IMG/VR virus record: IMGVR_UViG_3300027766_000001
Reading direction: 5' to 3' (one strand)
Source of the DNA: a virus
Taxonomy: Duplodnaviria; Caudoviricetes
Length of the DNA stretch: 64,000 nt
Shown here: piece after piece, positions 1 through 64,000 of the stretch
Layout of the letters: every line of letters starts with the position of its first letter
How positions within the stretch are numbered: position 1 is the stretch's first letter
Notes under the pieces: generated by a model
Seen by the model: the letters and a program-made list of their open reading frames with translations, nothing else
What the model was told of the DNA's origin: nothing
Databases searched by the model: none
Translations under genes and position numbers: made by a program

Positions 1-1941
1 TCGTACCGTCAGCGTGATTATGTCACGGTGTCTTATGACGCGTCGGTATTTAAAGTGGTTGACATTCCGGTGAAAACCATGCCGACGTTTTTATCGACGT
101 TGGACAACCGTCAGAAGTTCATCTTCCATCCGCCACGTTTAAATGACGAAACGGATTTGGATGTGGTGTACTTTGATGACCTCGACTTCTGGTTGATTGG
201 TCCTGACGGCACCGGGGTGTTTTTCCACCGTAACCGCAAAGATGCGATTCGTCAGTTGACCCATCGCGACTACGCACTCTGTGTGCAGTACTTGCAGAAC
301 TTTGTACTGCAACAAGGCTGGGGTCAGCTCAACGACTGCACCGTGCGTTGTGTGATGCGTAAAAGCGGCTTTGATCAAAAGCTTGCCTTTAATAGTAACC
401 GTATAAATGAAATGTACAAACTCACCGATGCATTGATTCTTGATGTGATGGTGAACGTGCGTGCAACACTACCCGAATGGTCAGCGGCTGAACTGGAGCA
501 GTGTGACTATATTCGTCTGTTAGGTGCGCAGTATAAATTGCTGAGCTCTAACCTGGTGCGTGATGCTTACGGTTACAATGCCATGACCCAGGTAATGGCC
601 AACACCCCGCTGCTGTTAACCAAAGGCGAAACCAGCAATGGTTACGCAGTACTGTCGCCAAGTCTGCGTGAAAACGTGCAGGTGTACGAGTACGACAGCA
701 ATGGGTTGTATCTCGGCAACTATTACCAGGCAGGTGGCAACCGCTACATCGCATACAACGCTAACGCGGCGATGATTGAAGTCTACAGCGGGAAGGCGAG
801 CAAATCACCACACTACGTCTTTGGTAACGATGACGTGACGCTGTTGAAAGATTACGGTTACCGTGTCTATGCAGCGAAGTGGGACGGGACGACGGTCGAC
901 AACACCACTTGGGCAGACGTCACTAACCTCGATACCGTGTATGCGGTAAATAAAGGTAAGCTTGCGTTTGTGCACAACAAAGTGCGTAACGTGGGATTGG
1001 TGGTGTTTAACGATGTGTTCCTGGGTTACGACTTTACGCTGGATCACCTCGACAAGACACTGGCTTTCTCCATCACCTACGATTGGGTTGGCGGTGGACT
1101 GGAAGCACCGATTGCACCGGGTAACGTTGATATCATCATGAACAAGCGTTCGCTGGTTCCGGGTATCGACTACATCATGAACTACCCGCGGATTGTGATC
1201 ACCAACAAAGCGTATTTGCTCCCTGACCAGCCACAGCAGTTTACTGTACGGTGCACCGGTTGGGGTACACTCGATCTGCAACCACAGCCGGCTAATGAGT
1301 TCGGTTGGGTGACACGCGAGCACATCAGTAATAATGACGTGTTTAACTTGCGTGATGATCGAACGGTACGTTGTGTGATTGCCGGACGGTTAACCCGTCG
1401 GGAAGATCTGGTGTATGCTGAAGACGTTCCGTCAGCAGCAGGACTTGATCCCAGCTATAACGGTCAGCCGTATCACATCAGCAACATCATGGCCAGTGTG
1501 CGTGGCGTAGACGACTACGAAACCTTCCCACAACGTGAAGCAGCACTTGACCTTGACAACCGTCTGGGCGCGTACTTGACGTCGGTGTTCCCACAGCCTG
1601 ACTTTGGTGATCCTAACTTTATTCAGCAGAAGTACGTGGTGTATTCACCGCTGTTACAAAAGCTGATTTACGATTTGAAGTTGGGCTTCCTGATATTGCC
1701 GAAGGACGGTTGGGGATCGGATGAAAAGCTGGACAAGATTCTTGAGCCGTACAAGTGGTGGATGGATTTCGATCATTGCACCAAAGACATCGACTGGACC
1801 TACGTGGTAGTTCAACCGCATAACCAGCCGGGGACGTTGTCGATCACGTCGCTGCAATACGACTTCCTGAATCGTGTTATTGATCTGTACCTGAACAAGC
1901 GCACGTCGCTCTCTGGGTACTTAACCATTGCTGCAGGATAA
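1..1941 (+). CDS. Virion structural protein (tail/baseplate-associated, phiKZ gp27-like by synteny); 5-prime truncated by the window edge
   Basis: Frame 1 is open from base 1 to the stop at 1941; long beta-rich protein two genes before the terminase, as in phiKZ-like phages. Product name is from synteny only. Confidence 0.5.
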   Translation, partial: SYRQRDYVTVSYDASVFKVVDIPVKTMPTFLSTLDNRQKFIFHPPRLNDETDLDVVYFDDLDFWLIGPDGTGVFFHRNRKDAIRQLTHRDYALCVQYLQNFVLQQGWGQLNDCTVRCVMRKSGFDQKLAFNSNRINEMYKLTDALILDVMVNVRATLPEWSAAELEQCDYIRLLGAQYKLLSSNLVRDAYGYNAMTQVMANTPLLLTKGETSNGYAVLSPSLRENVQVYEYDSNGLYLGNYYQAGGNRYIAYNANAAMIEVYSGKASKSPHYVFGNDDVTLLKDYGYRVYAAKWDGTTVDNTTWADVTNLDTVYAVNKGKLAFVHNKVRNVGLVVFNDVFLGYDFTLDHLDKTLAFSITYDWVGGGLEAPIAPGNVDIIMNKRSLVPGIDYIMNYPRIVITNKAYLLPDQPQQFTVRCTGWGTLDLQPQPANEFGWVTREHISNNDVFNLRDDRTVRCVIAGRLTRREDLVYAEDVPSAAGLDPSYNGQPYHISNIMASVRGVDDYETFPQREAALDLDNRLGAYLTSVFPQPDFGDPNFIQQKYVVYSPLLQKLIYDLKLGFLILPKDGWGSDEKLDKILEPYKWWMDFDHCTKDIDWTYVVVQPHNQPGTLSITSLQYDFLNRVIDLYLNKRTSLSGYLTIAAG

Positions 1942-1945
1942 TCTG

Positions 1946-3670
1946 ATGACTGATTTATTGAGCGGTGCGTTCAAGACCACGACCACATTGGCGGCGGCCT
2001 TGCAACCTATCCTTCCCAAAGCAAACGACCTTGTGAGCTTCTGGGATATTCGTAACATCTATAAAGGCCCCGCCTTCATTCAGGAAAACGGCTACTACGC
2101 TTACGTTCCGAAAGAAGGCGATTGGGTCGTTGACCACGACAACGGTTGGTTCTACGTGGCGCATGTTGGCTTAGAAGGTGAGAACCTGTCAACGCTGGTG
2201 CCGTGGGAAGCCCCTGACCGTGCTGGCACTACCGATGATGACCTGGTGATCCTCGGCAACATCTCGCGCATGACCAGTGAGTTCATTACCTGTGGTATTG
2301 ACTACTCGCAAATGCCGCCGGTCATGAGTGTGGATAACCGCATCCAGGTGTTTGGCTCCAATGTGGCATCGGCTAAAATCTGGCTGAACAACGACATTGG
2401 CGTCAACGGGAAAGTGGTCAGCTGTCAATACGACAACTCGGGTAACATCGTGAGCGACACGGTTCCACTGGAACTGGCGAAGTTCAACGATTCACGCAAC
2501 ATTGCAGTGCGTATCCCGATGCCGTGTAACTGCTCCATGAACTTAGCGGACGGGGAAACCCTGACGTTTGCAGCCTACGATAAGAACGGCGGGATCATTC
2601 TGCCCGTGTATCGCATGGTGGTACAGAACACGGCGTTTGTCCGTCGTAATGAAGCGGGGCAAAAATACGTGAAGGCGGTACAGTTGCTCTCGCCATTCAT
2701 GAACGGCGCTGATCCGAACCTGCTTGAGATTCCGGTGTCGATTCGTGACCTGAGTCAGGTGGAGTTCCGTGCGCGTGTCTGGTATACCGACAACTCGTAT
2801 AAGGACTGGCCAGTAGACGGTGAGCGTATGGTGTTAAACGGGGTGCGGGAATATATCCCAACCATCGTCGGACAACAGGCTAACCTGACACTGACGTACT
2901 TTCTGAATGACGACGAGCAAGCGGTCTCTGCAAATCCGGGTGAGAAGAAGCACGTGGATGAACAGTATCGCATTCGTACCACGGAAGCGGTCGGCGCGTA
3001 TGCAGCGAAGCTTTACGGTTATCCGGTGTTCAAGTCGGCAACGCTTGGCTGGCAGATGTCCTGGTGGCTGTATAACCTGGATCGTCAGATGGCGTATGAG
3101 GTGACGGACAAAGTCGAAGTGGCGAAGAACTCTGAGCCGTTTGATGGGTTGAACTACGGGGTGGTGCAGCATCTGTCTTACGCGGTTACGCTGTCAGATG
3201 TGGACTCTCGTTGGAAATCGTTCCGTCATGTGCAGAACATCGATGTGGTCTTGTACGGTGCGCCAGGTCTCGCAACCGGCACTGACTGGACGGTTGGCTT
3301 TGACCCCGGTCAGGATCCCCTGTTCGGTGTGGCGCTTTCCTGTAAGATCACCACCCAGACGGCGAACTCCCGTACGGTGAGGGTGGACTCCGGTATTGCG
3401 ACCTACGCTGAATGGCTGCAGCAGATGTTCTACAACACGCGTCCGTTGCGCTCCATTGCTTCGGAATCAAAAGCCCCTGAGCCGACCCACTTCGAGATCT
3501 ACGTCGACAGCACCCACGTGTACCGCTACCCGGTATCGCAGTGGAATGCGGTTCTCACGATCAGCACGATCCTGAACATTGGTCAGACCGTGTATGTGAA
3601 GTGGCTGAAAACGGACACAGGTAACGTTGAACTGCAGCTGGGTGTTTCTGCCCTGGTGGTCAAGCAGTAA
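1946..3670 (+). CDS. Virion structural protein (phiKZ gp26-like by synteny)
   Basis: 574 aa beta-rich ORF directly upstream of the terminase; ATG at 1946 follows the previous stop. Confidence 0.5.
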   Translation: MTDLLSGAFKTTTTLAAALQPILPKANDLVSFWDIRNIYKGPAFIQENGYYAYVPKEGDWVVDHDNGWFYVAHVGLEGENLSTLVPWEAPDRAGTTDDDLVILGNISRMTSEFITCGIDYSQMPPVMSVDNRIQVFGSNVASAKIWLNNDIGVNGKVVSCQYDNSGNIVSDTVPLELAKFNDSRNIAVRIPMPCNCSMNLADGETLTFAAYDKNGGIILPVYRMVVQNTAFVRRNEAGQKYVKAVQLLSPFMNGADPNLLEIPVSIRDLSQVEFRARVWYTDNSYKDWPVDGERMVLNGVREYIPTIVGQQANLTLTYFLNDDEQAVSANPGEKKHVDEQYRIRTTEAVGAYAAKLYGYPVFKSATLGWQMSWWLYNLDRQMAYEVTDKVEVAKNSEPFDGLNYGVVQHLSYAVTLSDVDSRWKSFRHVQNIDVVLYGAPGLATGTDWTVGFDPGQDPLFGVALSCKITTQTANSRTVRVDSGIATYAEWLQQMFYNTRPLRSIASESKAPEPTHFEIYVDSTHVYRYPVSQWNAVLTISTILNIGQTVYVKWLKTDTGNVELQLGVSALVVKQ

Positions 3671-3732
3671 CTCACTGTACAGGCGTTGGGGGCGAAAGCC
3701 TCCAACCCTGTGCTTTATAAGGAACGCGTTTT

Positions 3733-5913
3733 ATGATACTGTATGGCAATGACTGGTGTAAATACCGCATGATGCCACACGTTCATTATGAGACCAAGAA
3801 CGACAGCTTCTTGAAGGTTGCGAAGAAGATGCATGACATGGGCGTGAAGAACTGCCTGTTTATGCTCTCCTTGTTCAACAAGTCTCTGATCGACGTAGAC
3901 CCGTATGATCCCAACTTAACGGAAGAACAAAAGAAGGCGATCGCCATCGAGTGCAGTATCAACTTCTGGTACTTCATTCGTGAAGTGATTCGCATCCGTG
4001 TTCCGGGTCAGGCTGAAGGTATCCGTTATATCGCCAACCGTGGCAACATGGCCTTGAGTTGGTTGTACCTCTGTCACATCGACGTGTTCTTGATCCAGCC
4101 ACGTCAGACCGGTAAATCGGTTTCTACCGACTGTATCATGTTGTGGTTAATCTACTTCGGTAGCCGTAACAACAACATCTCCCTGATTACCAAGGGTGAC
4201 CTTCGTGCAGAAAACATTAAGCGCCTGAAGGCGATGCGTGACTTCTTGCCGAAGTATCTAATTGTGCGTGACCGTCACGATCCGGACAACTCCGAGTGGA
4301 TCGGTTATGCAGCCCTGAAGAATGCGTACAAAGCTGCTATTGCACAGGGTAACGAAACTGCAGCCAACAACCTGGGTCGTGGTATTACCACGGCGACCAT
4401 TCACATCGATGAAGGCCCGTTCTTGTCATTCGTGGATATCACCATCCCGGCGGCACTGAACGCCACAACCACTGCACGACGTTATGCTGAGAAATTCGGC
4501 ACACCACACGGCAACATCTTTACCACTACGGCGGGTCGACGCGACTCCCGTGAGGGCAAGTACTTCTACGGTATCTTGCAAGATGCAGCGGTGTGGAACG
4601 AGATGTATTATGATTGCGTGGATTTCAAAGACTTGTCTGAAACCATCATGAACAACTCGGGCTCAGAAGCACCGGCGGTGAACATCACCATGTCGCATCG
4701 CCAGTTGGGGTACACTGACGAATGGTTACGTAAAACCATCGCACAGAACAAGAACGACAAGGAGTCGGCAGAACGTGACTTCCTTAACCGCTGGACTTCA
4801 GGTAACCTGACGTCTCCTCTGTCGATCGCACTCAACGAAAAGATCAACGCCTCGCAGCGTGAAGTAGTGTACACCGAGATCACCAAACACAAATACATTG
4901 TGCGGTGGTACATTACCAAGGCCGAGATCGAAAGCAACAAAACGGCCACGCACTACATCGTCGGCATGGATACCTCTGACGCGACGTCAACCGGGGACAG
5001 CAACACCATCGTCTTCCGTGATATCCGTGACATGGGTGTAGTGGCAACCATGAACTTCCGTAACACCAACACCATCAACGTCAACCACATGGTGGCGGAC
5101 TTGCTGGAACAGCACAAGAACTCCACGTTCGTTCCTGAACGTAACCGTGCACAATCCCTGATCGACCACTTACTGATTGAGCTGCCTCGTCGCGGCATGG
5201 ATCCGTTTAAGCGTATCTACAATACGTTGGTGGATGACCAGACCGTGCGTCGTACTGAGTTCATGGAATTGGTCAACACACCACTGGGTGCACGTACACA
5301 GGAATTCTACGATTCCAAACGTACGTACTTCGGGTTCTGGACTGGTTCACAATCGCGTCCGATCCTTTATGGTCGTGTATTGCAAGAATCAGCCAAACAC
5401 ACCGGGTATGCAACGCGTGACAAAGAACTGATCGATCAGATCATGGGGCTGGTTGCGAAAGGCGGGCGTGTGGATCACAAGTCAGGCGGTCATGATGACC
5501 TGGTTATTGCCTGGCTGTTGGGTTACTGGTTTATCACCGATGCGCGTCACCAAGACTGGTACGGAATCGACACACGTAAAGTGATGTGCGTTTCTGAACA
5601 GGCGCAAGGTTACAGCATAGAAGAACAAGCCTGGTTGGATTACCAAGCCCGTCTGCGTGATGAACTGACCAACACCATGGAGCTGTTGAAAACCGCAACT
5701 CATCAGATGGCAATCACCCGTCTTGAACAACAAGTGCGCAATTTACGTGCACAGGTTGTCGATATGGGCAATGATGCTATGACTGTTGACCAGTTGTTGT
5801 TGGAAGCCAAAGAAACGCGTCAGTTGAAAGCACGAGCAGGTCGTAACACTGCACCGCCGACAAATGTTGGTGCGCGTGTCAAATCACGGCGTTACGCTGG
5901 CATGTATTTCTAA
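3733..5913 (+). CDS. terL: Terminase large subunit
   Basis: Walker A QPRQTGKS, Walker B IHIDEG, RNase H-like nuclease motifs VGMDTS and HDDLVIAW; 726 aa, phiKZ gp25-like size. Confidence 0.92.
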   Translation: MILYGNDWCKYRMMPHVHYETKNDSFLKVAKKMHDMGVKNCLFMLSLFNKSLIDVDPYDPNLTEEQKKAIAIECSINFWYFIREVIRIRVPGQAEGIRYIANRGNMALSWLYLCHIDVFLIQPRQTGKSVSTDCIMLWLIYFGSRNNNISLITKGDLRAENIKRLKAMRDFLPKYLIVRDRHDPDNSEWIGYAALKNAYKAAIAQGNETAANNLGRGITTATIHIDEGPFLSFVDITIPAALNATTTARRYAEKFGTPHGNIFTTTAGRRDSREGKYFYGILQDAAVWNEMYYDCVDFKDLSETIMNNSGSEAPAVNITMSHRQLGYTDEWLRKTIAQNKNDKESAERDFLNRWTSGNLTSPLSIALNEKINASQREVVYTEITKHKYIVRWYITKAEIESNKTATHYIVGMDTSDATSTGDSNTIVFRDIRDMGVVATMNFRNTNTINVNHMVADLLEQHKNSTFVPERNRAQSLIDHLLIELPRRGMDPFKRIYNTLVDDQTVRRTEFMELVNTPLGARTQEFYDSKRTYFGFWTGSQSRPILYGRVLQESAKHTGYATRDKELIDQIMGLVAKGGRVDHKSGGHDDLVIAWLLGYWFITDARHQDWYGIDTRKVMCVSEQAQGYSIEEQAWLDYQARLRDELTNTMELLKTATHQMAITRLEQQVRNLRAQVVDMGNDAMTVDQLLLEAKETRQLKARAGRNTAPPTNVGARVKSRRYAGMYF

Positions 5914-5984
5914 TTGGTATTTCGTGACATGGGTGCGCTAACATATAGACTCATGTCACGTTTTATCTTATCAGCGAGGTTTTT

Positions 5985-6278
5985 ATGAAACAAGAAGAGT
6001 TTCGTATCCTTACTGATCTACTTCGCCGTTATGAAACGGAAGTCCCTCCAGGAGTGGCCACCACACTGGGGTTAGACTTAGTAGATCGTATTGTTAACAA
6101 AGTTGCCCGGATGGTGAATGTCGCGCCTGGTATACCGGATTGCCAATTTCTGCAGAGCATGGAACTGATCGGTTACCCGATGCTTCCGCTGCAGCAAGAT
6201 TTGGTGTCGGTGCACTTGTATGGTATCAGTACCAGCAAAGGCTTCATTCATATCAGTCCAATGGCAATGGTTGCATGA
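5985..6278 (+). CDS. Hypothetical protein
   Basis: 97 aa ORF with GAGG RBS, followed by a terminator. Confidence 0.6.
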   Translation: MKQEEFRILTDLLRRYETEVPPGVATTLGLDLVDRIVNKVARMVNVAPGIPDCQFLQSMELIGYPMLPLQQDLVSVHLYGISTSKGFIHISPMAMVA

Positions 6279-6292
6279 TTTTACTCAAACCA

Positions 6293-6335
6293 GCATAAAG
6301 GGGAGGAGCTCACGCCCCTCTCCTTTTTTATGCCG
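6293..6335 (+). terminator. Intrinsic terminator, GCATAA...TTTATGCCG class
   Basis: GCATAAAGGGGAGGAG-loop-CCCCTCTCCTTTTTTATGCCG after the 5985-6278 ORF. Confidence 0.75.
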
Positions 6336-6436
6336 ATCAATTAGTCGAGCTTACGTAACAGGCGAAAGTACCAGTACTTCAAGGTGCGATATTTAGACAT
6401 GCATGCCTCCGGTAGGGTAGTATTATTGTAATCGGT

Positions 6437-6471
6437 GGCATAAGGGCAGGGCCGAAGCCCCACCGCCTATG
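6437..6471 (-). terminator. Terminator hairpin for the minus-strand head gene
   Basis: GGCATAAGGGCAGGGC-CGAA-GCCCCACCGCC just beyond the stop at 6473; reads ...CTTATGCC on the minus strand. Confidence 0.55.
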
Positions 6472-6472
6472 T

Positions 6473-7453
6473 TTATTTCACAGCGCTGTTAATCACCACT
6501 TCAAGTTGCTGAGTAACCTGAAGAGACCATTTGTAGATTTTATCAGCCAGCTTAGAGTTAGCTTCAGTTGCAGACTCCCAGTAGAGGAAGTTCCACTGTA
6601 ACGTGCTCATGGCATCATTATCATCGGCCTCATCAAGGCCATCAAACGTATCCTGCCCGGCACCGTACGTAATGCGGTTGTCTTCAGCATCCATTTCGAT
6701 GTCGACACCCCAGCTCATGAGCTCTTTCATGAGGTCACCAAGTGCTTTGCCGTTTTCAGCAGTCAACGGTGGCAGTTCACTGGATGAGCCAGGCTTGATT
6801 TCAGGCAGATCACTTTTAATGGCGTCAAGATGGGTTTTCAGCATTGCCATCTTTTCATTGGCGAACGCAGTAAGTTCTTCTTGACTCTTACCTTTAAGCT
6901 TCTTGATATCACCCACAACTTTATCAACCAGGCTACCGTACGCTTCGGTCTGCTTCGTGTTGGCGGCGTACACATCAGACATGGTCTTCTGTGCAGAGGC
7001 GAGCGCAGTCTTCAGACTGGCAAAGTCAGAGAAATCACCAATCAACTTCGACAGGTTATTGGTTGTCGGAGCAGTCTCTTTAATCTGCTTACCACCCCAC
7101 CAATTACTGCTAGCGTAAGTGTTGTTGATTTCCTTTTCCACAGGCGCGGAGGTTTTTTCAATGGTGGCTTTGGCTTTACCGCGGCCAAGCTTCTTAAGTC
7201 CGTCGATACCTTTCTTTAACGTAGCAATAAAACCACTAAGCGCTTCAAGACCGGCACCCGGGGTAAAGTGAGTAGGGTAACGTGCAGCTAAACCCAGCTC
7301 AATCAGGTTAACGGTTGCATTATCCAGTGACTCTAAACCAGCACCATTGGCTTGGGCAACAAACTTAGTCAGGAGTTCAACATCTTGTTGCAATGCTTCA
7401 ACACCGGAATGAATAGAAAGTTGCGTGATGAATTCATCAGTAATCAATTGCAT
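6473..7453 (-). CDS. Internal head (ejection-type) protein with cleavable propeptide
   Basis: N-terminal SGVEAL, AGLESL and AGLEAL match the S/A/G-x-E cleavage consensus of the phiKZ-family prohead protease; Ala/Lys-rich helical body. Confidence 0.6.
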   Translation of the reverse strand: MQLITDEFITQLSIHSGVEALQQDVELLTKFVAQANGAGLESLDNATVNLIELGLAARYPTHFTPGAGLEALSGFIATLKKGIDGLKKLGRGKAKATIEKTSAPVEKEINNTYASSNWWGGKQIKETAPTTNNLSKLIGDFSDFASLKTALASAQKTMSDVYAANTKQTEAYGSLVDKVVGDIKKLKGKSQEELTAFANEKMAMLKTHLDAIKSDLPEIKPGSSSELPPLTAENGKALGDLMKELMSWGVDIEMDAEDNRITYGAGQDTFDGLDEADDNDAMSTLQWNFLYWESATEANSKLADKIYKWSLQVTQQLEVVINSAVK

Positions 7454-7462
7454 GGTAAACCC

Positions 7463-8827
7463 TTAAGCAGAATAATGTTTCATGGAGAGGGCGCGCAGAA
7501 TAACGTAGAGAAATAATCCCACACGCACGGTTGCAACGGTTGCCGGTGTACGAATACCGGTTGCCATGCTGACGATCTCATCACCCAGATCACGCATCTT
7601 CAGTAAGCTTTCATTACTGGTACGGCTGGAGCGATAAGCACCTTTCATTTTCGAGATCACATCCGGGATGTCATTCAGACGCAAGTTCTTAGAAGAGATG
7701 TATTCAAACAGATGCTGAATCGTCTCTTGCAAGAGTTTGTCGATGGTGCCCGATTTGTCGTAGCGGTAGTTCGAGGAGATAAACCGCAATGACGTTTCCA
7801 GTGGTGCCGGCGGAATGGTCGGGTTAGACTTGGTGATGATCTCCGCCAACTCGGGACGGTACCAGTCTGACTCGACACCCACGATGTTCTTGATGTAGCG
7901 CAGGTACATAGAGACCACACGTTCCACATCACGAATGTGGCGCACACCATCCAGCTCCACAGAGGACGACCCTTCCGTGATCATGTTCTCTTTCATCTTC
8001 ACGCTATGGAACACGTTGTTGATGGAGTTGATCACGTCACGCAAACGGTCCTGTACGTCACCTACCATGTAGATGACGGCTTTGTCATCGGTCATGCGGA
8101 CATACGTCTCGTAGTGGATACCGGTGCCCTTTGTAATAATTGACTTAGCACGCGCATCAATTAGGGCGTGCCAGCTGCCGTACTGTTTCAGGTCAAATTT
8201 CTTTGACAGCTGTTTGTACGTTTCCATGGCAACCGACTTGTTGGCCGGGTACGGGTAATCGTGCGACAGGATCGATGATAAGTTCTTGTAGTGGAAAATA
8301 CGGACCACATCAATCTTACCTTGCTCGATCTCAGCTGGACTCAACTCTTTCGAGTGGTGCAGGAGGTTTAACAACACCGGCATCGACAAGTTCATGAGGT
8401 CACCCGTTACGTGGAACTTCGGGTTCACGAACATGGTGTTGTGGACATCGTTAGTCAGATCGACTTCATCGGTATCCAGGATACTGTCGAACCATTCATT
8501 ACGATCAGCGATAGTAAACTTGATCGGGTAGACGCCAATCAGGTTACCACCAAAGAAACTGATGTGATCCTGGTTCTTGGTACGAAAGCGGTTGGAGTAC
8601 ATGGCCAGGGCTTTGACCAGTGCGCGGTTAGCAACCAGTGTCGGGCAGTTCTTCAGGAAAGCTTCCTTGATCGTCATGCCGTTGCCGGCTGTCGCGTAGG
8701 ATTCTAAGCCTGCTGACACTTTCTCAAATCCTGCTGCCCAGTCAATTGGGTCTCGTGTCTCTGACCACGGAGCCTGCAACTGCTGATTAGCACCCGACAG
8801 GATATGGTGGATATCCTCAGCAAACAT
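7463..8827 (-). CDS. Conserved virion (probably head) protein
   Basis: 454 aa; AGFEKV and AGLESY maturation-type motifs near the N-terminus; co-oriented with the adjacent head gene. Confidence 0.5.
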   Translation of the reverse strand: MFAEDIHHILSGANQQLQAPWSETRDPIDWAAGFEKVSAGLESYATAGNGMTIKEAFLKNCPTLVANRALVKALAMYSNRFRTKNQDHISFFGGNLIGVYPIKFTIADRNEWFDSILDTDEVDLTNDVHNTMFVNPKFHVTGDLMNLSMPVLLNLLHHSKELSPAEIEQGKIDVVRIFHYKNLSSILSHDYPYPANKSVAMETYKQLSKKFDLKQYGSWHALIDARAKSIITKGTGIHYETYVRMTDDKAVIYMVGDVQDRLRDVINSINNVFHSVKMKENMITEGSSSVELDGVRHIRDVERVVSMYLRYIKNIVGVESDWYRPELAEIITKSNPTIPPAPLETSLRFISSNYRYDKSGTIDKLLQETIQHLFEYISSKNLRLNDIPDVISKMKGAYRSSRTSNESLLKMRDLGDEIVSMATGIRTPATVATVRVGLFLYVILRALSMKHYSA

Positions 8828-8854
8828 AGTGCGTTCCTCTCATTGTAGTTGATT

Positions 8855-8876
8855 TTAAACCTATATTATCCATGTG
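8855..8876 (+). promoter_or_regulatory. Phage early promoter (TATATTA core)
   Basis: TTTTAAACCTATATTATCCATGTG; one of nine related sites; resembles the phiKZ early TATATTAC consensus. Confidence 0.6.
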
Positions 8877-8915
8877 AATATCTTAACCAATTTCTTAACC
8901 TGTAAGGATTTAACT

Positions 8916-9782
8916 ATGCGTGTACTGGCTATGAATCAGTTTGAGAACATGATTCGTTATGATGCGGACCTGCGCAACTACGGAAAGTTTTCTGTCTACA
9001 ATCACCCTACTGCCAAAGACGACAACCTGGCAGTGGTCTACATCCAGATCAACGGCCCACAGTGCTATGCCTTGAAAGTCACCCGTCTGATGGTGAACCC
9101 GGTTAACGTCGACGTCACTGACCTCACGGCTGCGGTGCGTAAACTGGAAGCGGATCTCGGTACCCGCTGGAATAACGGCCTGTTAGCCATCACAGCGCGT
9201 TCACTTCGTTACACAGGTGAATTTACCAACCTTATTAAAGAAAGCCCGCTGAAGGCGTTAGAGGAGGTCCTGAAAGACCCTCTGGGCTTTGACACCGAGT
9301 ACCAGAGCTTTGAAGTACCTCAGGCGATGAAAATGATCGAAGGTGCTAACCTGACCGAGATCACTAACTGGATCCAGAACAACAACGCCACGGTGCGCAG
9401 CTACATTCACTACACGAATGAAGGTGAGCAGTTTGTGGTGCTGGGTCGCCAGTTCCGTGAAGAATCGTTCCTGATGCTGACGTCGTACAACCCCGATAAA
9501 CTGGTGGCGTACTTCGACGGTATGGTAGCGGGTCGTCCGGTGCATCAACGTGTGGCGCTGGAACCGAACAGCTTCCAGGGCGACAAGTTCTTCATGGACC
9601 GCATGGGCAGAAACCCGGTCGAGCATTATGGCTCACTGTGGCGTCTGCGTCACTTCGGTACGGTTGTGACCGAAGACAAAGAACTGTACGTCCGTGGTCC
9701 GCACATCGCTGCTCGCGATCAGTTGAACATTCCTTCACAGGACGACTTCGACTTCTCTGAAAACCGCATCATCGTTATTTAA
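8916..9782 (+). CDS. Hypothetical early protein
   Basis: 288 aa from ATG 8916 with AAGGA RBS; first gene after the early promoter. Confidence 0.75.
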   Translation: MRVLAMNQFENMIRYDADLRNYGKFSVYNHPTAKDDNLAVVYIQINGPQCYALKVTRLMVNPVNVDVTDLTAAVRKLEADLGTRWNNGLLAITARSLRYTGEFTNLIKESPLKALEEVLKDPLGFDTEYQSFEVPQAMKMIEGANLTEITNWIQNNNATVRSYIHYTNEGEQFVVLGRQFREESFLMLTSYNPDKLVAYFDGMVAGRPVHQRVALEPNSFQGDKFFMDRMGRNPVEHYGSLWRLRHFGTVVTEDKELYVRGPHIAARDQLNIPSQDDFDFSENRIIVI

Positions 9783-9790
9783 GGGTTTGT

Positions 9791-10423
9791 ATGCTTAAGT
9801 TCTTTTTGAAGTTATTAGGATTCGGGGGCGTTGGGCGCTACGCACGGGTTAACAACAAGTCGCGGATCGATCCCACCATGGGTGTTGGTCCGTTGCCTGA
9901 TGAAGCCGGTAAGCTTAAAGTTATCGGTGACAATGTTTGGCGCAGGGATCCGGGTGGTACGTGGGTGATCGTCTGTGCCTGGCCGCACAAGGTCATGCGC
10001 ACCGAAGACCTACCTATCCTTGCACCAGATGGTGCTACCTTCGACATCGGTGATGATCGCTGGGTGTTCTTCAACGGGCATTGGTCGAAGTTCGGTGGGC
10101 TTGACAACAACGGACAATTTGTCAGTCGTTTACGTCAAGGCCATCGGTTACACACCGATCACCTACACCGTCGAACCACCCCACGTCTGCCAACCCGTCG
10201 GACACCGTATCCGGTTTCACCGTCCCATCAACGGGAAGATGACAACATGATGAACGCGGTCGCAGCGATGTCCGTACTCAGCATGAACAGCGGTAACGAT
10301 TACCGTAGTAACGACAACGACACGGGACGGCATTATAGCCCATCATGCCACGCCCCCACTCACCATGATCACGGAAGTTACGACAGCAGTCCTTCAGATA
10401 ACAGTTCACCGTCGTGTGACTGA
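9791..10423 (+). CDS. Hypothetical protein with amphipathic N-terminus and S/D/H-rich tail
   Basis: MLKFFLKLLGFGG start; low-complexity C-terminus HHDHGSYDSSPSDNSSPSCD. Confidence 0.65.
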   Translation: MLKFFLKLLGFGGVGRYARVNNKSRIDPTMGVGPLPDEAGKLKVIGDNVWRRDPGGTWVIVCAWPHKVMRTEDLPILAPDGATFDIGDDRWVFFNGHWSKFGGLDNNGQFVSRLRQGHRLHTDHLHRRTTPRLPTRRTPYPVSPSHQREDDNMMNAVAAMSVLSMNSGNDYRSNDNDTGRHYSPSCHAPTHHDHGSYDSSPSDNSSPSCD

Positions 10424-10481
10424 TAAATCCTGTGTCAGCAAAGTCTCTCTTTTTCGTATCACACAGCCAAGGATTTAAGTC

Positions 10482-10751
10482 ATGACTACTAAAACACACT
10501 CATACCCGACCAATGCCGCAAAAGTGGTTGCCTTCCTGAAAAGTGGTGGCATCGCTAAAGCGGGTAAGGTTGTCAAGGGGCAAGGTATCGAACTTGTCGG
10601 TTCAGTTGATGACAGCAAGCTCGAAGACTACCTGGTGGTGGTCCCACGTGTAGGGGTGTGCTCAGCGTACTGGCACGCAGCAACGTTCGGCGAAGTTGGC
10701 GAACACGGTGCAGTGCTGGTGAATAAGGCGGAAGTTTCACTGGTAAAATAA
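10482..10751 (+). CDS. Hypothetical protein
   Basis: 89 aa, AAGGA RBS, in operon. Confidence 0.7.
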   Translation: MTTKTHSYPTNAAKVVAFLKSGGIAKAGKVVKGQGIELVGSVDDSKLEDYLVVVPRVGVCSAYWHAATFGEVGEHGAVLVNKAEVSLVK

Positions 10752-10759
10752 GGCTTAAC

Positions 10760-11320
10760 ATGTCATTCATTTATATTGCAGATCTGGTCAAGATCGATTC
10801 ACAGGATGATCTCAGTAATACCCCGGACTGGGCAATGGGCACAACGAACATCGGGGTGATGTACGGTGGGTTCTGGGTCGGTAGTCAACAGTTCTCGTAT
10901 GGCAGCTGGCTGTGTAAGTTATCCGATGGCACACTCATGGGTCAAACCGAAGAACAGATCCAGGGTATGGCGCTGTCAATGCCGGCACTGGTACGGGCAA
11001 GCCTGGTGCCAACCGGTGATATCCCTTCTGGCAGCATCGGGCGTTTTGTCACCGCGTTTAAGCAAGACGTGGTGTTGATCTACGCGCAAGCTCAGATGGT
11101 TGATGAAGATGATCCTGACAACATCGGGATTAAAGTGTTGGCACGCGCACCTCATCGTGACGAGCTGACACAAACAATCGACCATGAGCGTACGTTTGTG
11201 ATCATTGCAAACGAATACGTCAGTGGGCAGGTGGTTGACGCTGTACGTCTTAGCACTTTCGTTAAGACGCTCAATGCACAACACATCGAGCACACCCTCG
11301 GTCCGCGTGGACCACAGTAA
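10760..11320 (+). CDS. Hypothetical protein
   Basis: 186 aa, tightly packed in operon, terminator after. Confidence 0.7.
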   Translation: MSFIYIADLVKIDSQDDLSNTPDWAMGTTNIGVMYGGFWVGSQQFSYGSWLCKLSDGTLMGQTEEQIQGMALSMPALVRASLVPTGDIPSGSIGRFVTAFKQDVVLIYAQAQMVDEDDPDNIGIKVLARAPHRDELTQTIDHERTFVIIANEYVSGQVVDAVRLSTFVKTLNAQHIEHTLGPRGPQ

Positions 11321-11360
11321 CATAAATCGAGCCTGGGCAATCGCCCGGGCTTTTATGCCG
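11321..11360 (+). terminator. Intrinsic terminator, TTTATGCCG class
   Basis: CATAAA-TCG-AGCCTGGGC-AATC-GCCCGGGCT-TTTATGCCG. Confidence 0.75.
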
Positions 11361-11383
11361 ACTTAACCTGTAGGAGTAGTATC

Positions 11384-12169
11384 ATGAACGCATCTAAAGA
11401 CAGAATTGAAAACGAAATCGTTGACATGCTGAAGCACAACGGTTTCCTGATCGCCTTGGTCGCCGTTGACCCAGAGAACATTGTTCGCAGCGAAGTTATC
11501 GAGCTGGAACAGGGAAGCAAAGAAACTCACACCAGTGTTAACCGTCGTTTTGACGTGGCGGAATCAATCATCGCCTATTTCAATGAGTACGGGTTTAAGT
11601 TTAACTCCGTAAAATGGAACGAGGTTACACGTACGCTGGAACTGGTAATGGATCCGAACGTAATGTGGTTTGGTTCACTGATGCACTACGCCAGCACCCA
11701 ACGCCTGGCCGTAGCGTTCGATCGTATCCTGGCGGAGGTGAAGGACATCATCCACAAGGCGTTTGATGTGCTGGACGAAGACGACACCATGAGCTGGTTG
11801 ACTTACTTCGATATCCTTCGTTCTGAGAAAGGAGGAGGTTGGGCGTACCGTGGTGATGATCAAGGCATTGGGCTCATTGACGGTATGCCGATGAAATCCA
11901 TACTCGATCACTATATCACCTCAACCGGGCTTGATTGGCGTGAAGACGACCGTCAGGCGTTCTGCAAAGACCACGACGTGGCTGAAAACGATCACACTCA
12001 ACCGATTGTGTTCCTGCGTGATGCGTTCACAACACGGGTACCTGATGTAGTGTGCGGGTTACCGCTTGACCGTTTTAACGCCGTACTCGAATCAGTGGGT
12101 CTGTGTGCAACCACCGAAACGATGGCCGAGGCTGGCTTCCGATCTTTCCTGAAAATTGTCAAAGCCTAA
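11384..12169 (+). CDS. Hypothetical protein
   Basis: 261 aa, AGGAG RBS. Confidence 0.75.
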   Translation: MNASKDRIENEIVDMLKHNGFLIALVAVDPENIVRSEVIELEQGSKETHTSVNRRFDVAESIIAYFNEYGFKFNSVKWNEVTRTLELVMDPNVMWFGSLMHYASTQRLAVAFDRILAEVKDIIHKAFDVLDEDDTMSWLTYFDILRSEKGGGWAYRGDDQGIGLIDGMPMKSILDHYITSTGLDWREDDRQAFCKDHDVAENDHTQPIVFLRDAFTTRVPDVVCGLPLDRFNAVLESVGLCATTETMAEAGFRSFLKIVKA

Positions 12170-12178
12170 GGGGTTATC

Positions 12179-12586
12179 ATGTCACACACCGTTAAAGACC
12201 CTTTAGCCTTCCTGGCGGCATTTGACCCAGCCAATTCATCTTCACTAACATCGACCATTCACCTGGTGTTACGTGATATGGACAACATGGCAGATAAAGT
12301 GGATACCGACATCGTTTTCAGCCGGGACACAATGGAAGCCAAAGAAGCCGTGGTGGATTGGTTGCGGCAAAGTCCTCTGTACGTCTGGCCGTATGCGGAT
12401 ATCGAATACACAGCGGATTTCAAACATGCCACGCTGTATGTTCGTGTCGATGCGACAGTTTTCAAAGCGCTGGATATACGGGACGAAGGTATGTCCGTCA
12501 AGTTTGACTTGGCACGCAAGTCAGCATCAACCCTGGCGCGTTTATTTAACCACGTCAACAGGAATCGCAAGATTAGCATTGGGTGA
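12179..12586 (+). CDS. Hypothetical protein
   Basis: 135 aa in operon. Confidence 0.7.
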   Translation: MSHTVKDPLAFLAAFDPANSSSLTSTIHLVLRDMDNMADKVDTDIVFSRDTMEAKEAVVDWLRQSPLYVWPYADIEYTADFKHATLYVRVDATVFKALDIRDEGMSVKFDLARKSASTLARLFNHVNRNRKISIG

Positions 12587-12589
12587 GCC

Positions 12590-12826
12590 ATGGACAAGAT
12601 CCTGGATATCGTAAAGATCGGCTATACGCTGAAGACGCACGAGCTGCCGGGTTGGTTACGCTCCGAGATCGCTATGGGTGGTCCGGGGTTTGTCATCAAC
12701 GGTAAGCAGTTTGACTGGTATGACTACGCGGTGCAAACCGACCGTGGTGTCAAAGGCATGCTCAAAGCAGATGTTGAACGTCTGCTGGACAACGCTGCTG
12801 TTATTAACTCTAAACTCAACAAGTGA
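12590..12826 (+). CDS. Hypothetical protein
   Basis: 78 aa, coupled to both neighbours. Confidence 0.65.
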   Translation: MDKILDIVKIGYTLKTHELPGWLRSEIAMGGPGFVINGKQFDWYDYAVQTDRGVKGMLKADVERLLDNAAVINSKLNK

Positions 12827-13416
12827 GAACAACTATGCAACAGATCGCAAAAGACCCTATCGACTTCATCCGTGGTTTCCGTTTCGCGACCTTTACCTCT
12901 CAGCCAGGTAGTACGGCTGGTCCAACCCGTAAAGAGGTTGCGCTGACCATTTGCCTGATGCACCCGGAACACCAAATGAGTAGTCGCACCGCATACGTCA
13001 ACATCCCTAAGGCGGGCGGTCTGACTATGGATGTTATCGCGGACTATCTGGCCAACGCTAAAGACTTCCAGGTCCTGCCGTATGCGATGGTCACCGACTA
13101 CGACAACGCGATACAGATTAACCTGTTGGTCAGCAATCCGTTTGTTGAACTCGACGATCTGAAAGCTGATCTGGACGGTCTGTATGTGTACATGCAGAAA
13201 GTCAAGCAGTTGGTTGAATCGGGTAACGGTCGTGTACTCACCCCGAGTTATGATCGTGAGCGCATCAGTAACAGTTTAAACAGCGGTAGTAATGGTGGTT
13301 ATCCTGGCGGACCGACAATCGGACAGTCCATCCCGCAGGGCAGTAACCGCACTCCGCAGAATTACGGCGGACGCAACCAACCGACGACCGGTAACGCCAA
13401 CAAAAGCAATTTCTAA
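12823..13416 (+). CDS. Hypothetical protein with G/N/Q-rich disordered C-terminus
   Basis: GTG start overlapping the previous TGA; tail NSGSNGGYPGG...NYGGRNQPTTGNANKSNF. Confidence 0.7.
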   Translation: MRTTMQQIAKDPIDFIRGFRFATFTSQPGSTAGPTRKEVALTICLMHPEHQMSSRTAYVNIPKAGGLTMDVIADYLANAKDFQVLPYAMVTDYDNAIQINLLVSNPFVELDDLKADLDGLYVYMQKVKQLVESGNGRVLTPSYDRERISNSLNSGSNGGYPGGPTIGQSIPQGSNRTPQNYGGRNQPTTGNANKSNF

Positions 13417-13446
13417 TTAACTTAACTACATAGCAGAGGATCTCCT

Positions 13447-14238
13447 ATGGAAAAGTCAAACCAAAACATCGCACGCACCTGTATCTCCTTCATCCCACGC
13501 TTACAACGCCACAAATTCAAAATGGTGTTTACCGCAGTAGGGGTGTGCCGCATTCTGTACATCAAAAGCTGTCCTGCTGAAATGCTGATGCCGTTCTTTA
13601 ACAAGGTCCAGCAGTTCATGGTCGACTACGATATTCAGGGTGCTGTCACCATGGGTCGTGATAATGACCTGTTCCTGACCTTGGATAACTTCCAGTTCAT
13701 GGGTGGCTTCCACGCACACACCGTCAGTGCCGTAGATCTGCTGGACAATATGGTTGCTCAGTTCCAGTACAGTGCTGTGGTCGATTCACCGTTCGGTGAT
13801 GCGGCTGACGAACCTACGATGGCCACCATGTCTCAACCTCAGTTTATGGTGCGCTGCGTCCGTATGCTCGGCGTGCGTTTCGACCAGTTGGATAAAGAGG
13901 GTGGTCAGTTGTTTCAGTTGCGTCGGTTTGTTCCGGGCCCTCCGGGTACGCATGAACGCAATTGGTTCTACACGCTTAACGGGTTTGACCTCAACACCGA
14001 TATGACTATCCCGTTAGCTGAGCGTACTGATAAAGATGACTTCGTTATCGTGTCGACCGAGAACCCGCGCCTACGGAAGGGCTCGTCATCCGGTCCATTT
14101 GCCAGCACGGCATTAACGATTAACGACTTCCTCAAATTAGTACGGGTATTGAACCTAAAGGAGGATGGCCGACAATACACCATCGGCACACCGGATATCA
14201 GTGGTAACTTCTGGTTGCATCAAACGAAGGCTGAGTAA
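13447..14238 (+). CDS. Hypothetical protein
   Basis: 263 aa, GAGGA RBS, last gene before the T10 terminator. Confidence 0.75.
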   Translation: MEKSNQNIARTCISFIPRLQRHKFKMVFTAVGVCRILYIKSCPAEMLMPFFNKVQQFMVDYDIQGAVTMGRDNDLFLTLDNFQFMGGFHAHTVSAVDLLDNMVAQFQYSAVVDSPFGDAADEPTMATMSQPQFMVRCVRMLGVRFDQLDKEGGQLFQLRRFVPGPPGTHERNWFYTLNGFDLNTDMTIPLAERTDKDDFVIVSTENPRLRKGSSSGPFASTALTINDFLKLVRVLNLKEDGRQYTIGTPDISGNFWLHQTKAE

Positions 14239-14248
14239 GTCATCAAAT

Positions 14249-14278
14249 AAGGGGAGCTTCGGCTCCTCTTTTTTTTTT
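14249..14278 (+). terminator. Strong intrinsic terminator, poly-T class
   Basis: AAGGGGAGC-TTCG-GCTCCTCTT followed by a run of 10 T. Confidence 0.9.
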
Positions 14279-14453
14279 GACCTCGAGCCCGCGCCCCGAT
14301 CAATATTGGTCGTCCGGAGTACGACATTCCCTTTAGGGGATGAGATACTTTTAATTAATAAAAATCAGTGTGTGGGGAAGCCTTTAGTATTTCTATACAT
14401 ACGTTTCTGTAATACTATGCAAATGTAAGAATTTGCCCCGGAGCGTACGATAC

Positions 14454-14499
14454 GAATGAATGAATGAAATTATCGAAGATAATGGAATGAATGAATGAA
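14454..14499. repeat. Two copies of GAATGAATGAATGAA, 31 bp apart
   Basis: Direct repeats at 14454-14468 and 14485-14499 in a non-coding gap between convergent genes. Confidence 0.85.
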
Positions 14500-14661
14500 G
14501 TGAGTAGAAGCGGAGGGTAAGGAGAGAGGCAAGAGCCGAACGACATCCTTAGTGTAGTTACACGAGTGCAACGAGTCAGGAAAGTGGGGGACCGGGGGCA
14601 GTCAGTGGGTTGTGCTTATGTATACCTTAGAAATAAAAATAAATTTTAAAAGTAAAACGAA

Positions 14662-14704
14662 GCCGGCATAAAAGGCACTCCATCCCTTTGGGGAATGGAG
14701 GCCT
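14662..14704 (-). terminator. Terminator for the minus-strand head gene, TTTATGCCG class
   Basis: Reads AGGCCTCCATTCCCC-AAAG-GGATGGAGTGCC-TTTTATGCCGGC on the minus strand. Confidence 0.7.
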
Positions 14705-14721
14705 CCAATTATGCTGATGGA

Positions 14722-16092
14722 TTACTCAGACGCTTCGCCGCCTTTAGCCGCTTGTGCAGCAACATCCAGTGCCGCGCCACCGACTTCACCGACCGCAGTA
14801 GGGATACCACGAACCAGTTCGCGTACGCCTTCGATCATAGAGGTTGGGAGTTTGGACAGGGTATAGACCAGCGTCGCAACACCTTTGTCTGCACCAGACG
14901 ACGTTTTCATGGCTTCGTTCAGACCGATGTAGTGGTCCGCGATCTTGCCAAACACACCCAGGGTCACTTTCACGTTACGCTGGATAGCCAGGGTTGCGTT
15001 ACAGGCCTTGATGACTTCGTTGGCGATCTTCACCGCATCCTGAGGAGACAGGGTGCTTTCGAAGACCACTTTGTCTGACTTCTCTTCTTTCGGACGACGC
15101 AGCGCAACACGGGCTTTACCCAGTGCTTTGATGGTTGAGGCGATTTCATTAACAGAATCACCGCCGGTGGTTTTGTAACGCAGATCGAATACCGCGTAAC
15201 CACCCAGGGCGACTTCAGTACGCTTCAGGGTCAGTGCCGGGGTATCCTGGACAGAGATGTTGGCACCCGGGTACGGAGGCGGCACCAGCTTGTCAACGAT
15301 CTTCTTCGCATCAGCCAGGGTCGCAGCAGATTTCAGAGAACCCATTGCGGAGTTCACCGGGCCGTTAGCAAAGCCACCGACTTTCTGCATGTAATCGCCA
15401 GACAGGTCGGTTACCATCTTCGTGAACGAAGACAGATCACCCACCAGGTTGGTAGACACCCTGTCACCTTTCACAGCCAGGTACTTAGACTTCACTTTCA
15501 CCTGACGAGAACCGGTGGCTTTCTGTGCATCCGCGATGATGCCTTCAGCACGTTTCTTCAGACGACCGGCTTTCAGTACGATACCGTCGATGAAACGCGT
15601 GATCGCAGAGTTCATGCCAACGATGGCGCCAGCCACTTTAGTCCCGATGGTGCCTTTGGCATCATTCAGTGCTTCGAGACCCGCAGTCAGGTAAGCAGCA
15701 GACGCTTCTGCATCGTCAAAGCTTTCCAGGCCACCACCGACTTTGGTTGCATCAATGCCCAGCGCTTCCAGTGAAGCCGTGATCTGACCGTGCAGCAGTT
15801 CAGCGACTGCAGGGGTGATGCCGACTTCGATGAACGCTTCCATTGACGCTTGCAGGTTCTGGATGGTATCCATCTGCTGATCGTAGGTTGCCAGGTCAGA
15901 ACCCTGTGCCTGCATGTCCAGTTCAGCTTGTGCGATCTGTGCGTCTTCAACAGCAACGTTACGATCCACAACCAGAACGTTAGCGACATCAACGTCAACC
16001 GGTGCGTCATACACGGTGTCAACCGGAGTAGGCAGAGAAGGCTCTTCGAACGCTTCCATACCCATGTTTAAAATAAGATTGTTAACTGACAT
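14722..16092 (-). CDS. Internal head protein with long acidic propeptide (phiKZ gp93-97-like ejection/inner-body type)
   Basis: GMEAF, ASMEAF, ASLEAL, GGLESF and AGLEAL motifs in the first ~145 aa (acidic), then a basic Lys/Ala-rich mature domain; strongly biased codons. Confidence 0.65.
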   Translation of the reverse strand: MSVNNLILNMGMEAFEEPSLPTPVDTVYDAPVDVDVANVLVVDRNVAVEDAQIAQAELDMQAQGSDLATYDQQMDTIQNLQASMEAFIEVGITPAVAELLHGQITASLEALGIDATKVGGGLESFDDAEASAAYLTAGLEALNDAKGTIGTKVAGAIVGMNSAITRFIDGIVLKAGRLKKRAEGIIADAQKATGSRQVKVKSKYLAVKGDRVSTNLVGDLSSFTKMVTDLSGDYMQKVGGFANGPVNSAMGSLKSAATLADAKKIVDKLVPPPYPGANISVQDTPALTLKRTEVALGGYAVFDLRYKTTGGDSVNEIASTIKALGKARVALRRPKEEKSDKVVFESTLSPQDAVKIANEVIKACNATLAIQRNVKVTLGVFGKIADHYIGLNEAMKTSSGADKGVATLVYTLSKLPTSMIEGVRELVRGIPTAVGEVGGAALDVAAQAAKGGEASE

Positions 16093-16180
16093 ACCTGCTC
16101 CATTAATAAGTGAATGTAACGTTACGATTCATACGATAAGTCCAGTAATACCAAGGGATTCCCGTTACGCTATTATATGA

Positions 16181-16238
16181 CATAAAACTCCTCCACTCAT
16201 TACCCAACCAGGTAGTGAGTGCGAGGGTTTATGCCGGC
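16181..16238. terminator. Long hairpin flanked by CATAAAA and TTTATGCCG between divergent genes
   Basis: CACTCATTACC-CAACCA-GGTAGTGAGTG stem with the TTTATG-type flank on both strands. Confidence 0.5.
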
Positions 16239-16254
16239 TTTATGTAATACAGGA

Positions 16255-16283
16255 AATCTCAAGTCTATATTACTGAGGTGATA
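16255..16283 (+). promoter_or_regulatory. Phage early promoter (TATATTAC)
   Basis: AAATCTCAAGTCTATATTACTGAGGTGAT; core at 16266-16273. Confidence 0.7.
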
Positions 16284-16299
16284 ACCTTACCTTTATTTC

Positions 16300-16965
16300 A
16301 TGGAGCTTAACATGTATCAGCAATTAGCAAAGAACCTGTACCTGGTCCACAACGGCAAAGAATACAACGACGTTTGGGATGCGCGTTGGGACGAGGTCCT
16401 TCCTGAGATCAGCGAGCGTAATCGTACCCCTGATCCGGTAGAACTGTTGTACCCAAACCGTGTCGAGCTCATGGCGGACTACCCGATCCTGGTGGTGTTC
16501 GATGGAATGGAACCGACCATTATTCCGATTGATAAAGCCATCGGTGGTCTGGGTAATCGTCATATCCTGGACTTCTCGGATTTGTACCAGAGCATCATCG
16601 CAAACCACGACGCAGACACCACCAAGGTTCGCCTGATGAGTGTCTATGCAAAACGCCGTGTCGAAGCAGCACATGTCGCCCTGGCCTGTGACCCGATGCA
16701 TCCTCAGTACAAAGATAACGGGATCAAGGTCGAATTCACTACATCAGAAGGTGACGACGGTTCAACCTCCCAAGGTGTAGATGTCACCCAGCATATCCTG
16801 GGTTTCAACAGCTACGGACCACGCTTTAACGTGGTTTACTGTCCGTTCAATCATTATGACTTCTTAGAGTCACTGCCTGAACTGCGTGAATTTAGCGACA
16901 CCCGTAAATGGCGTTTAGAGTTCAACTTTGAAGTCGATGGTCACGCTGCACACTACGCGTTCTGA
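16300..16965 (+). CDS. Hypothetical early protein
   Basis: 221 aa directly after the promoter. Confidence 0.7.
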   Translation: MELNMYQQLAKNLYLVHNGKEYNDVWDARWDEVLPEISERNRTPDPVELLYPNRVELMADYPILVVFDGMEPTIIPIDKAIGGLGNRHILDFSDLYQSIIANHDADTTKVRLMSVYAKRRVEAAHVALACDPMHPQYKDNGIKVEFTTSEGDDGSTSQGVDVTQHILGFNSYGPRFNVVYCPFNHYDFLESLPELREFSDTRKWRLEFNFEVDGHAAHYAF

Positions 16966-16984
16966 GTAACTGGGAGTACCCACT

Positions 16985-17419
16985 ATGAATCACACTGATA
17001 ACATGGCTGTGCAGCAAATCAGCCCCGATGTCTTTGAACATCTCAAACAACAACACCCGGAAGGAGACTGGTTGCGCATCAAGATCAATGATCTGTCTTT
17101 ACGCTGCGAAGAGACGCGGTATTGTGAAGACAGCCGGATCTTCTTTCGTACCGTCTATACTGACCACCGTGGTGCCAATCGCACCATGCAGTATTCCCCG
17201 GGTATCCATCTACCGCTCCAGTGCGACTTTGAGGGTCGCTATGATCTGCATGGCGTCCAAGTAGAGGTCATGTGGGTAAGTCTCTCTCAATGGTTCCTGG
17301 TGCGTGTAGAGAGCGCTGACACCCAACCGCTCTATTACCGCTGTACGTTGGACCTGGTAAAAGCCATGTTCCCGCGCAGCATGTCTATGACTGTTAACCG
17401 TGTATCGGAGGTCGCATGA
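16985..17419 (+). CDS. Hypothetical protein
   Basis: 144 aa, GGGAG RBS. Confidence 0.7.
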   Translation: MNHTDNMAVQQISPDVFEHLKQQHPEGDWLRIKINDLSLRCEETRYCEDSRIFFRTVYTDHRGANRTMQYSPGIHLPLQCDFEGRYDLHGVQVEVMWVSLSQWFLVRVESADTQPLYYRCTLDLVKAMFPRSMSMTVNRVSEVA

Positions 17420-17676
17420 CCACACTACAACTCCAACTTACCGAAAAGCACGGCTTTGTTTTAACTACACCAAACCAAGCCGACCCGTCCAGTGTTAAAC
17501 TCCTGGAAGGGGCTTTCAACATCAACAACGACAAGATGACCCTGAACGGGGTTGAACTTGCCACCATTAACAAAAACGGCGTACAGTTGAACCGCGGGGT
17601 GTTAACCAACACCGTAGGCGACATTCGTCGTGTAGTGCAGCAGCTTCGGTTCTTCTCCAAGACATCGCGTAAGTAA
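17416..17676 (+). CDS. Hypothetical protein
   Basis: 86 aa, GGAGG RBS, ATGA overlap. Confidence 0.75.
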   Translation: MTTLQLQLTEKHGFVLTTPNQADPSSVKLLEGAFNINNDKMTLNGVELATINKNGVQLNRGVLTNTVGDIRRVVQQLRFFSKTSRK

Positions 17677-17765
17677 TTAAAAACAAAGGACTGTGTTACT
17701 ATGTGATACAGTCTTTCTCCTGCGCCTGTCTCATTAGAATAACTAATAAAGTTGTGCCTCTCGCT

Positions 17766-17807
17766 GGGAGTGTCGGTAATCGTGTGCCGCGCTCCCTTTT
17801 TTTTTTT
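17766..17807 (+). terminator. Strong intrinsic terminator, poly-T class
   Basis: GGGAGTG-TCGGTA-ATCG-TGTGCCG-CGCTCCC then 11 T. Confidence 0.8.
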
Positions 17808-17827
17808 GATGTGAAAGGAAATCCACC

Positions 17828-17947
17828 ATGCCTGTTAAACCCGGCTCGTACTGGAATGACGTGCAAGTTGCCACGTTTCGTAAAGCCATGCGCACCCCCA
17901 ATCCCTCACGACGCTCCCAAATGCTGGGGTCGTTGAAACGCCGTTAA
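17828..17947 (+). CDS. Small basic protein, 39 aa (not in ORF track)
   Basis: AAAGGA RBS then MPVKPGSYWNDVQVATFRKAMRTPNPSRRSQMLGSLKRR-stop. Confidence 0.55.
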   Translation: MPVKPGSYWNDVQVATFRKAMRTPNPSRRSQMLGSLKRR

Positions 17948-17964
17948 TCACATAGGAGCTTAAG

Positions 17965-18108
17965 ATGAGTAAGAGCAGACAGGAATCATTAAAAGAGATG
18001 TCCGATATTGCCTTCCGCTTAGGCTGTATCGTGGTTGATCTGCAAGTAAAGAAAGCCCAGATGAAAGCCCGCGGTGATACGTCACCGAAAGGCAAAACCA
18101 AATCCTGA
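17965..18108 (+). CDS. Small basic protein, 47 aa (not in ORF track)
   Basis: TAGGAG RBS then MSKSRQESLKEMSDIAFRLGCIVVDLQVKKAQMKARGDTSPKGKTKS-stop. Confidence 0.6.
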   Translation: MSKSRQESLKEMSDIAFRLGCIVVDLQVKKAQMKARGDTSPKGKTKS

Positions 18109-18151
18109 CTTACGAGTCACCGTGCTTACGAGCACACCCCGCTCTTACGAG
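18109..18151. repeat. Three CTTACGAG direct repeats
   Basis: Copies at 18109, 18125 and 18144. Confidence 0.8.
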
Positions 18152-18198
18152 AGCACCACTACTACCATCAATATCAACACAACCATTAGGAAACCACC

Positions 18199-19200
18199 AT
18201 GAACTTGATTGCCAAAGTAATGTCTGCAGAGAACATCCCAGACAGCGACGCTCGTAAACTGTTTACGCTTTATCCGGTACCCGCAGGCGCCTATGTCGAA
18301 TTCCGTCGTGCCGGTGCTGACCTTCCTGCGCAAATGTACTTTATTCCAGACAGTGATCGTGAACCCAATACCTGTGTGCCCTTAGAAGGGGTGGGGAATG
18401 TTTACGTCCTGCAAGATGGCAAAACCGTCTCGACGTTCAACCCAGACCCGTACCCGGTTAATATCCTGGCAACGTCAAACCGCCAGGTGCAAGGTACGCT
18501 GGTCGACCACACCGGCCCGGGCGAGACCCTGACTGTACAAAGTGAAAACATTCGAATTCACGCAGGTGGTGGCGTAATGCTGCAAAGTCCAAGCCTGACT
18601 ACGGGTGTAGCAAAGAGCGGCGGTATTCCGTTTAATGATCCGGTGTATGCCAATAGTCTGAAAACGTTATTGGGTGACTTGACAGTCAAACAAGACTGGG
18701 CATTAATCCTTAACGCACACGTGGTTTCTCAGGTTGAGCAGATCCCTGCGACTGATTTGCGTCGGGAAGAAAGCTACGGTATCTTCTTACCCAGATTAAA
18801 ACCTGAACAAGATGATGCCACGATGACGCGGTATTTCAATCGCGTACAGGACGCCTTCCTGAACAGCACACCGCGTTACAGTGTGAAGGTTGAAAAACGT
18901 GATGACGGGTATGCTTTACTGCTTTCATCACCGAAAAAAGCCGTGAATGGACCGGTCTCTACGACACCGGGTGAATATCTCGGTGAAACGGTATCTGGCC
19001 TGCTGCTGAATAACGTCGAGCGTGCCGTGTCGTTGTGGGTTGATGGTGCACGTACGGTTGTGCTAACCCGTCCGTTGAAGATCTCCGGTTTAGAACGTGA
19101 TTTAGTTAAAAGCTATTTCATAGAAGTATTAAAAGTGAGCCTGTCGTTCGCCTGCCAAGGTGACAACTACCTGTCGTTCACGTTAACCCCTATCCAGTAA
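18199..19200 (+). CDS. Hypothetical protein
   Basis: 333 aa, AGGA RBS, followed by a hairpin-T terminator at about 19207-19232. Confidence 0.75.
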   Translation: MNLIAKVMSAENIPDSDARKLFTLYPVPAGAYVEFRRAGADLPAQMYFIPDSDREPNTCVPLEGVGNVYVLQDGKTVSTFNPDPYPVNILATSNRQVQGTLVDHTGPGETLTVQSENIRIHAGGGVMLQSPSLTTGVAKSGGIPFNDPVYANSLKTLLGDLTVKQDWALILNAHVVSQVEQIPATDLRREESYGIFLPRLKPEQDDATMTRYFNRVQDAFLNSTPRYSVKVEKRDDGYALLLSSPKKAVNGPVSTTPGEYLGETVSGLLLNNVERAVSLWVDGARTVVLTRPLKISGLERDLVKSYFIEVLKVSLSFACQGDNYLSFTLTPIQ

Positions 19201-19254
19201 CTTGTTAAAGGTGGGGTCACACCCACCTTTTCTTACCGATTACCCGAGGACCTC

Positions 19255-19779
19255 ATGGCACAATTATTAAAAACTAAAATTACCGTTGCTCTGGCCCGTT
19301 TCCCAGTAAGTATTGCTCCGATTGCTTGTGCCAATTCTGGTACGCCGGTGCGTGAAGTTTCTTGTGCCACCATTGAACGTGCGACGGTTAATGGTGTGGA
19401 AATCAAGATGACATCGTCCCAGCACAACCCACGAATTGTATGTGGTGATGTTCCGGGTACAACGTCTGAACTGGTCTTCGATGTTGAGCGTGGTCATATT
19501 TACTGTGAAGCTCCACTGACTGTGGTATTAGACATTATACTGCACTCCTTTGATAAACCTGTTACCACTGACGTATCGTTAAAAGATGCAAACATCAGCA
19601 TCGGTGAGCTGTGGACGCACCACAGCGGTACACGGTACAAAGTCATTAACTTTAGCAATAAAGAGCCTAAGCCCGGTTGGGAAACCAATGTCGTCTATGC
19701 AGCAGTCGGCGCACCTGATGATTGGTATACGCGTCCACTGCGTGAGTTCCTCACGAAGTTTAAACGATTGGATGGCTAA
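19255..19779 (+). CDS. Protein with C-terminal DUF1653-like (SH3-like) domain
   Basis: WTHHSGTRYKV...VVYAA...WYTRPLREF matches the phage DUF1653 pattern (H.KG..Y.V...VVY...W.RP..EF). Confidence 0.65.
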   Translation: MAQLLKTKITVALARFPVSIAPIACANSGTPVREVSCATIERATVNGVEIKMTSSQHNPRIVCGDVPGTTSELVFDVERGHIYCEAPLTVVLDIILHSFDKPVTTDVSLKDANISIGELWTHHSGTRYKVINFSNKEPKPGWETNVVYAAVGAPDDWYTRPLREFLTKFKRLDG

Positions 19780-19954
19780 TATGTCCTGCACACAGCTCGT
19801 ACTTGCACCGAAACAACCGGCTGCTGAAGAACCGAAAGAGTTCAACATCAGCCTTCGCTCACCGTATCCCACGGCAGAGCAGGCCATGAACCAGATGCTG
19901 CTCACCACCCGTGCGGTGCTGGCGTCGTTGGTCTTCGCTGGAAATACGCGTTAG
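19772..19954 (+). CDS. Small hypothetical protein (60 aa)
   Basis: ATG overlapping the previous stop region; hydrophobic C-terminus. Confidence 0.5.
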   Translation: MANMSCTQLVLAPKQPAAEEPKEFNISLRSPYPTAEQAMNQMLLTTRAVLASLVFAGNTR

Positions 19955-19985
19955 TATAAAAATACTACTGCGTATATTAGTATGT

Positions 19986-20194
19986 AAGGTAACTGTCTCT
20001 CGTGGTTCTTCTGAGCTATCGAAGCAGTTACCTTGTTCTGGACTTATGCGCTTCCTTAATAATTGCGGTTTTGAGATGAATGCTCGAGTTGGGCACCTGT
20101 AATGGCCAGACGGCGGGGAATAGGAGACTTGGGATCAGCTGAAAGTATGCTGACGAATACCCGTAACCACGACCAGCCACGTGGTATCTCAAAA
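19986..20194 (+). ncRNA. Candidate structured non-coding RNA / leader
   Basis: 10-bp stem AAGGTAACTG/CAGTTACCTT; 9-bp closing stem TTTTGAGAT/ATCTCAAAA; 8-nt long-range complement TCGTGGTT (20000)/AACCACGA (20165); no plausible plus-strand ORF. Confidence 0.45.
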
Positions 20195-20216
20195 CTTGAC
20201 ATGTAAGGAGGTAGGT

Positions 20217-20435
20217 ATGAAACCACGCGTAAAGTTCCATCAGCGCAATGGCGCGAGTGTGTACACGCTTGACGGCAGACCCATGGACTTCGAAGATGAA
20301 ATCCATTACGGGGTAGAAATGCGCCGGGCAAGAGAGTTGTATGAGCATCATCGTGAAATTGTTGCTGCATTGCCGTACTGGTTACAAAAGCTGTGCAAAC
20401 GTGCCCGGTTCAAGCCGGTAACACAATACTTGTAA
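20217..20435 (+). CDS. Hypothetical protein (72 aa)
   Basis: Strong AAGGAGGT RBS before ATG 20217. Confidence 0.7.
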   Translation: MKPRVKFHQRNGASVYTLDGRPMDFEDEIHYGVEMRRARELYEHHREIVAALPYWLQKLCKRARFKPVTQYL

Positions 20436-20457
20436 TTCACCTAACGAGGACGCTTCT

Positions 20458-21042
20458 ATGGCAGCCATCAATTATGATGCGATTGCGCAAGAACTCAAAC
20501 GTGGTTTAGTTGACCCTGATGTAGCTGGCCCGATTGATTGTTTAGCCCTGGATAAACCCATGGCGCTGAAAGAATTCTTTACGCTTGGAATAGGTGGACC
20601 GCGTCAAACCGGTAAAACCAAATGGATGATCGAAAGCCTGATCCGTGATCCGCTTTCCCGTTTGGTTACCCTTAACCTTTCCTTGCAAGAAGCCGCGGTC
20701 AACTATCTGTCCATGTACGCATCGTTAGATGAGAACACGCAGGATGGTACAAAGGTACCCGACTCCATTTGGATACCGGGTATTGGTTGGGTTCCTGTTC
20801 ATCCGGAAGCAGCAGCGGTGATCCGCCAGAACCCTAATGTTATTGAAGAGGCGAAGTGTCGCATTATTACAGCACATACGCTGCGTGACATGATCAGTCA
20901 AGACAAGGTGTCGAAAGATGACATCCGTCAGATCTTTATTGATCACCGCATTCAGACATTCCATCTGATCCGGTACAGCAAATATTATACGTGGTTAGCC
21001 AAGAAGTCCGACAATTATGTCCTGACGTGGTTAATCGATTAA
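20458..21042 (+). CDS. P-loop protein, terminase-like Walker A
   Basis: GIGGPRQTGKTKW; possible degenerate Walker B QIFIDH. Confidence 0.6.
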   Translation: MAAINYDAIAQELKRGLVDPDVAGPIDCLALDKPMALKEFFTLGIGGPRQTGKTKWMIESLIRDPLSRLVTLNLSLQEAAVNYLSMYASLDENTQDGTKVPDSIWIPGIGWVPVHPEAAAVIRQNPNVIEEAKCRIITAHTLRDMISQDKVSKDDIRQIFIDHRIQTFHLIRYSKYYTWLAKKSDNYVLTWLID

Positions 21043-21051
21043 AAGAATTCT

Positions 21052-21136
21052 GGCGGTGTCGCATAGCGGCAATTGCAGGGGACTGTAAATCCCCCGACTT
21101 CGGTCTTCGATGGTTCGAGTCCATCCGCCGCCACCA
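21052..21136 (+). tRNA. tRNA-Tyr (GTA), 85 nt, CCA encoded
   Basis: Acceptor GGCGGTG/CGCCGCC-A-CCA; anticodon arm GGGGA-CTGTAAA-TCCCC; long variable arm; T-arm GATGG-TTCGAGT-CCATC. Confidence 0.97.
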
Positions 21137-21411
21137 ACTTTGTTCAGGTAAGAGGCACAGGTCTGGCTGGTAACCAACCTGCAGCGATGATCGCGTAGAC
21201 CTACGGCATACCCATAAGTCCGTAAGAGCCGAACACATAAAGGACTACTGTTCCATCTGGATCAGGTAGGTGTTCTGATCGCTGACTGATTACTCGATAC
21301 GACAAGGCCTACACAGCCAACCCTAAACACCGAAATTAAGTTAATGGGCAAATGCATTCATGTTCAGGAAACCACATCTCGCTGACAGCTTTCAGCTTAG
21401 TGGAGATGAAC

Positions 21412-21714
21412 ATGAACATTTATAAAGTGGAACGTACTGACAATCTGGATTGGGATGAATTTGGGGGCATGGTCGTAATTGCTGCGTCTGAGGATGCTGC
21501 TAGGTTACTGCACCCCGGGGTCGTTCACCAATCTAATTGTGATGAAGTGCTGGATTGCATTAAGGAGTCACTGGAACAATTTGAGTGGGAAGCTAAGCGG
21601 TATCATCCGTCCTGGGTTCTACTCAAAGACGTCCATACTCTGCGCGTTACCCTAGTGGGAACAGCACACGCATCGTCCGCTGCTGTGATCCTTACGGATT
21701 ACAATGCCGGTTAA
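21412..21714 (+). CDS. Conserved small phage protein
   Basis: MNIYKVERTDNLDWDEFGGMVVIAASEDAARLLHP resembles a recurrent phage family; GGAG RBS. Confidence 0.7.
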   Translation: MNIYKVERTDNLDWDEFGGMVVIAASEDAARLLHPGVVHQSNCDEVLDCIKESLEQFEWEAKRYHPSWVLLKDVHTLRVTLVGTAHASSAAVILTDYNAG

Positions 21715-21719
21715 CTTAA

Positions 21720-21742
21720 GTCCGGGCATGACCCGGACACCT
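21720..21742 (+). ncRNA. tRNA acceptor-like microhelix
   Basis: GTCCGGG-CATGA-CCCGGAC-ACCT; outer 6 bp and the following ACCTATTC are identical to the tRNA-like element at 22430. Confidence 0.45.
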
Positions 21743-21750
21743 ATTCAGAA

Positions 21751-21836
21751 TTAGATTGATAGCAGCCAATGGGCTTTCACCCCATCACGCCCGGCTGACG
21801 GGAGCGGCGATCAGTCTAAACCCGAGTGCACTCGGG
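21751..21836 (+). ncRNA. Structured RNA element plus perfect palindrome
   Basis: TTAGATTGAT/ATCAGTCTAA closing stem with inner CAGCC/GGCTG and ATGGG/CCCAT; 16-bp palindrome CCCGAGTGCACTCGGG at 21821-21836. Confidence 0.5.
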
Positions 21837-21845
21837 CACCCTTTT

Positions 21846-21931
21846 GAGGTTTCGGACAGCTGCGACTTTCAACTAAGTCATACTCGCTGAAGCCGACCGG
21901 ACTGTACGAATTGCAGTCTGTCCTTAACCTC
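21846..21931 (+). ncRNA. Structured RNA element (multi-branch)
   Basis: GAGGTT-GGACAG-CTGCGA paired with TTGCAG-CTGTCC-AACCTC; inner GACTT/AAGTC hairpin. Confidence 0.5.
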
Positions 21932-22035
21932 GATCCATTTAACATGATGAAGCATACCAAGAGTACGTGAGCGGAACTTGATCCCAATCACATCTGTTTA
22001 TCCATGCGATGATAAACTACTCGAGGAAATTCATT

Positions 22036-22422
22036 ATGTTGAATAAAGAAGTGCTGTTAGCCCTGACCCCGTCTCTGACCGGCTTTAAAGATGAAGACCA
22101 TGACTACGGCCAGGTCTGGTATGACGAATGGTACTTCCGCGTGGAGAACCATGAACGCTACCATATCGTCTTTGGCTGGTATGAGTACGAGGATTACTCA
22201 GGACATTCCTATGTCTTTGGTTACGACAAGGAAGAGGATAAGTTCTTTGAAGTGGTCGCCTACCATTGCTCCTGCTACGGCTTGGAGGAAGGTTGGGATC
22301 CTGAGTACTTCGAATCAACAGCGTTACTGGCTGATTACCTGGCGAAGTTCAAGGGTAAAACCTACTCTTCAGGTCAGCTGACTTTGGTTGCGTTCTTGAA
22401 AGAGTGCGGAATCGAAGTATAA
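22036..22422 (+). CDS. Conserved small acidic phage protein
   Basis: 128 aa, GAGGA RBS, HCSCYGLE motif seen in a recurrent phage family. Confidence 0.75.
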   Translation: MLNKEVLLALTPSLTGFKDEDHDYGQVWYDEWYFRVENHERYHIVFGWYEYEDYSGHSYVFGYDKEEDKFFEVVAYHCSCYGLEEGWDPEYFESTALLADYLAKFKGKTYSSGQLTLVAFLKECGIEV

Positions 22423-22429
22423 CCGAATC

Positions 22430-22529
22430 GTCCGGATAGTTTAATAAGAACGGTGCGCCGGAATGCCCTTAAACTTACTAGGGGTGGTGTGCGCACAGGT
22501 GGTGGGGTCTGATCTCCCTCCGGACACCT
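22430..22529 (+). ncRNA. tRNA-like RNA A (expanded anticodon arm, degenerate T arm)
   Basis: 7-bp acceptor GTCCGGA/TCCGGAC-A-CC; T8A9 plus D-arm GTT-TAATAAG-AAC; GTGCGC/GCGCAC stem enclosing 32 nt; AGGT variable segment; weak GGGG/CTCC T-arm. Confidence 0.55.
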
Positions 22530-22538
22530 ATTCTCAAT

Positions 22539-22690
22539 GCTGGCACTAGCCAAACGGAAAGGCTTATACTTGGACGCTGAGTCGACGCAGTTATCAGCCA
22601 GGTATAGATTGCTCTGACAACACCATGTCATCATTAGACAATGTGATGTCATCATTATCGGGTTCGAGTCCCGGTGTGCTTCAGCTACCT
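22539..22690 (+). ncRNA. tRNA-like RNA B (expanded anticodon and variable arms)
   Basis: D-arm TA-GCC-AAACGGAAA-GGC; canonical T-arm ATCGGG-TTCGAGT-CCCGGT; acceptor GCTGGCAC/GTGC(TT)CAGC followed by T-ACCT; TATACTTGG/CCAGGTATA in place of the anticodon stem. Confidence 0.65.
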
Positions 22691-22691
22691 C

Positions 22692-22810
22692 TTTGTCGTT
22701 AGCCTGATGAGTCGCCGACATTAAACGCGACGAAACGTAGAACATGAAATTCATCCACTGAGGATTCACCACCTCGGTGCCCGCTAGGCATGTTCTATGT
22801 AGCAGTGAAG
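22692..22810 (+). ncRNA. Hammerhead ribozyme, type I, with pseudoknot
   Basis: CTGATGA 22704-22710; stem II GTCGC/GCGAC; GAAA 22732-22735; 12-bp stem III (A)CGTAGAACATG/CATGTTCTATG(T); GTA cleavage triplet ending 22801; stem I GC/GC; loop II CGACA complements TGTCG 22694-22698. Confidence 0.85.
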
Positions 22811-22975
22811 ATTCATTGACCAAGGTGTCTCGAACTTACACAGCCTTCTGCTCATCGGGTCACTCCCGGTACCAAGGTGAGCAGCGGGGTGTGGTAATTT
22901 GTCCGGTTACTGCGTCAAGGGCTGTAGGGGTATGGTCCTGGTTTTATCCTCAGATGTTCCATGTGAAAGCGGCTA

Positions 22976-23008
22976 AACCCCGGGGGTAACACCTCGGGGT
23001 TTATGCCG
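22976..23008 (+). terminator. Terminator closing the RNA island, TTTATGCCG class
   Basis: AACCCCGGGG-GTAACA-CCTCGGGGTTTATGCCG. Confidence 0.8.
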
Positions 23009-23025
23009 TTCTCGCAATGCAGATG

Positions 23026-23050
23026 ATTTCAAACCTATATTACACTGGTG
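23026..23050 (+). promoter_or_regulatory. Phage early promoter (TATATTAC)
   Basis: ATTTCAAACCTATATTACACTGGTG; core at 23036-23043. Confidence 0.7.
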
Positions 23051-23083
23051 ATGAATCCAACCATTTAAAATAAGGAGGTAATT

Positions 23084-23332
23084 ATGTTCATCAAAGCAAA
23101 ACTTTACAACGATGGTCAGAAGTCAACCAAGAGCGTGTTTATCAAAGCAAGCGATATCAGTGTGTGGTCGCAAAACGGCAGTAAAGATAACACGACCAAG
23201 CTGGAATTAATCAGTGGCTCGACAGTAACGATTGTCTGTGTTCCCGATAAGCTCGCGGGTTACATTCACGTGGCGTTGAACAAAGGCGATATCGAAGTAA
23301 ACGAAGACGGCGACGTCACGTATTTGAAATAA
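23084..23332 (+). CDS. Hypothetical early protein
   Basis: 82 aa, perfect TAAGGAGGT RBS, hairpin terminator at about 23336-23370. Confidence 0.8.
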   Translation: MFIKAKLYNDGQKSTKSVFIKASDISVWSQNGSKDNTTKLELISGSTVTIVCVPDKLAGYIHVALNKGDIEVNEDGDVTYLK

Positions 23333-23394
23333 GCATCATAAAGCTCCGGGTAACCCCCGGGCTTTTATAACCCTTAACTTGTAGGAGCAGTAAA

Positions 23395-23802
23395 ATGGCA
23401 TTAAGCAAAAGAACCCTGAAGCGTCGTTTCCACAACCTGAAAGCGATGCACGTATTAATCCTCAGTGCCGCAGCACGGATGGATCATTCCGCTCAGATGT
23501 ACAACGACAGCTTCCAGCAGTCAATGAGCGCTAAGCATCATCCAGACGAAGTCTACCGTGAAGGTATGCAGAACATCCGAACCGGTTTGTGGGCCGCGTA
23601 TGAGAAAGACCGTAAAGTCTTCATCGCACGCAGTCGTAAGTTCGGTAAAGAGCTGACGCAGCAGGTCCTGGCCAAACGTAAGAAAAAGAACCCCCGTGCA
23701 CATTTCGAGGCAATGGGATTAAACAAACCCGCCATGATTCGTAAGCACATCGCTGGGACAAAGAAACCTTTTATCGGTCGTCCCGTTATTAGTAATTCTT
23801 AA
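23395..23802 (+). CDS. Basic hypothetical protein
   Basis: 135 aa Lys/Arg-rich; TTAACTTGTAGGAG leader. Confidence 0.75.
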   Translation: MALSKRTLKRRFHNLKAMHVLILSAAARMDHSAQMYNDSFQQSMSAKHHPDEVYREGMQNIRTGLWAAYEKDRKVFIARSRKFGKELTQQVLAKRKKKNPRAHFEAMGLNKPAMIRKHIAGTKKPFIGRPVISNS

Positions 23803-23851
23803 CTAACCCGCCCGATGTCATGGCTATTTACGCTCTAATAAAGGAGGAACC

Positions 23852-24391
23852 ATGACATCGCGTGAAAGCGAGATCAAACGCTTACGTGACAATGAGCGAT
23901 GGTTTCGAGTACTGTCCGCAGAGCTGCGCTTTAAATTCAATCGGGTTAACCCACCGCAAGAGGCTTTTATGGAAGGTAAAGAAGCATTCATCCGCATCCG
24001 TCAAATCCTGATGACGGTGTGTGAACTCTATGACGTTAAAGAGCAGTACTGGGCAGAAACAGAGTCCTTTGGTGATGCAGCCACCAAACAAGCTCGCGAC
24101 TTACTGGAACGGCAACACCATGCTTTAAATGAAAGCATCTTCCAGCATGTTCAGCAAATAGAAAAGCTAACCGAGTTCTTGACACCTGACTTACTTTTAC
24201 AGGTGAATCATTACATCGATGGCATACGGCCCTACCTGGATAAATGTGTACCGCGCATTACCGGGCCAGATTGTCAAAGCACAGGGGAAAGAAATGAAGA
24301 CCCACAATTGTGGTACCGTGCCAAACAACCTGACCTTCCAGCATCACTTACTTCAATGTATTCGGACATCATCATCAAAAGTGGTGAGTAG
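23852..24391 (+). CDS. Hypothetical protein
   Basis: 179 aa, AAGGAGG RBS. Confidence 0.75.
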   Translation: MTSRESEIKRLRDNERWFRVLSAELRFKFNRVNPPQEAFMEGKEAFIRIRQILMTVCELYDVKEQYWAETESFGDAATKQARDLLERQHHALNESIFQHVQQIEKLTEFLTPDLLLQVNHYIDGIRPYLDKCVPRITGPDCQSTGERNEDPQLWYRAKQPDLPASLTSMYSDIIIKSGE

Positions 24392-24464
24392 CGAAAACAG
24401 TCGTAATGTGGAGCGCGTTGCACAGGAGTTGTTTGCTCAACAAACATATACCAGGAGGTAGCCC

Positions 24465-24755
24465 GTGTTGTTCGATTCGAAACAGATCATGCATTACATG
24501 CGTAATATGGTGGGTAATTACGTATTGGATAAAGCCCACATGAAGATCGATAACTTCGGTCGCGTCTGGCACGGTCGTTACATGGTGAACCTGCATGGGA
24601 TCTCCGAGCCGTACTACGAACTCGCCGGCGCTCTTGCTCCAAACTTCCAGACAGGTGGCCTGATGCTCTTACGTGATCCCGGTATTCAGGATGACGTATG
24701 GGACGCAGTGAACTGTCGTGTTTCCGAAATGCTCCGCACCCGTGCGGCAGTGTAA
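24465..24755 (+). CDS. Hypothetical protein
   Basis: GTG start after AGGAGGT. Confidence 0.7.
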   Translation: MLFDSKQIMHYMRNMVGNYVLDKAHMKIDNFGRVWHGRYMVNLHGISEPYYELAGALAPNFQTGGLMLLRDPGIQDDVWDAVNCRVSEMLRTRAAV

Positions 24756-24786
24756 GCTGTTTTACTTGACATGTGAGACCTACCTT

Positions 24787-25158
24787 ATGAACAATAAACT
24801 GACTGTTGCTGTAGAGTACAACTCATCCATGAACTTGGGTTGGGTTGCTGATCAAGTTGTCCAGCTGGTGAAAAGCCAGACCCGTGACATTTACCTGATC
24901 AGTCAGGATCCGAAGTTCACCTGCGATGTTCTGGCTGCCATTAAAGCCAAGACCGAAGGTGATGCGGAGTACCATCAGGTTGTTCAACGTCACAACATCC
25001 AGATCCACGTTGTCCCCGAAGAATGCCTGAACGAACTCGCCGATGCAGATCCGATTGGTAATGCAGCGGTTGTGGCGCAAGACAGTTTGAGAAAGCGTCT
25101 TGCGCCTTTGATGGCAAACACCGGTTGGCGTCGTCACTCGATGGCTACCAAACACTAA
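24787..25158 (+). CDS. Hypothetical protein
   Basis: 123 aa from ATG 24787; hairpin-T terminator at about 25165-25192. Confidence 0.7.
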   Translation: MNNKLTVAVEYNSSMNLGWVADQVVQLVKSQTRDIYLISQDPKFTCDVLAAIKAKTEGDAEYHQVVQRHNIQIHVVPEECLNELADADPIGNAAVVAQDSLRKRLAPLMANTGWRRHSMATKH

Positions 25159-25206
25159 AACAGTAAAGACCTCTTCGGGGGTCTTTATTTTTTGATTGGG
25201 GTGGGT

Positions 25207-25497
25207 ATGGAAGATGTGTTTAAAGGCAAGTGGGTAGTGCTCGCAGGAGTGTTCGAACATTTCGATCGTCACACTTTGCGTAAGCTACTCATTGAGAAAG
25301 GTGCACGTGTCTGTTCGACAGTGGATCGTCGAATTGATTTCTTTATCGCTGGGGATTGCGCGGGCCGTCGTTTAGAACAGGCGACCTATTTCAAAATTCG
25401 CGTGTTAGGCGAAAGCCACATGCTGGCAATGCTTAAGGACAGTGGCTATGTGGAAGAAAGTGCAACGCTGGATGAATCCGCCGGAAAAGCTCTGTGA
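25207..25497 (+). CDS. Stand-alone BRCT domain protein (NAD-ligase/RFC type)
   Basis: FKGKWVVLAG...RHTLRKLLIEKGARVCSTVDRRIDFFIAGDCAGRRLEQA...IRVLGESHMLAML parallels the LigA BRCT pattern (GK.FV.TG...R.E....I...Gg.v..SVSkkT..lv.G..aGsKl.kA...gv.ii.E..f). Confidence 0.85.
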   Translation: MEDVFKGKWVVLAGVFEHFDRHTLRKLLIEKGARVCSTVDRRIDFFIAGDCAGRRLEQATYFKIRVLGESHMLAMLKDSGYVEESATLDESAGKAL

Positions 25498-25963
25498 GGA
25501 GATTAAGATCCTGCAAAGCTGTAACGTGGATGATCTTCCTCTCCTGGTTATCGATCAGTACGAAGTTGACATTGAAAACACCAATCGGCTGAAGTTACCG
25601 GCCATTACCCATGCGTTGAATGTCGAAGACAACCTGCACCACTATGCGGGCGCATTAATACGCATGCGGTGTAACCAAGCCATTGCCTTTATCATGGCGG
25701 GTGACTATCGCCCAGCCACCATAAAAAATGACTTCCCGAATCCTGTTACGCAAGTACCGGGTGTGGTCGGGTTGCAATTCTGGCATGACAATGGCAAGCA
25801 GTACATTTACTGGGGTTGGCTTAACCCTAAGTACAGGAACCGGGTAGATTTTCCCTCCTTGGTGTTTGATGGACTGGCACGCCAAGGACTCGATCGACGC
25901 ACCGTTGATCACTTTCGTGTTGATTACCGCGGTATGCGGATCTATCAACATCCTTTACTGTAA
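25472..25963 (+). CDS. Hypothetical protein, possible GNAT-like fold
   Basis: 163 aa; YIYWGWLNPKYRNR resembles the GNAT motif A strand; overlaps the BRCT gene end. Confidence 0.5.
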   Translation: MNPPEKLCEEIKILQSCNVDDLPLLVIDQYEVDIENTNRLKLPAITHALNVEDNLHHYAGALIRMRCNQAIAFIMAGDYRPATIKNDFPNPVTQVPGVVGLQFWHDNGKQYIYWGWLNPKYRNRVDFPSLVFDGLARQGLDRRTVDHFRVDYRGMRIYQHPLL

Positions 25964-25981
25964 TAAAAGAGAGATACTAAC

Positions 25982-26563
25982 ATGAGTGAATTAAGTCATA
26001 TTGCTGAACGTAACCAGGAAGAACAACAGTGGGAGCAGAACCTCACTAACCTGGCTGGTCTGAGCGTCAGCATCCGTACACCGGTTAACATGGTGCTGAA
26101 CGAGCAAGGTGTGCTGAACACCGCAAGCTTTAGCATCAGCTACGAAAACGGCGACATGATCCTGGCTAACCAGGAACTGCCGATCGCTGACATCAGTAAT
26201 GCCCTGGTGAAGGCATACCAGCACATTGCGCTGGGCGGTGCGGTCGAGAGCAATGTTCATCGTGGTGACGCACTCGAACACATTCAGGCGGCGATGAAAC
26301 TCATCAATGCGTCTGGTGCTAACGCCATCGTTGCCAATACCCGTGACCAGGGTCAGTTCGAACACGCCGGCAATACCGTGCTGTGGCAGCGTCTGGTTAG
26401 CGGCTCAAAAGTGATCACCAACTTCAACACGACCACGGTCCAGTCTGAAGACAACTCCATCCAGCAGGGTGTGTGGCTGACACTGACTACTAACATCAAC
26501 ACCGTCGCAACGCCGGCTGAGCAGTATGCGGCATATGCGAAAACGTACATGGGCGAGGAGTAA
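25982..26563 (+). CDS. Hypothetical protein
   Basis: 193 aa with optimised codon usage. Confidence 0.75.
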   Translation: MSELSHIAERNQEEQQWEQNLTNLAGLSVSIRTPVNMVLNEQGVLNTASFSISYENGDMILANQELPIADISNALVKAYQHIALGGAVESNVHRGDALEHIQAAMKLINASGANAIVANTRDQGQFEHAGNTVLWQRLVSGSKVITNFNTTTVQSEDNSIQQGVWLTLTTNINTVATPAEQYAAYAKTYMGEE

Positions 26564-26566
26564 GGC

Positions 26567-27244
26567 ATGTCTATCGTTGACGAGGTAATGGAACCTGGTG
26601 GTGTTGGACAGGATACCGTGTTTGTCAACGGTGTGCTGACCTCTGTTCCACGCACGGTGGTGAAACCGGTACTGGCCGAACTCTCTGTTGCCATTACCAC
26701 GATACCGGGTGATGAGTCGCATTATGCGGTAGGGGATAGTAAAGGCGTACCGTACGTCATGTTCTTTGCTAAACCTGGTCTGTGCCTGGTTGATGTGTTA
26801 GCCATGGCGTATCGTAACCTGTTCCTCTGGATTCGCCCGCAAGGCGCCAACAAGGTTTATTACGATCCTTACTCAGATCGTGACACGGCGCTTGGCAGCA
26901 TTAAGCGCGGTATCTTCGAGCTAGTTGGGAAAAGCCCAGAGGGTATGTATGCGAACTACCACGATCGTCGTCAGTTGACCATTGTGGATGAACCGCATAC
27001 CTACGATCTCGTGCGCACTTATGACAAGGTGAAAGACAGCATCACCACCATTGTCATGGAACTGCCGTGTGAGATTGCGGCGTATGACGAAGTACAGGAC
27101 AGTGCACCGATAACGACGTACCGCACAGGCCCAGCCTGGACTGACCCGGGTGATTTCATTCCGGGTGTGTGGACGCCTGATCCAAACTTCGATGCGTCGC
27201 CAAAACCGGTTGATGAACCGCATCCGGACAACGTGCCCAAATAA
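26567..27244 (+). CDS. Hypothetical protein
   Basis: 225 aa, GAGGAG RBS, Pro/Asp-rich tail; terminator at about 27245-27300. Confidence 0.75.
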   Translation: MSIVDEVMEPGGVGQDTVFVNGVLTSVPRTVVKPVLAELSVAITTIPGDESHYAVGDSKGVPYVMFFAKPGLCLVDVLAMAYRNLFLWIRPQGANKVYYDPYSDRDTALGSIKRGIFELVGKSPEGMYANYHDRRQLTIVDEPHTYDLVRTYDKVKDSITTIVMELPCEIAAYDEVQDSAPITTYRTGPAWTDPGDFIPGVWTPDPNFDASPKPVDEPHPDNVPK

Positions 27245-27309
27245 AGCAGAGCGCCTCTTCTCCCTTTACGGGGAGAAGAGTGCGCCCTTTATGCCGGCTT
27301 TCTTTTTTG

Positions 27310-28158
27310 TTAACGTTTCGGTGTTGCCCGACGAATTGCACGGTAACGACCCAGGGTGTTATTGTAGGCCGCTACACGCTGCCAACGTTCCCGGAAGAAG
27401 TCTTTGTAATTCTGTGCGGCATCCGAATACTCCATGATCACTTCACGGAACGCACCCAGTTCAACACCGCCCACTAACTGACCTTGGTCCAACTTGATAC
27501 GCAAGGTGTTATAGATGATCGCCTTGGTTGCCAGAACAGAGAGTTCTGAGAATGCCGGCCAGGAGTTGTTCTTGATGTTGTTCAGTTCCGCATCATTACT
27601 TAAGCGACAACGCAAGGTCAACTGGTTCGTGATGATCTGCGTCTCGTAGATGGCAATGGTGTTGAACCCAACGATTTCAATGTTGGCCAACTGAATTTCC
27701 ACCGCAGGTGCATAAGACTGCATCATCGACGTCATGCCGGCTGTGACCGCACCTTGATACCCATTCTGGTTACCGGAGCCGGAATACGTACCCACACCTG
27801 CACCCGGTGCACCGTACAGTGCATCTGGATAACCGTAGAGCAAAGACAGTATGGACGTGATGCGTAGACCACGTGTCTTTGCCTGGTCAACCCGAAACAC
27901 GGTGGTAAAGTTATCAGGTTTCCAATACTCTGTGTCATACAACGGAATGATGACTTCCTGACCCCCAAGCAGGTCACAGTCTTTTAACACTTTGGCATCA
28001 AAGACTTTGCTGCGCAACACTTCATTCATTGAAGTATTGTATACCTGCCTGGCTCCCGTAGAACTGTACAGCTGACGATCCCCAAGAAATGCCGCACGAA
28101 GTACTTCCATGGGGATTTCAAACAGGATGTCGGAGATGGCATTATCTATAGCACTCAT
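27310..28158 (-). CDS. Conserved chimallivirus protein divergent from phuZ (possibly virion)
   Basis: 282 aa from MSAIDNAISDIL (AAGAGG RBS); back-to-back with the tubulin gene. Confidence 0.6.
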   Translation of the reverse strand: MSAIDNAISDILFEIPMEVLRAAFLGDRQLYSSTGARQVYNTSMNEVLRSKVFDAKVLKDCDLLGGQEVIIPLYDTEYWKPDNFTTVFRVDQAKTRGLRITSILSLLYGYPDALYGAPGAGVGTYSGSGNQNGYQGAVTAGMTSMMQSYAPAVEIQLANIEIVGFNTIAIYETQIITNQLTLRCRLSNDAELNNIKNNSWPAFSELSVLATKAIIYNTLRIKLDQGQLVGGVELGAFREVIMEYSDAAQNYKDFFRERWQRVAAYNNTLGRYRAIRRATPKR

Positions 28159-28243
28159 GGCTACCTCTTTAGTAATGCAATACATACCCAACAATATATA
28201 TGTTGAACCTACACCTATCATAGAAATTAACCGGGAGTGCATC

Positions 28244-29227
28244 ATGTCCAAACGTATTACGCGTATTTTTGCTTGTGGTGGTGGTGCGATTAGCATTACT
28301 TCCGATCTGACCGACTACGTCAATGTCAAAGGTTTCTCTGACACCAAAGTCTCCCGTCTGGATACCTCGAACAAGAACATGACGGCAAACATGCCGGAGT
28401 CATCCAAGTTCGTGCTGACGGGCGCTGATGGCTCAGGTAAACAACGTGACCACAACTACAAACCGGTTGTGGCATCCATGGATAAAATCCTGGCTGAACA
28501 TCCGCCGGAAGATTACAACATCGTGATCTTTACAGCAGGTGGCGGTTCTGGTTCTGTCATTGGCCCGGTACTGGTCGGTGAGCTGTTGAAACGTAAAACC
28601 CCAGTCATTGCACTGGTGATCGGTTCAATCGGCGATGAAACCCAGGCACAGAACTCCGTGAACACCCTGAAGTCACTTGCCGGTATTCAGCAGGCGAACA
28701 AAGTGCCGGTGGTCTTCTCCTACTTCGAAGTCAACCAGCACAACAGCCAGGCCGATGTTGATCAGCAAGTCCGCAGCCTGCTGCCAAGCCTGCTGAACCT
28801 GTTGGACAGTGATAACACCATCATTGACAACAAAGACATCATCAACCTGCTGAACTGGACCAACGTCCGTAAAGAGATCCCGGCGCAGCTGGTTGCGCTC
28901 GAAGTCTTTATCGGTGCTGAAGATCTGGCGACCATCTCAGGTGCGGCACCGGTGACCATGGCGTCGATCTACCCGGATGCAGAACGTGAGTATCTGCCGG
29001 TGACCCCGTCTTATTCAACCGACGGTATCCGTTCAGAACTGTCACGTGAAAACCCCTACTACGGCAAAACCCTGCACTATGTGGTGCATGCTAAACCAGT
29101 GAAGCCTGCCTTCGATTCGCTGGAATCTGCTCTGCGTCGTATTCGCGATGCGCAGCGTTCTCAGCACACCATCGAGTCAGTGCTGGGTAGCGACGATAGC
29201 GTTGACAACAACGGTATGGTCGTTTAA
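28244..29227 (+). CDS. phuZ: Phage tubulin PhuZ/TubZ
   Basis: N-terminal FACGGGAI, GADGSGK, tubulin signature AGGGSGSVIGP, IIDNKDI T7-like loop; 327 aa. Confidence 0.93.
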   Translation: MSKRITRIFACGGGAISITSDLTDYVNVKGFSDTKVSRLDTSNKNMTANMPESSKFVLTGADGSGKQRDHNYKPVVASMDKILAEHPPEDYNIVIFTAGGGSGSVIGPVLVGELLKRKTPVIALVIGSIGDETQAQNSVNTLKSLAGIQQANKVPVVFSYFEVNQHNSQADVDQQVRSLLPSLLNLLDSDNTIIDNKDIINLLNWTNVRKEIPAQLVALEVFIGAEDLATISGAAPVTMASIYPDAEREYLPVTPSYSTDGIRSELSRENPYYGKTLHYVVHAKPVKPAFDSLESALRRIRDAQRSQHTIESVLGSDDSVDNNGMVV

Positions 29228-29327
29228 CGGCTATTATATGTAATGTAAAGACTGACTGAGTTATATCCTTCTCAGTGGGTTGATTAGCGCTTCTGGCTGG
29301 GGGCGACCTGATCCATTACCTTTCGCG

Positions 29328-29362
29328 CATAGCCCCCAGGTTCGTCCTGGGGGTTTATGCCG
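29328..29362 (+). terminator. Terminator, TTTATGCCG class
   Basis: GCATAG-CCCCCAGG-TTCGT-CCTGGGGG-TTTATGCCG. Confidence 0.85.
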
Positions 29363-29371
29363 TTTAAATAA

Positions 29372-29398
29372 TTTTGTTCCTACATTACTACTGTGTAT
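29372..29398 (+). promoter_or_regulatory. Phage early promoter (TACATTAC)
   Basis: TTTTGTTCCTACATTACTACTGTGTAT; core at 29381-29388. Confidence 0.65.
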
Positions 29399-29442
29399 AA
29401 CCTAACATGTATGACCTATTACATAGGGCGTAGTCCTTTTAT

Positions 29443-30807
29443 GTGAAAAGGGTAACAAGGGAGTCAAAAGCCGTGAACTATAACTCAAACACGTTCGTTA
29501 TCTCTACGGGCGAACATTTAGCAGCCATCGCATTTTCCGCTCCGTGGGTTAACGGTCAACCAATGAATCACGGTCAAGCGTGTATGGTGTTTGCCGCTGT
29601 GCACGAAGAAGTCTTTAATGAATTGTTTGCATGGGCCAACATTGATAACACTGTGCAAAAAGTGTTGTCGACGATTTACAACGGGGTGAAGATCTTAGAG
29701 CCGTCTCATCCTAAGCACTGGGTGTACCAGGGTAACTCATGGGTGCGGATCAGTGAATCGGCGCCATTGGGGCCGGGTAAGCATTTGGTACGGCTACCGC
29801 CTCGAAGTAACTTACCCCGTACACCGGATCCGAGTGCGGTGTATCAGGTACCGGGTGGGCAACACTACGTGGATTGGCTAACCGGGTTTGTCAATGTGAC
29901 GCTGCACAACCTGGCGTGTTATCTGCGTAATGAACTCAATCGTTATCTGGGCAGTATGAAGGATTACGAGTGGTGGTTCGAATACAGTGGCAACGGTGTG
30001 GTTTACAGTCGTCAGAATAAAGCGACCATTAACTACGTTAACCCGGTGGAACTGGTGACCGAAGCGGATCATGTGAACTTTGAAATCGGGCTGATGCCGC
30101 GTATGCCGCAGAAGACCAAACAGATGTTGGTCATCAATGCCGACGCACACGAAGCCGAAGGTCTTGAAGCTGAACGTCACTTGCGCGATCTGCTGGCTAA
30201 AGTGCCTGACATGCTGATGCAGTATTACAGCATGCTGGCGCAAGCCGGTCGCACTGAAGGCGACGTAATGATCAAGTATCGCAGTCATGCTGTACTGAGT
30301 CACGTGGAAGAAACCATTCGTCAAATCAATACCTCCTTGCCGATCCGTTTCAACCTCATCAGTGAAAAGCAGCAGGAACACCAGATCATCACTCAGCACG
30401 CCGTGAACAGCATGGAGCGTAATCTGGAACGCCGGTCGATTGAGGTAATCAATAAGCAGCAGAACCATATTGCAAATACGCTGATTGAAACCCGTAACAA
30501 AATCATCAAGCGCAAACGGGTCACTGAACTGGATCAGAAAGTGATTGCCTCGGTGGCACCGGATGTGTTTAAGGAAACATATCTTCACGATGATTTACGT
30601 CAGTCGATCATGGATCCTTCTACCTGGTACAAGTTTGATGGGATTAACCCTGCTGAACTGCCAGAGCCTGTTGTGGTCACGTGTTTGCTGATCAGTAACT
30701 ACGTGGACAATTTAATCGGTAATGGCACGACACATCGTCTGCCGGTTTATGAAGGCCGTAAACCAGCTGAGACATTGTTATCAGCAATCCCGCTTTACAC
30801 CAATTAG
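29443..30807 (+). CDS. Hypothetical protein (first of the phuZ-DNA polymerase block)
   Basis: About 454 aa ORF; start codon uncertain (GTG 29443 or later). Confidence 0.7.
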   Translation: MKRVTRESKAVNYNSNTFVISTGEHLAAIAFSAPWVNGQPMNHGQACMVFAAVHEEVFNELFAWANIDNTVQKVLSTIYNGVKILEPSHPKHWVYQGNSWVRISESAPLGPGKHLVRLPPRSNLPRTPDPSAVYQVPGGQHYVDWLTGFVNVTLHNLACYLRNELNRYLGSMKDYEWWFEYSGNGVVYSRQNKATINYVNPVELVTEADHVNFEIGLMPRMPQKTKQMLVINADAHEAEGLEAERHLRDLLAKVPDMLMQYYSMLAQAGRTEGDVMIKYRSHAVLSHVEETIRQINTSLPIRFNLISEKQQEHQIITQHAVNSMERNLERRSIEVINKQQNHIANTLIETRNKIIKRKRVTELDQKVIASVAPDVFKETYLHDDLRQSIMDPSTWYKFDGINPAELPEPVVVTCLLISNYVDNLIGNGTTHRLPVYEGRKPAETLLSAIPLYTN

Positions 30808-30816
30808 TGAGTCGGT

Positions 30817-31164
30817 ATGTATCTAAACATTAATATGCAGCCAACCTTGTATCGTTGGTTCAGCAGTGAGATGTTGGATAACCCCATAACGCGCTACGCC
30901 ATTACAGACCTGTTGCAGTTCGTGTCAGAATCAGCGGTAGGTACTGAGTCCGAACTTGACGTTATCGGTCCTTCGTCCTACCTGGTGGGTCTGGGTACGC
31001 CAAAGGAAACGGTCGAAAAGTTTGTACAAGTCGCTGCCCAAGAGATTCATTTATTCTACATGAATAATACGCAACCTGAATGGCGCAGTTGGGGTCGACA
31101 TCGAATAGTAATAGATGCGGCATACAACATTTTTATTCAGTTAGGAATTGACCCGTATGTCTGA
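30817..31164 (+). CDS. Small acidic protein, array member 1
   Basis: 115 aa, translationally coupled. Confidence 0.7.
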   Translation: MYLNINMQPTLYRWFSSEMLDNPITRYAITDLLQFVSESAVGTESELDVIGPSSYLVGLGTPKETVEKFVQVAAQEIHLFYMNNTQPEWRSWGRHRIVIDAAYNIFIQLGIDPYV

Positions 31165-31516
31165 ACATGATCAGGTGTATGTCATTGACTGTGGCGGGAT
31201 CGTTGCTCGCTACAAAATCCGTTGCCCTAACCTGTCCGAGGACAACCTACACGCCATCGTTGCAGCCGGTGCGGTCCATGCCGTTGACAAAGTGTATGTC
31301 GACCCAATCCTGGAGCAGCCCGAATACGGCCAACCCATCAGTTTGCGTGATGCCTCTATCATGAGTAATGCGGTCGCCCAGGAATTGCGAGAGCAACTGG
31401 AACCTGTTATCCGTGCGATGATGCGTCATGCCTCTGACACCCAGTGTGTGAAAACCAAATGCACACTGGAAGGGACGGCCGTGGTTGTGACCCTGGCGTT
31501 AGATGAGGAGGAGTAA
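31157..31516 (+). CDS. Small acidic protein, array member 2
   Basis: MSEHDQVYVIDCGG start, overlapping the previous stop. Confidence 0.7.
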   Translation: MSEHDQVYVIDCGGIVARYKIRCPNLSEDNLHAIVAAGAVHAVDKVYVDPILEQPEYGQPISLRDASIMSNAVAQELREQLEPVIRAMMRHASDTQCVKTKCTLEGTAVVVTLALDEEE

Positions 31517-31942
31517 ATGTACCCGTATGGTAAACGTAGCTATCTGCCCAATCAGTTTATCGTTGACCTGAACACCTTCATCTGGACCAACCCAAATAAC
31601 ATCCTGGGTATCTTCTCCCACACGATGTTGTTTGATGCCTACACCAACACCCTGTTCAACTCCATTGGTAAAGTTGAGTACGATTACGGCTCACTGATGG
31701 AGTGGGTAGACAAAGAACTGGGTGTGGACGGCAATCCTGACTGTGACGTCACGCCACTGGTGAATGACCCTGCTTTCATTCAGTATATGCAATCCAGTGT
31801 GGTGGCCGGGTTCTGTGATTTTGTCACCAACAACCGTGTGTACGTTGCCCGTACATTAATCCCGGTGTTGAACCAGGTAAGCGATGTGGTCATGGTTGCG
31901 CAAGACGACGCGTCTCACACCGTACGCCTTGAATACATGTGA
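31517..31942 (+). CDS. Small acidic protein, array member 3
   Basis: 141 aa, GAGGAG RBS. Confidence 0.7.
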   Translation: MYPYGKRSYLPNQFIVDLNTFIWTNPNNILGIFSHTMLFDAYTNTLFNSIGKVEYDYGSLMEWVDKELGVDGNPDCDVTPLVNDPAFIQYMQSSVVAGFCDFVTNNRVYVARTLIPVLNQVSDVVMVAQDDASHTVRLEYM

Positions 31943-31949
31943 GGTAGCT

Positions 31950-32324
31950 ATGGGTCCGTTCTTTGTTGTTGACTTGCGTGGTTACGCCCCACAGATCACT
32001 GACCACTATGGTTCGTCACCTGCTCGGTTGGTTGGACCGTTTCACCATTTCATGATGACGTTGTTGGCGATGTATAAGTCTATCCATAACAGCGCTGGCG
32101 ATGAAGATGTGGTGTTGGATAACTACATCAACGGGAGCATGGTGACACTGAACGACGCAGCACAGCAGCACCTTCATGTGGTCATGCAATCGATGATGGG
32201 GTTGTTAACGCGACTGGGAATGGTGTACGGGGAAATCCACCCAGGGTTAATCCGTAACCTGGTTTTTGACCAAGAGAGCTGGACCTTGCTTATTGAGTTC
32301 GGAGGAGAGAATGATCAAGCATGA
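31950..32324 (+). CDS. Small acidic protein, array member 4
   Basis: MGPFFVVDLRG start, GAGGT RBS. Confidence 0.7.
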   Translation: MGPFFVVDLRGYAPQITDHYGSSPARLVGPFHHFMMTLLAMYKSIHNSAGDEDVVLDNYINGSMVTLNDAAQQHLHVVMQSMMGLLTRLGMVYGEIHPGLIRNLVFDQESWTLLIEFGGENDQA

Positions 32325-32739
32325 AATGAATGCCATCGTGTTCTCAATATTACCGCAACGTGATGAAGCATTGCATCAACTGGTCCGTCGACATCTGATC
32401 AACATCGGCGACATCGATATTAACCTGCTGGTCTACATGGCGCTCAATCAACTGACCATCAATCAGCTGGTGAGTGCAGCACAGACCAAAAATATCGAGC
32501 AGCTTTGTCATCAGCATTTGCCGAACAACAGTTACGAACATTATCAGGTTGTGATGTTCGTGTGTGAGCAAATTGCTTTGTTGCTGTACAATGACTACCG
32601 TATCGCGATCGAGCAATCCCGGATGCCGTTACCGTCTCGAATGATTGAGGCGAAGTACAGTAACGGTGTGGTCACAATGGTCTTTGAATCGATGGATGAT
32701 CAATCATGCGTGTATTCGTACACGACTTTGCTCCAATAG
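32311..32739 (+). CDS. Small protein, array member 5
   Basis: GGAGGAG RBS before ATG 32311. Confidence 0.7.
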   Translation: MIKHEMNAIVFSILPQRDEALHQLVRRHLINIGDIDINLLVYMALNQLTINQLVSAAQTKNIEQLCHQHLPNNSYEHYQVVMFVCEQIALLLYNDYRIAIEQSRMPLPSRMIEAKYSNGVVTMVFESMDDQSCVYSYTTLLQ

Positions 32740-33137
32740 TTTCAGGGCTCATGGGTGAGCTGACACAGATGGAAGATGCGTGCGTGACGTATGAAGATGT
32801 CATTGACTTCTTACTCGGGAACCGGGAGCCCCTCGACAACCCGTCCGGGTATGAAGATTACATGGTGGATTACTTCTGCGACTGTAAGGATCTGAACATC
32901 CACGATCGGCACTTGGTAAGGTCAAGCTACTATCGACTGAAGCCACTGGTTGAATCCCTTTTCCCGCAAGCACACGGTAAATGGGTATGTTGTGGGTTTG
33001 TTGGAACTGTCGGGTATTTTATACACAGCCACCTACCAGATGACCCCACGATAGATTCTCTCCGTGTTGCGGTTACTCAGTCGATTCGATCACTTTGGGG
33101 TTACTATGATTCTCGCCTTACGCACGCCCGCTTTTGA
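32706..33137 (+). CDS. Small acidic protein, array member 6
   Basis: 143 aa, overlapping both neighbours. Confidence 0.65.
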   Translation: MRVFVHDFAPIVSGLMGELTQMEDACVTYEDVIDFLLGNREPLDNPSGYEDYMVDYFCDCKDLNIHDRHLVRSSYYRLKPLVESLFPQAHGKWVCCGFVGTVGYFIHSHLPDDPTIDSLRVAVTQSIRSLWGYYDSRLTHARF

Positions 33138-33456
33138 TCGGGTCTTCAACGCCGTGAAACAAGTCGTTGCCACGGATCACCTCTCTGAAAGCATTAACCT
33201 GGGGGTGATCAACGATGTGGTGTATGAGTTGTTTCGCCAATGTACCGAGCGGGTGAACATTGTTGATGTTGATCCCGAATACCAAAGCCTGTATCAGCCA
33301 TTTTATGAAGCACTGAACGAACTGCTATTGCTACACAACGTCCCGGTAATCGCTGTCTCAGGATTATTGGTGGACGGTCCGGATTTCTGGACCATCATCC
33401 TCGTTGTGGATCAGCGGTTAATGTATACTGTCGGGGGATGTCAACATGGGGTATGA
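33106..33456 (+). CDS. Small acidic protein, array member 7
   Basis: 116 aa from ATG 33106. Confidence 0.65.
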   Translation: MILALRTPAFDRVFNAVKQVVATDHLSESINLGVINDVVYELFRQCTERVNIVDVDPEYQSLYQPFYEALNELLLLHNVPVIAVSGLLVDGPDFWTIILVVDQRLMYTVGGCQHGV

Positions 33457-33856
33457 GTTACTGGTCAAAGGAGCAACGGTGGATTTCATCGTTGAGGCAC
33501 CTGAGATCTTAACCAGTGGATTTACGAACGCGAAGATCATGGCTGATCTGGATATGGAAACCGCACAGGCGTTGGGGCTTGATGTGCAAGCCAAACACCA
33601 AAGCCTGTACCCGCTCATTAAAGGAAAGGGCATTGCTGATGACCCGTCTTCATACGGCTACATTCGTGTGCAGAAAGAAAGCGGGTCCATTGTCATGCTC
33701 GGTATTCCATGGATCAAGGAATCCTCCATTGTCGCGAAGCAACGTCGTCGCATCACAGTGGACATTCCTGACGTGGGGACCAATGACATCGCTATCGTGA
33801 AAGCTGCATTGGAATCCAATGGCTATCCAGATGCCGTGGTGAAATTGGTAGATTGA
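33446..33856 (+). CDS. Conserved chimallivirus protein upstream of the DNA polymerase (phiKZ gp49-like by synteny)
   Basis: 136 aa; terminator at about 33858-33897 follows. Confidence 0.55.
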   Translation: MGYELLVKGATVDFIVEAPEILTSGFTNAKIMADLDMETAQALGLDVQAKHQSLYPLIKGKGIADDPSSYGYIRVQKESGSIVMLGIPWIKESSIVAKQRRRITVDIPDVGTNDIAIVKAALESNGYPDAVVKLVD

Positions 33857-33961
33857 ACCATGGGGGCTTAGGCTCCCGTGGTTTTCTTTTATGCCCAGCA
33901 TTTATTTTTTGACATTGTTGGGCTATCCAATAGAGACCATTTTCGGCCGTAAGGATATTCC

Positions 33962-36073
33962 ATGGAATTATTCGTTAATAAGGCTAGCGAGTACAAACGT
34001 GACTTGCGCATTCATCACCACTATTGTGAGAATAAAGCCAAATCACTGTCGCTGCTTTTCAATGAGCCGATGGAGAAGACACGTGAGTTCGTCACTCGTG
34101 TCACTGCACCTGGCGGTAAGCATGGGGTAATTGATCCCCGTGTGCGTATTTTGATTCGTGGTAAGAACGGTGACCGCGAACTGAAGTTTACGACCTTTAA
34201 CAAGTTTCTTAATGCGGTGGATAAACGTCAGGCGATTTTGAGTCCGTCGTTAACAGCGTACCTGAACCCAAAAGAAAAAGTATCACAGTACGCGGTATCC
34301 ACTGACAACAACATCAAAGCACGTAAAGTCATTAAGAAAGAGATGTTCCTGGCTGAGCAACGTGGTGACGTCACCACAGCCCAGATTAAAGATATCATGC
34401 AGACGGGTCGTAAGCTGACCAACAACGGAATGTCCGGTGGGTTCTGTACCGCGTCCACACCGTTCTATTGTCGTTCTGCCCACAGTTCGTTAACGTCGTG
34501 CTGTCGTTCTGCAACGTCGTCAACCAACGCCTTTAACGAGAAGTTCTTAGCCGGTAACCGTCACTATCACTCGCCTGAGATTGTGATGGAGAACATAGCC
34601 TCGATCTGTCTGCACTCGAACTATGAGTTGATTGATCAGGCGATGCGTGAATTCAACCTGGCCTACCCAACGGTTGATCAGGTGATCGCGTGTATCTATC
34701 GTGGTTCACGTCGTTACTGGTCAGACCGTCGTTACATGGCGATGATCCATCAGCAAGTCAGTAACATGACACCGGGTGAGCGTGCCGCGTTCATGTTTAC
34801 CAGTGACATGTATCACATGCGTGTGGTCAACCCTGACTTCGTGCGTCAGATGCTGGTTGATATTGCTGAGAAAACCAAAGTGGGTATCAGTGAAGACGTG
34901 GCGCTGAAAGATGGCGATGCTCGTGTACTAGCCACCATGAAGTGTGCGGAAGACATTATCCGTGTCGGTGTGAAAGAGTCTGAGAACTCGGATGAGATCA
35001 AAGACCTGGTGAAAGCCAACTACCAGCTGTCTGTACAAAACATCGAGAAGTACCGTTCGTATGTGCGTGCATTCTTGGTAACACCAAACACCCCTGCGTC
35101 GATTGCCATGATGCCGCACCATGTGCGTGAAGTTGTGTTAGCGTCCGATACCGACTCCTCGATCTTTACTGAGCAGGAATGGGTAGACTGGATTGAGCCA
35201 AACTACGATCTGCGTCAAGAACGTATTCAGGTTAACGCCGCAGTAACCTTCCTGGTTTCTCAACAGGTTGTGCATTTGCTGGCGATTGTGTCGGGTAACA
35301 TCGGTGTATCTGAAGACCAGATGTTCCGCTTGACCATGAAGAACGAATACTACTTTGAGTCGTTTGTGTTGACCAACATGGGTAAACACTACTTTGCCAC
35401 TCAGACGGCGCGTGAAGGGAACTTCTATGCGAAGCCGAAGCTGGAGCTCAAAGGCGTGCACTTGCGTAACTCCAACGTGCCAAAAGAGATTCGTGATCGT
35501 GGTAACAAGATCATCAACGACATCCTGGATAAGTCCAACAGCAACACCCAGTTCTCAGTGGTTGAACTCCTGCAACAGGTGGGTGACATTGAGCGCTTTA
35601 TCATCAACTCGATCCAAAGTGGTGAGCCGGTGTTCTTGGCGAAAGCCACCATCAAGGACAAAGACTCCTACACCAAACCGCTGAGCAACAACTATTACCA
35701 CTACCTCATGTGGGAAGAAGTATTTGCACCGAAGTACGGCCCAGCACCACAGCTGCAGTACTTAGGCTTGAAAGCGAAGTTAGGATTGGAATCGCGTACG
35801 GCTGTGAATGAATGGCTGGATGAGTTGGAAGACCAAGGCTTTGCGCAGCGTATGCGTGACTTCATGGTGAAGTACGGGAAAGACAAGTTGTCACAGGTAA
35901 TCTTACCAGCGGACATCGTTATGACTCAGGGGTTACCGCAAGAGGTGATTCAGGGGATTAACATTCGTCAGCTGATCATGGAAAACCTGGCCATGGTGTA
36001 CTCTTGCTTAGAATCGTTAGGGCTTTACTTTACGAATCCGAATGCAACCCGCCTTGTATCAGACGAACACTAA
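33962..36073 (+). CDS. B-family DNA polymerase catalytic subunit (phiKZ gp50-like split polymerase)
   Basis: Palm motif VLASDTDSSIF, K-x3-N-like RKLTNNGMSG, KPKLELKGVHL; no exonuclease domain evident, consistent with a split enzyme. Confidence 0.85.
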   Translation: MELFVNKASEYKRDLRIHHHYCENKAKSLSLLFNEPMEKTREFVTRVTAPGGKHGVIDPRVRILIRGKNGDRELKFTTFNKFLNAVDKRQAILSPSLTAYLNPKEKVSQYAVSTDNNIKARKVIKKEMFLAEQRGDVTTAQIKDIMQTGRKLTNNGMSGGFCTASTPFYCRSAHSSLTSCCRSATSSTNAFNEKFLAGNRHYHSPEIVMENIASICLHSNYELIDQAMREFNLAYPTVDQVIACIYRGSRRYWSDRRYMAMIHQQVSNMTPGERAAFMFTSDMYHMRVVNPDFVRQMLVDIAEKTKVGISEDVALKDGDARVLATMKCAEDIIRVGVKESENSDEIKDLVKANYQLSVQNIEKYRSYVRAFLVTPNTPASIAMMPHHVREVVLASDTDSSIFTEQEWVDWIEPNYDLRQERIQVNAAVTFLVSQQVVHLLAIVSGNIGVSEDQMFRLTMKNEYYFESFVLTNMGKHYFATQTAREGNFYAKPKLELKGVHLRNSNVPKEIRDRGNKIINDILDKSNSNTQFSVVELLQQVGDIERFIINSIQSGEPVFLAKATIKDKDSYTKPLSNNYYHYLMWEEVFAPKYGPAPQLQYLGLKAKLGLESRTAVNEWLDELEDQGFAQRMRDFMVKYGKDKLSQVILPADIVMTQGLPQEVIQGINIRQLIMENLAMVYSCLESLGLYFTNPNATRLVSDEH

Positions 36074-36074
36074 A

Positions 36075-36117
36075 CCGGCATAAGGGTCAGAGGGGGTCAC
36101 ACCCCTCTGACCTGCCG
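36075..36117. terminator. Bidirectional terminator between convergent genes
   Basis: CCGGCATAAG-GGTCAGAGGGG-GTCACA-CCCCTCTGACC. Confidence 0.75.
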
Positions 36118-36125
36118 TCTGATAA

Positions 36126-37235
36126 CTATTTGTCTTTAATACGCTGCCGTATGCTGGCAAGTTCTTTTGTAATAACTTGATCGATACTTTGTGGCATTCC
36201 ACCAATACGAAAGGTATTGTCGTTCTTGATGATGTTCAGGCTGTGTAACACCTCGTTAATCAGAGCACCTTCTTTACGGCCACGGTTAAACGAGTATTCC
36301 ACTTCCAGTAAGAAGTCGACCAACCAGCTGCGTGCAATGATCCACGCCCAACGACTTTGACGCATATCCAAATCAATGGGTAGGCGAATAGCGTTGTAGC
36401 CAGACTGTGTAAAGGTCGGCATCATCATCAGTACGGCTTCCCAATACCGAGGTGTGCGTTTGAGCTCTTTGACGTTGTGCGCAATCACGTTATCGGCCAG
36501 TGTCATGTCATCCATTAGCCAGAACGGTTGACGAGGATTGAGACTGTGGCCTTTAATGCCGCGATACGCTTTGATGGTCCGGTTGATTAAAGCAATGTCG
36601 TTGTGTGACTTCACCAGGTTCTGTACCGGATAGCAGGCTACAAACTGTTGAATGGTCGGGACCGGTTTAGGGTTGGTCTCAGCCACCCACTGGTTGAACT
36701 TGAGCCACTGCAGCGCTAATAAAGGAATGTTAACACTGAGTACAGCAATACCACTTCCACCCATGATCTGACGTTTATCGAGCAGACCGTAGTTGGAGAC
36801 GTCATAAGGGTGACGGTGAACACGCACCGGTTCCATGTCATACCAGGGTGTGGTTAACGCTTCTTCATAGGTAGTCGACGTGGCGATCACAATCTCCATG
36901 ACGCTATCAGGGTAGAAGCTGGATTTACTGATGGTGCCGTAACTGGTACTGGAGGTCATTCCCACGGCATTGGCTAAACGGTAATCACGCAGACGAACTT
37001 CATCGTAGTATTTACGAACATCTTGCGCCGATAATTGTGTAAGCTTGCCCGGTAATTTTATTTGTTTGAGTAGCCTGCAAACCACGTGATTGTTTTGGAC
37101 GTGGAAAGTATTGCGTCTAAAATAATCTTGTGCACGCCCGAGGTTAAGCATAGCAATGTCCCGTAAACGGTCCATCTGCGGGTTCATCATGTTACCATGA
37201 TTGAGCTGCATATCGTTACTGAATAAGGTGTACAT
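36126..37235 (-). CDS. Conserved chimallivirus core protein between DNA polymerase and chimallin
   Basis: 369 aa, GAGGT RBS on the minus strand; typical syntenic position. Confidence 0.65.
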   Translation of the reverse strand: MYTLFSNDMQLNHGNMMNPQMDRLRDIAMLNLGRAQDYFRRNTFHVQNNHVVCRLLKQIKLPGKLTQLSAQDVRKYYDEVRLRDYRLANAVGMTSSTSYGTISKSSFYPDSVMEIVIATSTTYEEALTTPWYDMEPVRVHRHPYDVSNYGLLDKRQIMGGSGIAVLSVNIPLLALQWLKFNQWVAETNPKPVPTIQQFVACYPVQNLVKSHNDIALINRTIKAYRGIKGHSLNPRQPFWLMDDMTLADNVIAHNVKELKRTPRYWEAVLMMMPTFTQSGYNAIRLPIDLDMRQSRWAWIIARSWLVDFLLEVEYSFNRGRKEGALINEVLHSLNIIKNDNTFRIGGMPQSIDQVITKELASIRQRIKDK

Positions 37236-37348
37236 AGCGACCTCGGATATGGCATTCGGTAATAAAAAACATAGTGAGTTATACTATGTGAGATAACATC
37301 TCTCCTCTAGGTTAACGCCTAGTTGCCGAGTGGAGACAGATTCAAACT

Positions 37349-37376
37349 TTTTACAACCCTATATTACCTAAGTGTA
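37349..37376 (+). promoter_or_regulatory. Phage early promoter for chimallin (TATATTAC)
   Basis: TTTTACAACCCTATATTACCTAAGTGTA; core at 37360-37367. Confidence 0.75.
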
Positions 37377-37452
37377 ATTACCATGGTAATTTCATTCGCG
37401 AATGTTAAATATAAGTGGCCCCGCCACTGAACACCAAAAAGGAACAAGCAGT

Positions 37453-39504
37453 ATGAAAACTCGTAACGACCAGCCGCAACCAGCTAACAACTCTCTGGCC
37501 GATGCACTGAACCAGGCGAACGCACAGCAGCAGCCTCAGGCACAACCGCAGGCGCAGCCACAACCTCAGGTTCAACAGCCGCAGGGTACTGCTCAGCAGC
37601 AGCCGATCTTCCAGCAGCCGCAACAGGGCTTCGCTGGTCAGGCGCCGCAGCAGGATGGCCAGGATCGTAACTCTAAGATCTTCGGTCTGAACAACCGCAT
37701 GTCGCGTACCTTCTCTTCTCAGACCTATTCTGAGAACTTCAAGATCGCGAACGAAGCGGTGCAGGAATTCTGCAAACCGTACGAAGGTGATGGCTTCAAC
37801 CAGACCTTCTTCGTAATCCCACTGCAGGACCAGAACCTGCACTGTGCTGCACTGATCTACGTCATGGCTATCAGCCAGTCCGCTTACGGCGTGTACACCT
37901 ACATGCTGGAAAACACCGGTAGCCCGCTGAAGCCGCTGGTAGGTAACGACCAGTTCACTGGCGAGCGCTATGAGCTGCCGCGCATGACCGGTTCTCAGTA
38001 CGATGATATCTACTGGGGTGCCGTGAAGGGCGCAGTAATCCGTCATCTGAAACTGCAGAACAACTCTGCTGTCCAGATCATGGAAGCTGGCGCGGGTGTT
38101 ATCCATGCGGAAATGGATTGGAAAGACGGTGGCGCAATCGGTCGTCTGCTGAACAACGCAGAAAACGCCGTGTACGCTTACGCGAACCGCATCTCTGGCT
38201 ACAAGATCGAAGAGCCGCTGAACCTGGCAACTGCGATCAACCCGCTGGTTGACCGTCTGTCCGCTGGTTTCAACTTCAATCCGCAGCCTCTGATTACGGC
38301 TGATGGTCAGCCGATGCGCAACGACGTAGAGATCAAACTGACCGTGTCTTCTGAAGGCAACGTGCAGGTACAGAACTCTGAGCCGTTCACTACCGTTCAC
38401 GGTTACGTGGAACTGGTAAGCGCAGGTCCGCAGCCGGTCATGATCCCGAACGGTTACGGTCAGATGATGCAGGCGCCGCAGCGCTACTACCCGCAGCTGG
38501 CAATCACTGCCGTTGACCAGGGTATCTTCGACGCAGAAGCACCGGAGTTCCAGGTGCTGGGTCTGTACGTAGCCACCCTGTTGCTGGAAAACAACAACTG
38601 GATGAATGCGTTCGCACCACGTATGGTCGGCGGTGTTGATATCAACGATATCGGCGCACTGAACTACGAACTGCGCATGGGCGTGGATCCGCAAGATCCT
38701 AACGCGCGTCCGAAGAAGATCGATACCAAAACGCACGAGTTCAACAACAACGCACTGCAGCAGCTGCTGAGCCAGGCGTGCTTCCCGAACATGTCCGTAG
38801 TCATGGACATCGAAGAAACTGGTCACCGTAACTGGGTGAACTCCATGTTCCTTCAAGCGGGCGGTATCCCGGGTTCTAACGCAACCATGCTGCCGCAGGA
38901 CGGCCGTCTGGCGCACGAAGCAGTTATCGCTGCTGCGAACAACCTGACCAATGGCGAGTTCAGTAAGTTCTTTACTGACACTACCAAACTGATCACTATC
39001 CGTGACGGTTCTCGTATCCAGGGTGGTTACTACCTGAGCGACGATGGTAAGCGTCTGGACGTTCGTAACGTTGACCTGGTAGCAGTACTGAACTTCCTGG
39101 GTGAATCTGATCCGCGTCGCGTTGAAGAATGGAAAATGATCTGTTCTTCTACCTCTGGCCTGTCTGGTCCGAAACGCATCGCACTGCGTCAGCAGTTCCT
39201 GCAGACTATCCTGGGTGCATCGTACGTGCAGAAATGCTACTACGAGCGCGTCATGATTTCCAACGACTTCCTGGCCGCACTGCGTTCTGCAATCATCGCA
39301 GCCGGTGTTCAGGTTCGTCCGGAGAACATGTCTAACCAGTACAACGCCATGTCTTACGGCATGCCGCTGGCCGCACAGTATGGCTTCAACACCCATACCG
39401 CGTCTTCGCTGCAGGCTGCAGGCTACGGTCAGCTGGATCAGCAGGGTCGTGTCGTACAGTTCGGTAACTACCGTACTCCGTTCGGCCACTTCAACGTCCA
39501 GTAA
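37453..39504 (+). CDS. chmA: Chimallin, major phage nuclear shell protein
   Basis: 683 aa; extremely optimised codons; immediately upstream of the nvRNAP beta-prime gene and two genes from the DNA polymerase (phiKZ gp54 synteny); Q/P-rich N-terminal extension. Confidence 0.85.
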   Translation: MKTRNDQPQPANNSLADALNQANAQQQPQAQPQAQPQPQVQQPQGTAQQQPIFQQPQQGFAGQAPQQDGQDRNSKIFGLNNRMSRTFSSQTYSENFKIANEAVQEFCKPYEGDGFNQTFFVIPLQDQNLHCAALIYVMAISQSAYGVYTYMLENTGSPLKPLVGNDQFTGERYELPRMTGSQYDDIYWGAVKGAVIRHLKLQNNSAVQIMEAGAGVIHAEMDWKDGGAIGRLLNNAENAVYAYANRISGYKIEEPLNLATAINPLVDRLSAGFNFNPQPLITADGQPMRNDVEIKLTVSSEGNVQVQNSEPFTTVHGYVELVSAGPQPVMIPNGYGQMMQAPQRYYPQLAITAVDQGIFDAEAPEFQVLGLYVATLLLENNNWMNAFAPRMVGGVDINDIGALNYELRMGVDPQDPNARPKKIDTKTHEFNNNALQQLLSQACFPNMSVVMDIEETGHRNWVNSMFLQAGGIPGSNATMLPQDGRLAHEAVIAAANNLTNGEFSKFFTDTTKLITIRDGSRIQGGYYLSDDGKRLDVRNVDLVAVLNFLGESDPRRVEEWKMICSSTSGLSGPKRIALRQQFLQTILGASYVQKCYYERVMISNDFLAALRSAIIAAGVQVRPENMSNQYNAMSYGMPLAAQYGFNTHTASSLQAAGYGQLDQQGRVVQFGNYRTPFGHFNVQ

Positions 39505-39510
39505 GTTGTT

Positions 39511-39558
39511 AGCATAACCCCATGGAGGAGAGGGAAACCTCTCCTCCTTTTATGCCCT
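39511..39558 (+). terminator. Terminator after chmA, TTTATGCC class
   Basis: GCATAA...GGAGGAGAGG-GAAA-CCTCTCCTCC-TTTTATGCCC. Confidence 0.85.
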
Positions 39559-39594
39559 ATCACTATTTTTTTACCTGTTGGAAGAGGATAAGTC

Positions 39595-41067
39595 ATGCAG
39601 CCAATAGCCAATGGCGGTGTGTGCGCAACGGTAGCTGATCACGACAAAGCGTTTTTACAGCTGACGTATAGCCCGGTGTTAATCAATGATTTTGATCTTA
39701 GCATCGAAGCAGAACGTGCCAAGCTGAATGCGCAAATGCGTGTGAGCTACGATGCGGACATGTTTAGCGTGAAGCCACGTTGTTTCTGTGGTAAGTTAGA
39801 AGGGGGCGAAAAGGTTGGGCGTGTATGCGGTTCATGTAACACCAAAGTTACAGTGGTAACTGAGGAAGCCATTGAATCACAACTCTGGTTCCAAACACCT
39901 GTAGGCGTTGCCGGCTTTATTAACCCACAGATCTGGACGTTGTTGTTCCAGCCGTTTGTGGTGAAAGGATTCAACCCACTGGAATACTTTGCTGACCGTC
40001 AATATACGCCAGCAAAAAGCAGTGGTGATTACCGTAACAAAGAAATCTACAAACTCTGTAAAGAGATGGGTTTCCCCCGTGGCATGAACAGCCTGGTAGA
40101 GAACTTCGATAAGATCATGACTACGCTGCTGAACTCGTCAGTGGTGCGTGGCAGTAACATCTCATCAGAAGCCCTGCGTAACTATGCGGGTCTCTATCAA
40201 CAATACCGTGAAGTGATCTTCTGTAAGTATCTGCAGCTGCCGTCAAAGCTGGTATTCATTGTTGAATCCAATGCAACCGGTCGCTATGCAGAGCCTGGTA
40301 TGAAGATGGCCCAGGATGCGGCTCTAACGATCTGTGATGCCCGCAAGGAACTCATTGATCAACACGACTTACGGTATAACGAAAACATCGCTATCAAGGT
40401 TGTGCGTGGCCTGGCAAGCTTCTACGCAACCCATGATAAAGATATCTTCGCAGGTAAACCGGGATTGCTTCGTAAGAACATCGGTGGTTCACGCATGCCC
40501 TTTACGGCACGCTGTGTTATCACCTCGAAGACCGGTAATCACGACATGGATGAAGTGGATATCCCGCGGTGTATTGCGATTCCGTTGTTGCGGTTCCACA
40601 TTGCCAACAAGCTGAAGTTACTGGGTTATAATCCGATCCAGATACTGTCGATGATTACCTCATCGATTAAACAGCCGGTGGACGTGATTGATAAGGTGCT
40701 GGATGAGTTAGAACTGGATCCGAACGTTACGGGACCTACAGCACGTCTGATCAAGATCTTCTTGTTACGTAACCCAACCTTACGCTGGTTGTCTAACCGT
40801 CGTTTCTGGGTGCGTATCAACCGCAATCCGGAAGAGATCACCATCAAGATCTCAACCCTGTCTATTATCTCCTCGAACGCTGACTTCGACGGTGATGAGT
40901 TGAACCTGTTAATGGTCACTGATGAAATCATGTCCACGTATGCGGAAGCATTCGGATCCCACAACTGTGTGTTGGATATGAACAGTCCCTTAACCGTATC
41001 GGGTGACATTGCGTTACCGGCTACGTTAATTTCAACCATGAACCGTTGGGCGTACAGTCACGATTAA
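39595..41067 (+). CDS. Non-virion RNA polymerase beta-prime N-terminal/catalytic subunit (phiKZ gp55/56.1-like), uninterrupted
   Basis: Zn motif CFCG...CGSC; RNAP motifs LLRNPTL and catalytic NADFDGDE. Confidence 0.92.
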   Translation: MQPIANGGVCATVADHDKAFLQLTYSPVLINDFDLSIEAERAKLNAQMRVSYDADMFSVKPRCFCGKLEGGEKVGRVCGSCNTKVTVVTEEAIESQLWFQTPVGVAGFINPQIWTLLFQPFVVKGFNPLEYFADRQYTPAKSSGDYRNKEIYKLCKEMGFPRGMNSLVENFDKIMTTLLNSSVVRGSNISSEALRNYAGLYQQYREVIFCKYLQLPSKLVFIVESNATGRYAEPGMKMAQDAALTICDARKELIDQHDLRYNENIAIKVVRGLASFYATHDKDIFAGKPGLLRKNIGGSRMPFTARCVITSKTGNHDMDEVDIPRCIAIPLLRFHIANKLKLLGYNPIQILSMITSSIKQPVDVIDKVLDELELDPNVTGPTARLIKIFLLRNPTLRWLSNRRFWVRINRNPEEITIKISTLSIISSNADFDGDELNLLMVTDEIMSTYAEAFGSHNCVLDMNSPLTVSGDIALPATLISTMNRWAYSHD

Positions 41068-41115
41068 TCCGGTGGGCGGGGTGTAAACTCCCCCGCCTCT
41101 TTTCGGAGATCTTCC

Positions 41116-41805
41116 ATGTACGAGAAATATAAACACAGGCTATCGGAAGCCGAGTTTATCGATTTGGGCAGAACCATTTACGAACGGGATGGATTCTTTA
41201 ACGCGCCTTACTTTCAATACATCGTGGTAGCCTGTAACCAGCCGTCGTTTGACGCGGTGCTGTACTACCTGGCGGTGGTAAAGAAAGAAGTTCGTTTGGA
41301 GCTGATAGAACGTTACAGTAATGAATACGCACATGCTGGCGGTTATACGTTGCGTTATTACAATGGACAAACCGTGGTAAATATTCTTGGCCTCCACATG
41401 AAGGATGTCGATAATTATAACCACTACAGTGCTGACTCTTTCTTCGACGTTCTAGCGCATGAAATCCAACATCTGCTAATCGCATACTACCAGCGGTTTA
41501 ACATCAACCCGGTGTTGGAAGAAGAACCGCATGCGTATATGTCTGGTCTGCTGATGAGAAAGATCCTGCGTATTGTGCGTGCCAACTACGCCGCTGGGTT
41601 TATTCACGTGCCGAACAAGGTGTACGGTTGTGTGGATGGTTTGGGTTTGTTGCCGACCGCTATGCAACCCAGTGTCTTAACTGTATTGTCAGGGACTGTC
41701 AATCAGATGATGACGAACTCAAGTGGGTTAGTAGGGTACCAAAAAGGTATCTGGCAAGCCACCACATACTTCTCAGGGGGTGAATATGTCGAACGCACTC
41801 GTTGA
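41116..41805 (+). CDS. HExxH (zincin-like) motif protein
   Basis: VLAHEIQHLL followed by EEEPHAY. Confidence 0.6.
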   Translation: MYEKYKHRLSEAEFIDLGRTIYERDGFFNAPYFQYIVVACNQPSFDAVLYYLAVVKKEVRLELIERYSNEYAHAGGYTLRYYNGQTVVNILGLHMKDVDNYNHYSADSFFDVLAHEIQHLLIAYYQRFNINPVLEEEPHAYMSGLLMRKILRIVRANYAAGFIHVPNKVYGCVDGLGLLPTAMQPSVLTVLSGTVNQMMTNSSGLVGYQKGIWQATTYFSGGEYVERTR

Positions 41806-42439
41806 GCGTGGGCAACAGGTGATGGATGAGTTTGCACTCAATTGTGCGCCTTTTACTTACCAGGCGTATCTGGTGTTTAACGAACCTGACCTGTTGGCGC
41901 TGAAATCGTATCTGGAAACACTTATCTTACATGACGGTGCGGGGTGGGAAACCTTTAAAGATCTGGATCGCAATTTTGATCTGCTGCATCTTAAAAATGC
42001 TGCAGGCAACAGAGCATTGTCCATCATCTACATGCCGGTGTTTAAGTTCCAGCAACTGGGTACGAACTTCCTGGCGGTGTATCGACGCATAGCGTTACAC
42101 ATCTCTGAGATTGTGTTCAGTGCCGCAGACCTGGCTGGTTATGGTTTAGATAAAAGCCGGGATATGTTTAATCACCTGGTGGGTAACCTGGCCTCGGGTG
42201 CGCTGGTGATGATCGGCCGATACATCGGGGGTAATGTTTGCGCTACGTCAGATGAAGCACGTTTCCTGGACCAGAACCTCACTCGTGAACAATGGTACTA
42301 TGTGGATCGTCTGACACCGACAGCACTGTCTACAGTGGCTCGTGAGCACTTCATGACCGTTACCAATGGACAGGCGTATATCGACTCAAACGGCAATTGG
42401 TTTGCCAAAACTTACTTCCATGACAAACAGCCAGGGTAA
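41786..42439 (+). CDS. Probable divergent paralog of the preceding gene lacking HExxH
   Basis: Shared AP[YF]..Y...N.P...A...YL N-terminal and G.W.A.TYF C-terminal patterns. Confidence 0.55.
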   Translation: MSNALVERGQQVMDEFALNCAPFTYQAYLVFNEPDLLALKSYLETLILHDGAGWETFKDLDRNFDLLHLKNAAGNRALSIIYMPVFKFQQLGTNFLAVYRRIALHISEIVFSAADLAGYGLDKSRDMFNHLVGNLASGALVMIGRYIGGNVCATSDEARFLDQNLTREQWYYVDRLTPTALSTVAREHFMTVTNGQAYIDSNGNWFAKTYFHDKQPG

Positions 42440-42472
42440 CCTGGCTTTTATGCTGATTAAAAGGAAACTTGT

Positions 42473-43177
42473 ATGGGTACTTATTACGGCGTTAACATTC
42501 GTCTTAAATTGAAGAAGGATGCACCAACAGCTGTTCAGCAGTTCATGGACAAGGCGTTGATCGAAGCAGAACTCGAACAGGCGTTGACGGAATTAGCGTT
42601 TCAACCTGTCGATGAAACACATGCGGTGAAGATCGCTAATCTTCGTCAGCATGACGAACTGGGCAATCTGTGCAGTATGATTTGTCAGCGTTCTACGCAT
42701 TTCAGTACTTGGTGCTGGAACGTTAAAGAAGACCGCGGTGATCATTGGTTGTATGAAACGCGTGGTGGTTGCAGTAGCCGCCGTATCGACAAAGTGTTAT
42801 TAATGATGCTGGTTGCGGTACTGGCGCCGTATCTTGATACGGGTGACGATGATATCCTGGCACGTATTCTGGGTGAAGAAGACGTTGAGGAAGACGTGCT
42901 GGTGATCGACCCCACTGGTCGTGAAGCTAATTGGTTTGACGGTTATCGTTACGAAACCCTTAGTGGTGATTTGCACGACAGCGATCACCCAGCTCAATCC
43001 TACTACTCTGGTGTTCTGTCTGATGCAGACGACACACAACCCCACACGCGTTTAATCGCTGAAGATGCCGAGTTCACACCACCGTGGAACTACAAGGCGC
43101 TCGAAGAGTTAAACCAAACTAACAAAGCTAAATGGGATGAAGAAAACGCTGCCAACTGGTGGCAATCCCTTAATTAA
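42473..43177 (+). CDS. Acidic hypothetical phage protein
   Basis: 234 aa, AAGGA RBS; MGTYYGVNIRLKLK start. Confidence 0.7.
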   Translation: MGTYYGVNIRLKLKKDAPTAVQQFMDKALIEAELEQALTELAFQPVDETHAVKIANLRQHDELGNLCSMICQRSTHFSTWCWNVKEDRGDHWLYETRGGCSSRRIDKVLLMMLVAVLAPYLDTGDDDILARILGEEDVEEDVLVIDPTGREANWFDGYRYETLSGDLHDSDHPAQSYYSGVLSDADDTQPHTRLIAEDAEFTPPWNYKALEELNQTNKAKWDEENAANWWQSLN

Positions 43178-43189
43178 AAGAGGCAGTCA

Positions 43190-43633
43190 ATGAGTCGTTA
43201 TTATAAGAAGTCAGACAGCAGCTATGGTGGCGAATGGCAGACGGGTGCGATTGTTCGTGACGTGTGTATTTTGTTCGTGGTGTTTATCGTGTTGTCTATG
43301 GCAGGTTGTCCGTATTACCGTGTGTGGGATCAGCAACAAACTGGTAAAGCCGCGTTAGCACGTGCCGTACAAGATCGTCAGATCTCAATCGAAGATGCAC
43401 GTGCTAAGAAAGAAGCGGCTAAGATGTTGGCTGATGCAGAAATTGAACGGGCTAAAGGCGTGGCGGAAGCTAACCGTATCATTGGTAACTCGTTGAAAGG
43501 TAATGACTCGTATCTACACTACCTCTGGTTGGATTCACTGAAAGACACCAAGAACCAGGTGATCTATGTACCGACCGAAGCCAACATGCCTATCATGGAA
43601 GCCGGGCGGATGGTTGAGACTCCAAACAAGTAG
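43190..43633 (+). CDS. Single-pass membrane protein with SPFH/band-7-like coiled coil
   Basis: Hydrophobic VCILFVVFIVLSMAGC segment, then AEIERAKGVAEANRIIG...YLHYLW...VIYVPTE. Confidence 0.7.
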   Translation: MSRYYKKSDSSYGGEWQTGAIVRDVCILFVVFIVLSMAGCPYYRVWDQQQTGKAALARAVQDRQISIEDARAKKEAAKMLADAEIERAKGVAEANRIIGNSLKGNDSYLHYLWLDSLKDTKNQVIYVPTEANMPIMEAGRMVETPNK

Positions 43634-43655
43634 AAACCTACATTACTACCGTGTA
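43633..43655 (+). promoter_or_regulatory. Phage early promoter (TACATTAC)
   Basis: GAAACCTACATTACTACCGTGTA; core at 43639-43646. Confidence 0.65.
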
Positions 43656-43730
43656 GCCTAGTAAAACCGTACATGGTGGACGCATGCTATACGTAGTAAT
43701 GATCAATACCCCTAAAGTTCAGGAGGACAC

Positions 43731-44363
43731 ATGTTCATTCCAGGCGGTTATGATGCCATGGACGCCGTCCTAGGTCATCGACCACAGGAAAGCACGTTGC
43801 AGTATTTTGATAACCAATATCAGAATATGATGGTGGCGGCACAGCAGGTCGGTAACTCGGCATTGCAGCAGATTTACCAGATCGCACAGCAGACGTATAA
43901 CTACGTGATGGATACCCGTCCGTGGGAGATTGCAGAAGCGCTGACTCGCCAAGCTACACACATGTTTAACCCGAACGCAATTCGCAGCTTAGCAACACTG
44001 GCGGATCTGCAAACGGCGAAGCCTGTGATGCAACGCTGGATCATGGCGAACCCAGAAGTGCGTGAGATGTATCACAACAGCCAGATCGACGGCTACTCAG
44101 CCACGTATGAAGATGCACAACCGGGTATGATCGGTGTGAATCATTACGACTGGCGTTTGGCTACGACTGGCATGGTGGAACACAACGTGGTCGACGATCA
44201 ACCAAGCTGGGCTTCAACCACGTACGTGGAAGAACTCATCGAAGGCGATACTGCACTGTCGTTCCAAGACAAGTGCGATATCAAGATCAGTTGGGCCGCG
44301 TGTCAGCATTTCATGCAGACGCAGCAGTACGATCCAACGTCGGTGTGGAACAACAAACTGTAA
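43731..44363 (+). CDS. Conserved chimallivirus core protein (phiKZ gp59-like by position, tentative)
   Basis: 210 aa, AGGAGG RBS, own early promoter and terminator (about 44368-44398); lies between the nvRNAP beta-prime gene and the SbcD block. Confidence 0.45.
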   Translation: MFIPGGYDAMDAVLGHRPQESTLQYFDNQYQNMMVAAQQVGNSALQQIYQIAQQTYNYVMDTRPWEIAEALTRQATHMFNPNAIRSLATLADLQTAKPVMQRWIMANPEVREMYHNSQIDGYSATYEDAQPGMIGVNHYDWRLATTGMVEHNVVDDQPSWASTTYVEELIEGDTALSFQDKCDIKISWAACQHFMQTQQYDPTSVWNNKL

Positions 44364-44417
44364 TAAAGAAGCCTGGGGTAACACCCAGGCTGTTATGACG
44401 ATCAGAGGTGACTTAAC

Positions 44418-44606
44418 ATGTTTGCAGGCTATGAGCAATTCAACGAGATCTTTGCTGATAAGAAGCAAGAACCCAAGACTCCGCAATACACGCAGGAGCA
44501 TCCTTTATACACCTATGGTTCTGGTACAACCGTAGTGAATGGACAAACGCTGTATACCGCTGGCTCACAACCCCTTCCGAAAGACCAACAACTTTACTCG
44601 TATTAA
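44418..44606 (+). CDS. Small hypothetical protein
   Basis: 62 aa, GAGGTG RBS. Confidence 0.6.
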   Translation: MFAGYEQFNEIFADKKQEPKTPQYTQEHPLYTYGSGTTVVNGQTLYTAGSQPLPKDQQLYSY

Positions 44607-44617
44607 GGATAGCTGTC

Positions 44618-44875
44618 ATGAAAGAGCTTATTGAAACCAAACCGCTGGACTCTGCTTGCAGCGATGTTCAGAAGTTAGGTCGTTTGAATCGTCCAAGTGA
44701 AGTAGACCCAGTCATCATGGAAGTAGGTAATTACCTCGCCACTCCACGTGCCATGGGTCCTGGCCCGCAGAACATGCGTGAGGGCCGTGAACTCAAAGAG
44801 CTGCTTGGCAAAGACAAGTGCTGCAATTGCGGTAACAACTGCGCCAGTAAAAAGGACCGCAGCAATGAAGCGTGA
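44618..44875 (+). CDS. Small hypothetical protein with C-terminal Cys cluster
   Basis: 85 aa; KCCNCGNNC. Confidence 0.6.
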   Translation: MKELIETKPLDSACSDVQKLGRLNRPSEVDPVIMEVGNYLATPRAMGPGPQNMREGRELKELLGKDKCCNCGNNCASKKDRSNEA

Positions 44876-45032
44876 GTTTCAGGATCAATCTGCTATGGGT
44901 GCAATACTGGCCGAAGATGAAACCGTCATCGATCTTAAACGCCCTGAGCCGCGCATCATCTATCATAAACCTGTCAACGGAGTAGACGTCCATGAGATTC
45001 CCTGGCCGCCGAAAGTACAAGCGCAAAAGTAA
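44865..45032 (+). CDS. Small hypothetical protein (55 aa)
   Basis: AAGGA RBS, ATG 44865, overlap coupling. Confidence 0.5.
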   Translation: MKREFQDQSAMGAILAEDETVIDLKRPEPRIIYHKPVNGVDVHEIPWPPKVQAQK

Positions 45033-45306
45033 GTGGGGGACCGGGCCGACGTTGTGTATACCGCCTGACCCGGCGCTGGACAATTTGCTGGCTTCATGGG
45101 GTGATCAATGTCTGGGTCGTGTTGATCCTGGTTTAATACCGGGTTCAATGATCGGTGAACTCAAGCGTGGTGATATGTGTAAGATGGGTGCATTAGAAGG
45201 TGGCCCGCTTCTGGCATCTGCCGCACGTAGTCAGTTGTTGCGCGCTCATGTCCAGATGCTTTCTGGGGGCACAGAGAAGACCGGTTTCGAGCACAAGGAG
45301 CAATAA
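44992..45306 (+). CDS. Hypothetical protein
   Basis: 104 aa, GGAG RBS; stop overlaps the next start. Confidence 0.45.
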   Translation: MRFPGRRKYKRKSKWGTGPTLCIPPDPALDNLLASWGDQCLGRVDPGLIPGSMIGELKRGDMCKMGALEGGPLLASAARSQLLRAHVQMLSGGTEKTGFEHKEQ

Positions 45307-45572
45307 TGTCAACGTCCTTCACGATCAGGCACTATGCTCGCAAACACCGTAGTTGGCGCCATCCGTTATACCACGGTAATGTGTGCGAAGAGCTGTATCA
45401 CCAGATCGCTGAACTCAAGGTTATTCGTCATCACTACGCCTTGCTCCTTAAAACGAACAAGTCTAGTTATAACCGTAATATGTTTGACGCGCTCTGTGTT
45501 AAGATCAAAGACCTGCGTGACCAGTATCATGTCGCGTATCGGGAATCTGATCCTCATCGTAAACCATCATAA
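45306..45572 (+). CDS. Small basic protein
   Basis: 88 aa, AAGGAG RBS, terminator at about 45569-45605. Confidence 0.7.
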   Translation: MSTSFTIRHYARKHRSWRHPLYHGNVCEELYHQIAELKVIRHHYALLLKTNKSSYNRNMFDALCVKIKDLRDQYHVAYRESDPHRKPS

Positions 45573-45634
45573 CAGGCAGGGGTTTCGACCCCTGCCTTTA
45601 TGCCGTTTCTTTTCTTTTATTTTTAAGTTGCAGA

Positions 45635-45666
45635 AAATCTCAGACCTATATGACTGAGGTGTATAA
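45635..45666 (+). promoter_or_regulatory. Phage early promoter variant (TATATGAC)
   Basis: AAATCTCAGACCTATATGACTGAGGTGTATAA, near-identical to the 16255-16283 site. Confidence 0.65.
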
Positions 45667-45724
45667 GAGCAATAAGCTCTGCACATAACCCATTCTTCTG
45701 ATCAATCCAATTAAGGAATTCACT

Positions 45725-45982
45725 ATGAACACCACTGAACTGAACAACGCAACTGTAAACGTAACTGGCCAGGTTGAAGTCGTAGCGGTATCTGCAGCGA
45801 CCAAGAAGCTGAAGAAGATCGCCCTGTTCTCAGTTGGCGCAGCAGCAGCCGGCGTCATCGCTTACCACGGCTACAAGCTGTTCAAGAAAACCCGCGTCGT
45901 TGTCGAAGTAGTCGCTGATCCAACTGTAGACAACGCATCTGAAACTGAAGCAGCGGCGCCAGCAGAAACTGCGCAAGCTTAA
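45725..45982 (+). CDS. Small putative membrane protein
   Basis: 85 aa; KKLKK-IALFSVGAAAAGVIAY-HGYKLFKK hydrophobic segment; optimised codons; AAGGA RBS. Confidence 0.7.
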   Translation: MNTTELNNATVNVTGQVEVVAVSAATKKLKKIALFSVGAAAAGVIAYHGYKLFKKTRVVVEVVADPTVDNASETEAAAPAETAQA

Positions 45983-46052
45983 CTTCCTGTTGGCCTCTGC
46001 GGAGGCCTTCCTTTGTATCACCCGTATCACCTTAACCTGTTGGAGTAACACC

Positions 46053-46508
46053 ATGGAATTCTTCGATCGCAACTTCTGGTCCGTCATGACCCTTATGGCT
46101 CTGTTCTGCACCGCCTACGGCGCCTTCATGTACAGCACCACAAACACCCACGCTCACCGTGCTGCTTTAGCATGGATCAGCAAAGAACTCAGCCTGGTCG
46201 ATTACAACTACCAAGCTAACCTGCGTGCCTGCCTGCGTAATCTCGATAAAGACTTGAACTTCTGTCAGTCTGAGAACTTCCTGGCTAACATGCGCAACAA
46301 AGTTAAGCTTATTAACGATGCAGAAGCGGATCTGTTAACCAGCCGTCAGCAGTTGTCTTTACTGGATACTTTATTAGGTACCCACACCAAACAACACCAC
46401 GTACGTAAAATCACTAAGACACGTACCGTACGTGACATCGTTAATATTGCTACCCAACACATGTCTGGCGGTGACCCACGTGTCGCCATCAGTGCACTGT
46501 TTAGTTGA
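46053..46508 (+). CDS. Putative membrane-anchored coiled-coil protein
   Basis: FWSVMTLMALFCTAYGAFMY N-terminal transmembrane segment; GGAG RBS. Confidence 0.7.
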   Translation: MEFFDRNFWSVMTLMALFCTAYGAFMYSTTNTHAHRAALAWISKELSLVDYNYQANLRACLRNLDKDLNFCQSENFLANMRNKVKLINDAEADLLTSRQQLSLLDTLLGTHTKQHHVRKITKTRTVRDIVNIATQHMSGGDPRVAISALFS

Positions 46509-46516
46509 GGTGGTCA

Positions 46517-46569
46517 TTGCCCGCGCATGCGGGCAAGCCCAGCTGTTCCCCTGGGCTCTTTTTTTTTTT
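46517..46569 (+). terminator. Double hairpin plus poly-T terminator
   Basis: TTGCCCGC-GCAT-GCGGGCAA abutting AGCCCAG-CTGTTCCC-CTGGGCT, then C and 11 T. Confidence 0.85.
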
Positions 46570-46612
46570 GTTGATTTATCTCTATGTAGACACGGATAAA
46601 TCAGGAACCATT

Positions 46613-47014
46613 ATGACTCCACAAAAGGTAGTGCCCACGATGTCTGTGGATGGTTGGGTGGTGGGCGTCAAACAGCGCATTGACCGCTTGTTTGCTTATT
46701 GGCTGGCTAACCAAAAATCACAGTCGTATCTGACCGATAGTATCATCTCGTTTCAGTACGATGTGCAGCAATGGGGTGAGAACCCGGATCAGCTGGCCAT
46801 TATCTCCGGTAAGAATCTGGAGAATTACCTGGCCGCCCATTTTGATCAGGTCACGGTTGTTGTTACGGTGAAATACCCGAATGGTGATGGTGTGCCGCCG
46901 TATCACTTGGAGTTCGATGTCAAGCTGGCCGAGAAAGGTGTCGGTTACAATGTTGGTCGAACGTTGATTGAAATCAAAGACGGAACCTTCTTCCGCATAA
47001 TCGAGACTCAGTAA
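46613..47014 (+). CDS. Conserved chimallivirus protein (SbcD block)
   Basis: 133 aa from MTPQKVVPTMSVDGWV; AGGA RBS. Confidence 0.65.
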   Translation: MTPQKVVPTMSVDGWVVGVKQRIDRLFAYWLANQKSQSYLTDSIISFQYDVQQWGENPDQLAIISGKNLENYLAAHFDQVTVVVTVKYPNGDGVPPYHLEFDVKLAEKGVGYNVGRTLIEIKDGTFFRIIETQ

Positions 47015-47015
47015 G

Positions 47016-47639
47016 ATGGACGAGACACATCCAGATTGGGCTAACTACCAGCGTGGTGTTAGCGGTGAAAGAAAAGTAGCACGTGACTTTTCACGTGTCA
47101 CCAACCCACAGCTGCAAGAATCCGTTTTCCGTAGCGTGTTCTTGCCAATGTTTGTCGGCGGTGGTGAATTCATGAACCGGGATGCCTGGCGTGCAGTAGC
47201 CGGCAGTATGTTAAATGAGGTGGATATCTTCTCAGGTCACGAGTACCTGTTTACGGTGCCGCCGGTTGACCTGGAAGTGACTTCTGCGGTTTCAGCCCGT
47301 GGTCCGGATGGTTCCATGGGAAACACCTTAACCGGTGCGCTGTTAAACGCAGCAGAAGAAGCCAGTGGGTACGAAGCACAGATGCTGGTTAATAGCCAGA
47401 TTGCGCAAGCGCCCTCCATGGTTGTGGATAAGCGTGAAGAATACATGGCACGTTGGGACGCGATCTTTAAACGCTACGGTATCGACTACAAAGAAGTGCG
47501 TCGTGAAGTGGCTATCGCGAAATACGGTGCGGCTGCAGTAGTTGGTGTAAAAGATGACATAGTCGATTCATCTTCTAAGAAGATAGATGAAGGAATTGAG
47601 TTCGATGACTCCGACGACGATGACATCCAAAGTTACTGA
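47016..47639 (+). CDS. Conserved chimallivirus protein with acidic tail
   Basis: 207 aa ending IEFDDSDDDDIQSY. Confidence 0.7.
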   Translation: MDETHPDWANYQRGVSGERKVARDFSRVTNPQLQESVFRSVFLPMFVGGGEFMNRDAWRAVAGSMLNEVDIFSGHEYLFTVPPVDLEVTSAVSARGPDGSMGNTLTGALLNAAEEASGYEAQMLVNSQIAQAPSMVVDKREEYMARWDAIFKRYGIDYKEVRREVAIAKYGAAAVVGVKDDIVDSSSKKIDEGIEFDDSDDDDIQSY

Positions 47640-48780
47640 GTTAAGTAAACTCGTAACGAAAAATCCAAACCGTATCCGTATTCTCCAAACCGGAGATATC
47701 CATCTGTGTCACCGTCGCACACCCACCTCTAACATTCTGCGTACCTTGAACTACATGTTCTTTGAGAACGAGTCGTTAAAAGACGTGGATCTGGTTATTC
47801 TGGCAGGGGATGTGTGGGATGCGCTGACCTCGCAGTCACATGCCGATGCAGAACTGTCGCGTCAGTGGATTCGCTTGTTTGTTGAGGCGTGTTCACAAAA
47901 CGATGTGATCCTGCGTGTGATGGAAGGCACACCCGATCACGACCGTAACCAGTCACGTGAGTTTATCTTGCACCAGACTGGGTGTGACGTGAAGTACATC
48001 GAAACGCTGTGTATTGAACGCATTGAACGACTTGGGTTGGATATCCTTTATATCCCGGATGAGATTCGTATTAACCACGAAGAGATCTGGAAAGCCACCT
48101 GTGAAGTGATGGCAGAGGCAAACCTGACGCAAGTCGATTTAGCAATCATGCACGGTGCGTTTGATTTCCACTTCCCGCCAGGGATGAACATTCCGGCACA
48201 TGACACGTCACGGTACAGTGGTTTGGTTAAACATGCGGTGTTGGTTAACCACATCCATAAAGCAGCCCACAAGGAAAAGGTCTGGGGTCCAGGCTCACCG
48301 GATCGTTTAGCCCATAATGAAGAAGGGCCAAAGGGGTATCACCGCATCACACTGTGCTATCCAGATGATCGGATGGAATTGCAGTGGGTGGAAAACCCGT
48401 TTGCTTGGACCTATCGGGCGATCAACGTTCGCGGTAAAGAACTGGATGAAATCATTCAGGTAGCCAAACTCACTGCTGCGGGTATTCCGCCTGGTTCATG
48501 GGTGCGGTTAGACTTTGGTGACCCAACCGTGATGTCTGGTGCGCTGCACATGCTGCGTCAGGAGTTTCCCCATGTCCAGTGGGAAATCAAGAACGAGAAG
48601 AAGAAAGGTGTGGTGGCTGATAAAACCATCTACAAGCAAGAGCGTTACACCGGTGTGCAAATCACCCGTGACAACGTCCACAACGTCATTACCTCCTGGC
48701 TGCGTAACAAACAACTGTTAGGTGATCACCAGGAGCCGATGTTGGCAAGCTTGCTCAGCACAGCTAACGAGGGGTTGTAA
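47620..48780 (+). CDS. SbcD/Mre11-like metallophosphoesterase nuclease
   Basis: Calcineurin-like motifs GDIH, LAGDVWD, GTPDHD, MHGAF, NHIH, GSPDR. Confidence 0.88.
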   Translation: MTSKVTELSKLVTKNPNRIRILQTGDIHLCHRRTPTSNILRTLNYMFFENESLKDVDLVILAGDVWDALTSQSHADAELSRQWIRLFVEACSQNDVILRVMEGTPDHDRNQSREFILHQTGCDVKYIETLCIERIERLGLDILYIPDEIRINHEEIWKATCEVMAEANLTQVDLAIMHGAFDFHFPPGMNIPAHDTSRYSGLVKHAVLVNHIHKAAHKEKVWGPGSPDRLAHNEEGPKGYHRITLCYPDDRMELQWVENPFAWTYRAINVRGKELDEIIQVAKLTAAGIPPGSWVRLDFGDPTVMSGALHMLRQEFPHVQWEIKNEKKKGVVADKTIYKQERYTGVQITRDNVHNVITSWLRNKQLLGDHQEPMLASLLSTANEGL

Positions 48781-48781
48781 C

Positions 48782-49582
48782 ATGGAACAGCGTACCATTG
48801 GGATGTTACCTATCTCGGTAGGTACGTCGTTAGCGTTTGAGTCGTTGATTGCCAATCCCAAGCACCAGATCGACAACCTGATGTTGAATGTCTCGACGAT
48901 CTTTCGTAATGTGTTTCAAGCGTACGACACCAATGTGCGCAACACCATTAAGGCAGATCAGCTGTATCAGGACATGATCCAGGACTTAGGTGGGATTCAT
49001 GAGGTGTTGGGTCGGATCAGTAAAAACAAGACCCCTAACATGATTGCCTACTACTGCAGTTATGCGGGATTGGCGAAACGGTTTAAACATGCCAAGATCT
49101 GGACACCGCACAAACCCATTCAGTTAGCGTACGCACAAGTCGAAGACGAAGTTGTCAAACGCTTGTTATCGCAGCTGCGTGGGCACGTACGTTTGTGTGA
49201 TCACACGATCCCCAATGGTCTACGTAATACCTATGTGGTGACCAACCACATTGTGGATCTGGTTGTGCCTAACGGGTACGGTGAGATTACGTTAATCGAA
49301 TCACACACCGCAGCCTTGAAGGAAAAAGACCAGTGGTACACGAAACTTACGGGCGGTAGTAAATTTGAACGGATTCCATTTAATCCTTTGACATTACAGG
49401 TCTTTGGTGACAATTCGACGAACTTCAAATCTAACGACTTTAAATACAAAGCGATTATCCATGAGCTGGCCGAGAAATACAAGTGGACACCTATGACCAC
49501 GGTAGAGCGTGTCAAGCTGGGTATCGCGAGTGTGCAGGATGAAGACCTGCGCGAACAACTTTCACAGATGCTAAATGCATAA
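48782..49582 (+). CDS. Conserved chimallivirus protein, possible PIN/FEN-like nuclease fold
   Basis: 266 aa between sbcD-like gene and chmC; NLMLNVSTIFRN N-terminus resembles 5-prime nuclease folds (weak). Confidence 0.5.
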   Translation: MEQRTIGMLPISVGTSLAFESLIANPKHQIDNLMLNVSTIFRNVFQAYDTNVRNTIKADQLYQDMIQDLGGIHEVLGRISKNKTPNMIAYYCSYAGLAKRFKHAKIWTPHKPIQLAYAQVEDEVVKRLLSQLRGHVRLCDHTIPNGLRNTYVVTNHIVDLVVPNGYGEITLIESHTAALKEKDQWYTKLTGGSKFERIPFNPLTLQVFGDNSTNFKSNDFKYKAIIHELAEKYKWTPMTTVERVKLGIASVQDEDLREQLSQMLNA

Positions 49583-49605
49583 CGCCATTAACAGGAGCAC
49601 TACCC

Positions 49606-50349
49606 ATGGCCCGTCCTCAATTTACCCCACGTGAAAAATCGTTCCTGAATGACTGGAACACCTGCATGAAAGGACCGACGCAGAACGGTGCGCAGCATCC
49701 GTCTGAATTCCGTATGGTTATGGCCGGTAACAACGTGGCTATCCAGATCGAAACCAAACTGCGTGATGCCAAGAACTACGGTCGCTTTGAAGTCAAAGTC
49801 CCGTACACCTCTGCAATCGGCGTGCTGGTGACAATCGACTACCTGCTGAAGAACAAAGACAAAGGCAAGCTGTCTTATGCCATGAAAGACTTCGTCTTCT
49901 TCGGCCCGGGTAAACGTTCTGACAGCCCGATGGAGAAAGGTAAGCTGACCGTGGGTCGTGATGCAGACGGTTGTCTGTACATGGGCCTGTCGGGCAAAGA
50001 CATCACTCCGATCAAATTCGTGTTCGTGCCGGCGATGTTCGATGAATGGCTGGATGAAAGCGGTTCACGTCTGGCGCCTGCGCCGCAGTCTGAGCTGGCT
50101 GCAACCATGTTCTACGAAACCTATCGCGGTCTGCTGCCGGTCATCGCAACCATGTACTACAAAGAGCCTGAGAAGAAAGAAGGCGGTAATGGTGGTAATG
50201 GCGGCGGCGGAAACGGTGGCGGCTACGGCGGTGGTAACCGTGGTGGCAATGGTGGCGGAAATGGCGGTGGTGGTAACTGGGGTGGTGGCGGTAATAACAA
50301 CTCTGGTGGCGGTGATTCTGGCGGCTTCGACGACAGCATTCCGTTCTAA
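49606..50349 (+). CDS. chmC: Probable ChmC nucleus-associated RNA-binding protein
   Basis: 247 aa with a folded N-terminal region and G/N-rich low-complexity tail; syntenic position upstream of the gp68-like gene; ends FDDSIPF. Confidence 0.65.
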   Translation: MARPQFTPREKSFLNDWNTCMKGPTQNGAQHPSEFRMVMAGNNVAIQIETKLRDAKNYGRFEVKVPYTSAIGVLVTIDYLLKNKDKGKLSYAMKDFVFFGPGKRSDSPMEKGKLTVGRDADGCLYMGLSGKDITPIKFVFVPAMFDEWLDESGSRLAPAPQSELAATMFYETYRGLLPVIATMYYKEPEKKEGGNGGNGGGGNGGGYGGGNRGGNGGGNGGGGNWGGGGNNNSGGGDSGGFDDSIPF

Positions 50350-50372
50350 GCAGTACCAGTTAATGCGCTAAC

Positions 50373-50410
50373 TCATACGGGCAGGACTTCGGTCCTGCCT
50401 TTATGCCGGT
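50373..50410 (+). terminator. Terminator, TTTATGCCG class
   Basis: CATAC-GGGCAGGAC-TTCG-GTCCTGCCT-TTTATGCCGG. Confidence 0.85.
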
Positions 50411-50446
50411 TGATGGTATGAACTTACTATTGGGTTAGAGGCGTTT

Positions 50447-51217
50447 ATGCTTGAGGCATTATTATCTTCACCGCCTTTAATAAAGGCAGCCCCTGGTCAG
50501 GTACAATATGTCATAGCGGGAACATATTCATGGAAGGTTCCTGATGGGGTGAAATCTATCTGTGCAGTCTGCATCGGGGGTGGGTCACAAGCTTCATCAA
50601 CTGGCGGGTTCTTCGGTGGGATGGGCGCGGCGTTACGTTGGGAAAACAACATCCCTGTCACACCAGGCGAAACCTTGACTATTGTTGTGGCGGCAGGAAA
50701 ACCATCGATTGGCTACACGGGTGCATTGGGTTATTCTGCCGGTAATGATACGATTATCAAACGCGGATCAACCATTTTGCTTAAAGCAGCCGGTGGGCGT
50801 CAAACCAGTGATCAGCAAATTGCTGACTCAGTGGGTGTCAATGGCGGTAATGGTGGGGTACGTATCAGTGCACCCAATAACAACTCGGGTATTCCTGGTT
50901 CAGGTACGGGTGGTTATTTTGGGGACGGTGGCGGTAGTTCAGCGAATGCTCAGCCTACTGATACCACCGCAGGTAAAGCAGGCGGAACAAGTGGCAACTC
51001 TGTAAACGGACAATACATCAGTGGCGGTGGTGACGGCACTGGTGCGTTCCTCACAGGGCAAGGCGGCTCAGGCACACGTTGCGGTGCCGGTGGTGGTTGT
51101 ACTAGCCGTTCGAGTGATTACGCCAAAGCATACGGTCCCGGCGGTACAGGTGGTTGTCGAATCATTTGGGGTACCGATCGTTCGTACCCAAGCAATGCTT
51201 TAGATGTAGCAGCATAA
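50447..51217 (+). CDS. Glycine-rich domain protein (tail-fibre/virion accessory type)
   Basis: AGTYSWKVPDGVKSICAVCIGGG ... GGTGGCRIIW glycine-rich repeat-domain pattern; terminators on both sides. Confidence 0.65.
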   Translation: MLEALLSSPPLIKAAPGQVQYVIAGTYSWKVPDGVKSICAVCIGGGSQASSTGGFFGGMGAALRWENNIPVTPGETLTIVVAAGKPSIGYTGALGYSAGNDTIIKRGSTILLKAAGGRQTSDQQIADSVGVNGGNGGVRISAPNNNSGIPGSGTGGYFGDGGGSSANAQPTDTTAGKAGGTSGNSVNGQYISGGGDGTGAFLTGQGGSGTRCGAGGGCTSRSSDYAKAYGPGGTGGCRIIWGTDRSYPSNALDVAA

Positions 51218-51332
51218 TTACCGGGCCGGGGAGTCATACCCGGCCTTTATGCCGATCTGGCGCGGTTTCTCCGTTTTTTCTGACATAAACCCCCTACCTT
51301 ATAAGTGTCAGTATTACGCAATAAAACCAAAC

Positions 51333-51361
51333 ATTTTTAAAGCCTACATTACTAATGTGTG
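51333..51361 (+). promoter_or_regulatory. Phage early promoter (TACATTAC)
   Basis: ATTTTTAAAGCCTACATTACTAATGTGTG; core at 51345-51352. Confidence 0.7.
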
Positions 51362-51386
51362 TGATCACCATTGAGGATCTTTACCT

Positions 51387-52922
51387 GTGAACTTAAGTTA
51401 CACATCCAAGCAATCCACATCGGGGCTAATGCTTGCCACGATTCTGGTCAGCCACAACGGTGAATCCATTACGTTTAACCAAGATGGATTCTTCAAGTCC
51501 AGTCAGAAAGATCACCAAGGTACGTTTGACGAATTAAACGGTTATATTGCGGCCTACCTCAACCCGCAACAACAACAGCAGATGTTCAGTGTGTATCAGC
51601 GTATTCGCTACATTCTGGATACTGAGCAGGCAACGCCGAAAACGTTACTGCCAAAGTTGCAACCTCTGGTTCGTGAACTGTATTCGCTGGTGAGTATTAA
51701 TGACGTTAACCTTTACATGTACAACAATAACCTGACCCACATTCCCAGTGGTGTGCATGAAGTTGCGGTGCAGAACAAAGAGTATTCCGATGATACCACG
51801 TACTTAAAAGCCGATTACATCCGTCTGGTCAACTTGTCAGTGTTGTTGCACTTGATGGCACCGGTGATTGCTGACTACGTCAATGCCGTAGGTGCGGTGA
51901 CGGGTGTGCAGTTCAAAGAGATTGCTGCACTGGCGTTGTTTACCTATGCAGACATCTATCACTGCGAAGAGATGGTGAAAGTTCGCCGTTACGTAGAAGC
52001 CCACTGTTATAAGCAGCCTGTGCCGTTGTCCGCAACGCTCGGTGGTTTGTCAGAGGAAAGCTTCCCGAAATGGATGCTGGCTTCTATCATTGCTCGTCGA
52101 CTGTGTATCAACCACGTTCGTCATGATGACACCAGTGGTCACCTGGTGACACAGATCTTCATGCACATTCGCTACAACATCCGTTTAGACGGAAAGTTTG
52201 GTGGCGGTGTGATGGCGAAGAACGGTCGTCATGTGGTGGGCGATGATGAGCAGGAAAAGCCCGTCATTGAAAACTGGAAGACCAAACAGGAGATCTACGA
52301 AACGGATATCCAGATTTGTGAAGAAGGGTACGTTGAACCGTACTTCCCTGCTTCGCATATCGAGCCCGGTCTTTCGCGTGACATGTTAGACAAGTGTTTG
52401 AAAGCCATCCCCACTGACTGGAACTTTGAACTGACCGAGCATCAGGTAATGTTGATGCAATGGGTGAGTGCAAAGTTTACCCCTCCGGCAGCGGTTGAGT
52501 ATTTCAACTTTAACGTCGACATGGTGTTACTGGCGATCACGCAAGCAGTGCTGTGGCATCGTGGGTTCCCACAACTGGCAGCGATTGCCGGCACGTATCG
52601 TGCAGATGTGCAAATCGATGAACTGCCGGTGCCGCAACAGGCATTGCCACAAAACGTGAAAGCTGAACTGGAGAAGATGTACAATATCCAACTGGATAAA
52701 CGTCAAGGCACCAACGACGGTTTAGTGCATCGCACCATTGAAGCGTTTACCCGATCTGTCATGGTCGGTACGTATAAAGTGGTCGGCCCGGATGAGTTAC
52801 TGATCGCATCGCAGATTGTCGATTACGAACGTATCCTGGTTGTACCGAATAACCTGAACTTCTTGATTGCAGACTTAATTCGTTACGTCGCAACCGAAGG
52901 TCAACTTGAAGTCGCTAATTAA
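51387..52922 (+). CDS. nvRNAP promoter-specificity (sigma-like) subunit, phiKZ gp68-like
   Basis: 511 aa, GTG start with GAGGA RBS; size and position three genes before the beta subunit match gp68. Confidence 0.65.
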   Translation: MNLSYTSKQSTSGLMLATILVSHNGESITFNQDGFFKSSQKDHQGTFDELNGYIAAYLNPQQQQQMFSVYQRIRYILDTEQATPKTLLPKLQPLVRELYSLVSINDVNLYMYNNNLTHIPSGVHEVAVQNKEYSDDTTYLKADYIRLVNLSVLLHLMAPVIADYVNAVGAVTGVQFKEIAALALFTYADIYHCEEMVKVRRYVEAHCYKQPVPLSATLGGLSEESFPKWMLASIIARRLCINHVRHDDTSGHLVTQIFMHIRYNIRLDGKFGGGVMAKNGRHVVGDDEQEKPVIENWKTKQEIYETDIQICEEGYVEPYFPASHIEPGLSRDMLDKCLKAIPTDWNFELTEHQVMLMQWVSAKFTPPAAVEYFNFNVDMVLLAITQAVLWHRGFPQLAAIAGTYRADVQIDELPVPQQALPQNVKAELEKMYNIQLDKRQGTNDGLVHRTIEAFTRSVMVGTYKVVGPDELLIASQIVDYERILVVPNNLNFLIADLIRYVATEGQLEVAN

Positions 52923-52939
52923 CTTGTAGGAGAGAACAC

Positions 52940-54430
52940 ATGAGCATCGGGACACACGCCGGCGGATTTATCGAAATGGGTTTAATGTGCCGTACCACGC
53001 GGTACCACACGCAATACCGTCGCCCAATGCACGCAAACTTTGGTCAGAACATCAACGCTCTGGCAGAAATTGCAGCAGGCAACGACTTCAGTAAAGAACG
53101 TCTGGCGCCGATTGCAGCGACTTCTCTGACCATGAACCCGCAGATTGAATCAGAAGCGGGTATCATCGGTGGTTGGGGTGAAGAGCGCTGCCTGTTTGCG
53201 CTGAAGATTGTTCACCAAACCAACCATGCGGGTACCATGCGTTTAGTGCAGTACCTGCAAGGTTATACCGACCATATGGGTATGCACATGGGTGCAAATG
53301 GCATCATCGGTGGTTCTGCCGGTAAGATCTCCATTAACCCTGCTATGCGTCTGTTCTTTAACAGCAGCTTAATGTTCCAGGAGCACACGCACGTTAACGG
53401 CTACGGTCAGCAGCAGACCACAGTTACGCCGGTAGAAGCCAGTCAGCTGTTAATGGGTACCACGGCCTCATTGCACCAAGGTACGTACACGCTTCGCCCT
53501 GAAGATGTGTACAGCCTGATGCACACGCAGGAAGTGGTGAACTCGGTTAGCCGTTATCAGGAAAATAACGGTCAGGGTGCACAGGTCAATATGCAAGATG
53601 GTCGTGTGATGTTCCAAAACGGTCAGCCGTTGAAGAAGTCTGCACGCACCAACTTAATCCCGTCTAACTACATGTCACAACTGTTAACCACACCGTCAAA
53701 CATCATGATGGCGTATCAAGGTGAGCAGAACGTTGACGTTGCTAATAAAGCGGCGACATCGTTGTCAAGTGGTTACGTGGCATCTGATCAGACCCTCGGC
53801 ATGATGCTGGAACGCACCGGTCTGTCTGAGAACGGCTCGATCACGTACGGTGAACTGTGTCAGCTGTTCCAGAACGCGGATAACACCATTGTCCGTCTGG
53901 GTATGGAATCAGCTCAAGTTCAAGGTGCTCACGGTCAGAACTCTGAGTACATGAACGGTGCGAACTGGGAAACCATTATCTCGCAGATGCTGCAGAACGT
54001 GGTAGCGGCGCTGATGGTGGAAACCTCCATGCGTAAGATCATGCTGGCAGGTGATAACTTCTCTGGGTCGGACATGATGCAGGGTACCATCGCTGGTCAG
54101 TTCAAAATCAACGCATTGAACGGACAGTCGTTCATTGCCGGTCGTCCGTGGGAATATTCCTGCGAACAGGTGAAGATGCGTTTGATCCAGGAATTCCTGG
54201 TAGGCTTTACTGGTCACAACTACGTGCCAATCGGTTTCTCTCTGTACATTGACCTGTATGGCGAATGCGTCATTGACGTAACGTATAATGGTGGCCCGGT
54301 GACTCGCTACGCTACACCGATGTTTGGTGATAGCCTGTACTCACCAATGTTGACGGATAACCGTGCTACCCTGGCACACATGTCCGCGGAAACCCGTCAA
54401 GTTACACACAACCTTCTCAACGTACTGTAA
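52940..54430 (+). CDS. picA: Probable nuclear import factor PicA/Imp1 (phiKZ gp69-like)
   Basis: 496 aa directly after the gp68-like gene; assignment from synteny and size. Confidence 0.55.
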   Translation: MSIGTHAGGFIEMGLMCRTTRYHTQYRRPMHANFGQNINALAEIAAGNDFSKERLAPIAATSLTMNPQIESEAGIIGGWGEERCLFALKIVHQTNHAGTMRLVQYLQGYTDHMGMHMGANGIIGGSAGKISINPAMRLFFNSSLMFQEHTHVNGYGQQQTTVTPVEASQLLMGTTASLHQGTYTLRPEDVYSLMHTQEVVNSVSRYQENNGQGAQVNMQDGRVMFQNGQPLKKSARTNLIPSNYMSQLLTTPSNIMMAYQGEQNVDVANKAATSLSSGYVASDQTLGMMLERTGLSENGSITYGELCQLFQNADNTIVRLGMESAQVQGAHGQNSEYMNGANWETIISQMLQNVVAALMVETSMRKIMLAGDNFSGSDMMQGTIAGQFKINALNGQSFIAGRPWEYSCEQVKMRLIQEFLVGFTGHNYVPIGFSLYIDLYGECVIDVTYNGGPVTRYATPMFGDSLYSPMLTDNRATLAHMSAETRQVTHNLLNVL

Positions 54431-54439
54431 GGAATTAGC

Positions 54440-55993
54440 ATGGAACTGTTACAACACTACAAAGCTTTCGTAGAATCGGTCCCGGGTAACATCGTCGACC
54501 AGACCGGTCATGTTCTGCGTGAGACCAGTGAAGGGCTGAAGCCAGTCGTGTGGGTAGGTAAAGAAGTGGTGCTGCCTACCCCTGAATTCCTGGCATCTCC
54601 GGACTGGAACAAATACATTCCTTTCCACCCGATGTGCGAATCCATCGCACGTGGTGAGTCGGACATCATTCAGCTGGCGCAGACCTTTGTGCGTATCTCT
54701 CTGTGGGATCGCTTCATCGATGTTGCGCGTACCCTGCTGCAGATCGCAGCAGATCAGTCACTGCAGACCAAACTGACGCCGGCACAACAGAAACTGCTGA
54801 GTGCAATTTCTGAAGCGGATGCGACCACCCTGGAAAACTTCGGTAAGATCATTGCGAAATCTCGTCATGATTACTCTGAAGGTCTGGATCGTCGTATCAT
54901 CGCGGTGTACTTGCGTCGTGGTGGTTCACAGGACGGCCAGCGTTTCTCACGCACCTTCGTGACGCGCTTCCCGCTGTACAACGAGCTGCTGAAAGCAGAA
55001 GATGCGAAGGATGCCAAAGACCGTAAGGTATTTGATGTCCAACTGCGTGCAAAAGACATCCCGGTGTTGAAAGCACTGCACGAAACCATCTTCCCGGGTG
55101 ACGAGTCGACGTACACCATCGGTACGAACTCTAACCTGGCGCCGTACTACACGGTCCTGCTGAACGGTTATGCAAACATGGCGGGTCAGTTAAACTCGAT
55201 CATCAAGCCGTTTAGCAAAACCAAAGGCGTGAACCTTAAACTGATCGACCTGAGCTGGGACCAAGGTGATGACCTGACGCGTTTCCGTAACGCGATTCCG
55301 GCACTGCCACACAACGAAGGTAACGATCCGGTTGCAGATCCGAACGCGGCACCGCAGGCCACACAGCCGGTTGCTCAACAGCAGCCGACTCTGCAGACCG
55401 CCTTTGCTCAGCCGATGTCACAACCGCTGGCGCAGCCTCAGGCACAACCTGTCGCTGATACCTTTACCAAACCAACGGCAACCATCGGTTCCGCTAATCC
55501 GTCACACGCAGCGCCTAAGCCGGCCGCCAACAACAGCAACACTGTGGGTTGGAATGACCTGGCTAAGCAGAATCAGCCGCAGATGGGTTACGGTATGCCA
55601 CAACAGGGATACGGTTACGGTCAACCGATGATGCCACAGCAGGGTATGCCAATGATGCCGCAACCAGGCATGATGCAACCGCAGGGTATGTATCCGAACA
55701 CCCCGCAGTTCCAACCACAGCAGCCAATGATGCCTCAACAACAGATGATGTATCAGCAACCGCAACCTGGTTTCAGCTACGGCCCGATGATGGCAAACGG
55801 TATGCCGCAACCACCAATGCCACCAACAACGCAGCCTCAGCAGCCGCAAATCATGCAGGGTCAACCTAACATGATGTACCAGCCGCAGATGCCGCAGATG
55901 ATGTACCAGCAGCCGGGCATGCCAATGATGCAGCAACCGGGAATGATGCAGCCGCAGCAGTATGCGCCGCAGTTCCAGTTTGTTACGCGTTAA
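54440..55993 (+). CDS. Conserved core protein (phiKZ gp70-like) with long Q/P/M-rich prion-like tail
   Basis: Folded ~295 aa N-terminus then ~220 aa low-complexity region, e.g. QPMMPQQGMPMMPQPGMMQPQ. Confidence 0.65.
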   Translation: MELLQHYKAFVESVPGNIVDQTGHVLRETSEGLKPVVWVGKEVVLPTPEFLASPDWNKYIPFHPMCESIARGESDIIQLAQTFVRISLWDRFIDVARTLLQIAADQSLQTKLTPAQQKLLSAISEADATTLENFGKIIAKSRHDYSEGLDRRIIAVYLRRGGSQDGQRFSRTFVTRFPLYNELLKAEDAKDAKDRKVFDVQLRAKDIPVLKALHETIFPGDESTYTIGTNSNLAPYYTVLLNGYANMAGQLNSIIKPFSKTKGVNLKLIDLSWDQGDDLTRFRNAIPALPHNEGNDPVADPNAAPQATQPVAQQQPTLQTAFAQPMSQPLAQPQAQPVADTFTKPTATIGSANPSHAAPKPAANNSNTVGWNDLAKQNQPQMGYGMPQQGYGYGQPMMPQQGMPMMPQPGMMQPQGMYPNTPQFQPQQPMMPQQQMMYQQPQPGFSYGPMMANGMPQPPMPPTTQPQQPQIMQGQPNMMYQPQMPQMMYQQPGMPMMQQPGMMQPQQYAPQFQFVTR

Positions 55994-56001
55994 TCGGTAG
56001 G

Positions 56002-56060
56002 CCGGCATAAGTAAGAGGCGATGTGGGGGAAACCCCACATCTGCCCCTTCTTATTTTTTG
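56002..56060. terminator. Bidirectional terminator
   Basis: CCGGCATAAG ... GATGTGGGG-GAAA-CCCCACATC ... TTCTTATTTTTT. Confidence 0.75.
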
Positions 56061-56062
56061 TC

Positions 56063-56413
56063 TCACTTATTAGTGTAGTGAAGCGTGATCAGCCCTTGCA
56101 GCATTTGATCTGATTCATCGATGACCAACATCCCCTCTCTTAAGAAGTCCCAGATGAACGGATCGATGATGTCGTTAATGCGCATGATCAGCCAGTGCAG
56201 ATGCATTGGCGTACCGAATTCCTTTAACACCATGCGAAAGTCACCACGGTCATTCTCTTGTGCGAGAAGGGACGGTGCCTTATCACCCGTTACCAACGTA
56301 GCACGTGCTTTCAGGAGGTCAATATGTTTCTCCAGCTTAGAGCGAAACACCGGATCGTTGAACAGTTTGTTACTGGGATACTTGATTTTGTTTCTGGCCG
56401 TGATCATCGTCAC
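56063..56413 (-). CDS. Small conserved protein on the opposite strand before the nvRNAP beta gene
   Basis: 116 aa, GGAG RBS on the minus strand. Confidence 0.6.
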   Translation of the reverse strand: MTMITARNKIKYPSNKLFNDPVFRSKLEKHIDLLKARATLVTGDKAPSLLAQENDRGDFRMVLKEFGTPMHLHWLIMRINDIIDPFIWDFLREGMLVIDESDQMLQGLITLHYTNK

Positions 56414-56433
56414 CCTGCTCCATCTTAGAATAG

Positions 56434-56460
56434 CTTAAGCCTATATTATCTAAATGATGA
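56434..56460 (+). promoter_or_regulatory. Phage early promoter variant (TATATTAT)
   Basis: CTTAAGCCTATATTATCTAAATGATGA; core at 56442-56449. Confidence 0.5.
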
Positions 56461-56488
56461 GACTACACTTGTTTGAGGATAAACCAGT

Positions 56489-58600
56489 ATGACATCCCCT
56501 GTAATTGAAGCCAGTGAACTATCTGCTGACATTCTGTCATCAGTACTTTCGTTGAACGCCACGGTGCACGGTGACTCATCACCGCGTTCAGCGATGTTTG
56601 CCGGTCACGCCGGACAAGCCGTAACCATTGCGGGCGCAACACCCAATCCGTTGAAAACGGGTCAGGAGTATGAGTACGCCAAAGGAACGTTTAAGATTGA
56701 AGCGCCTTGTGACATGTTGGTCATTGATGTGATCCAGCGTTTCTCTGAGACGTGGGGTAAAGGCAGTGTGCGCAGCAACCCGGAAACCTTTGTCTTGTAT
56801 GAACGGGTATCGGATAAGCGTACCGCGTTAGAACAGGCATCTAACGTGTTTGGTGTACTGCGTATTCCTGCGTACCATACGCGTAACCATGCGTTGGGCT
56901 TTAAGTATGTGCATCATGTTGCGAACCAACAACTGTTGCGCCCAGGTAACGTGGTCTTAAAAGGCACTGTGTTTGCTTACTCACCGAACGTAACAGCCGG
57001 TGGGGATTACAAATACGGGCGTTCAACCAACGTTGCCTTTATGTCGATCCCTGAGGTCGAGCAGGACGGCATGGTGGTCACGGAATCGTTTGCACGAGCC
57101 ATGGCCTGTACCAAGATCGAAAGCCGTATTGCCCAGTGGGGTGAAAACAAAGTCCTGCTGAACCTTTATGGTACCGCGGATGTGTACAAACCGTTCCCAG
57201 ATATCGGCGAGAAGATCCGTCCGGATGGTCTGTTGTTTGCGGTGCGTACGATTCGTCCTGGTGTGGGTATTGTTAACCTTACGCCAAAAGCCCTGATGCA
57301 GTTCGACGATCTGTTCGATGAAGGGAAGTACGGCGAAGCCGGTGCCACCATCATTAACATTGCGGTGAAGTCTGACCGTATGCGTACCGGGCGTAGCGAA
57401 GTTCAGTTCTACGACAAACAAGCCGACCGTTATGAGCGTGCTGCTCGTTCGTTCTCGACTCGTCTGCGTGAGAACTACGAAAAGCTATTGCGTCAACATC
57501 CGCACACTCTGTTGCTCGAAGATGAACTGAACCGTATGATGACCGATGCGATTTCGGACACCGGTGGTTTGGATCGTCGTATGAACCATCAGGGTGAAGT
57601 CATCAGCATGGACAAAGGTGCCCAGATTTACAACAAGGTACCGATTGGTGACTGGCGTGCAGAAATCACCTTCGTGAAGAACCTGGAAGCCGGTGTGCGT
57701 TTCAAGATTACGGACGTGCATGGCGGTAAGGGGGTTATCGTTAAGGTGATCAAGGATGAAGATGCACCAACGGACATGAACGGCAACCGTGCTGACGTTA
57801 TCATGGATAACTGTTCTATTACCAAACGTATGAACCTGGGCAAACCGTCTGAGCAGTATATCAACGGGGCGTCGGCGTATGCAGGTAAGGTTGCGCGTCA
57901 ACTGCGTGATGCGGGTGACACAGATGGTGCGTGGAATCACCTGATGAGTTACTACGAAGCTGCAGCGTACGAACAGTGGCAGGCAATGCAGTCGCCGGTG
58001 TATGAAACCAAAACCAACCGTGACTTCCATGTGAACTGGGTGTGCGAGCATGGTGTGGAATTGTTCTGCCCAACAGACCGTAAGTTCTTTGGCGCTGAGC
58101 AGATCCGTCGCATCATGAAACATCACGACTTCCCAACCACACCGGTTCAGTATCGTGCGCCGAACGGTGAAATGGTCTGGACCAAAGATCCGGTGGTGAT
58201 TGCACCAATCTACATCATCCTGCTGGAGAAGATGGGGGAATACTGGGCGTCGTGTGCGATTCCTAAGCTCACGCACTTTGGTATCCTGTCTACCCTGACG
58301 CAAGTCGATAAGTATTCGTTGCCGTGGCGTAATACGCCGACACGCTTTACGGGTGAATCGGAAGTGCGTCTGTTCCTGGCTGCGTGTGGTGGTTGGTTCA
58401 CGAACCGTCTGCTGTCGTTTGCAAACACGCCAACCATGCAGAAAGCCGCTGTGGTGAAAATCCTGCGGGCCAAAGATCCGATGCGCTTACCGAGTATGAT
58501 TGATGAGAAGGAAACCCCGTTAGGTCGTGGTCGTCCTCTTCAGATGTACAAACATATTCAGGCGTGTCGTGGTATTCAATTGGAACGTAGTGCGGCTTAA
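56489..58600 (+). CDS. Non-virion RNA polymerase beta C-terminal subunit (phiKZ gp71-73-like), uninterrupted
   Basis: EQDGMVV, PDIGEKI, FKITDVHGGKGVI, KRMNLG, RFTGESEV motifs of RpoB-like proteins. Confidence 0.92.
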   Translation: MTSPVIEASELSADILSSVLSLNATVHGDSSPRSAMFAGHAGQAVTIAGATPNPLKTGQEYEYAKGTFKIEAPCDMLVIDVIQRFSETWGKGSVRSNPETFVLYERVSDKRTALEQASNVFGVLRIPAYHTRNHALGFKYVHHVANQQLLRPGNVVLKGTVFAYSPNVTAGGDYKYGRSTNVAFMSIPEVEQDGMVVTESFARAMACTKIESRIAQWGENKVLLNLYGTADVYKPFPDIGEKIRPDGLLFAVRTIRPGVGIVNLTPKALMQFDDLFDEGKYGEAGATIINIAVKSDRMRTGRSEVQFYDKQADRYERAARSFSTRLRENYEKLLRQHPHTLLLEDELNRMMTDAISDTGGLDRRMNHQGEVISMDKGAQIYNKVPIGDWRAEITFVKNLEAGVRFKITDVHGGKGVIVKVIKDEDAPTDMNGNRADVIMDNCSITKRMNLGKPSEQYINGASAYAGKVARQLRDAGDTDGAWNHLMSYYEAAAYEQWQAMQSPVYETKTNRDFHVNWVCEHGVELFCPTDRKFFGAEQIRRIMKHHDFPTTPVQYRAPNGEMVWTKDPVVIAPIYIILLEKMGEYWASCAIPKLTHFGILSTLTQVDKYSLPWRNTPTRFTGESEVRLFLAACGGWFTNRLLSFANTPTMQKAAVVKILRAKDPMRLPSMIDEKETPLGRGRPLQMYKHIQACRGIQLERSAA

Positions 58601-58610
58601 GGGGTAGTGG

Positions 58611-60578
58611 ATGCAAACTTATAACTGGCAAGATCTGTTGGCAATGAATGAAGAGCAGATCTGGTCGATTGATACCGGTAACAACCCTACCATTCAGGTG
58701 GTAGCACGGGACAAGTCATTTGAGATCCTTTCTCGACTGGTGATCGTGAGCTGGTATTGTTGGCCACTGCAACGTGCCTTTGCTGGAATGCCGCTGGATA
58801 AGCGGCACTTCGCAACTGCACACCGTTTATCCAACAAAACCATTCTGGGGATTCTGACACAAGGCTACCGCGATTACGTCGATGCCTTCCCAGGAATCTT
58901 TGATGTGGTTGACATTAATAGCCGGGTGGCGAAAGCCGTCAACATCATTAACAACGTGTTCGTGATGAAGATTCCGGAGTATGTGACAACTGCATCGATG
59001 CGTCAGTACATTGAGGTACTTGACGACCCAGAACTGGCAGCAGTACGTAAAGCCATGGAGCCGAACCAGAACTCCATCCGTGAAGGCTATAAGACTGGCT
59101 TGGCAATCATTAAGCGCCCGGAGAAGTTTCTGGGTAATCAGATTGCTGAGGACATCAAACAGGGATCGGTGTCGGACGGTCAGACCTCGCAGGTGTTTAT
59201 TGCGCGTGGGTATCTGACTGACCATAACTCCCGTATCTTTGTGCGACCGGTCATGGCGTGTTATGCGGAAGGCTTGGGGCGGTTCTATGACTCGTTGGTG
59301 GAATCCCGTTCAGCAACCAAAGCGATGCTGTTCCAGAAGAAACCACTGGAAGACTCCGAATGGTTCAACCGTAAGATGCAGCTGGTTGCTCAGGCGGTTC
59401 AGCGCATCCACATGAACCAAGACTGTGGTTCCACGACCACGGTTCCGGTGCTGGTGAAAGATGGTTGGCTCAGTCGTTTAGCCGGTAAGTATTACTACGC
59501 TGACGACAACAAAACCCTGAAATGTGTTTCCGATAAAGACGACCATCTCATTGGCCGCATTATTCATATGCGATCCCCAATGTATTGTAATCATCCGGAT
59601 CGCTCAGGGGTGTGTTCGACCTGTTATGGGAAACTGGCCTTAAGTCTGCCGTACTTTAATGCCTTGAGTGAAGTCGGTCGTAACGAAATCATTCTCGGTC
59701 ATATCAGTGCAACAGAAATCGGTCAGGACCTGTCGCAGAAGATGCTGTCCACGAAGCACCTGGATACATCGTCGACCACCGAGCCATTCATTCCACGTCG
59801 GCAAGATGCCATGTATATTGTAGAGGGACTACGCGATAACGCCGTGCGTTTACACCCGCGTCTGAAGAAAGACAAGGTGAAGTTGAAAGTAAACTTTAAC
59901 AAAACCACGGCATTATCTGACATCTACATGGCTGAAAACCTGGATGAGGTTGCAACACGTGCAGGCGGGTTTACTGAGATCGTTCTGGAGTTTGAACGCG
60001 ACGGTGGTTTCACCGAATCGATTCCCATTCCAACTGTACAAGGCTCACGCCAAGGGCAGTTTACGGTCGACTTCCTGCGCTTCCTGCAAAAGGCGAACTG
60101 GACCAACGCAGAGAAAGGTTTCATTGTGATTGATCTGTCGTCGTTCGAGTATGACATCGATGTGGTTGAACTGCCACTGGTGCATCAGGACATGACGGTC
60201 TACCAGAAACAGATCGAAGCGTTCATCAGGTTCAGTAAAGAGTCTGCGAAGTGGAAAGGTAAGTTCGTGACACCAGAGGATGCCGGTTTAGCACTGAGTG
60301 AATTCTACACCCTGCTGACTGAGCGTTTGAAGGTGAACATCGTGCATGCGGAAATCATGCTGTATTCAGTGATGACACTGGACCCGGCTAACTATGACTA
60401 CCGTCTGCCCCGTGCTAACGAAAACCGTCAGTTCTCTTCGTACCACGAATGTATTGAGTTCCGTTCACTGTCGGTCCAGCTTCTGTATCAAGAGCAGGCA
60501 ACCATCATGGCGAAACCCACCACGTTCCTGGTTAAGAACCGCCAACCTCACCCAGCCGACAGCATCTTTGTTGACTGA
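58611..60578 (+). CDS. Non-virion RNA polymerase beta-prime C-terminal subunit (phiKZ gp74-like)
   Basis: Bridge-helix-like SRSATKAMLF...RKMQL, DCGS, RSPMYC...GVCSTCYG Zn site, trigger-loop-like IGQDLSQKMLSTKH. Confidence 0.9.
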   Translation: MQTYNWQDLLAMNEEQIWSIDTGNNPTIQVVARDKSFEILSRLVIVSWYCWPLQRAFAGMPLDKRHFATAHRLSNKTILGILTQGYRDYVDAFPGIFDVVDINSRVAKAVNIINNVFVMKIPEYVTTASMRQYIEVLDDPELAAVRKAMEPNQNSIREGYKTGLAIIKRPEKFLGNQIAEDIKQGSVSDGQTSQVFIARGYLTDHNSRIFVRPVMACYAEGLGRFYDSLVESRSATKAMLFQKKPLEDSEWFNRKMQLVAQAVQRIHMNQDCGSTTTVPVLVKDGWLSRLAGKYYYADDNKTLKCVSDKDDHLIGRIIHMRSPMYCNHPDRSGVCSTCYGKLALSLPYFNALSEVGRNEIILGHISATEIGQDLSQKMLSTKHLDTSSTTEPFIPRRQDAMYIVEGLRDNAVRLHPRLKKDKVKLKVNFNKTTALSDIYMAENLDEVATRAGGFTEIVLEFERDGGFTESIPIPTVQGSRQGQFTVDFLRFLQKANWTNAEKGFIVIDLSSFEYDIDVVELPLVHQDMTVYQKQIEAFIRFSKESAKWKGKFVTPEDAGLALSEFYTLLTERLKVNIVHAEIMLYSVMTLDPANYDYRLPRANENRQFSSYHECIEFRSLSVQLLYQEQATIMAKPTTFLVKNRQPHPADSIFVD

Positions 60579-60588
60579 GGGGTGATCC

Positions 60589-62142
60589 ATGCGCCATACC
60601 GCAACCATTACGTTAAGCAGTCACGGCTTTCGAGTGACTGACTTTAACAGTGAGTTCGCGGGACATCTCATGCAGTATTGTCGGCGCTTCATTTTGCACA
60701 AGATGGAATCCAAGGTTGTTCAAGGACGAAGAACCTTGGTAAAGATTCCTGACCGTGTATTTGCGTCGGCAACCAAGGACCGCAAGGAGTTGCGGTTCCA
60801 CATTAACTGCTTTGAGGATTTCAAGAACTTCATGCGCAATTGCGGTTACAACACAGACCGCTTTAAGATTGTGCAGCTCGAGGTTCCGGAAGGGAAACAG
60901 GCGCTGTTTGAGTTCGCGATGGACGGCATCGCACCGCGTGAGCATCAAGTGGAATGGCTGGACTACCAGTTAGACCTTAGCCCGACGGATGTGAACACAA
61001 AGATCAACACCTTGCAAACCGGCAAGGGGAAGACCTTCTGTGCGATCTACCAGATGGTGAAGATGCAAAAGCGGACTGTGATTACCTTAATGCCCAAGTA
61101 CATTAACACGTGGTTGGTGGGGTTAGCTGACTTTGTCAAGTTAAATCCTGAAGACATCATGGTAGTGCAGGGGTCGTTAGAACTCAATGCTGCCATGCAG
61201 GCGGCTGACAACGGTAGCTTAAAGGCAAAGATCGTTATTGTATCACTGCCTACCTTCCAGTACTTCATGTCCGAGTACGAAGATAACAACGGGATCATGA
61301 CCCACTACAATTACACCCCGGACCAGTTCTGGGATGTAATGGAGCCTGGGTTACTGGTGGTGGATGAAGGGCACGAATCGATTCATGCGCTTTATCGTTA
61401 CGACATGTACTGTAATGTCCGCAACAAGATCGTACTGAGTGCGACGCTTGAAGCAGACAATCCGTTTATCAATGAGATGTACGGCATCATCTATCCCAAG
61501 GCGATTCGCTTCAGGGGTGGTGAGTACGACAAATACATCGAGTCGATTGCGGTGATGTACGGGTTGAACAACACCAAGAAGATCAAGTTCGGTGGATTTG
61601 GCGGCACCTATTCTCATGTGAAGCTTGAACAGAGCATCATGAAAGACCGACGGATACTCGACGAATACCTGCGCTTCATTGGTGGGGTCGCCGACTTCTT
61701 TTTCTTTAAGGTCAAAGAGGAGGGGCAGAAGCTACTGATCTACTGTGCCACGGTCGACATGTGTATCAAGGTGATTGCTTACCTGCGTCATATTCACAAA
61801 GACAAAGGGTTGGTGATTAACAAGTACACCCAGGAAGACCCAAAGACGACGTTGTATGAATCTGATATCACCGTCTCGACACTGATGTCTGCAGGTACTG
61901 GGGTCGATATCCCAGGGCTGCGCACAGTGATCATGACAGTGGCCATTGGGTCCAAACAAAAGAACGACCAGGCATTGGGTCGTCTACGTCGTTTGAAAGA
62001 CTACCCGAACGTCACGCCAACGTTTGTGTATTTTGTGTGTGGTCAGATTCGTCCACACATGGAGTATCACCGTAAGAAGTTGGAAAACTTCGCGAACAAA
62101 ACGCTGAGCCAACGAACGTTCAACAGCGGCTTCTCACTTTAA
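60589..62142 (+). CDS. Superfamily 2 (DExH) helicase, phiKZ gp75-like
   Basis: LQTGKGKT, VVDEGHE, LSAT, GTGVDIPGL, QALGRLRR. Confidence 0.92.
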   Translation: MRHTATITLSSHGFRVTDFNSEFAGHLMQYCRRFILHKMESKVVQGRRTLVKIPDRVFASATKDRKELRFHINCFEDFKNFMRNCGYNTDRFKIVQLEVPEGKQALFEFAMDGIAPREHQVEWLDYQLDLSPTDVNTKINTLQTGKGKTFCAIYQMVKMQKRTVITLMPKYINTWLVGLADFVKLNPEDIMVVQGSLELNAAMQAADNGSLKAKIVIVSLPTFQYFMSEYEDNNGIMTHYNYTPDQFWDVMEPGLLVVDEGHESIHALYRYDMYCNVRNKIVLSATLEADNPFINEMYGIIYPKAIRFRGGEYDKYIESIAVMYGLNNTKKIKFGGFGGTYSHVKLEQSIMKDRRILDEYLRFIGGVADFFFFKVKEEGQKLLIYCATVDMCIKVIAYLRHIHKDKGLVINKYTQEDPKTTLYESDITVSTLMSAGTGVDIPGLRTVIMTVAIGSKQKNDQALGRLRRLKDYPNVTPTFVYFVCGQIRPHMEYHRKKLENFANKTLSQRTFNSGFSL

Positions 62143-62211
62143 CTGCGTGTCTGACATGGAAGCTGAGCCTGTGCTCAGTTTCTGTGTCTTTCTTTTTACA
62201 AGGATTTGGGT

Positions 62212-62544
62212 ATGCAAGACAATAATGACGTTGAAGTACGAAGTGATGTAGAGCTTCTGGATTTATTGACCGAAGCACGCAGTGAAAGAAAGGTATTGGT
62301 TGTGGGTCATGATGAACCGGCTTTCCTGCCAAGGAAGCGTCGTGTTGGGATGGTCTCTGGTCTTGCCATGGCTGCGTGTGCATTGGCTGTGCATACCCCA
62401 CGCTTTATTAACTGGGGTTCGGATGAAACCTGGGATGATTACCGTTTGCGTATTCGTCGTGAACAGGTAAGTAAACAAACGCGCATTCCGCCCAAGAAGG
62501 CGCGTTGCAGTGGTCGTCATAAAGGCCGTCGTTTTAAGGGGTGA
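62212..62544 (+). CDS. Small basic protein with central hydrophobic segment
   Basis: AAGGA RBS; Arg/Lys-rich tail. Confidence 0.6.
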   Translation: MQDNNDVEVRSDVELLDLLTEARSERKVLVVGHDEPAFLPRKRRVGMVSGLAMAACALAVHTPRFINWGSDETWDDYRLRIRREQVSKQTRIPPKKARCSGRHKGRRFKG

Positions 62545-62547
62545 AAC

Positions 62548-63006
62548 ATGTTTGAGCAAAAACCCATGCTATTGTCCAAAGATTTTAAAGCTGCCTCCAA
62601 AGAAGTGGAGACCACCGTTAGTCAGGAAGAATGCGTTGTCATTGAAGAGCCCGACTATGTTGACTTTCTCATCTACGATGGGAACTACGGCAAGTTTACA
62701 GCGCGTTGGCATTCCGAGCGTGAGAACATGTTAGAACCAGGTTACTACTACGCCATGCTGTTGCAGCAGGGGTCGGGTATGGGTCTGGTGCAGTTGCTTG
62801 ATGCCACCAGTGAGAACGAAGCGTACAAACACGCCACCTTTACTGCGCGTGAACTCAATGTACCGGTGTCTGCTATTGATGTGTTCTACTGTATCGAAGC
62901 CGGTGTTAAAGACGCCGTAGTACTATGGGGTAGTCCTTATACGGAAAGACCCAGTGCGGTGACGTTTGAGAAGAACGGCAACGTCATCATTAAATCCATT
63001 CACTAA
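62548..63006 (+). CDS. Hypothetical protein
   Basis: 152 aa in operon. Confidence 0.7.
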   Translation: MFEQKPMLLSKDFKAASKEVETTVSQEECVVIEEPDYVDFLIYDGNYGKFTARWHSERENMLEPGYYYAMLLQQGSGMGLVQLLDATSENEAYKHATFTARELNVPVSAIDVFYCIEAGVKDAVVLWGSPYTERPSAVTFEKNGNVIIKSIH

Positions 63007-63021
63007 TAAACGAGAACCTGT

Positions 63022-63414
63022 ATGAACACTAAACACCATCTCCGCCGTAGCGTCTCACATTACATCACCAAAAAGACGGTGGTTAATGGTCAGATCGTTA
63101 ATCGCCCCTCACTCTTTCGCACGCTACAAATGTGGCAGCTGAGATTCGGTCACGTGATTGATCTTCAAGCGTATGCCCGTAAGCACCGCATTCCAACCAT
63201 TAACGATATCCTGTTTCCCGATGCACCACGTCGAACCAGTGACGGTGCCGTGACGGCGTTCAGCCTGTCGATGAAGCATTTGGAACAGGGTCTTAATATG
63301 GGTGCAGTCTATCCGCTGGATGAGCGCGGTAAAGTATTGCTTGCCCTGGCCATCCACAACTCAAAAGGACGTCAACCGCATGGCACTCCTGCACTCACTT
63401 TACGCACCCGTTGA
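63022..63414 (+). CDS. Basic hypothetical protein
   Basis: 130 aa in operon. Confidence 0.6.
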   Translation: MNTKHHLRRSVSHYITKKTVVNGQIVNRPSLFRTLQMWQLRFGHVIDLQAYARKHRIPTINDILFPDAPRRTSDGAVTAFSLSMKHLEQGLNMGAVYPLDERGKVLLALAIHNSKGRQPHGTPALTLRTR

Positions 63415-63622
63415 TTATCGTCGTTATGCGGACCGCATTCCGGTTGAACCTGTTGTTGAACCCGAACCTGTAAAAACTCCAGAACAACTGTTTTGGGACG
63501 ACTGGTTAAACGACCTGTGTTTTACAGCAGGTCCGTTTGATGGTCCTCAAGCCAGTGTACTTAATCAGCGTGCTAAAGAGTTCCGGCATGCCGGTTTTTA
63601 TCAACGCCAAAAAGGTCACTAA
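63380..63622 (+). CDS. Small hypothetical protein
   Basis: AAGGA RBS before ATG 63380; overlaps the previous gene. Confidence 0.55.
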   Translation: MALLHSLYAPVDYRRYADRIPVEPVVEPEPVKTPEQLFWDDWLNDLCFTAGPFDGPQASVLNQRAKEFRHAGFYQRQKGH

Positions 63623-63626
63623 CATC

Positions 63627-64000
63627 ATGGCTAAAAATGCCGATTATTATACCCAGATTCACAACTACGTGAAAGAACTGGGAATGGACCGGGTGGATGC
63701 AGAACAGATCGCTACCACCTTGTCCGTCTTGATCCCCATGAGCCATACCTTCGGTTGCGCCGACGGTAGCTACGCTGAAGCCAATCAGCACGTGGTGGAG
63801 AACATTAAGAAATTGCACCAGGGTAAACCGTATTTCCGTATCTGGCCGCTGGAGCTCAAACTCCCGGTCATTACTGTGGAGTCGTATGGCGATTTGCCGG
63901 GTTCTACAACGTACGGTCAGCAGTACATCATCAGCTCAGACGGTACTCGTCTGGAAACCCGTGAGAACGGCTTGACCGAAGTGGTGAAGTATGTCTCCAA
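63627..64000 (+). CDS. Hypothetical protein, 3-prime truncated by the window edge
   Basis: MAKNADYYTQIHNYVKELG... open to base 64000. Confidence 0.6.
   Translation, partial: MAKNADYYTQIHNYVKELGMDRVDAEQIATTLSVLIPMSHTFGCADGSYAEANQHVVENIKKLHQGKPYFRIWPLELKLPVITVESYGDLPGSTTYGQQYIISSDGTRLETRENGLTEVVKYVS

Follow-up and report, generated by a model that had tools for sequence, protein, structure and literature searches.

The window analysed here, a stretch of 64,000 nt from a virus of the Caudoviricetes (IMG/VR record IMGVR_UViG_3300027766_000001), encodes chimallin, the nuclear-shell protein, and a PhuZ tubulin, as well as several split RNA-polymerase beta subunits, a DNA polymerase, and a large terminase, and on its gene content it can be assigned to a nucleus-forming jumbo phage. 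A gap of ~660 nt between ORFs (22423-23083), which is non-coding in annotated relatives too, contains a complete hammerhead motif that is read directly from the sequence on the plus strand (22694-22805). The neighboring genes and a tRNA-Tyr, located 1.6 kb upstream of the ribozyme, are all carried by the same strand. The ribozyme is one module of a conserved non-coding RNA locus of ~600 nt (Table 1). The ORF just upstream of this locus (22009-22422) matches PHROG 8792, a family of unknown function, and has no Pfam domain; it also has a weak match to the integrase-labeled phrog_21421 (E = 3e-11), and an integrase would not be expected in a lytic jumbo phage that forms a nucleus.

Table 1. Coordinates of the ribozyme, the neighboring RNA modules, and two phage-nucleus genes in the window.
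Feature	Position	Strand	Remarks
tRNA-shaped RNA A	22430-22529	+	consensus fold of five phages
tRNA-shaped module B	22539-22690	+	alignment, MFE fold, and sequences; structure partly checked
Pseudoknot 5′ strand, UGUCG	22694-22698	+	partner is CGACA of loop II
Spacer and stem I 5′ strand, UUAGC	22699-22703	+	
Core C3-A9, CUGAUGA	22704-22710	+	
Stem II, 5 bp, GUCGC/GCGAC	22711-22715 with 22727-22731	+	stem II with loop II, 22711-22731
Loop II, CGACAUUAAAC, 11 nt	22716-22726	+	pseudoknot 3′ strand, 22716-22720
Core G12 A13 A14 A15.1, GAAA	22732-22735	+	
Stem III, 12 bp	22735-22746 with 22789-22800	+	includes A15.1-U16.1 and one G.U
Stem III loop/insert, 42 nt	22747-22788	+	
Hairpin in stem III insert, 8 bp	22756-22779	+	CACUGAGG (22756-22763) with CCUCGGUG (22772-22779)
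Conserved single-stranded CGCUAGG in stem III insert	22782-22788	+	
Cleavage triplet GUA	22799-22801	+	
Stem I 3′ strand, GCAG	22802-22805	+	
Conserved structured RNA downstream of the predicted cut, ~170 nt	22802-22969	+	consensus fold of five phages
Long terminal hairpin, 39 nt	22970-23008	+	consensus fold
TATATTAC motif	23036-23043	+	three copies in the window: 16266, 23036, 37360
PhuZ tubulin gene	28109-29227		5 kb downstream of the ribozyme
Chimallin gene	37402-39504	+	15 kb downstream of the ribozyme

Two tRNA-shaped units precede the ribozyme. Briefly, RNA A consists of a 7-bp acceptor stem (GUCCGGA/UCCGGAC), a 4-bp D-like arm, a T-like arm, and an ACC end, and the anticodon arm is replaced by a long two-part arm capped by a 7-nt loop, AACUUAC. 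Its consensus fold comprises 31 pairs, 12 of them with compensatory changes, and neither ARAGORN nor Rfam calls a tRNA at 22430-22529. The AACUUAC loop does not vary in six jumbo-phage lineages, and free covariation is seen in the stem below it; if the loop is taken for that of an anticodon arm, CUU (Lys-like) would be exposed, with A in place of U33. It is pure speculation that this loop could be an anticodon-nuclease decoy or a binding site. Module B contains a canonical T arm (GGGUUCGAGUCCC, 22661-22673) and ends ~3 nt before the pseudoknot strand of the ribozyme; it is present in the window, in Erwinia phage pEa_SNUABM_48, and in the IMG/VR contig L003, and is absent in Salmonella phage SA002 and in the contig L036. 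The segment GACGCUGAGUCGACGCAG of module B (22575-22600) is invariant in the three sequences that carry the module and, because it contains GUCG and CGAC, that is, both strands of the ribozyme pseudoknot, it could compete with the tertiary contact of the ribozyme.

The conserved RNA downstream of the predicted cut consists of a small GAC/GUC hairpin and a four-way junction, the latter formed by a closing helix and three hairpins, namely a long one, GUAAUU/GGUUAC, and one of 9 bp. Its consensus fold from the five phages contains 62 pairs, of which 14 show compensatory changes, and a coding segment is ruled out because the indels in the alignment are not multiples of three. The downstream RNA probably ends with the long hairpin that follows, which departs from a textbook intrinsic terminator in that its U-run lies within the stem; a simple terminator scan makes no call there. 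Pairing of the first 7 nt of the 3′ product with 22907-22913, which is seen in the MFE fold of the window, is not established: the partners shift or differ in the relatives, and the consensus fold lacks this helix. The TATATTAC motif, which may be a phiKZ-type early promoter, occurs just after the terminal hairpin, and another copy is located 35 nt upstream of the chimallin gene. Transcription of the next unit (ORF 23084-23332) is probably initiated from the copy at 23036. Furthermore, the hairpin and TATATTAC recur as a cassette at a second, distant site in related genomes, and this cassette is probably a phage promoter with a preceding terminator.

The original prediction, which had been made from the window sequence, named a type I hammerhead with all conserved core nucleotides in order, a 5-bp stem II, a 12-bp stem III, and a GTA cleavage triplet, and each of these is found on the plus strand by direct reading. 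The first five bases of loop II are the exact complement of the 5′ flank, as had been claimed for CGACA and TGTCG (22716-22720 and 22694-22698, respectively). Stem I is short, with C22703-G22802 and G22702-C22803 as its only contiguous pairs, and the extension suggested earlier holds as well, because U22700-A22804 and U22699.G22805 can be added when A22701 is bulged. A22735 and U22800 are paired (15.1-16.1), and A22801 occupies position H17 of the hammerhead core. The two ends of the motif exit via stem I, and stems II and III are both hairpins, which is the type I topology. The 42-nt loop III does contain a hairpin of its own (8 bp, 22756-22779), and the large stem III insertion of which it is part is real and partly conserved in relatives. 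An extended distal stem I (UCUU/AAGA), which is not conserved, and an anti-Shine-Dalgarno-like reading of the loop of the stem III insert, which is not conserved in relatives, were both discarded. On the basis of hammerhead geometry, scission is predicted between A22801 and G22802. A hammerhead cut leaves a 2′,3′-cyclic phosphate on the upstream RNA and a 5′-OH on the downstream RNA.

Sequence comparison indicates that the ribozyme is conserved in at least five other jumbo-phage lineages. A BLAST search with 22400-23100 identified the Erwinia phages pEa_SNUABM_48 and pEa_SNUABM_37 and the Salmonella phage SA002, jumbo phages of 288-294 kb, at 68-72% identity, and the whole ribozyme is conserved in the alignment with these relatives. 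A pattern scan added L003, a 104-kb IMG/VR contig that is identical to the 282-kb metagenome contig L043 over the compared ribozyme region (about 210 nt), and L036, a complete 273-kb jumbo contig, together with L038. A short BLAST search extended the set by 16 Agricanvirus records, including Ea35-70, RAY, and Simmy50. The orthologues of pEa_SNUABM_48 and pEa_SNUABM_37, SA002, two IMG/VR jumbo contigs, and Agricanvirus occupy the same position in the same non-coding gap. In the Agricanvirus orthologue (L049; Ea35-70, 2505-2655), core and pseudoknot are retained, stem I measures 5 bp, and a stem III of 12 bp encloses a large insert; stem II is imperfect, with a mismatch and a bulge (GGCGCC/GGCAC) in 16/16 records. 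Ea357_200A, annotated as a "hypothetical protein," lies inside the non-coding locus of Ea35-70 and is unlikely to be a real gene. One copy of the ribozyme is present in each of the four related records that were searched (pEa_SNUABM_48, SA002, and the contigs of L003 and L036); the second places returned by BLAST in related genomes, considered as candidate second copies, are the terminal hairpin and TATATTAC cassette instead. Finally, a pattern composed of the core, stem II, and loop II led to L040-L048 and L050-L052, members of a wider phage subfamily in which the stem III hairpins are compact. The search pattern for these compact members fixed the core and most of stem II, and the conservation of those bases among them follows from the pattern.

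The ribozyme is supported by covariation. Twelve distinct ribozymes were tabulated in hand-curated registers that include stems I and III; because the MAFFT alignment of the 12 is reliable for the 5′ 46 columns only, the formal count covers the pseudoknot and stem II. In these two helices 99.2% of the cells are paired, none of 500 shuffles reached the observed covariation, and the pairing collapses when the partners are slid against each other. In the curated table, the pseudoknot has its full 5 bp in 11/12 and stem II is perfect in 12/12. Pair 5 of the pseudoknot is U-A in four ribozymes, A-U in three, C-G in three, G-C in one, and mismatched in one, and pair 3 of stem II is divided equally between C-G (6/12) and U-A (6/12). 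All 12 aligned homologues have NGUCG upstream of the core, and the first base of this strand covaries with base 5 of loop II; since the pseudoknot strand was absent from every search pattern, its occurrence at a fixed distance provides independent support. The sequences of stems I and III change from lineage to lineage with few exceptions, and the pairing is kept. Stem I is found as GC/GC, UGC/GCA, CUGC/GCAG, UAAA/UUUA, GUCU/AGAC, and UAAUAA/UUAUUA, and as ACUCC/GGAGU in Ea35-70; in stem III, pair 15.5/16.5 is A-U in the window and G-C in the group of pEa_SNUABM_48, SA002, and L003, and L052 has an A-U pair at 15.2/16.2. L050 combines a stem II of GCUGC/GCAGC with a GUU cleavage triplet. Within the core, the only position that varies among the 12 aligned homologues is N7, which is mostly U and is C in pEa_SNUABM_48, L041, and L042. 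N7 is the one position of the hammerhead core that is free to vary. The family therefore presents three covarying helices, with the 5-bp pseudoknot as the tertiary contact that connects the side of stem I to that of stem II, and the predicted type I topology with a loop II pseudoknot is supported by the comparison of homologues and not by one sequence alone.

Chance occurrence and folding energy were examined on the window. A descriptor requiring CUGANGA, a stem II of at least 4 bp abutting GAAA, a stem III of at least 4 bp, UH, and a stem I of at least 2 bp matches one site on the two strands of the 64 kb, which is the ribozyme at 22694-22805, and has no match in 300 dinucleotide-preserving shuffles. 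The MFE fold calculated with ViennaRNA recovers stems II and III and the inner hairpin (z = -3.05); in this pseudoknot-free fold, part of CUGAUGA is tied up in a weak hairpin. The explicit hammerhead fold has an energy of -34.2 kcal/mol, to which the pseudoknot duplex would contribute about -4.5, against -38.7 for the unconstrained MFE, and according to these calculations the active fold is energetically competitive.

The original prediction had also looked to Infernal and the Rfam hammerhead models for corroboration, and this check gave a negative result. At the gathering score, the window and 12 related loci yielded tRNAs only and no hammerhead. At E <= 10, the sole ribozyme match in the window is a partial one to Hammerhead_3 (RF00008) at 22690-22741, with 30.3 bits (E = 2.6e-4) against a cut-off of 48.5 bits and in the wrong, type III register; the matches of RF00008 to the ribozyme subfamily are likewise partial, with 22-30 bits, and in the wrong register. 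RF00163, the type I model, gave no match in five related phage records at E <= 10, and its curated gathering threshold of 34 bits was not reached. Further matches at E <= 10 are false positives, obviously so for the snoRNA models, and in the case of mir-4872 (22958-23026, minus strand, 31.9 bits, E = 1.3e-4) caused by the long terminal hairpin. Our own covariance model, R1, built from two compact members, recovers every family member with 33-102 bits and found nothing convincing in 29 chance loci; it misplaces the 3′ half of copies with a long stem III, and its alignment was left out of the pair counts. Because the conservation and covariation support a ribozyme, the failure of Rfam reflects a gap in the models and does not speak against the ribozyme; as RF00163 does not cover the subfamily, the missing match is weak evidence against membership in the hammerhead class.

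The Hammerhead_3 alignment would, if taken literally, imply a type III hammerhead with UCUUUGU/ACGUAGA as stem III and a cut after C22697 (GUC). This assignment is extremely improbable: stem I would be reduced to 2 bp closed by 2 nt, a hairpin that is sterically impossible, the proposed stem III is not kept in L003, pEa_SNUABM_48, or L040, the GUCG of the supposed cleavage site behaves as a pseudoknot strand in its covariation with loop II, and the score is far below the cut-off for membership. We also consider it very improbable that the site contains no ribozyme and that a protein-binding RNA, a DNA site, or the constraint of a minus-strand ORF coincidentally resembles a hammerhead. The absence of an Rfam match above threshold is compatible with this explanation, as is a 149-aa minus-strand ORF (22374-22823) that overlaps the site; however, the ORF is interrupted in relatives and without a PHROG match, the descriptor finds nothing in the shuffled sequences, the covariation tracks exactly the four hammerhead helices with a core varying at N7 only, and the same module recurs in unrelated phage contexts. 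That the ribozyme belongs to a real hammerhead family is highly probable. The window copy could nevertheless be a crippled or very slow member of this family, in which a spacer deletion mis-registers the pseudoknot and the locus gives mostly uncut RNA. The spacer between the pseudoknot and the core measures 5 nt in the window copy and 6 nt in 14 other curated members, and because of this shortening by one nucleotide stem I has only two contiguous pairs, compared with 3-8 elsewhere; nearest-neighbor energies are unfavorable to these two pairs, stem I adds no stability in the energy model, and indels around a hammerhead pseudoknot can reduce the rate by orders of magnitude (PMC3088659). On the other hand, the core, stem II, stem III, and the 5-bp pseudoknot are intact, the bulged A22701 permits two extra pairs in stem I, natural hammerheads tolerate a short stem I when a tertiary contact is given, and the rest of the locus is well kept. 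A crippled copy is thus rather unlikely, and cleavage by the window copy would still be likely, at odds lowered by the short spacer, the 2-bp stem I, and the reported effect of indels.

The surroundings of the other family members bear on the function of the ribozyme. In three independent contigs (L040, L045, and L050), a distance of 0-3 nt separates the CCA of a tRNA from the pseudoknot strand; this tRNA is tRNA-Leu(UAA) in L040 and L045 and another tRNA in L050. In the jumbo phages, the ribozyme comes after a tRNA-shaped RNA. In total, ~9/15 family members directly follow a tRNA or a tRNA-shaped RNA; L044 and L047 have no upstream tRNA. Downstream of the ribozyme, L040 (772-1742) carries a conserved structured leader of ~220 nt and then an Amidoligase_2 (PF12224) gene, L044 and L045 have leaders and ORFs that are homologous to those of L040 by sequence, and in L041 a tRNA is found farther on.

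The explanation that we favor, and hold to be reasonably likely as a whole, is a hammerhead that cuts a downstream RNA from tRNA-shaped RNAs. The segment 22694-22805 would be a type I hammerhead self-cleaving ribozyme in which a 5-bp Watson-Crick pseudoknot between loop II and the bases just 5′ of stem I takes the place of the usual loop-loop contact and keeps stems I and II next to each other, and in which stem III bears the 42-nt accessory insert. It would be transcribed from the plus strand within the ~600-nt non-coding RNA locus and would cut itself between A22801 and G22802. The upstream product would then comprise the tRNA-shaped RNAs followed by the ribozyme as a 3′ trailer with a 2′,3′-cyclic phosphate, and the downstream product would be a folded RNA of ~205 nt, extending from 22802 to about 23008, with a clean 5′-OH start. 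Catalysis, co-transcription with the flanking modules, and the purpose, a downstream 5′ end formed without host RNases, are those elements of the scheme that we infer. A type I hammerhead stays on the upstream fragment, and for this reason the downstream RNA would be almost free of ribozyme sequence. From the ribozyme being retained upstream and from the varied downstream partners, the simplest reading is that of a portable transcript-separating module, which would detach the RNA following a tRNA or tRNA-like gene and provide it with a 5′-OH without host RNases. Release or insulation of the downstream RNA is the most likely main role, at odds that we judge to be about even.

The ribozyme may instead serve the upstream RNA, which is tRNA-shaped here and a true tRNA in other phages, with the cyclic-phosphate trailer blocking 3′ exonucleases or feeding RtcB-type ligation or repair. 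The frequent position after a tRNA or tRNA-shaped RNA, with CCA at 0-3 nt in three contigs, and the type I geometry, which keeps the ribozyme on the upstream product, agree with such a service; however, the cut cannot produce a mature tRNA 3′ end, because it lies 50-110 nt beyond the CCA, cleavage by theta ribozymes, the proposed processors of tRNA 3′ trailers, takes place at the 5′ edge of the ribozyme, the 20 ORFs scanned, nine of which lie at 16-31 kb around the locus, include neither an RNA ligase nor a repair gene, and L044 and L047 have the ribozyme without an upstream tRNA. Service to the upstream RNA is for these reasons deemed unlikely. A bolder reading would be a dedicated self-processing non-coding RNA operon of nucleus-forming jumbo phages, composed of non-decoding tRNA-shaped RNAs, a hammerhead, and a four-way-junction RNA, in which the ribozyme processes RNA inside the phage nucleus, from which host RNases are presumably excluded, and the 5′-OH RNA and the tRNA mimics have infection roles of their own. 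For example, they may serve as decoys against host defences that target tRNAs, or they may regulate export or translation. We consider such an operon doubtful, and processing inside the phage nucleus as the selective reason is speculation; were it true, a hammerhead of a bacterial virus would gain a defined biological job.

The finding is significant in that one ribozyme keeps a fixed position within a multi-module non-coding RNA locus that is conserved and covaries and whose downstream product is clearly delimited. Since the locus is present in cultivable nucleus-forming jumbo phages (the Erwinia phages Ea35-70, RAY, and pEa_SNUABM_48 and the Salmonella phage SA002), a concrete test is possible, and the questions that can be addressed are whether the cut takes place in infected cells, what the ~205-nt RNA does, and whether processing by a ribozyme is of importance if a phage nucleus encloses transcription. 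Furthermore, the Rfam hammerhead models miss the subfamily, so that it is overlooked in pipelines for phage annotation.

The ribozyme class, the pseudoknot solution, and the association with phages are already known. Perreault et al. (2011, PMC3088659) described and tested pseudoknot-stabilized hammerheads of all three types from bacteria, prophages, and phages, and documented the pseudoknot contacts that the original prediction had invoked. The present ribozyme shares with them the catalytic core, the three-helix junction, a Watson-Crick pseudoknot of at least four pairs linking the stem I and stem II sides, and the location in phage intergenic regions. Unlike in those hammerheads, it is the segment 5′ of an open stem I that serves here as the pseudoknot partner, hardly any variation occurs in stem II and loop II (GUYGC-CGACNNUAAAN-GCRAC), the stem III insert of the jumbo-phage lineages measures 42-57 nt and is structured, and the ribozyme is a single copy in a multi-module non-coding RNA locus in place of several copies flanking small ORFs. 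The Rfam families Hammerhead_1 (RF00163) and Hammerhead_3 (RF00008), which belong to clan CL00010, have the same core consensus, and the type I topology of RF00163 matches, although neither model recognizes the subfamily at its curated threshold. A review notes the persistent link of hammerheads to phages and considers their role in bacteria and phages still open (PMC6155905); our literature search turned up no publication that reports a hammerhead in a jumbo or nucleus-forming phage. Drum RNA was also considered for a connection with hammerheads, which the Drum RNA paper does not support.

Two further groups of phage RNAs offer a comparison. The GOLLD and ROOL large ornate RNAs of phages and prophages are often found near tRNA genes. 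They resemble the present locus in being large, conserved, and structured, in not coding for protein, and in having no assigned function (for ROOL, see Weinberg et al., 2017, PMC5737381); unlike them, the locus is modular, consisting of tRNA-shaped units, a ribozyme, and a four-way-junction RNA, and includes a self-cleaving ribozyme. No match to GOLLD or ROOL was obtained in the window at the gathering score or in 22300-23200 at E <= 10, and no Rfam family passes its threshold anywhere in the non-coding RNA locus. Theta ribozymes, which are minimal HDV-like ribozymes (Kienbeck et al., bioRxiv 10.1101/2023.06.13.544163), are likewise small self-cleaving ribozymes beside tRNA genes of Caudoviricetes phages. 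They differ in their HDV-like fold with its nested double pseudoknot, for which 22300-23200 gave no Rfam match at E <= 10, and in their proposed processing of tRNA 3′ trailers, whereas the type I hammerhead described here would cut at its own 3′ edge, 50-110 nt past the end of the tRNA or tRNA-like RNA, and free the RNA downstream. The placement of theta and hammerhead ribozymes beside tRNA genes suggests RNase-independent processing of transcripts from phage tRNA regions.
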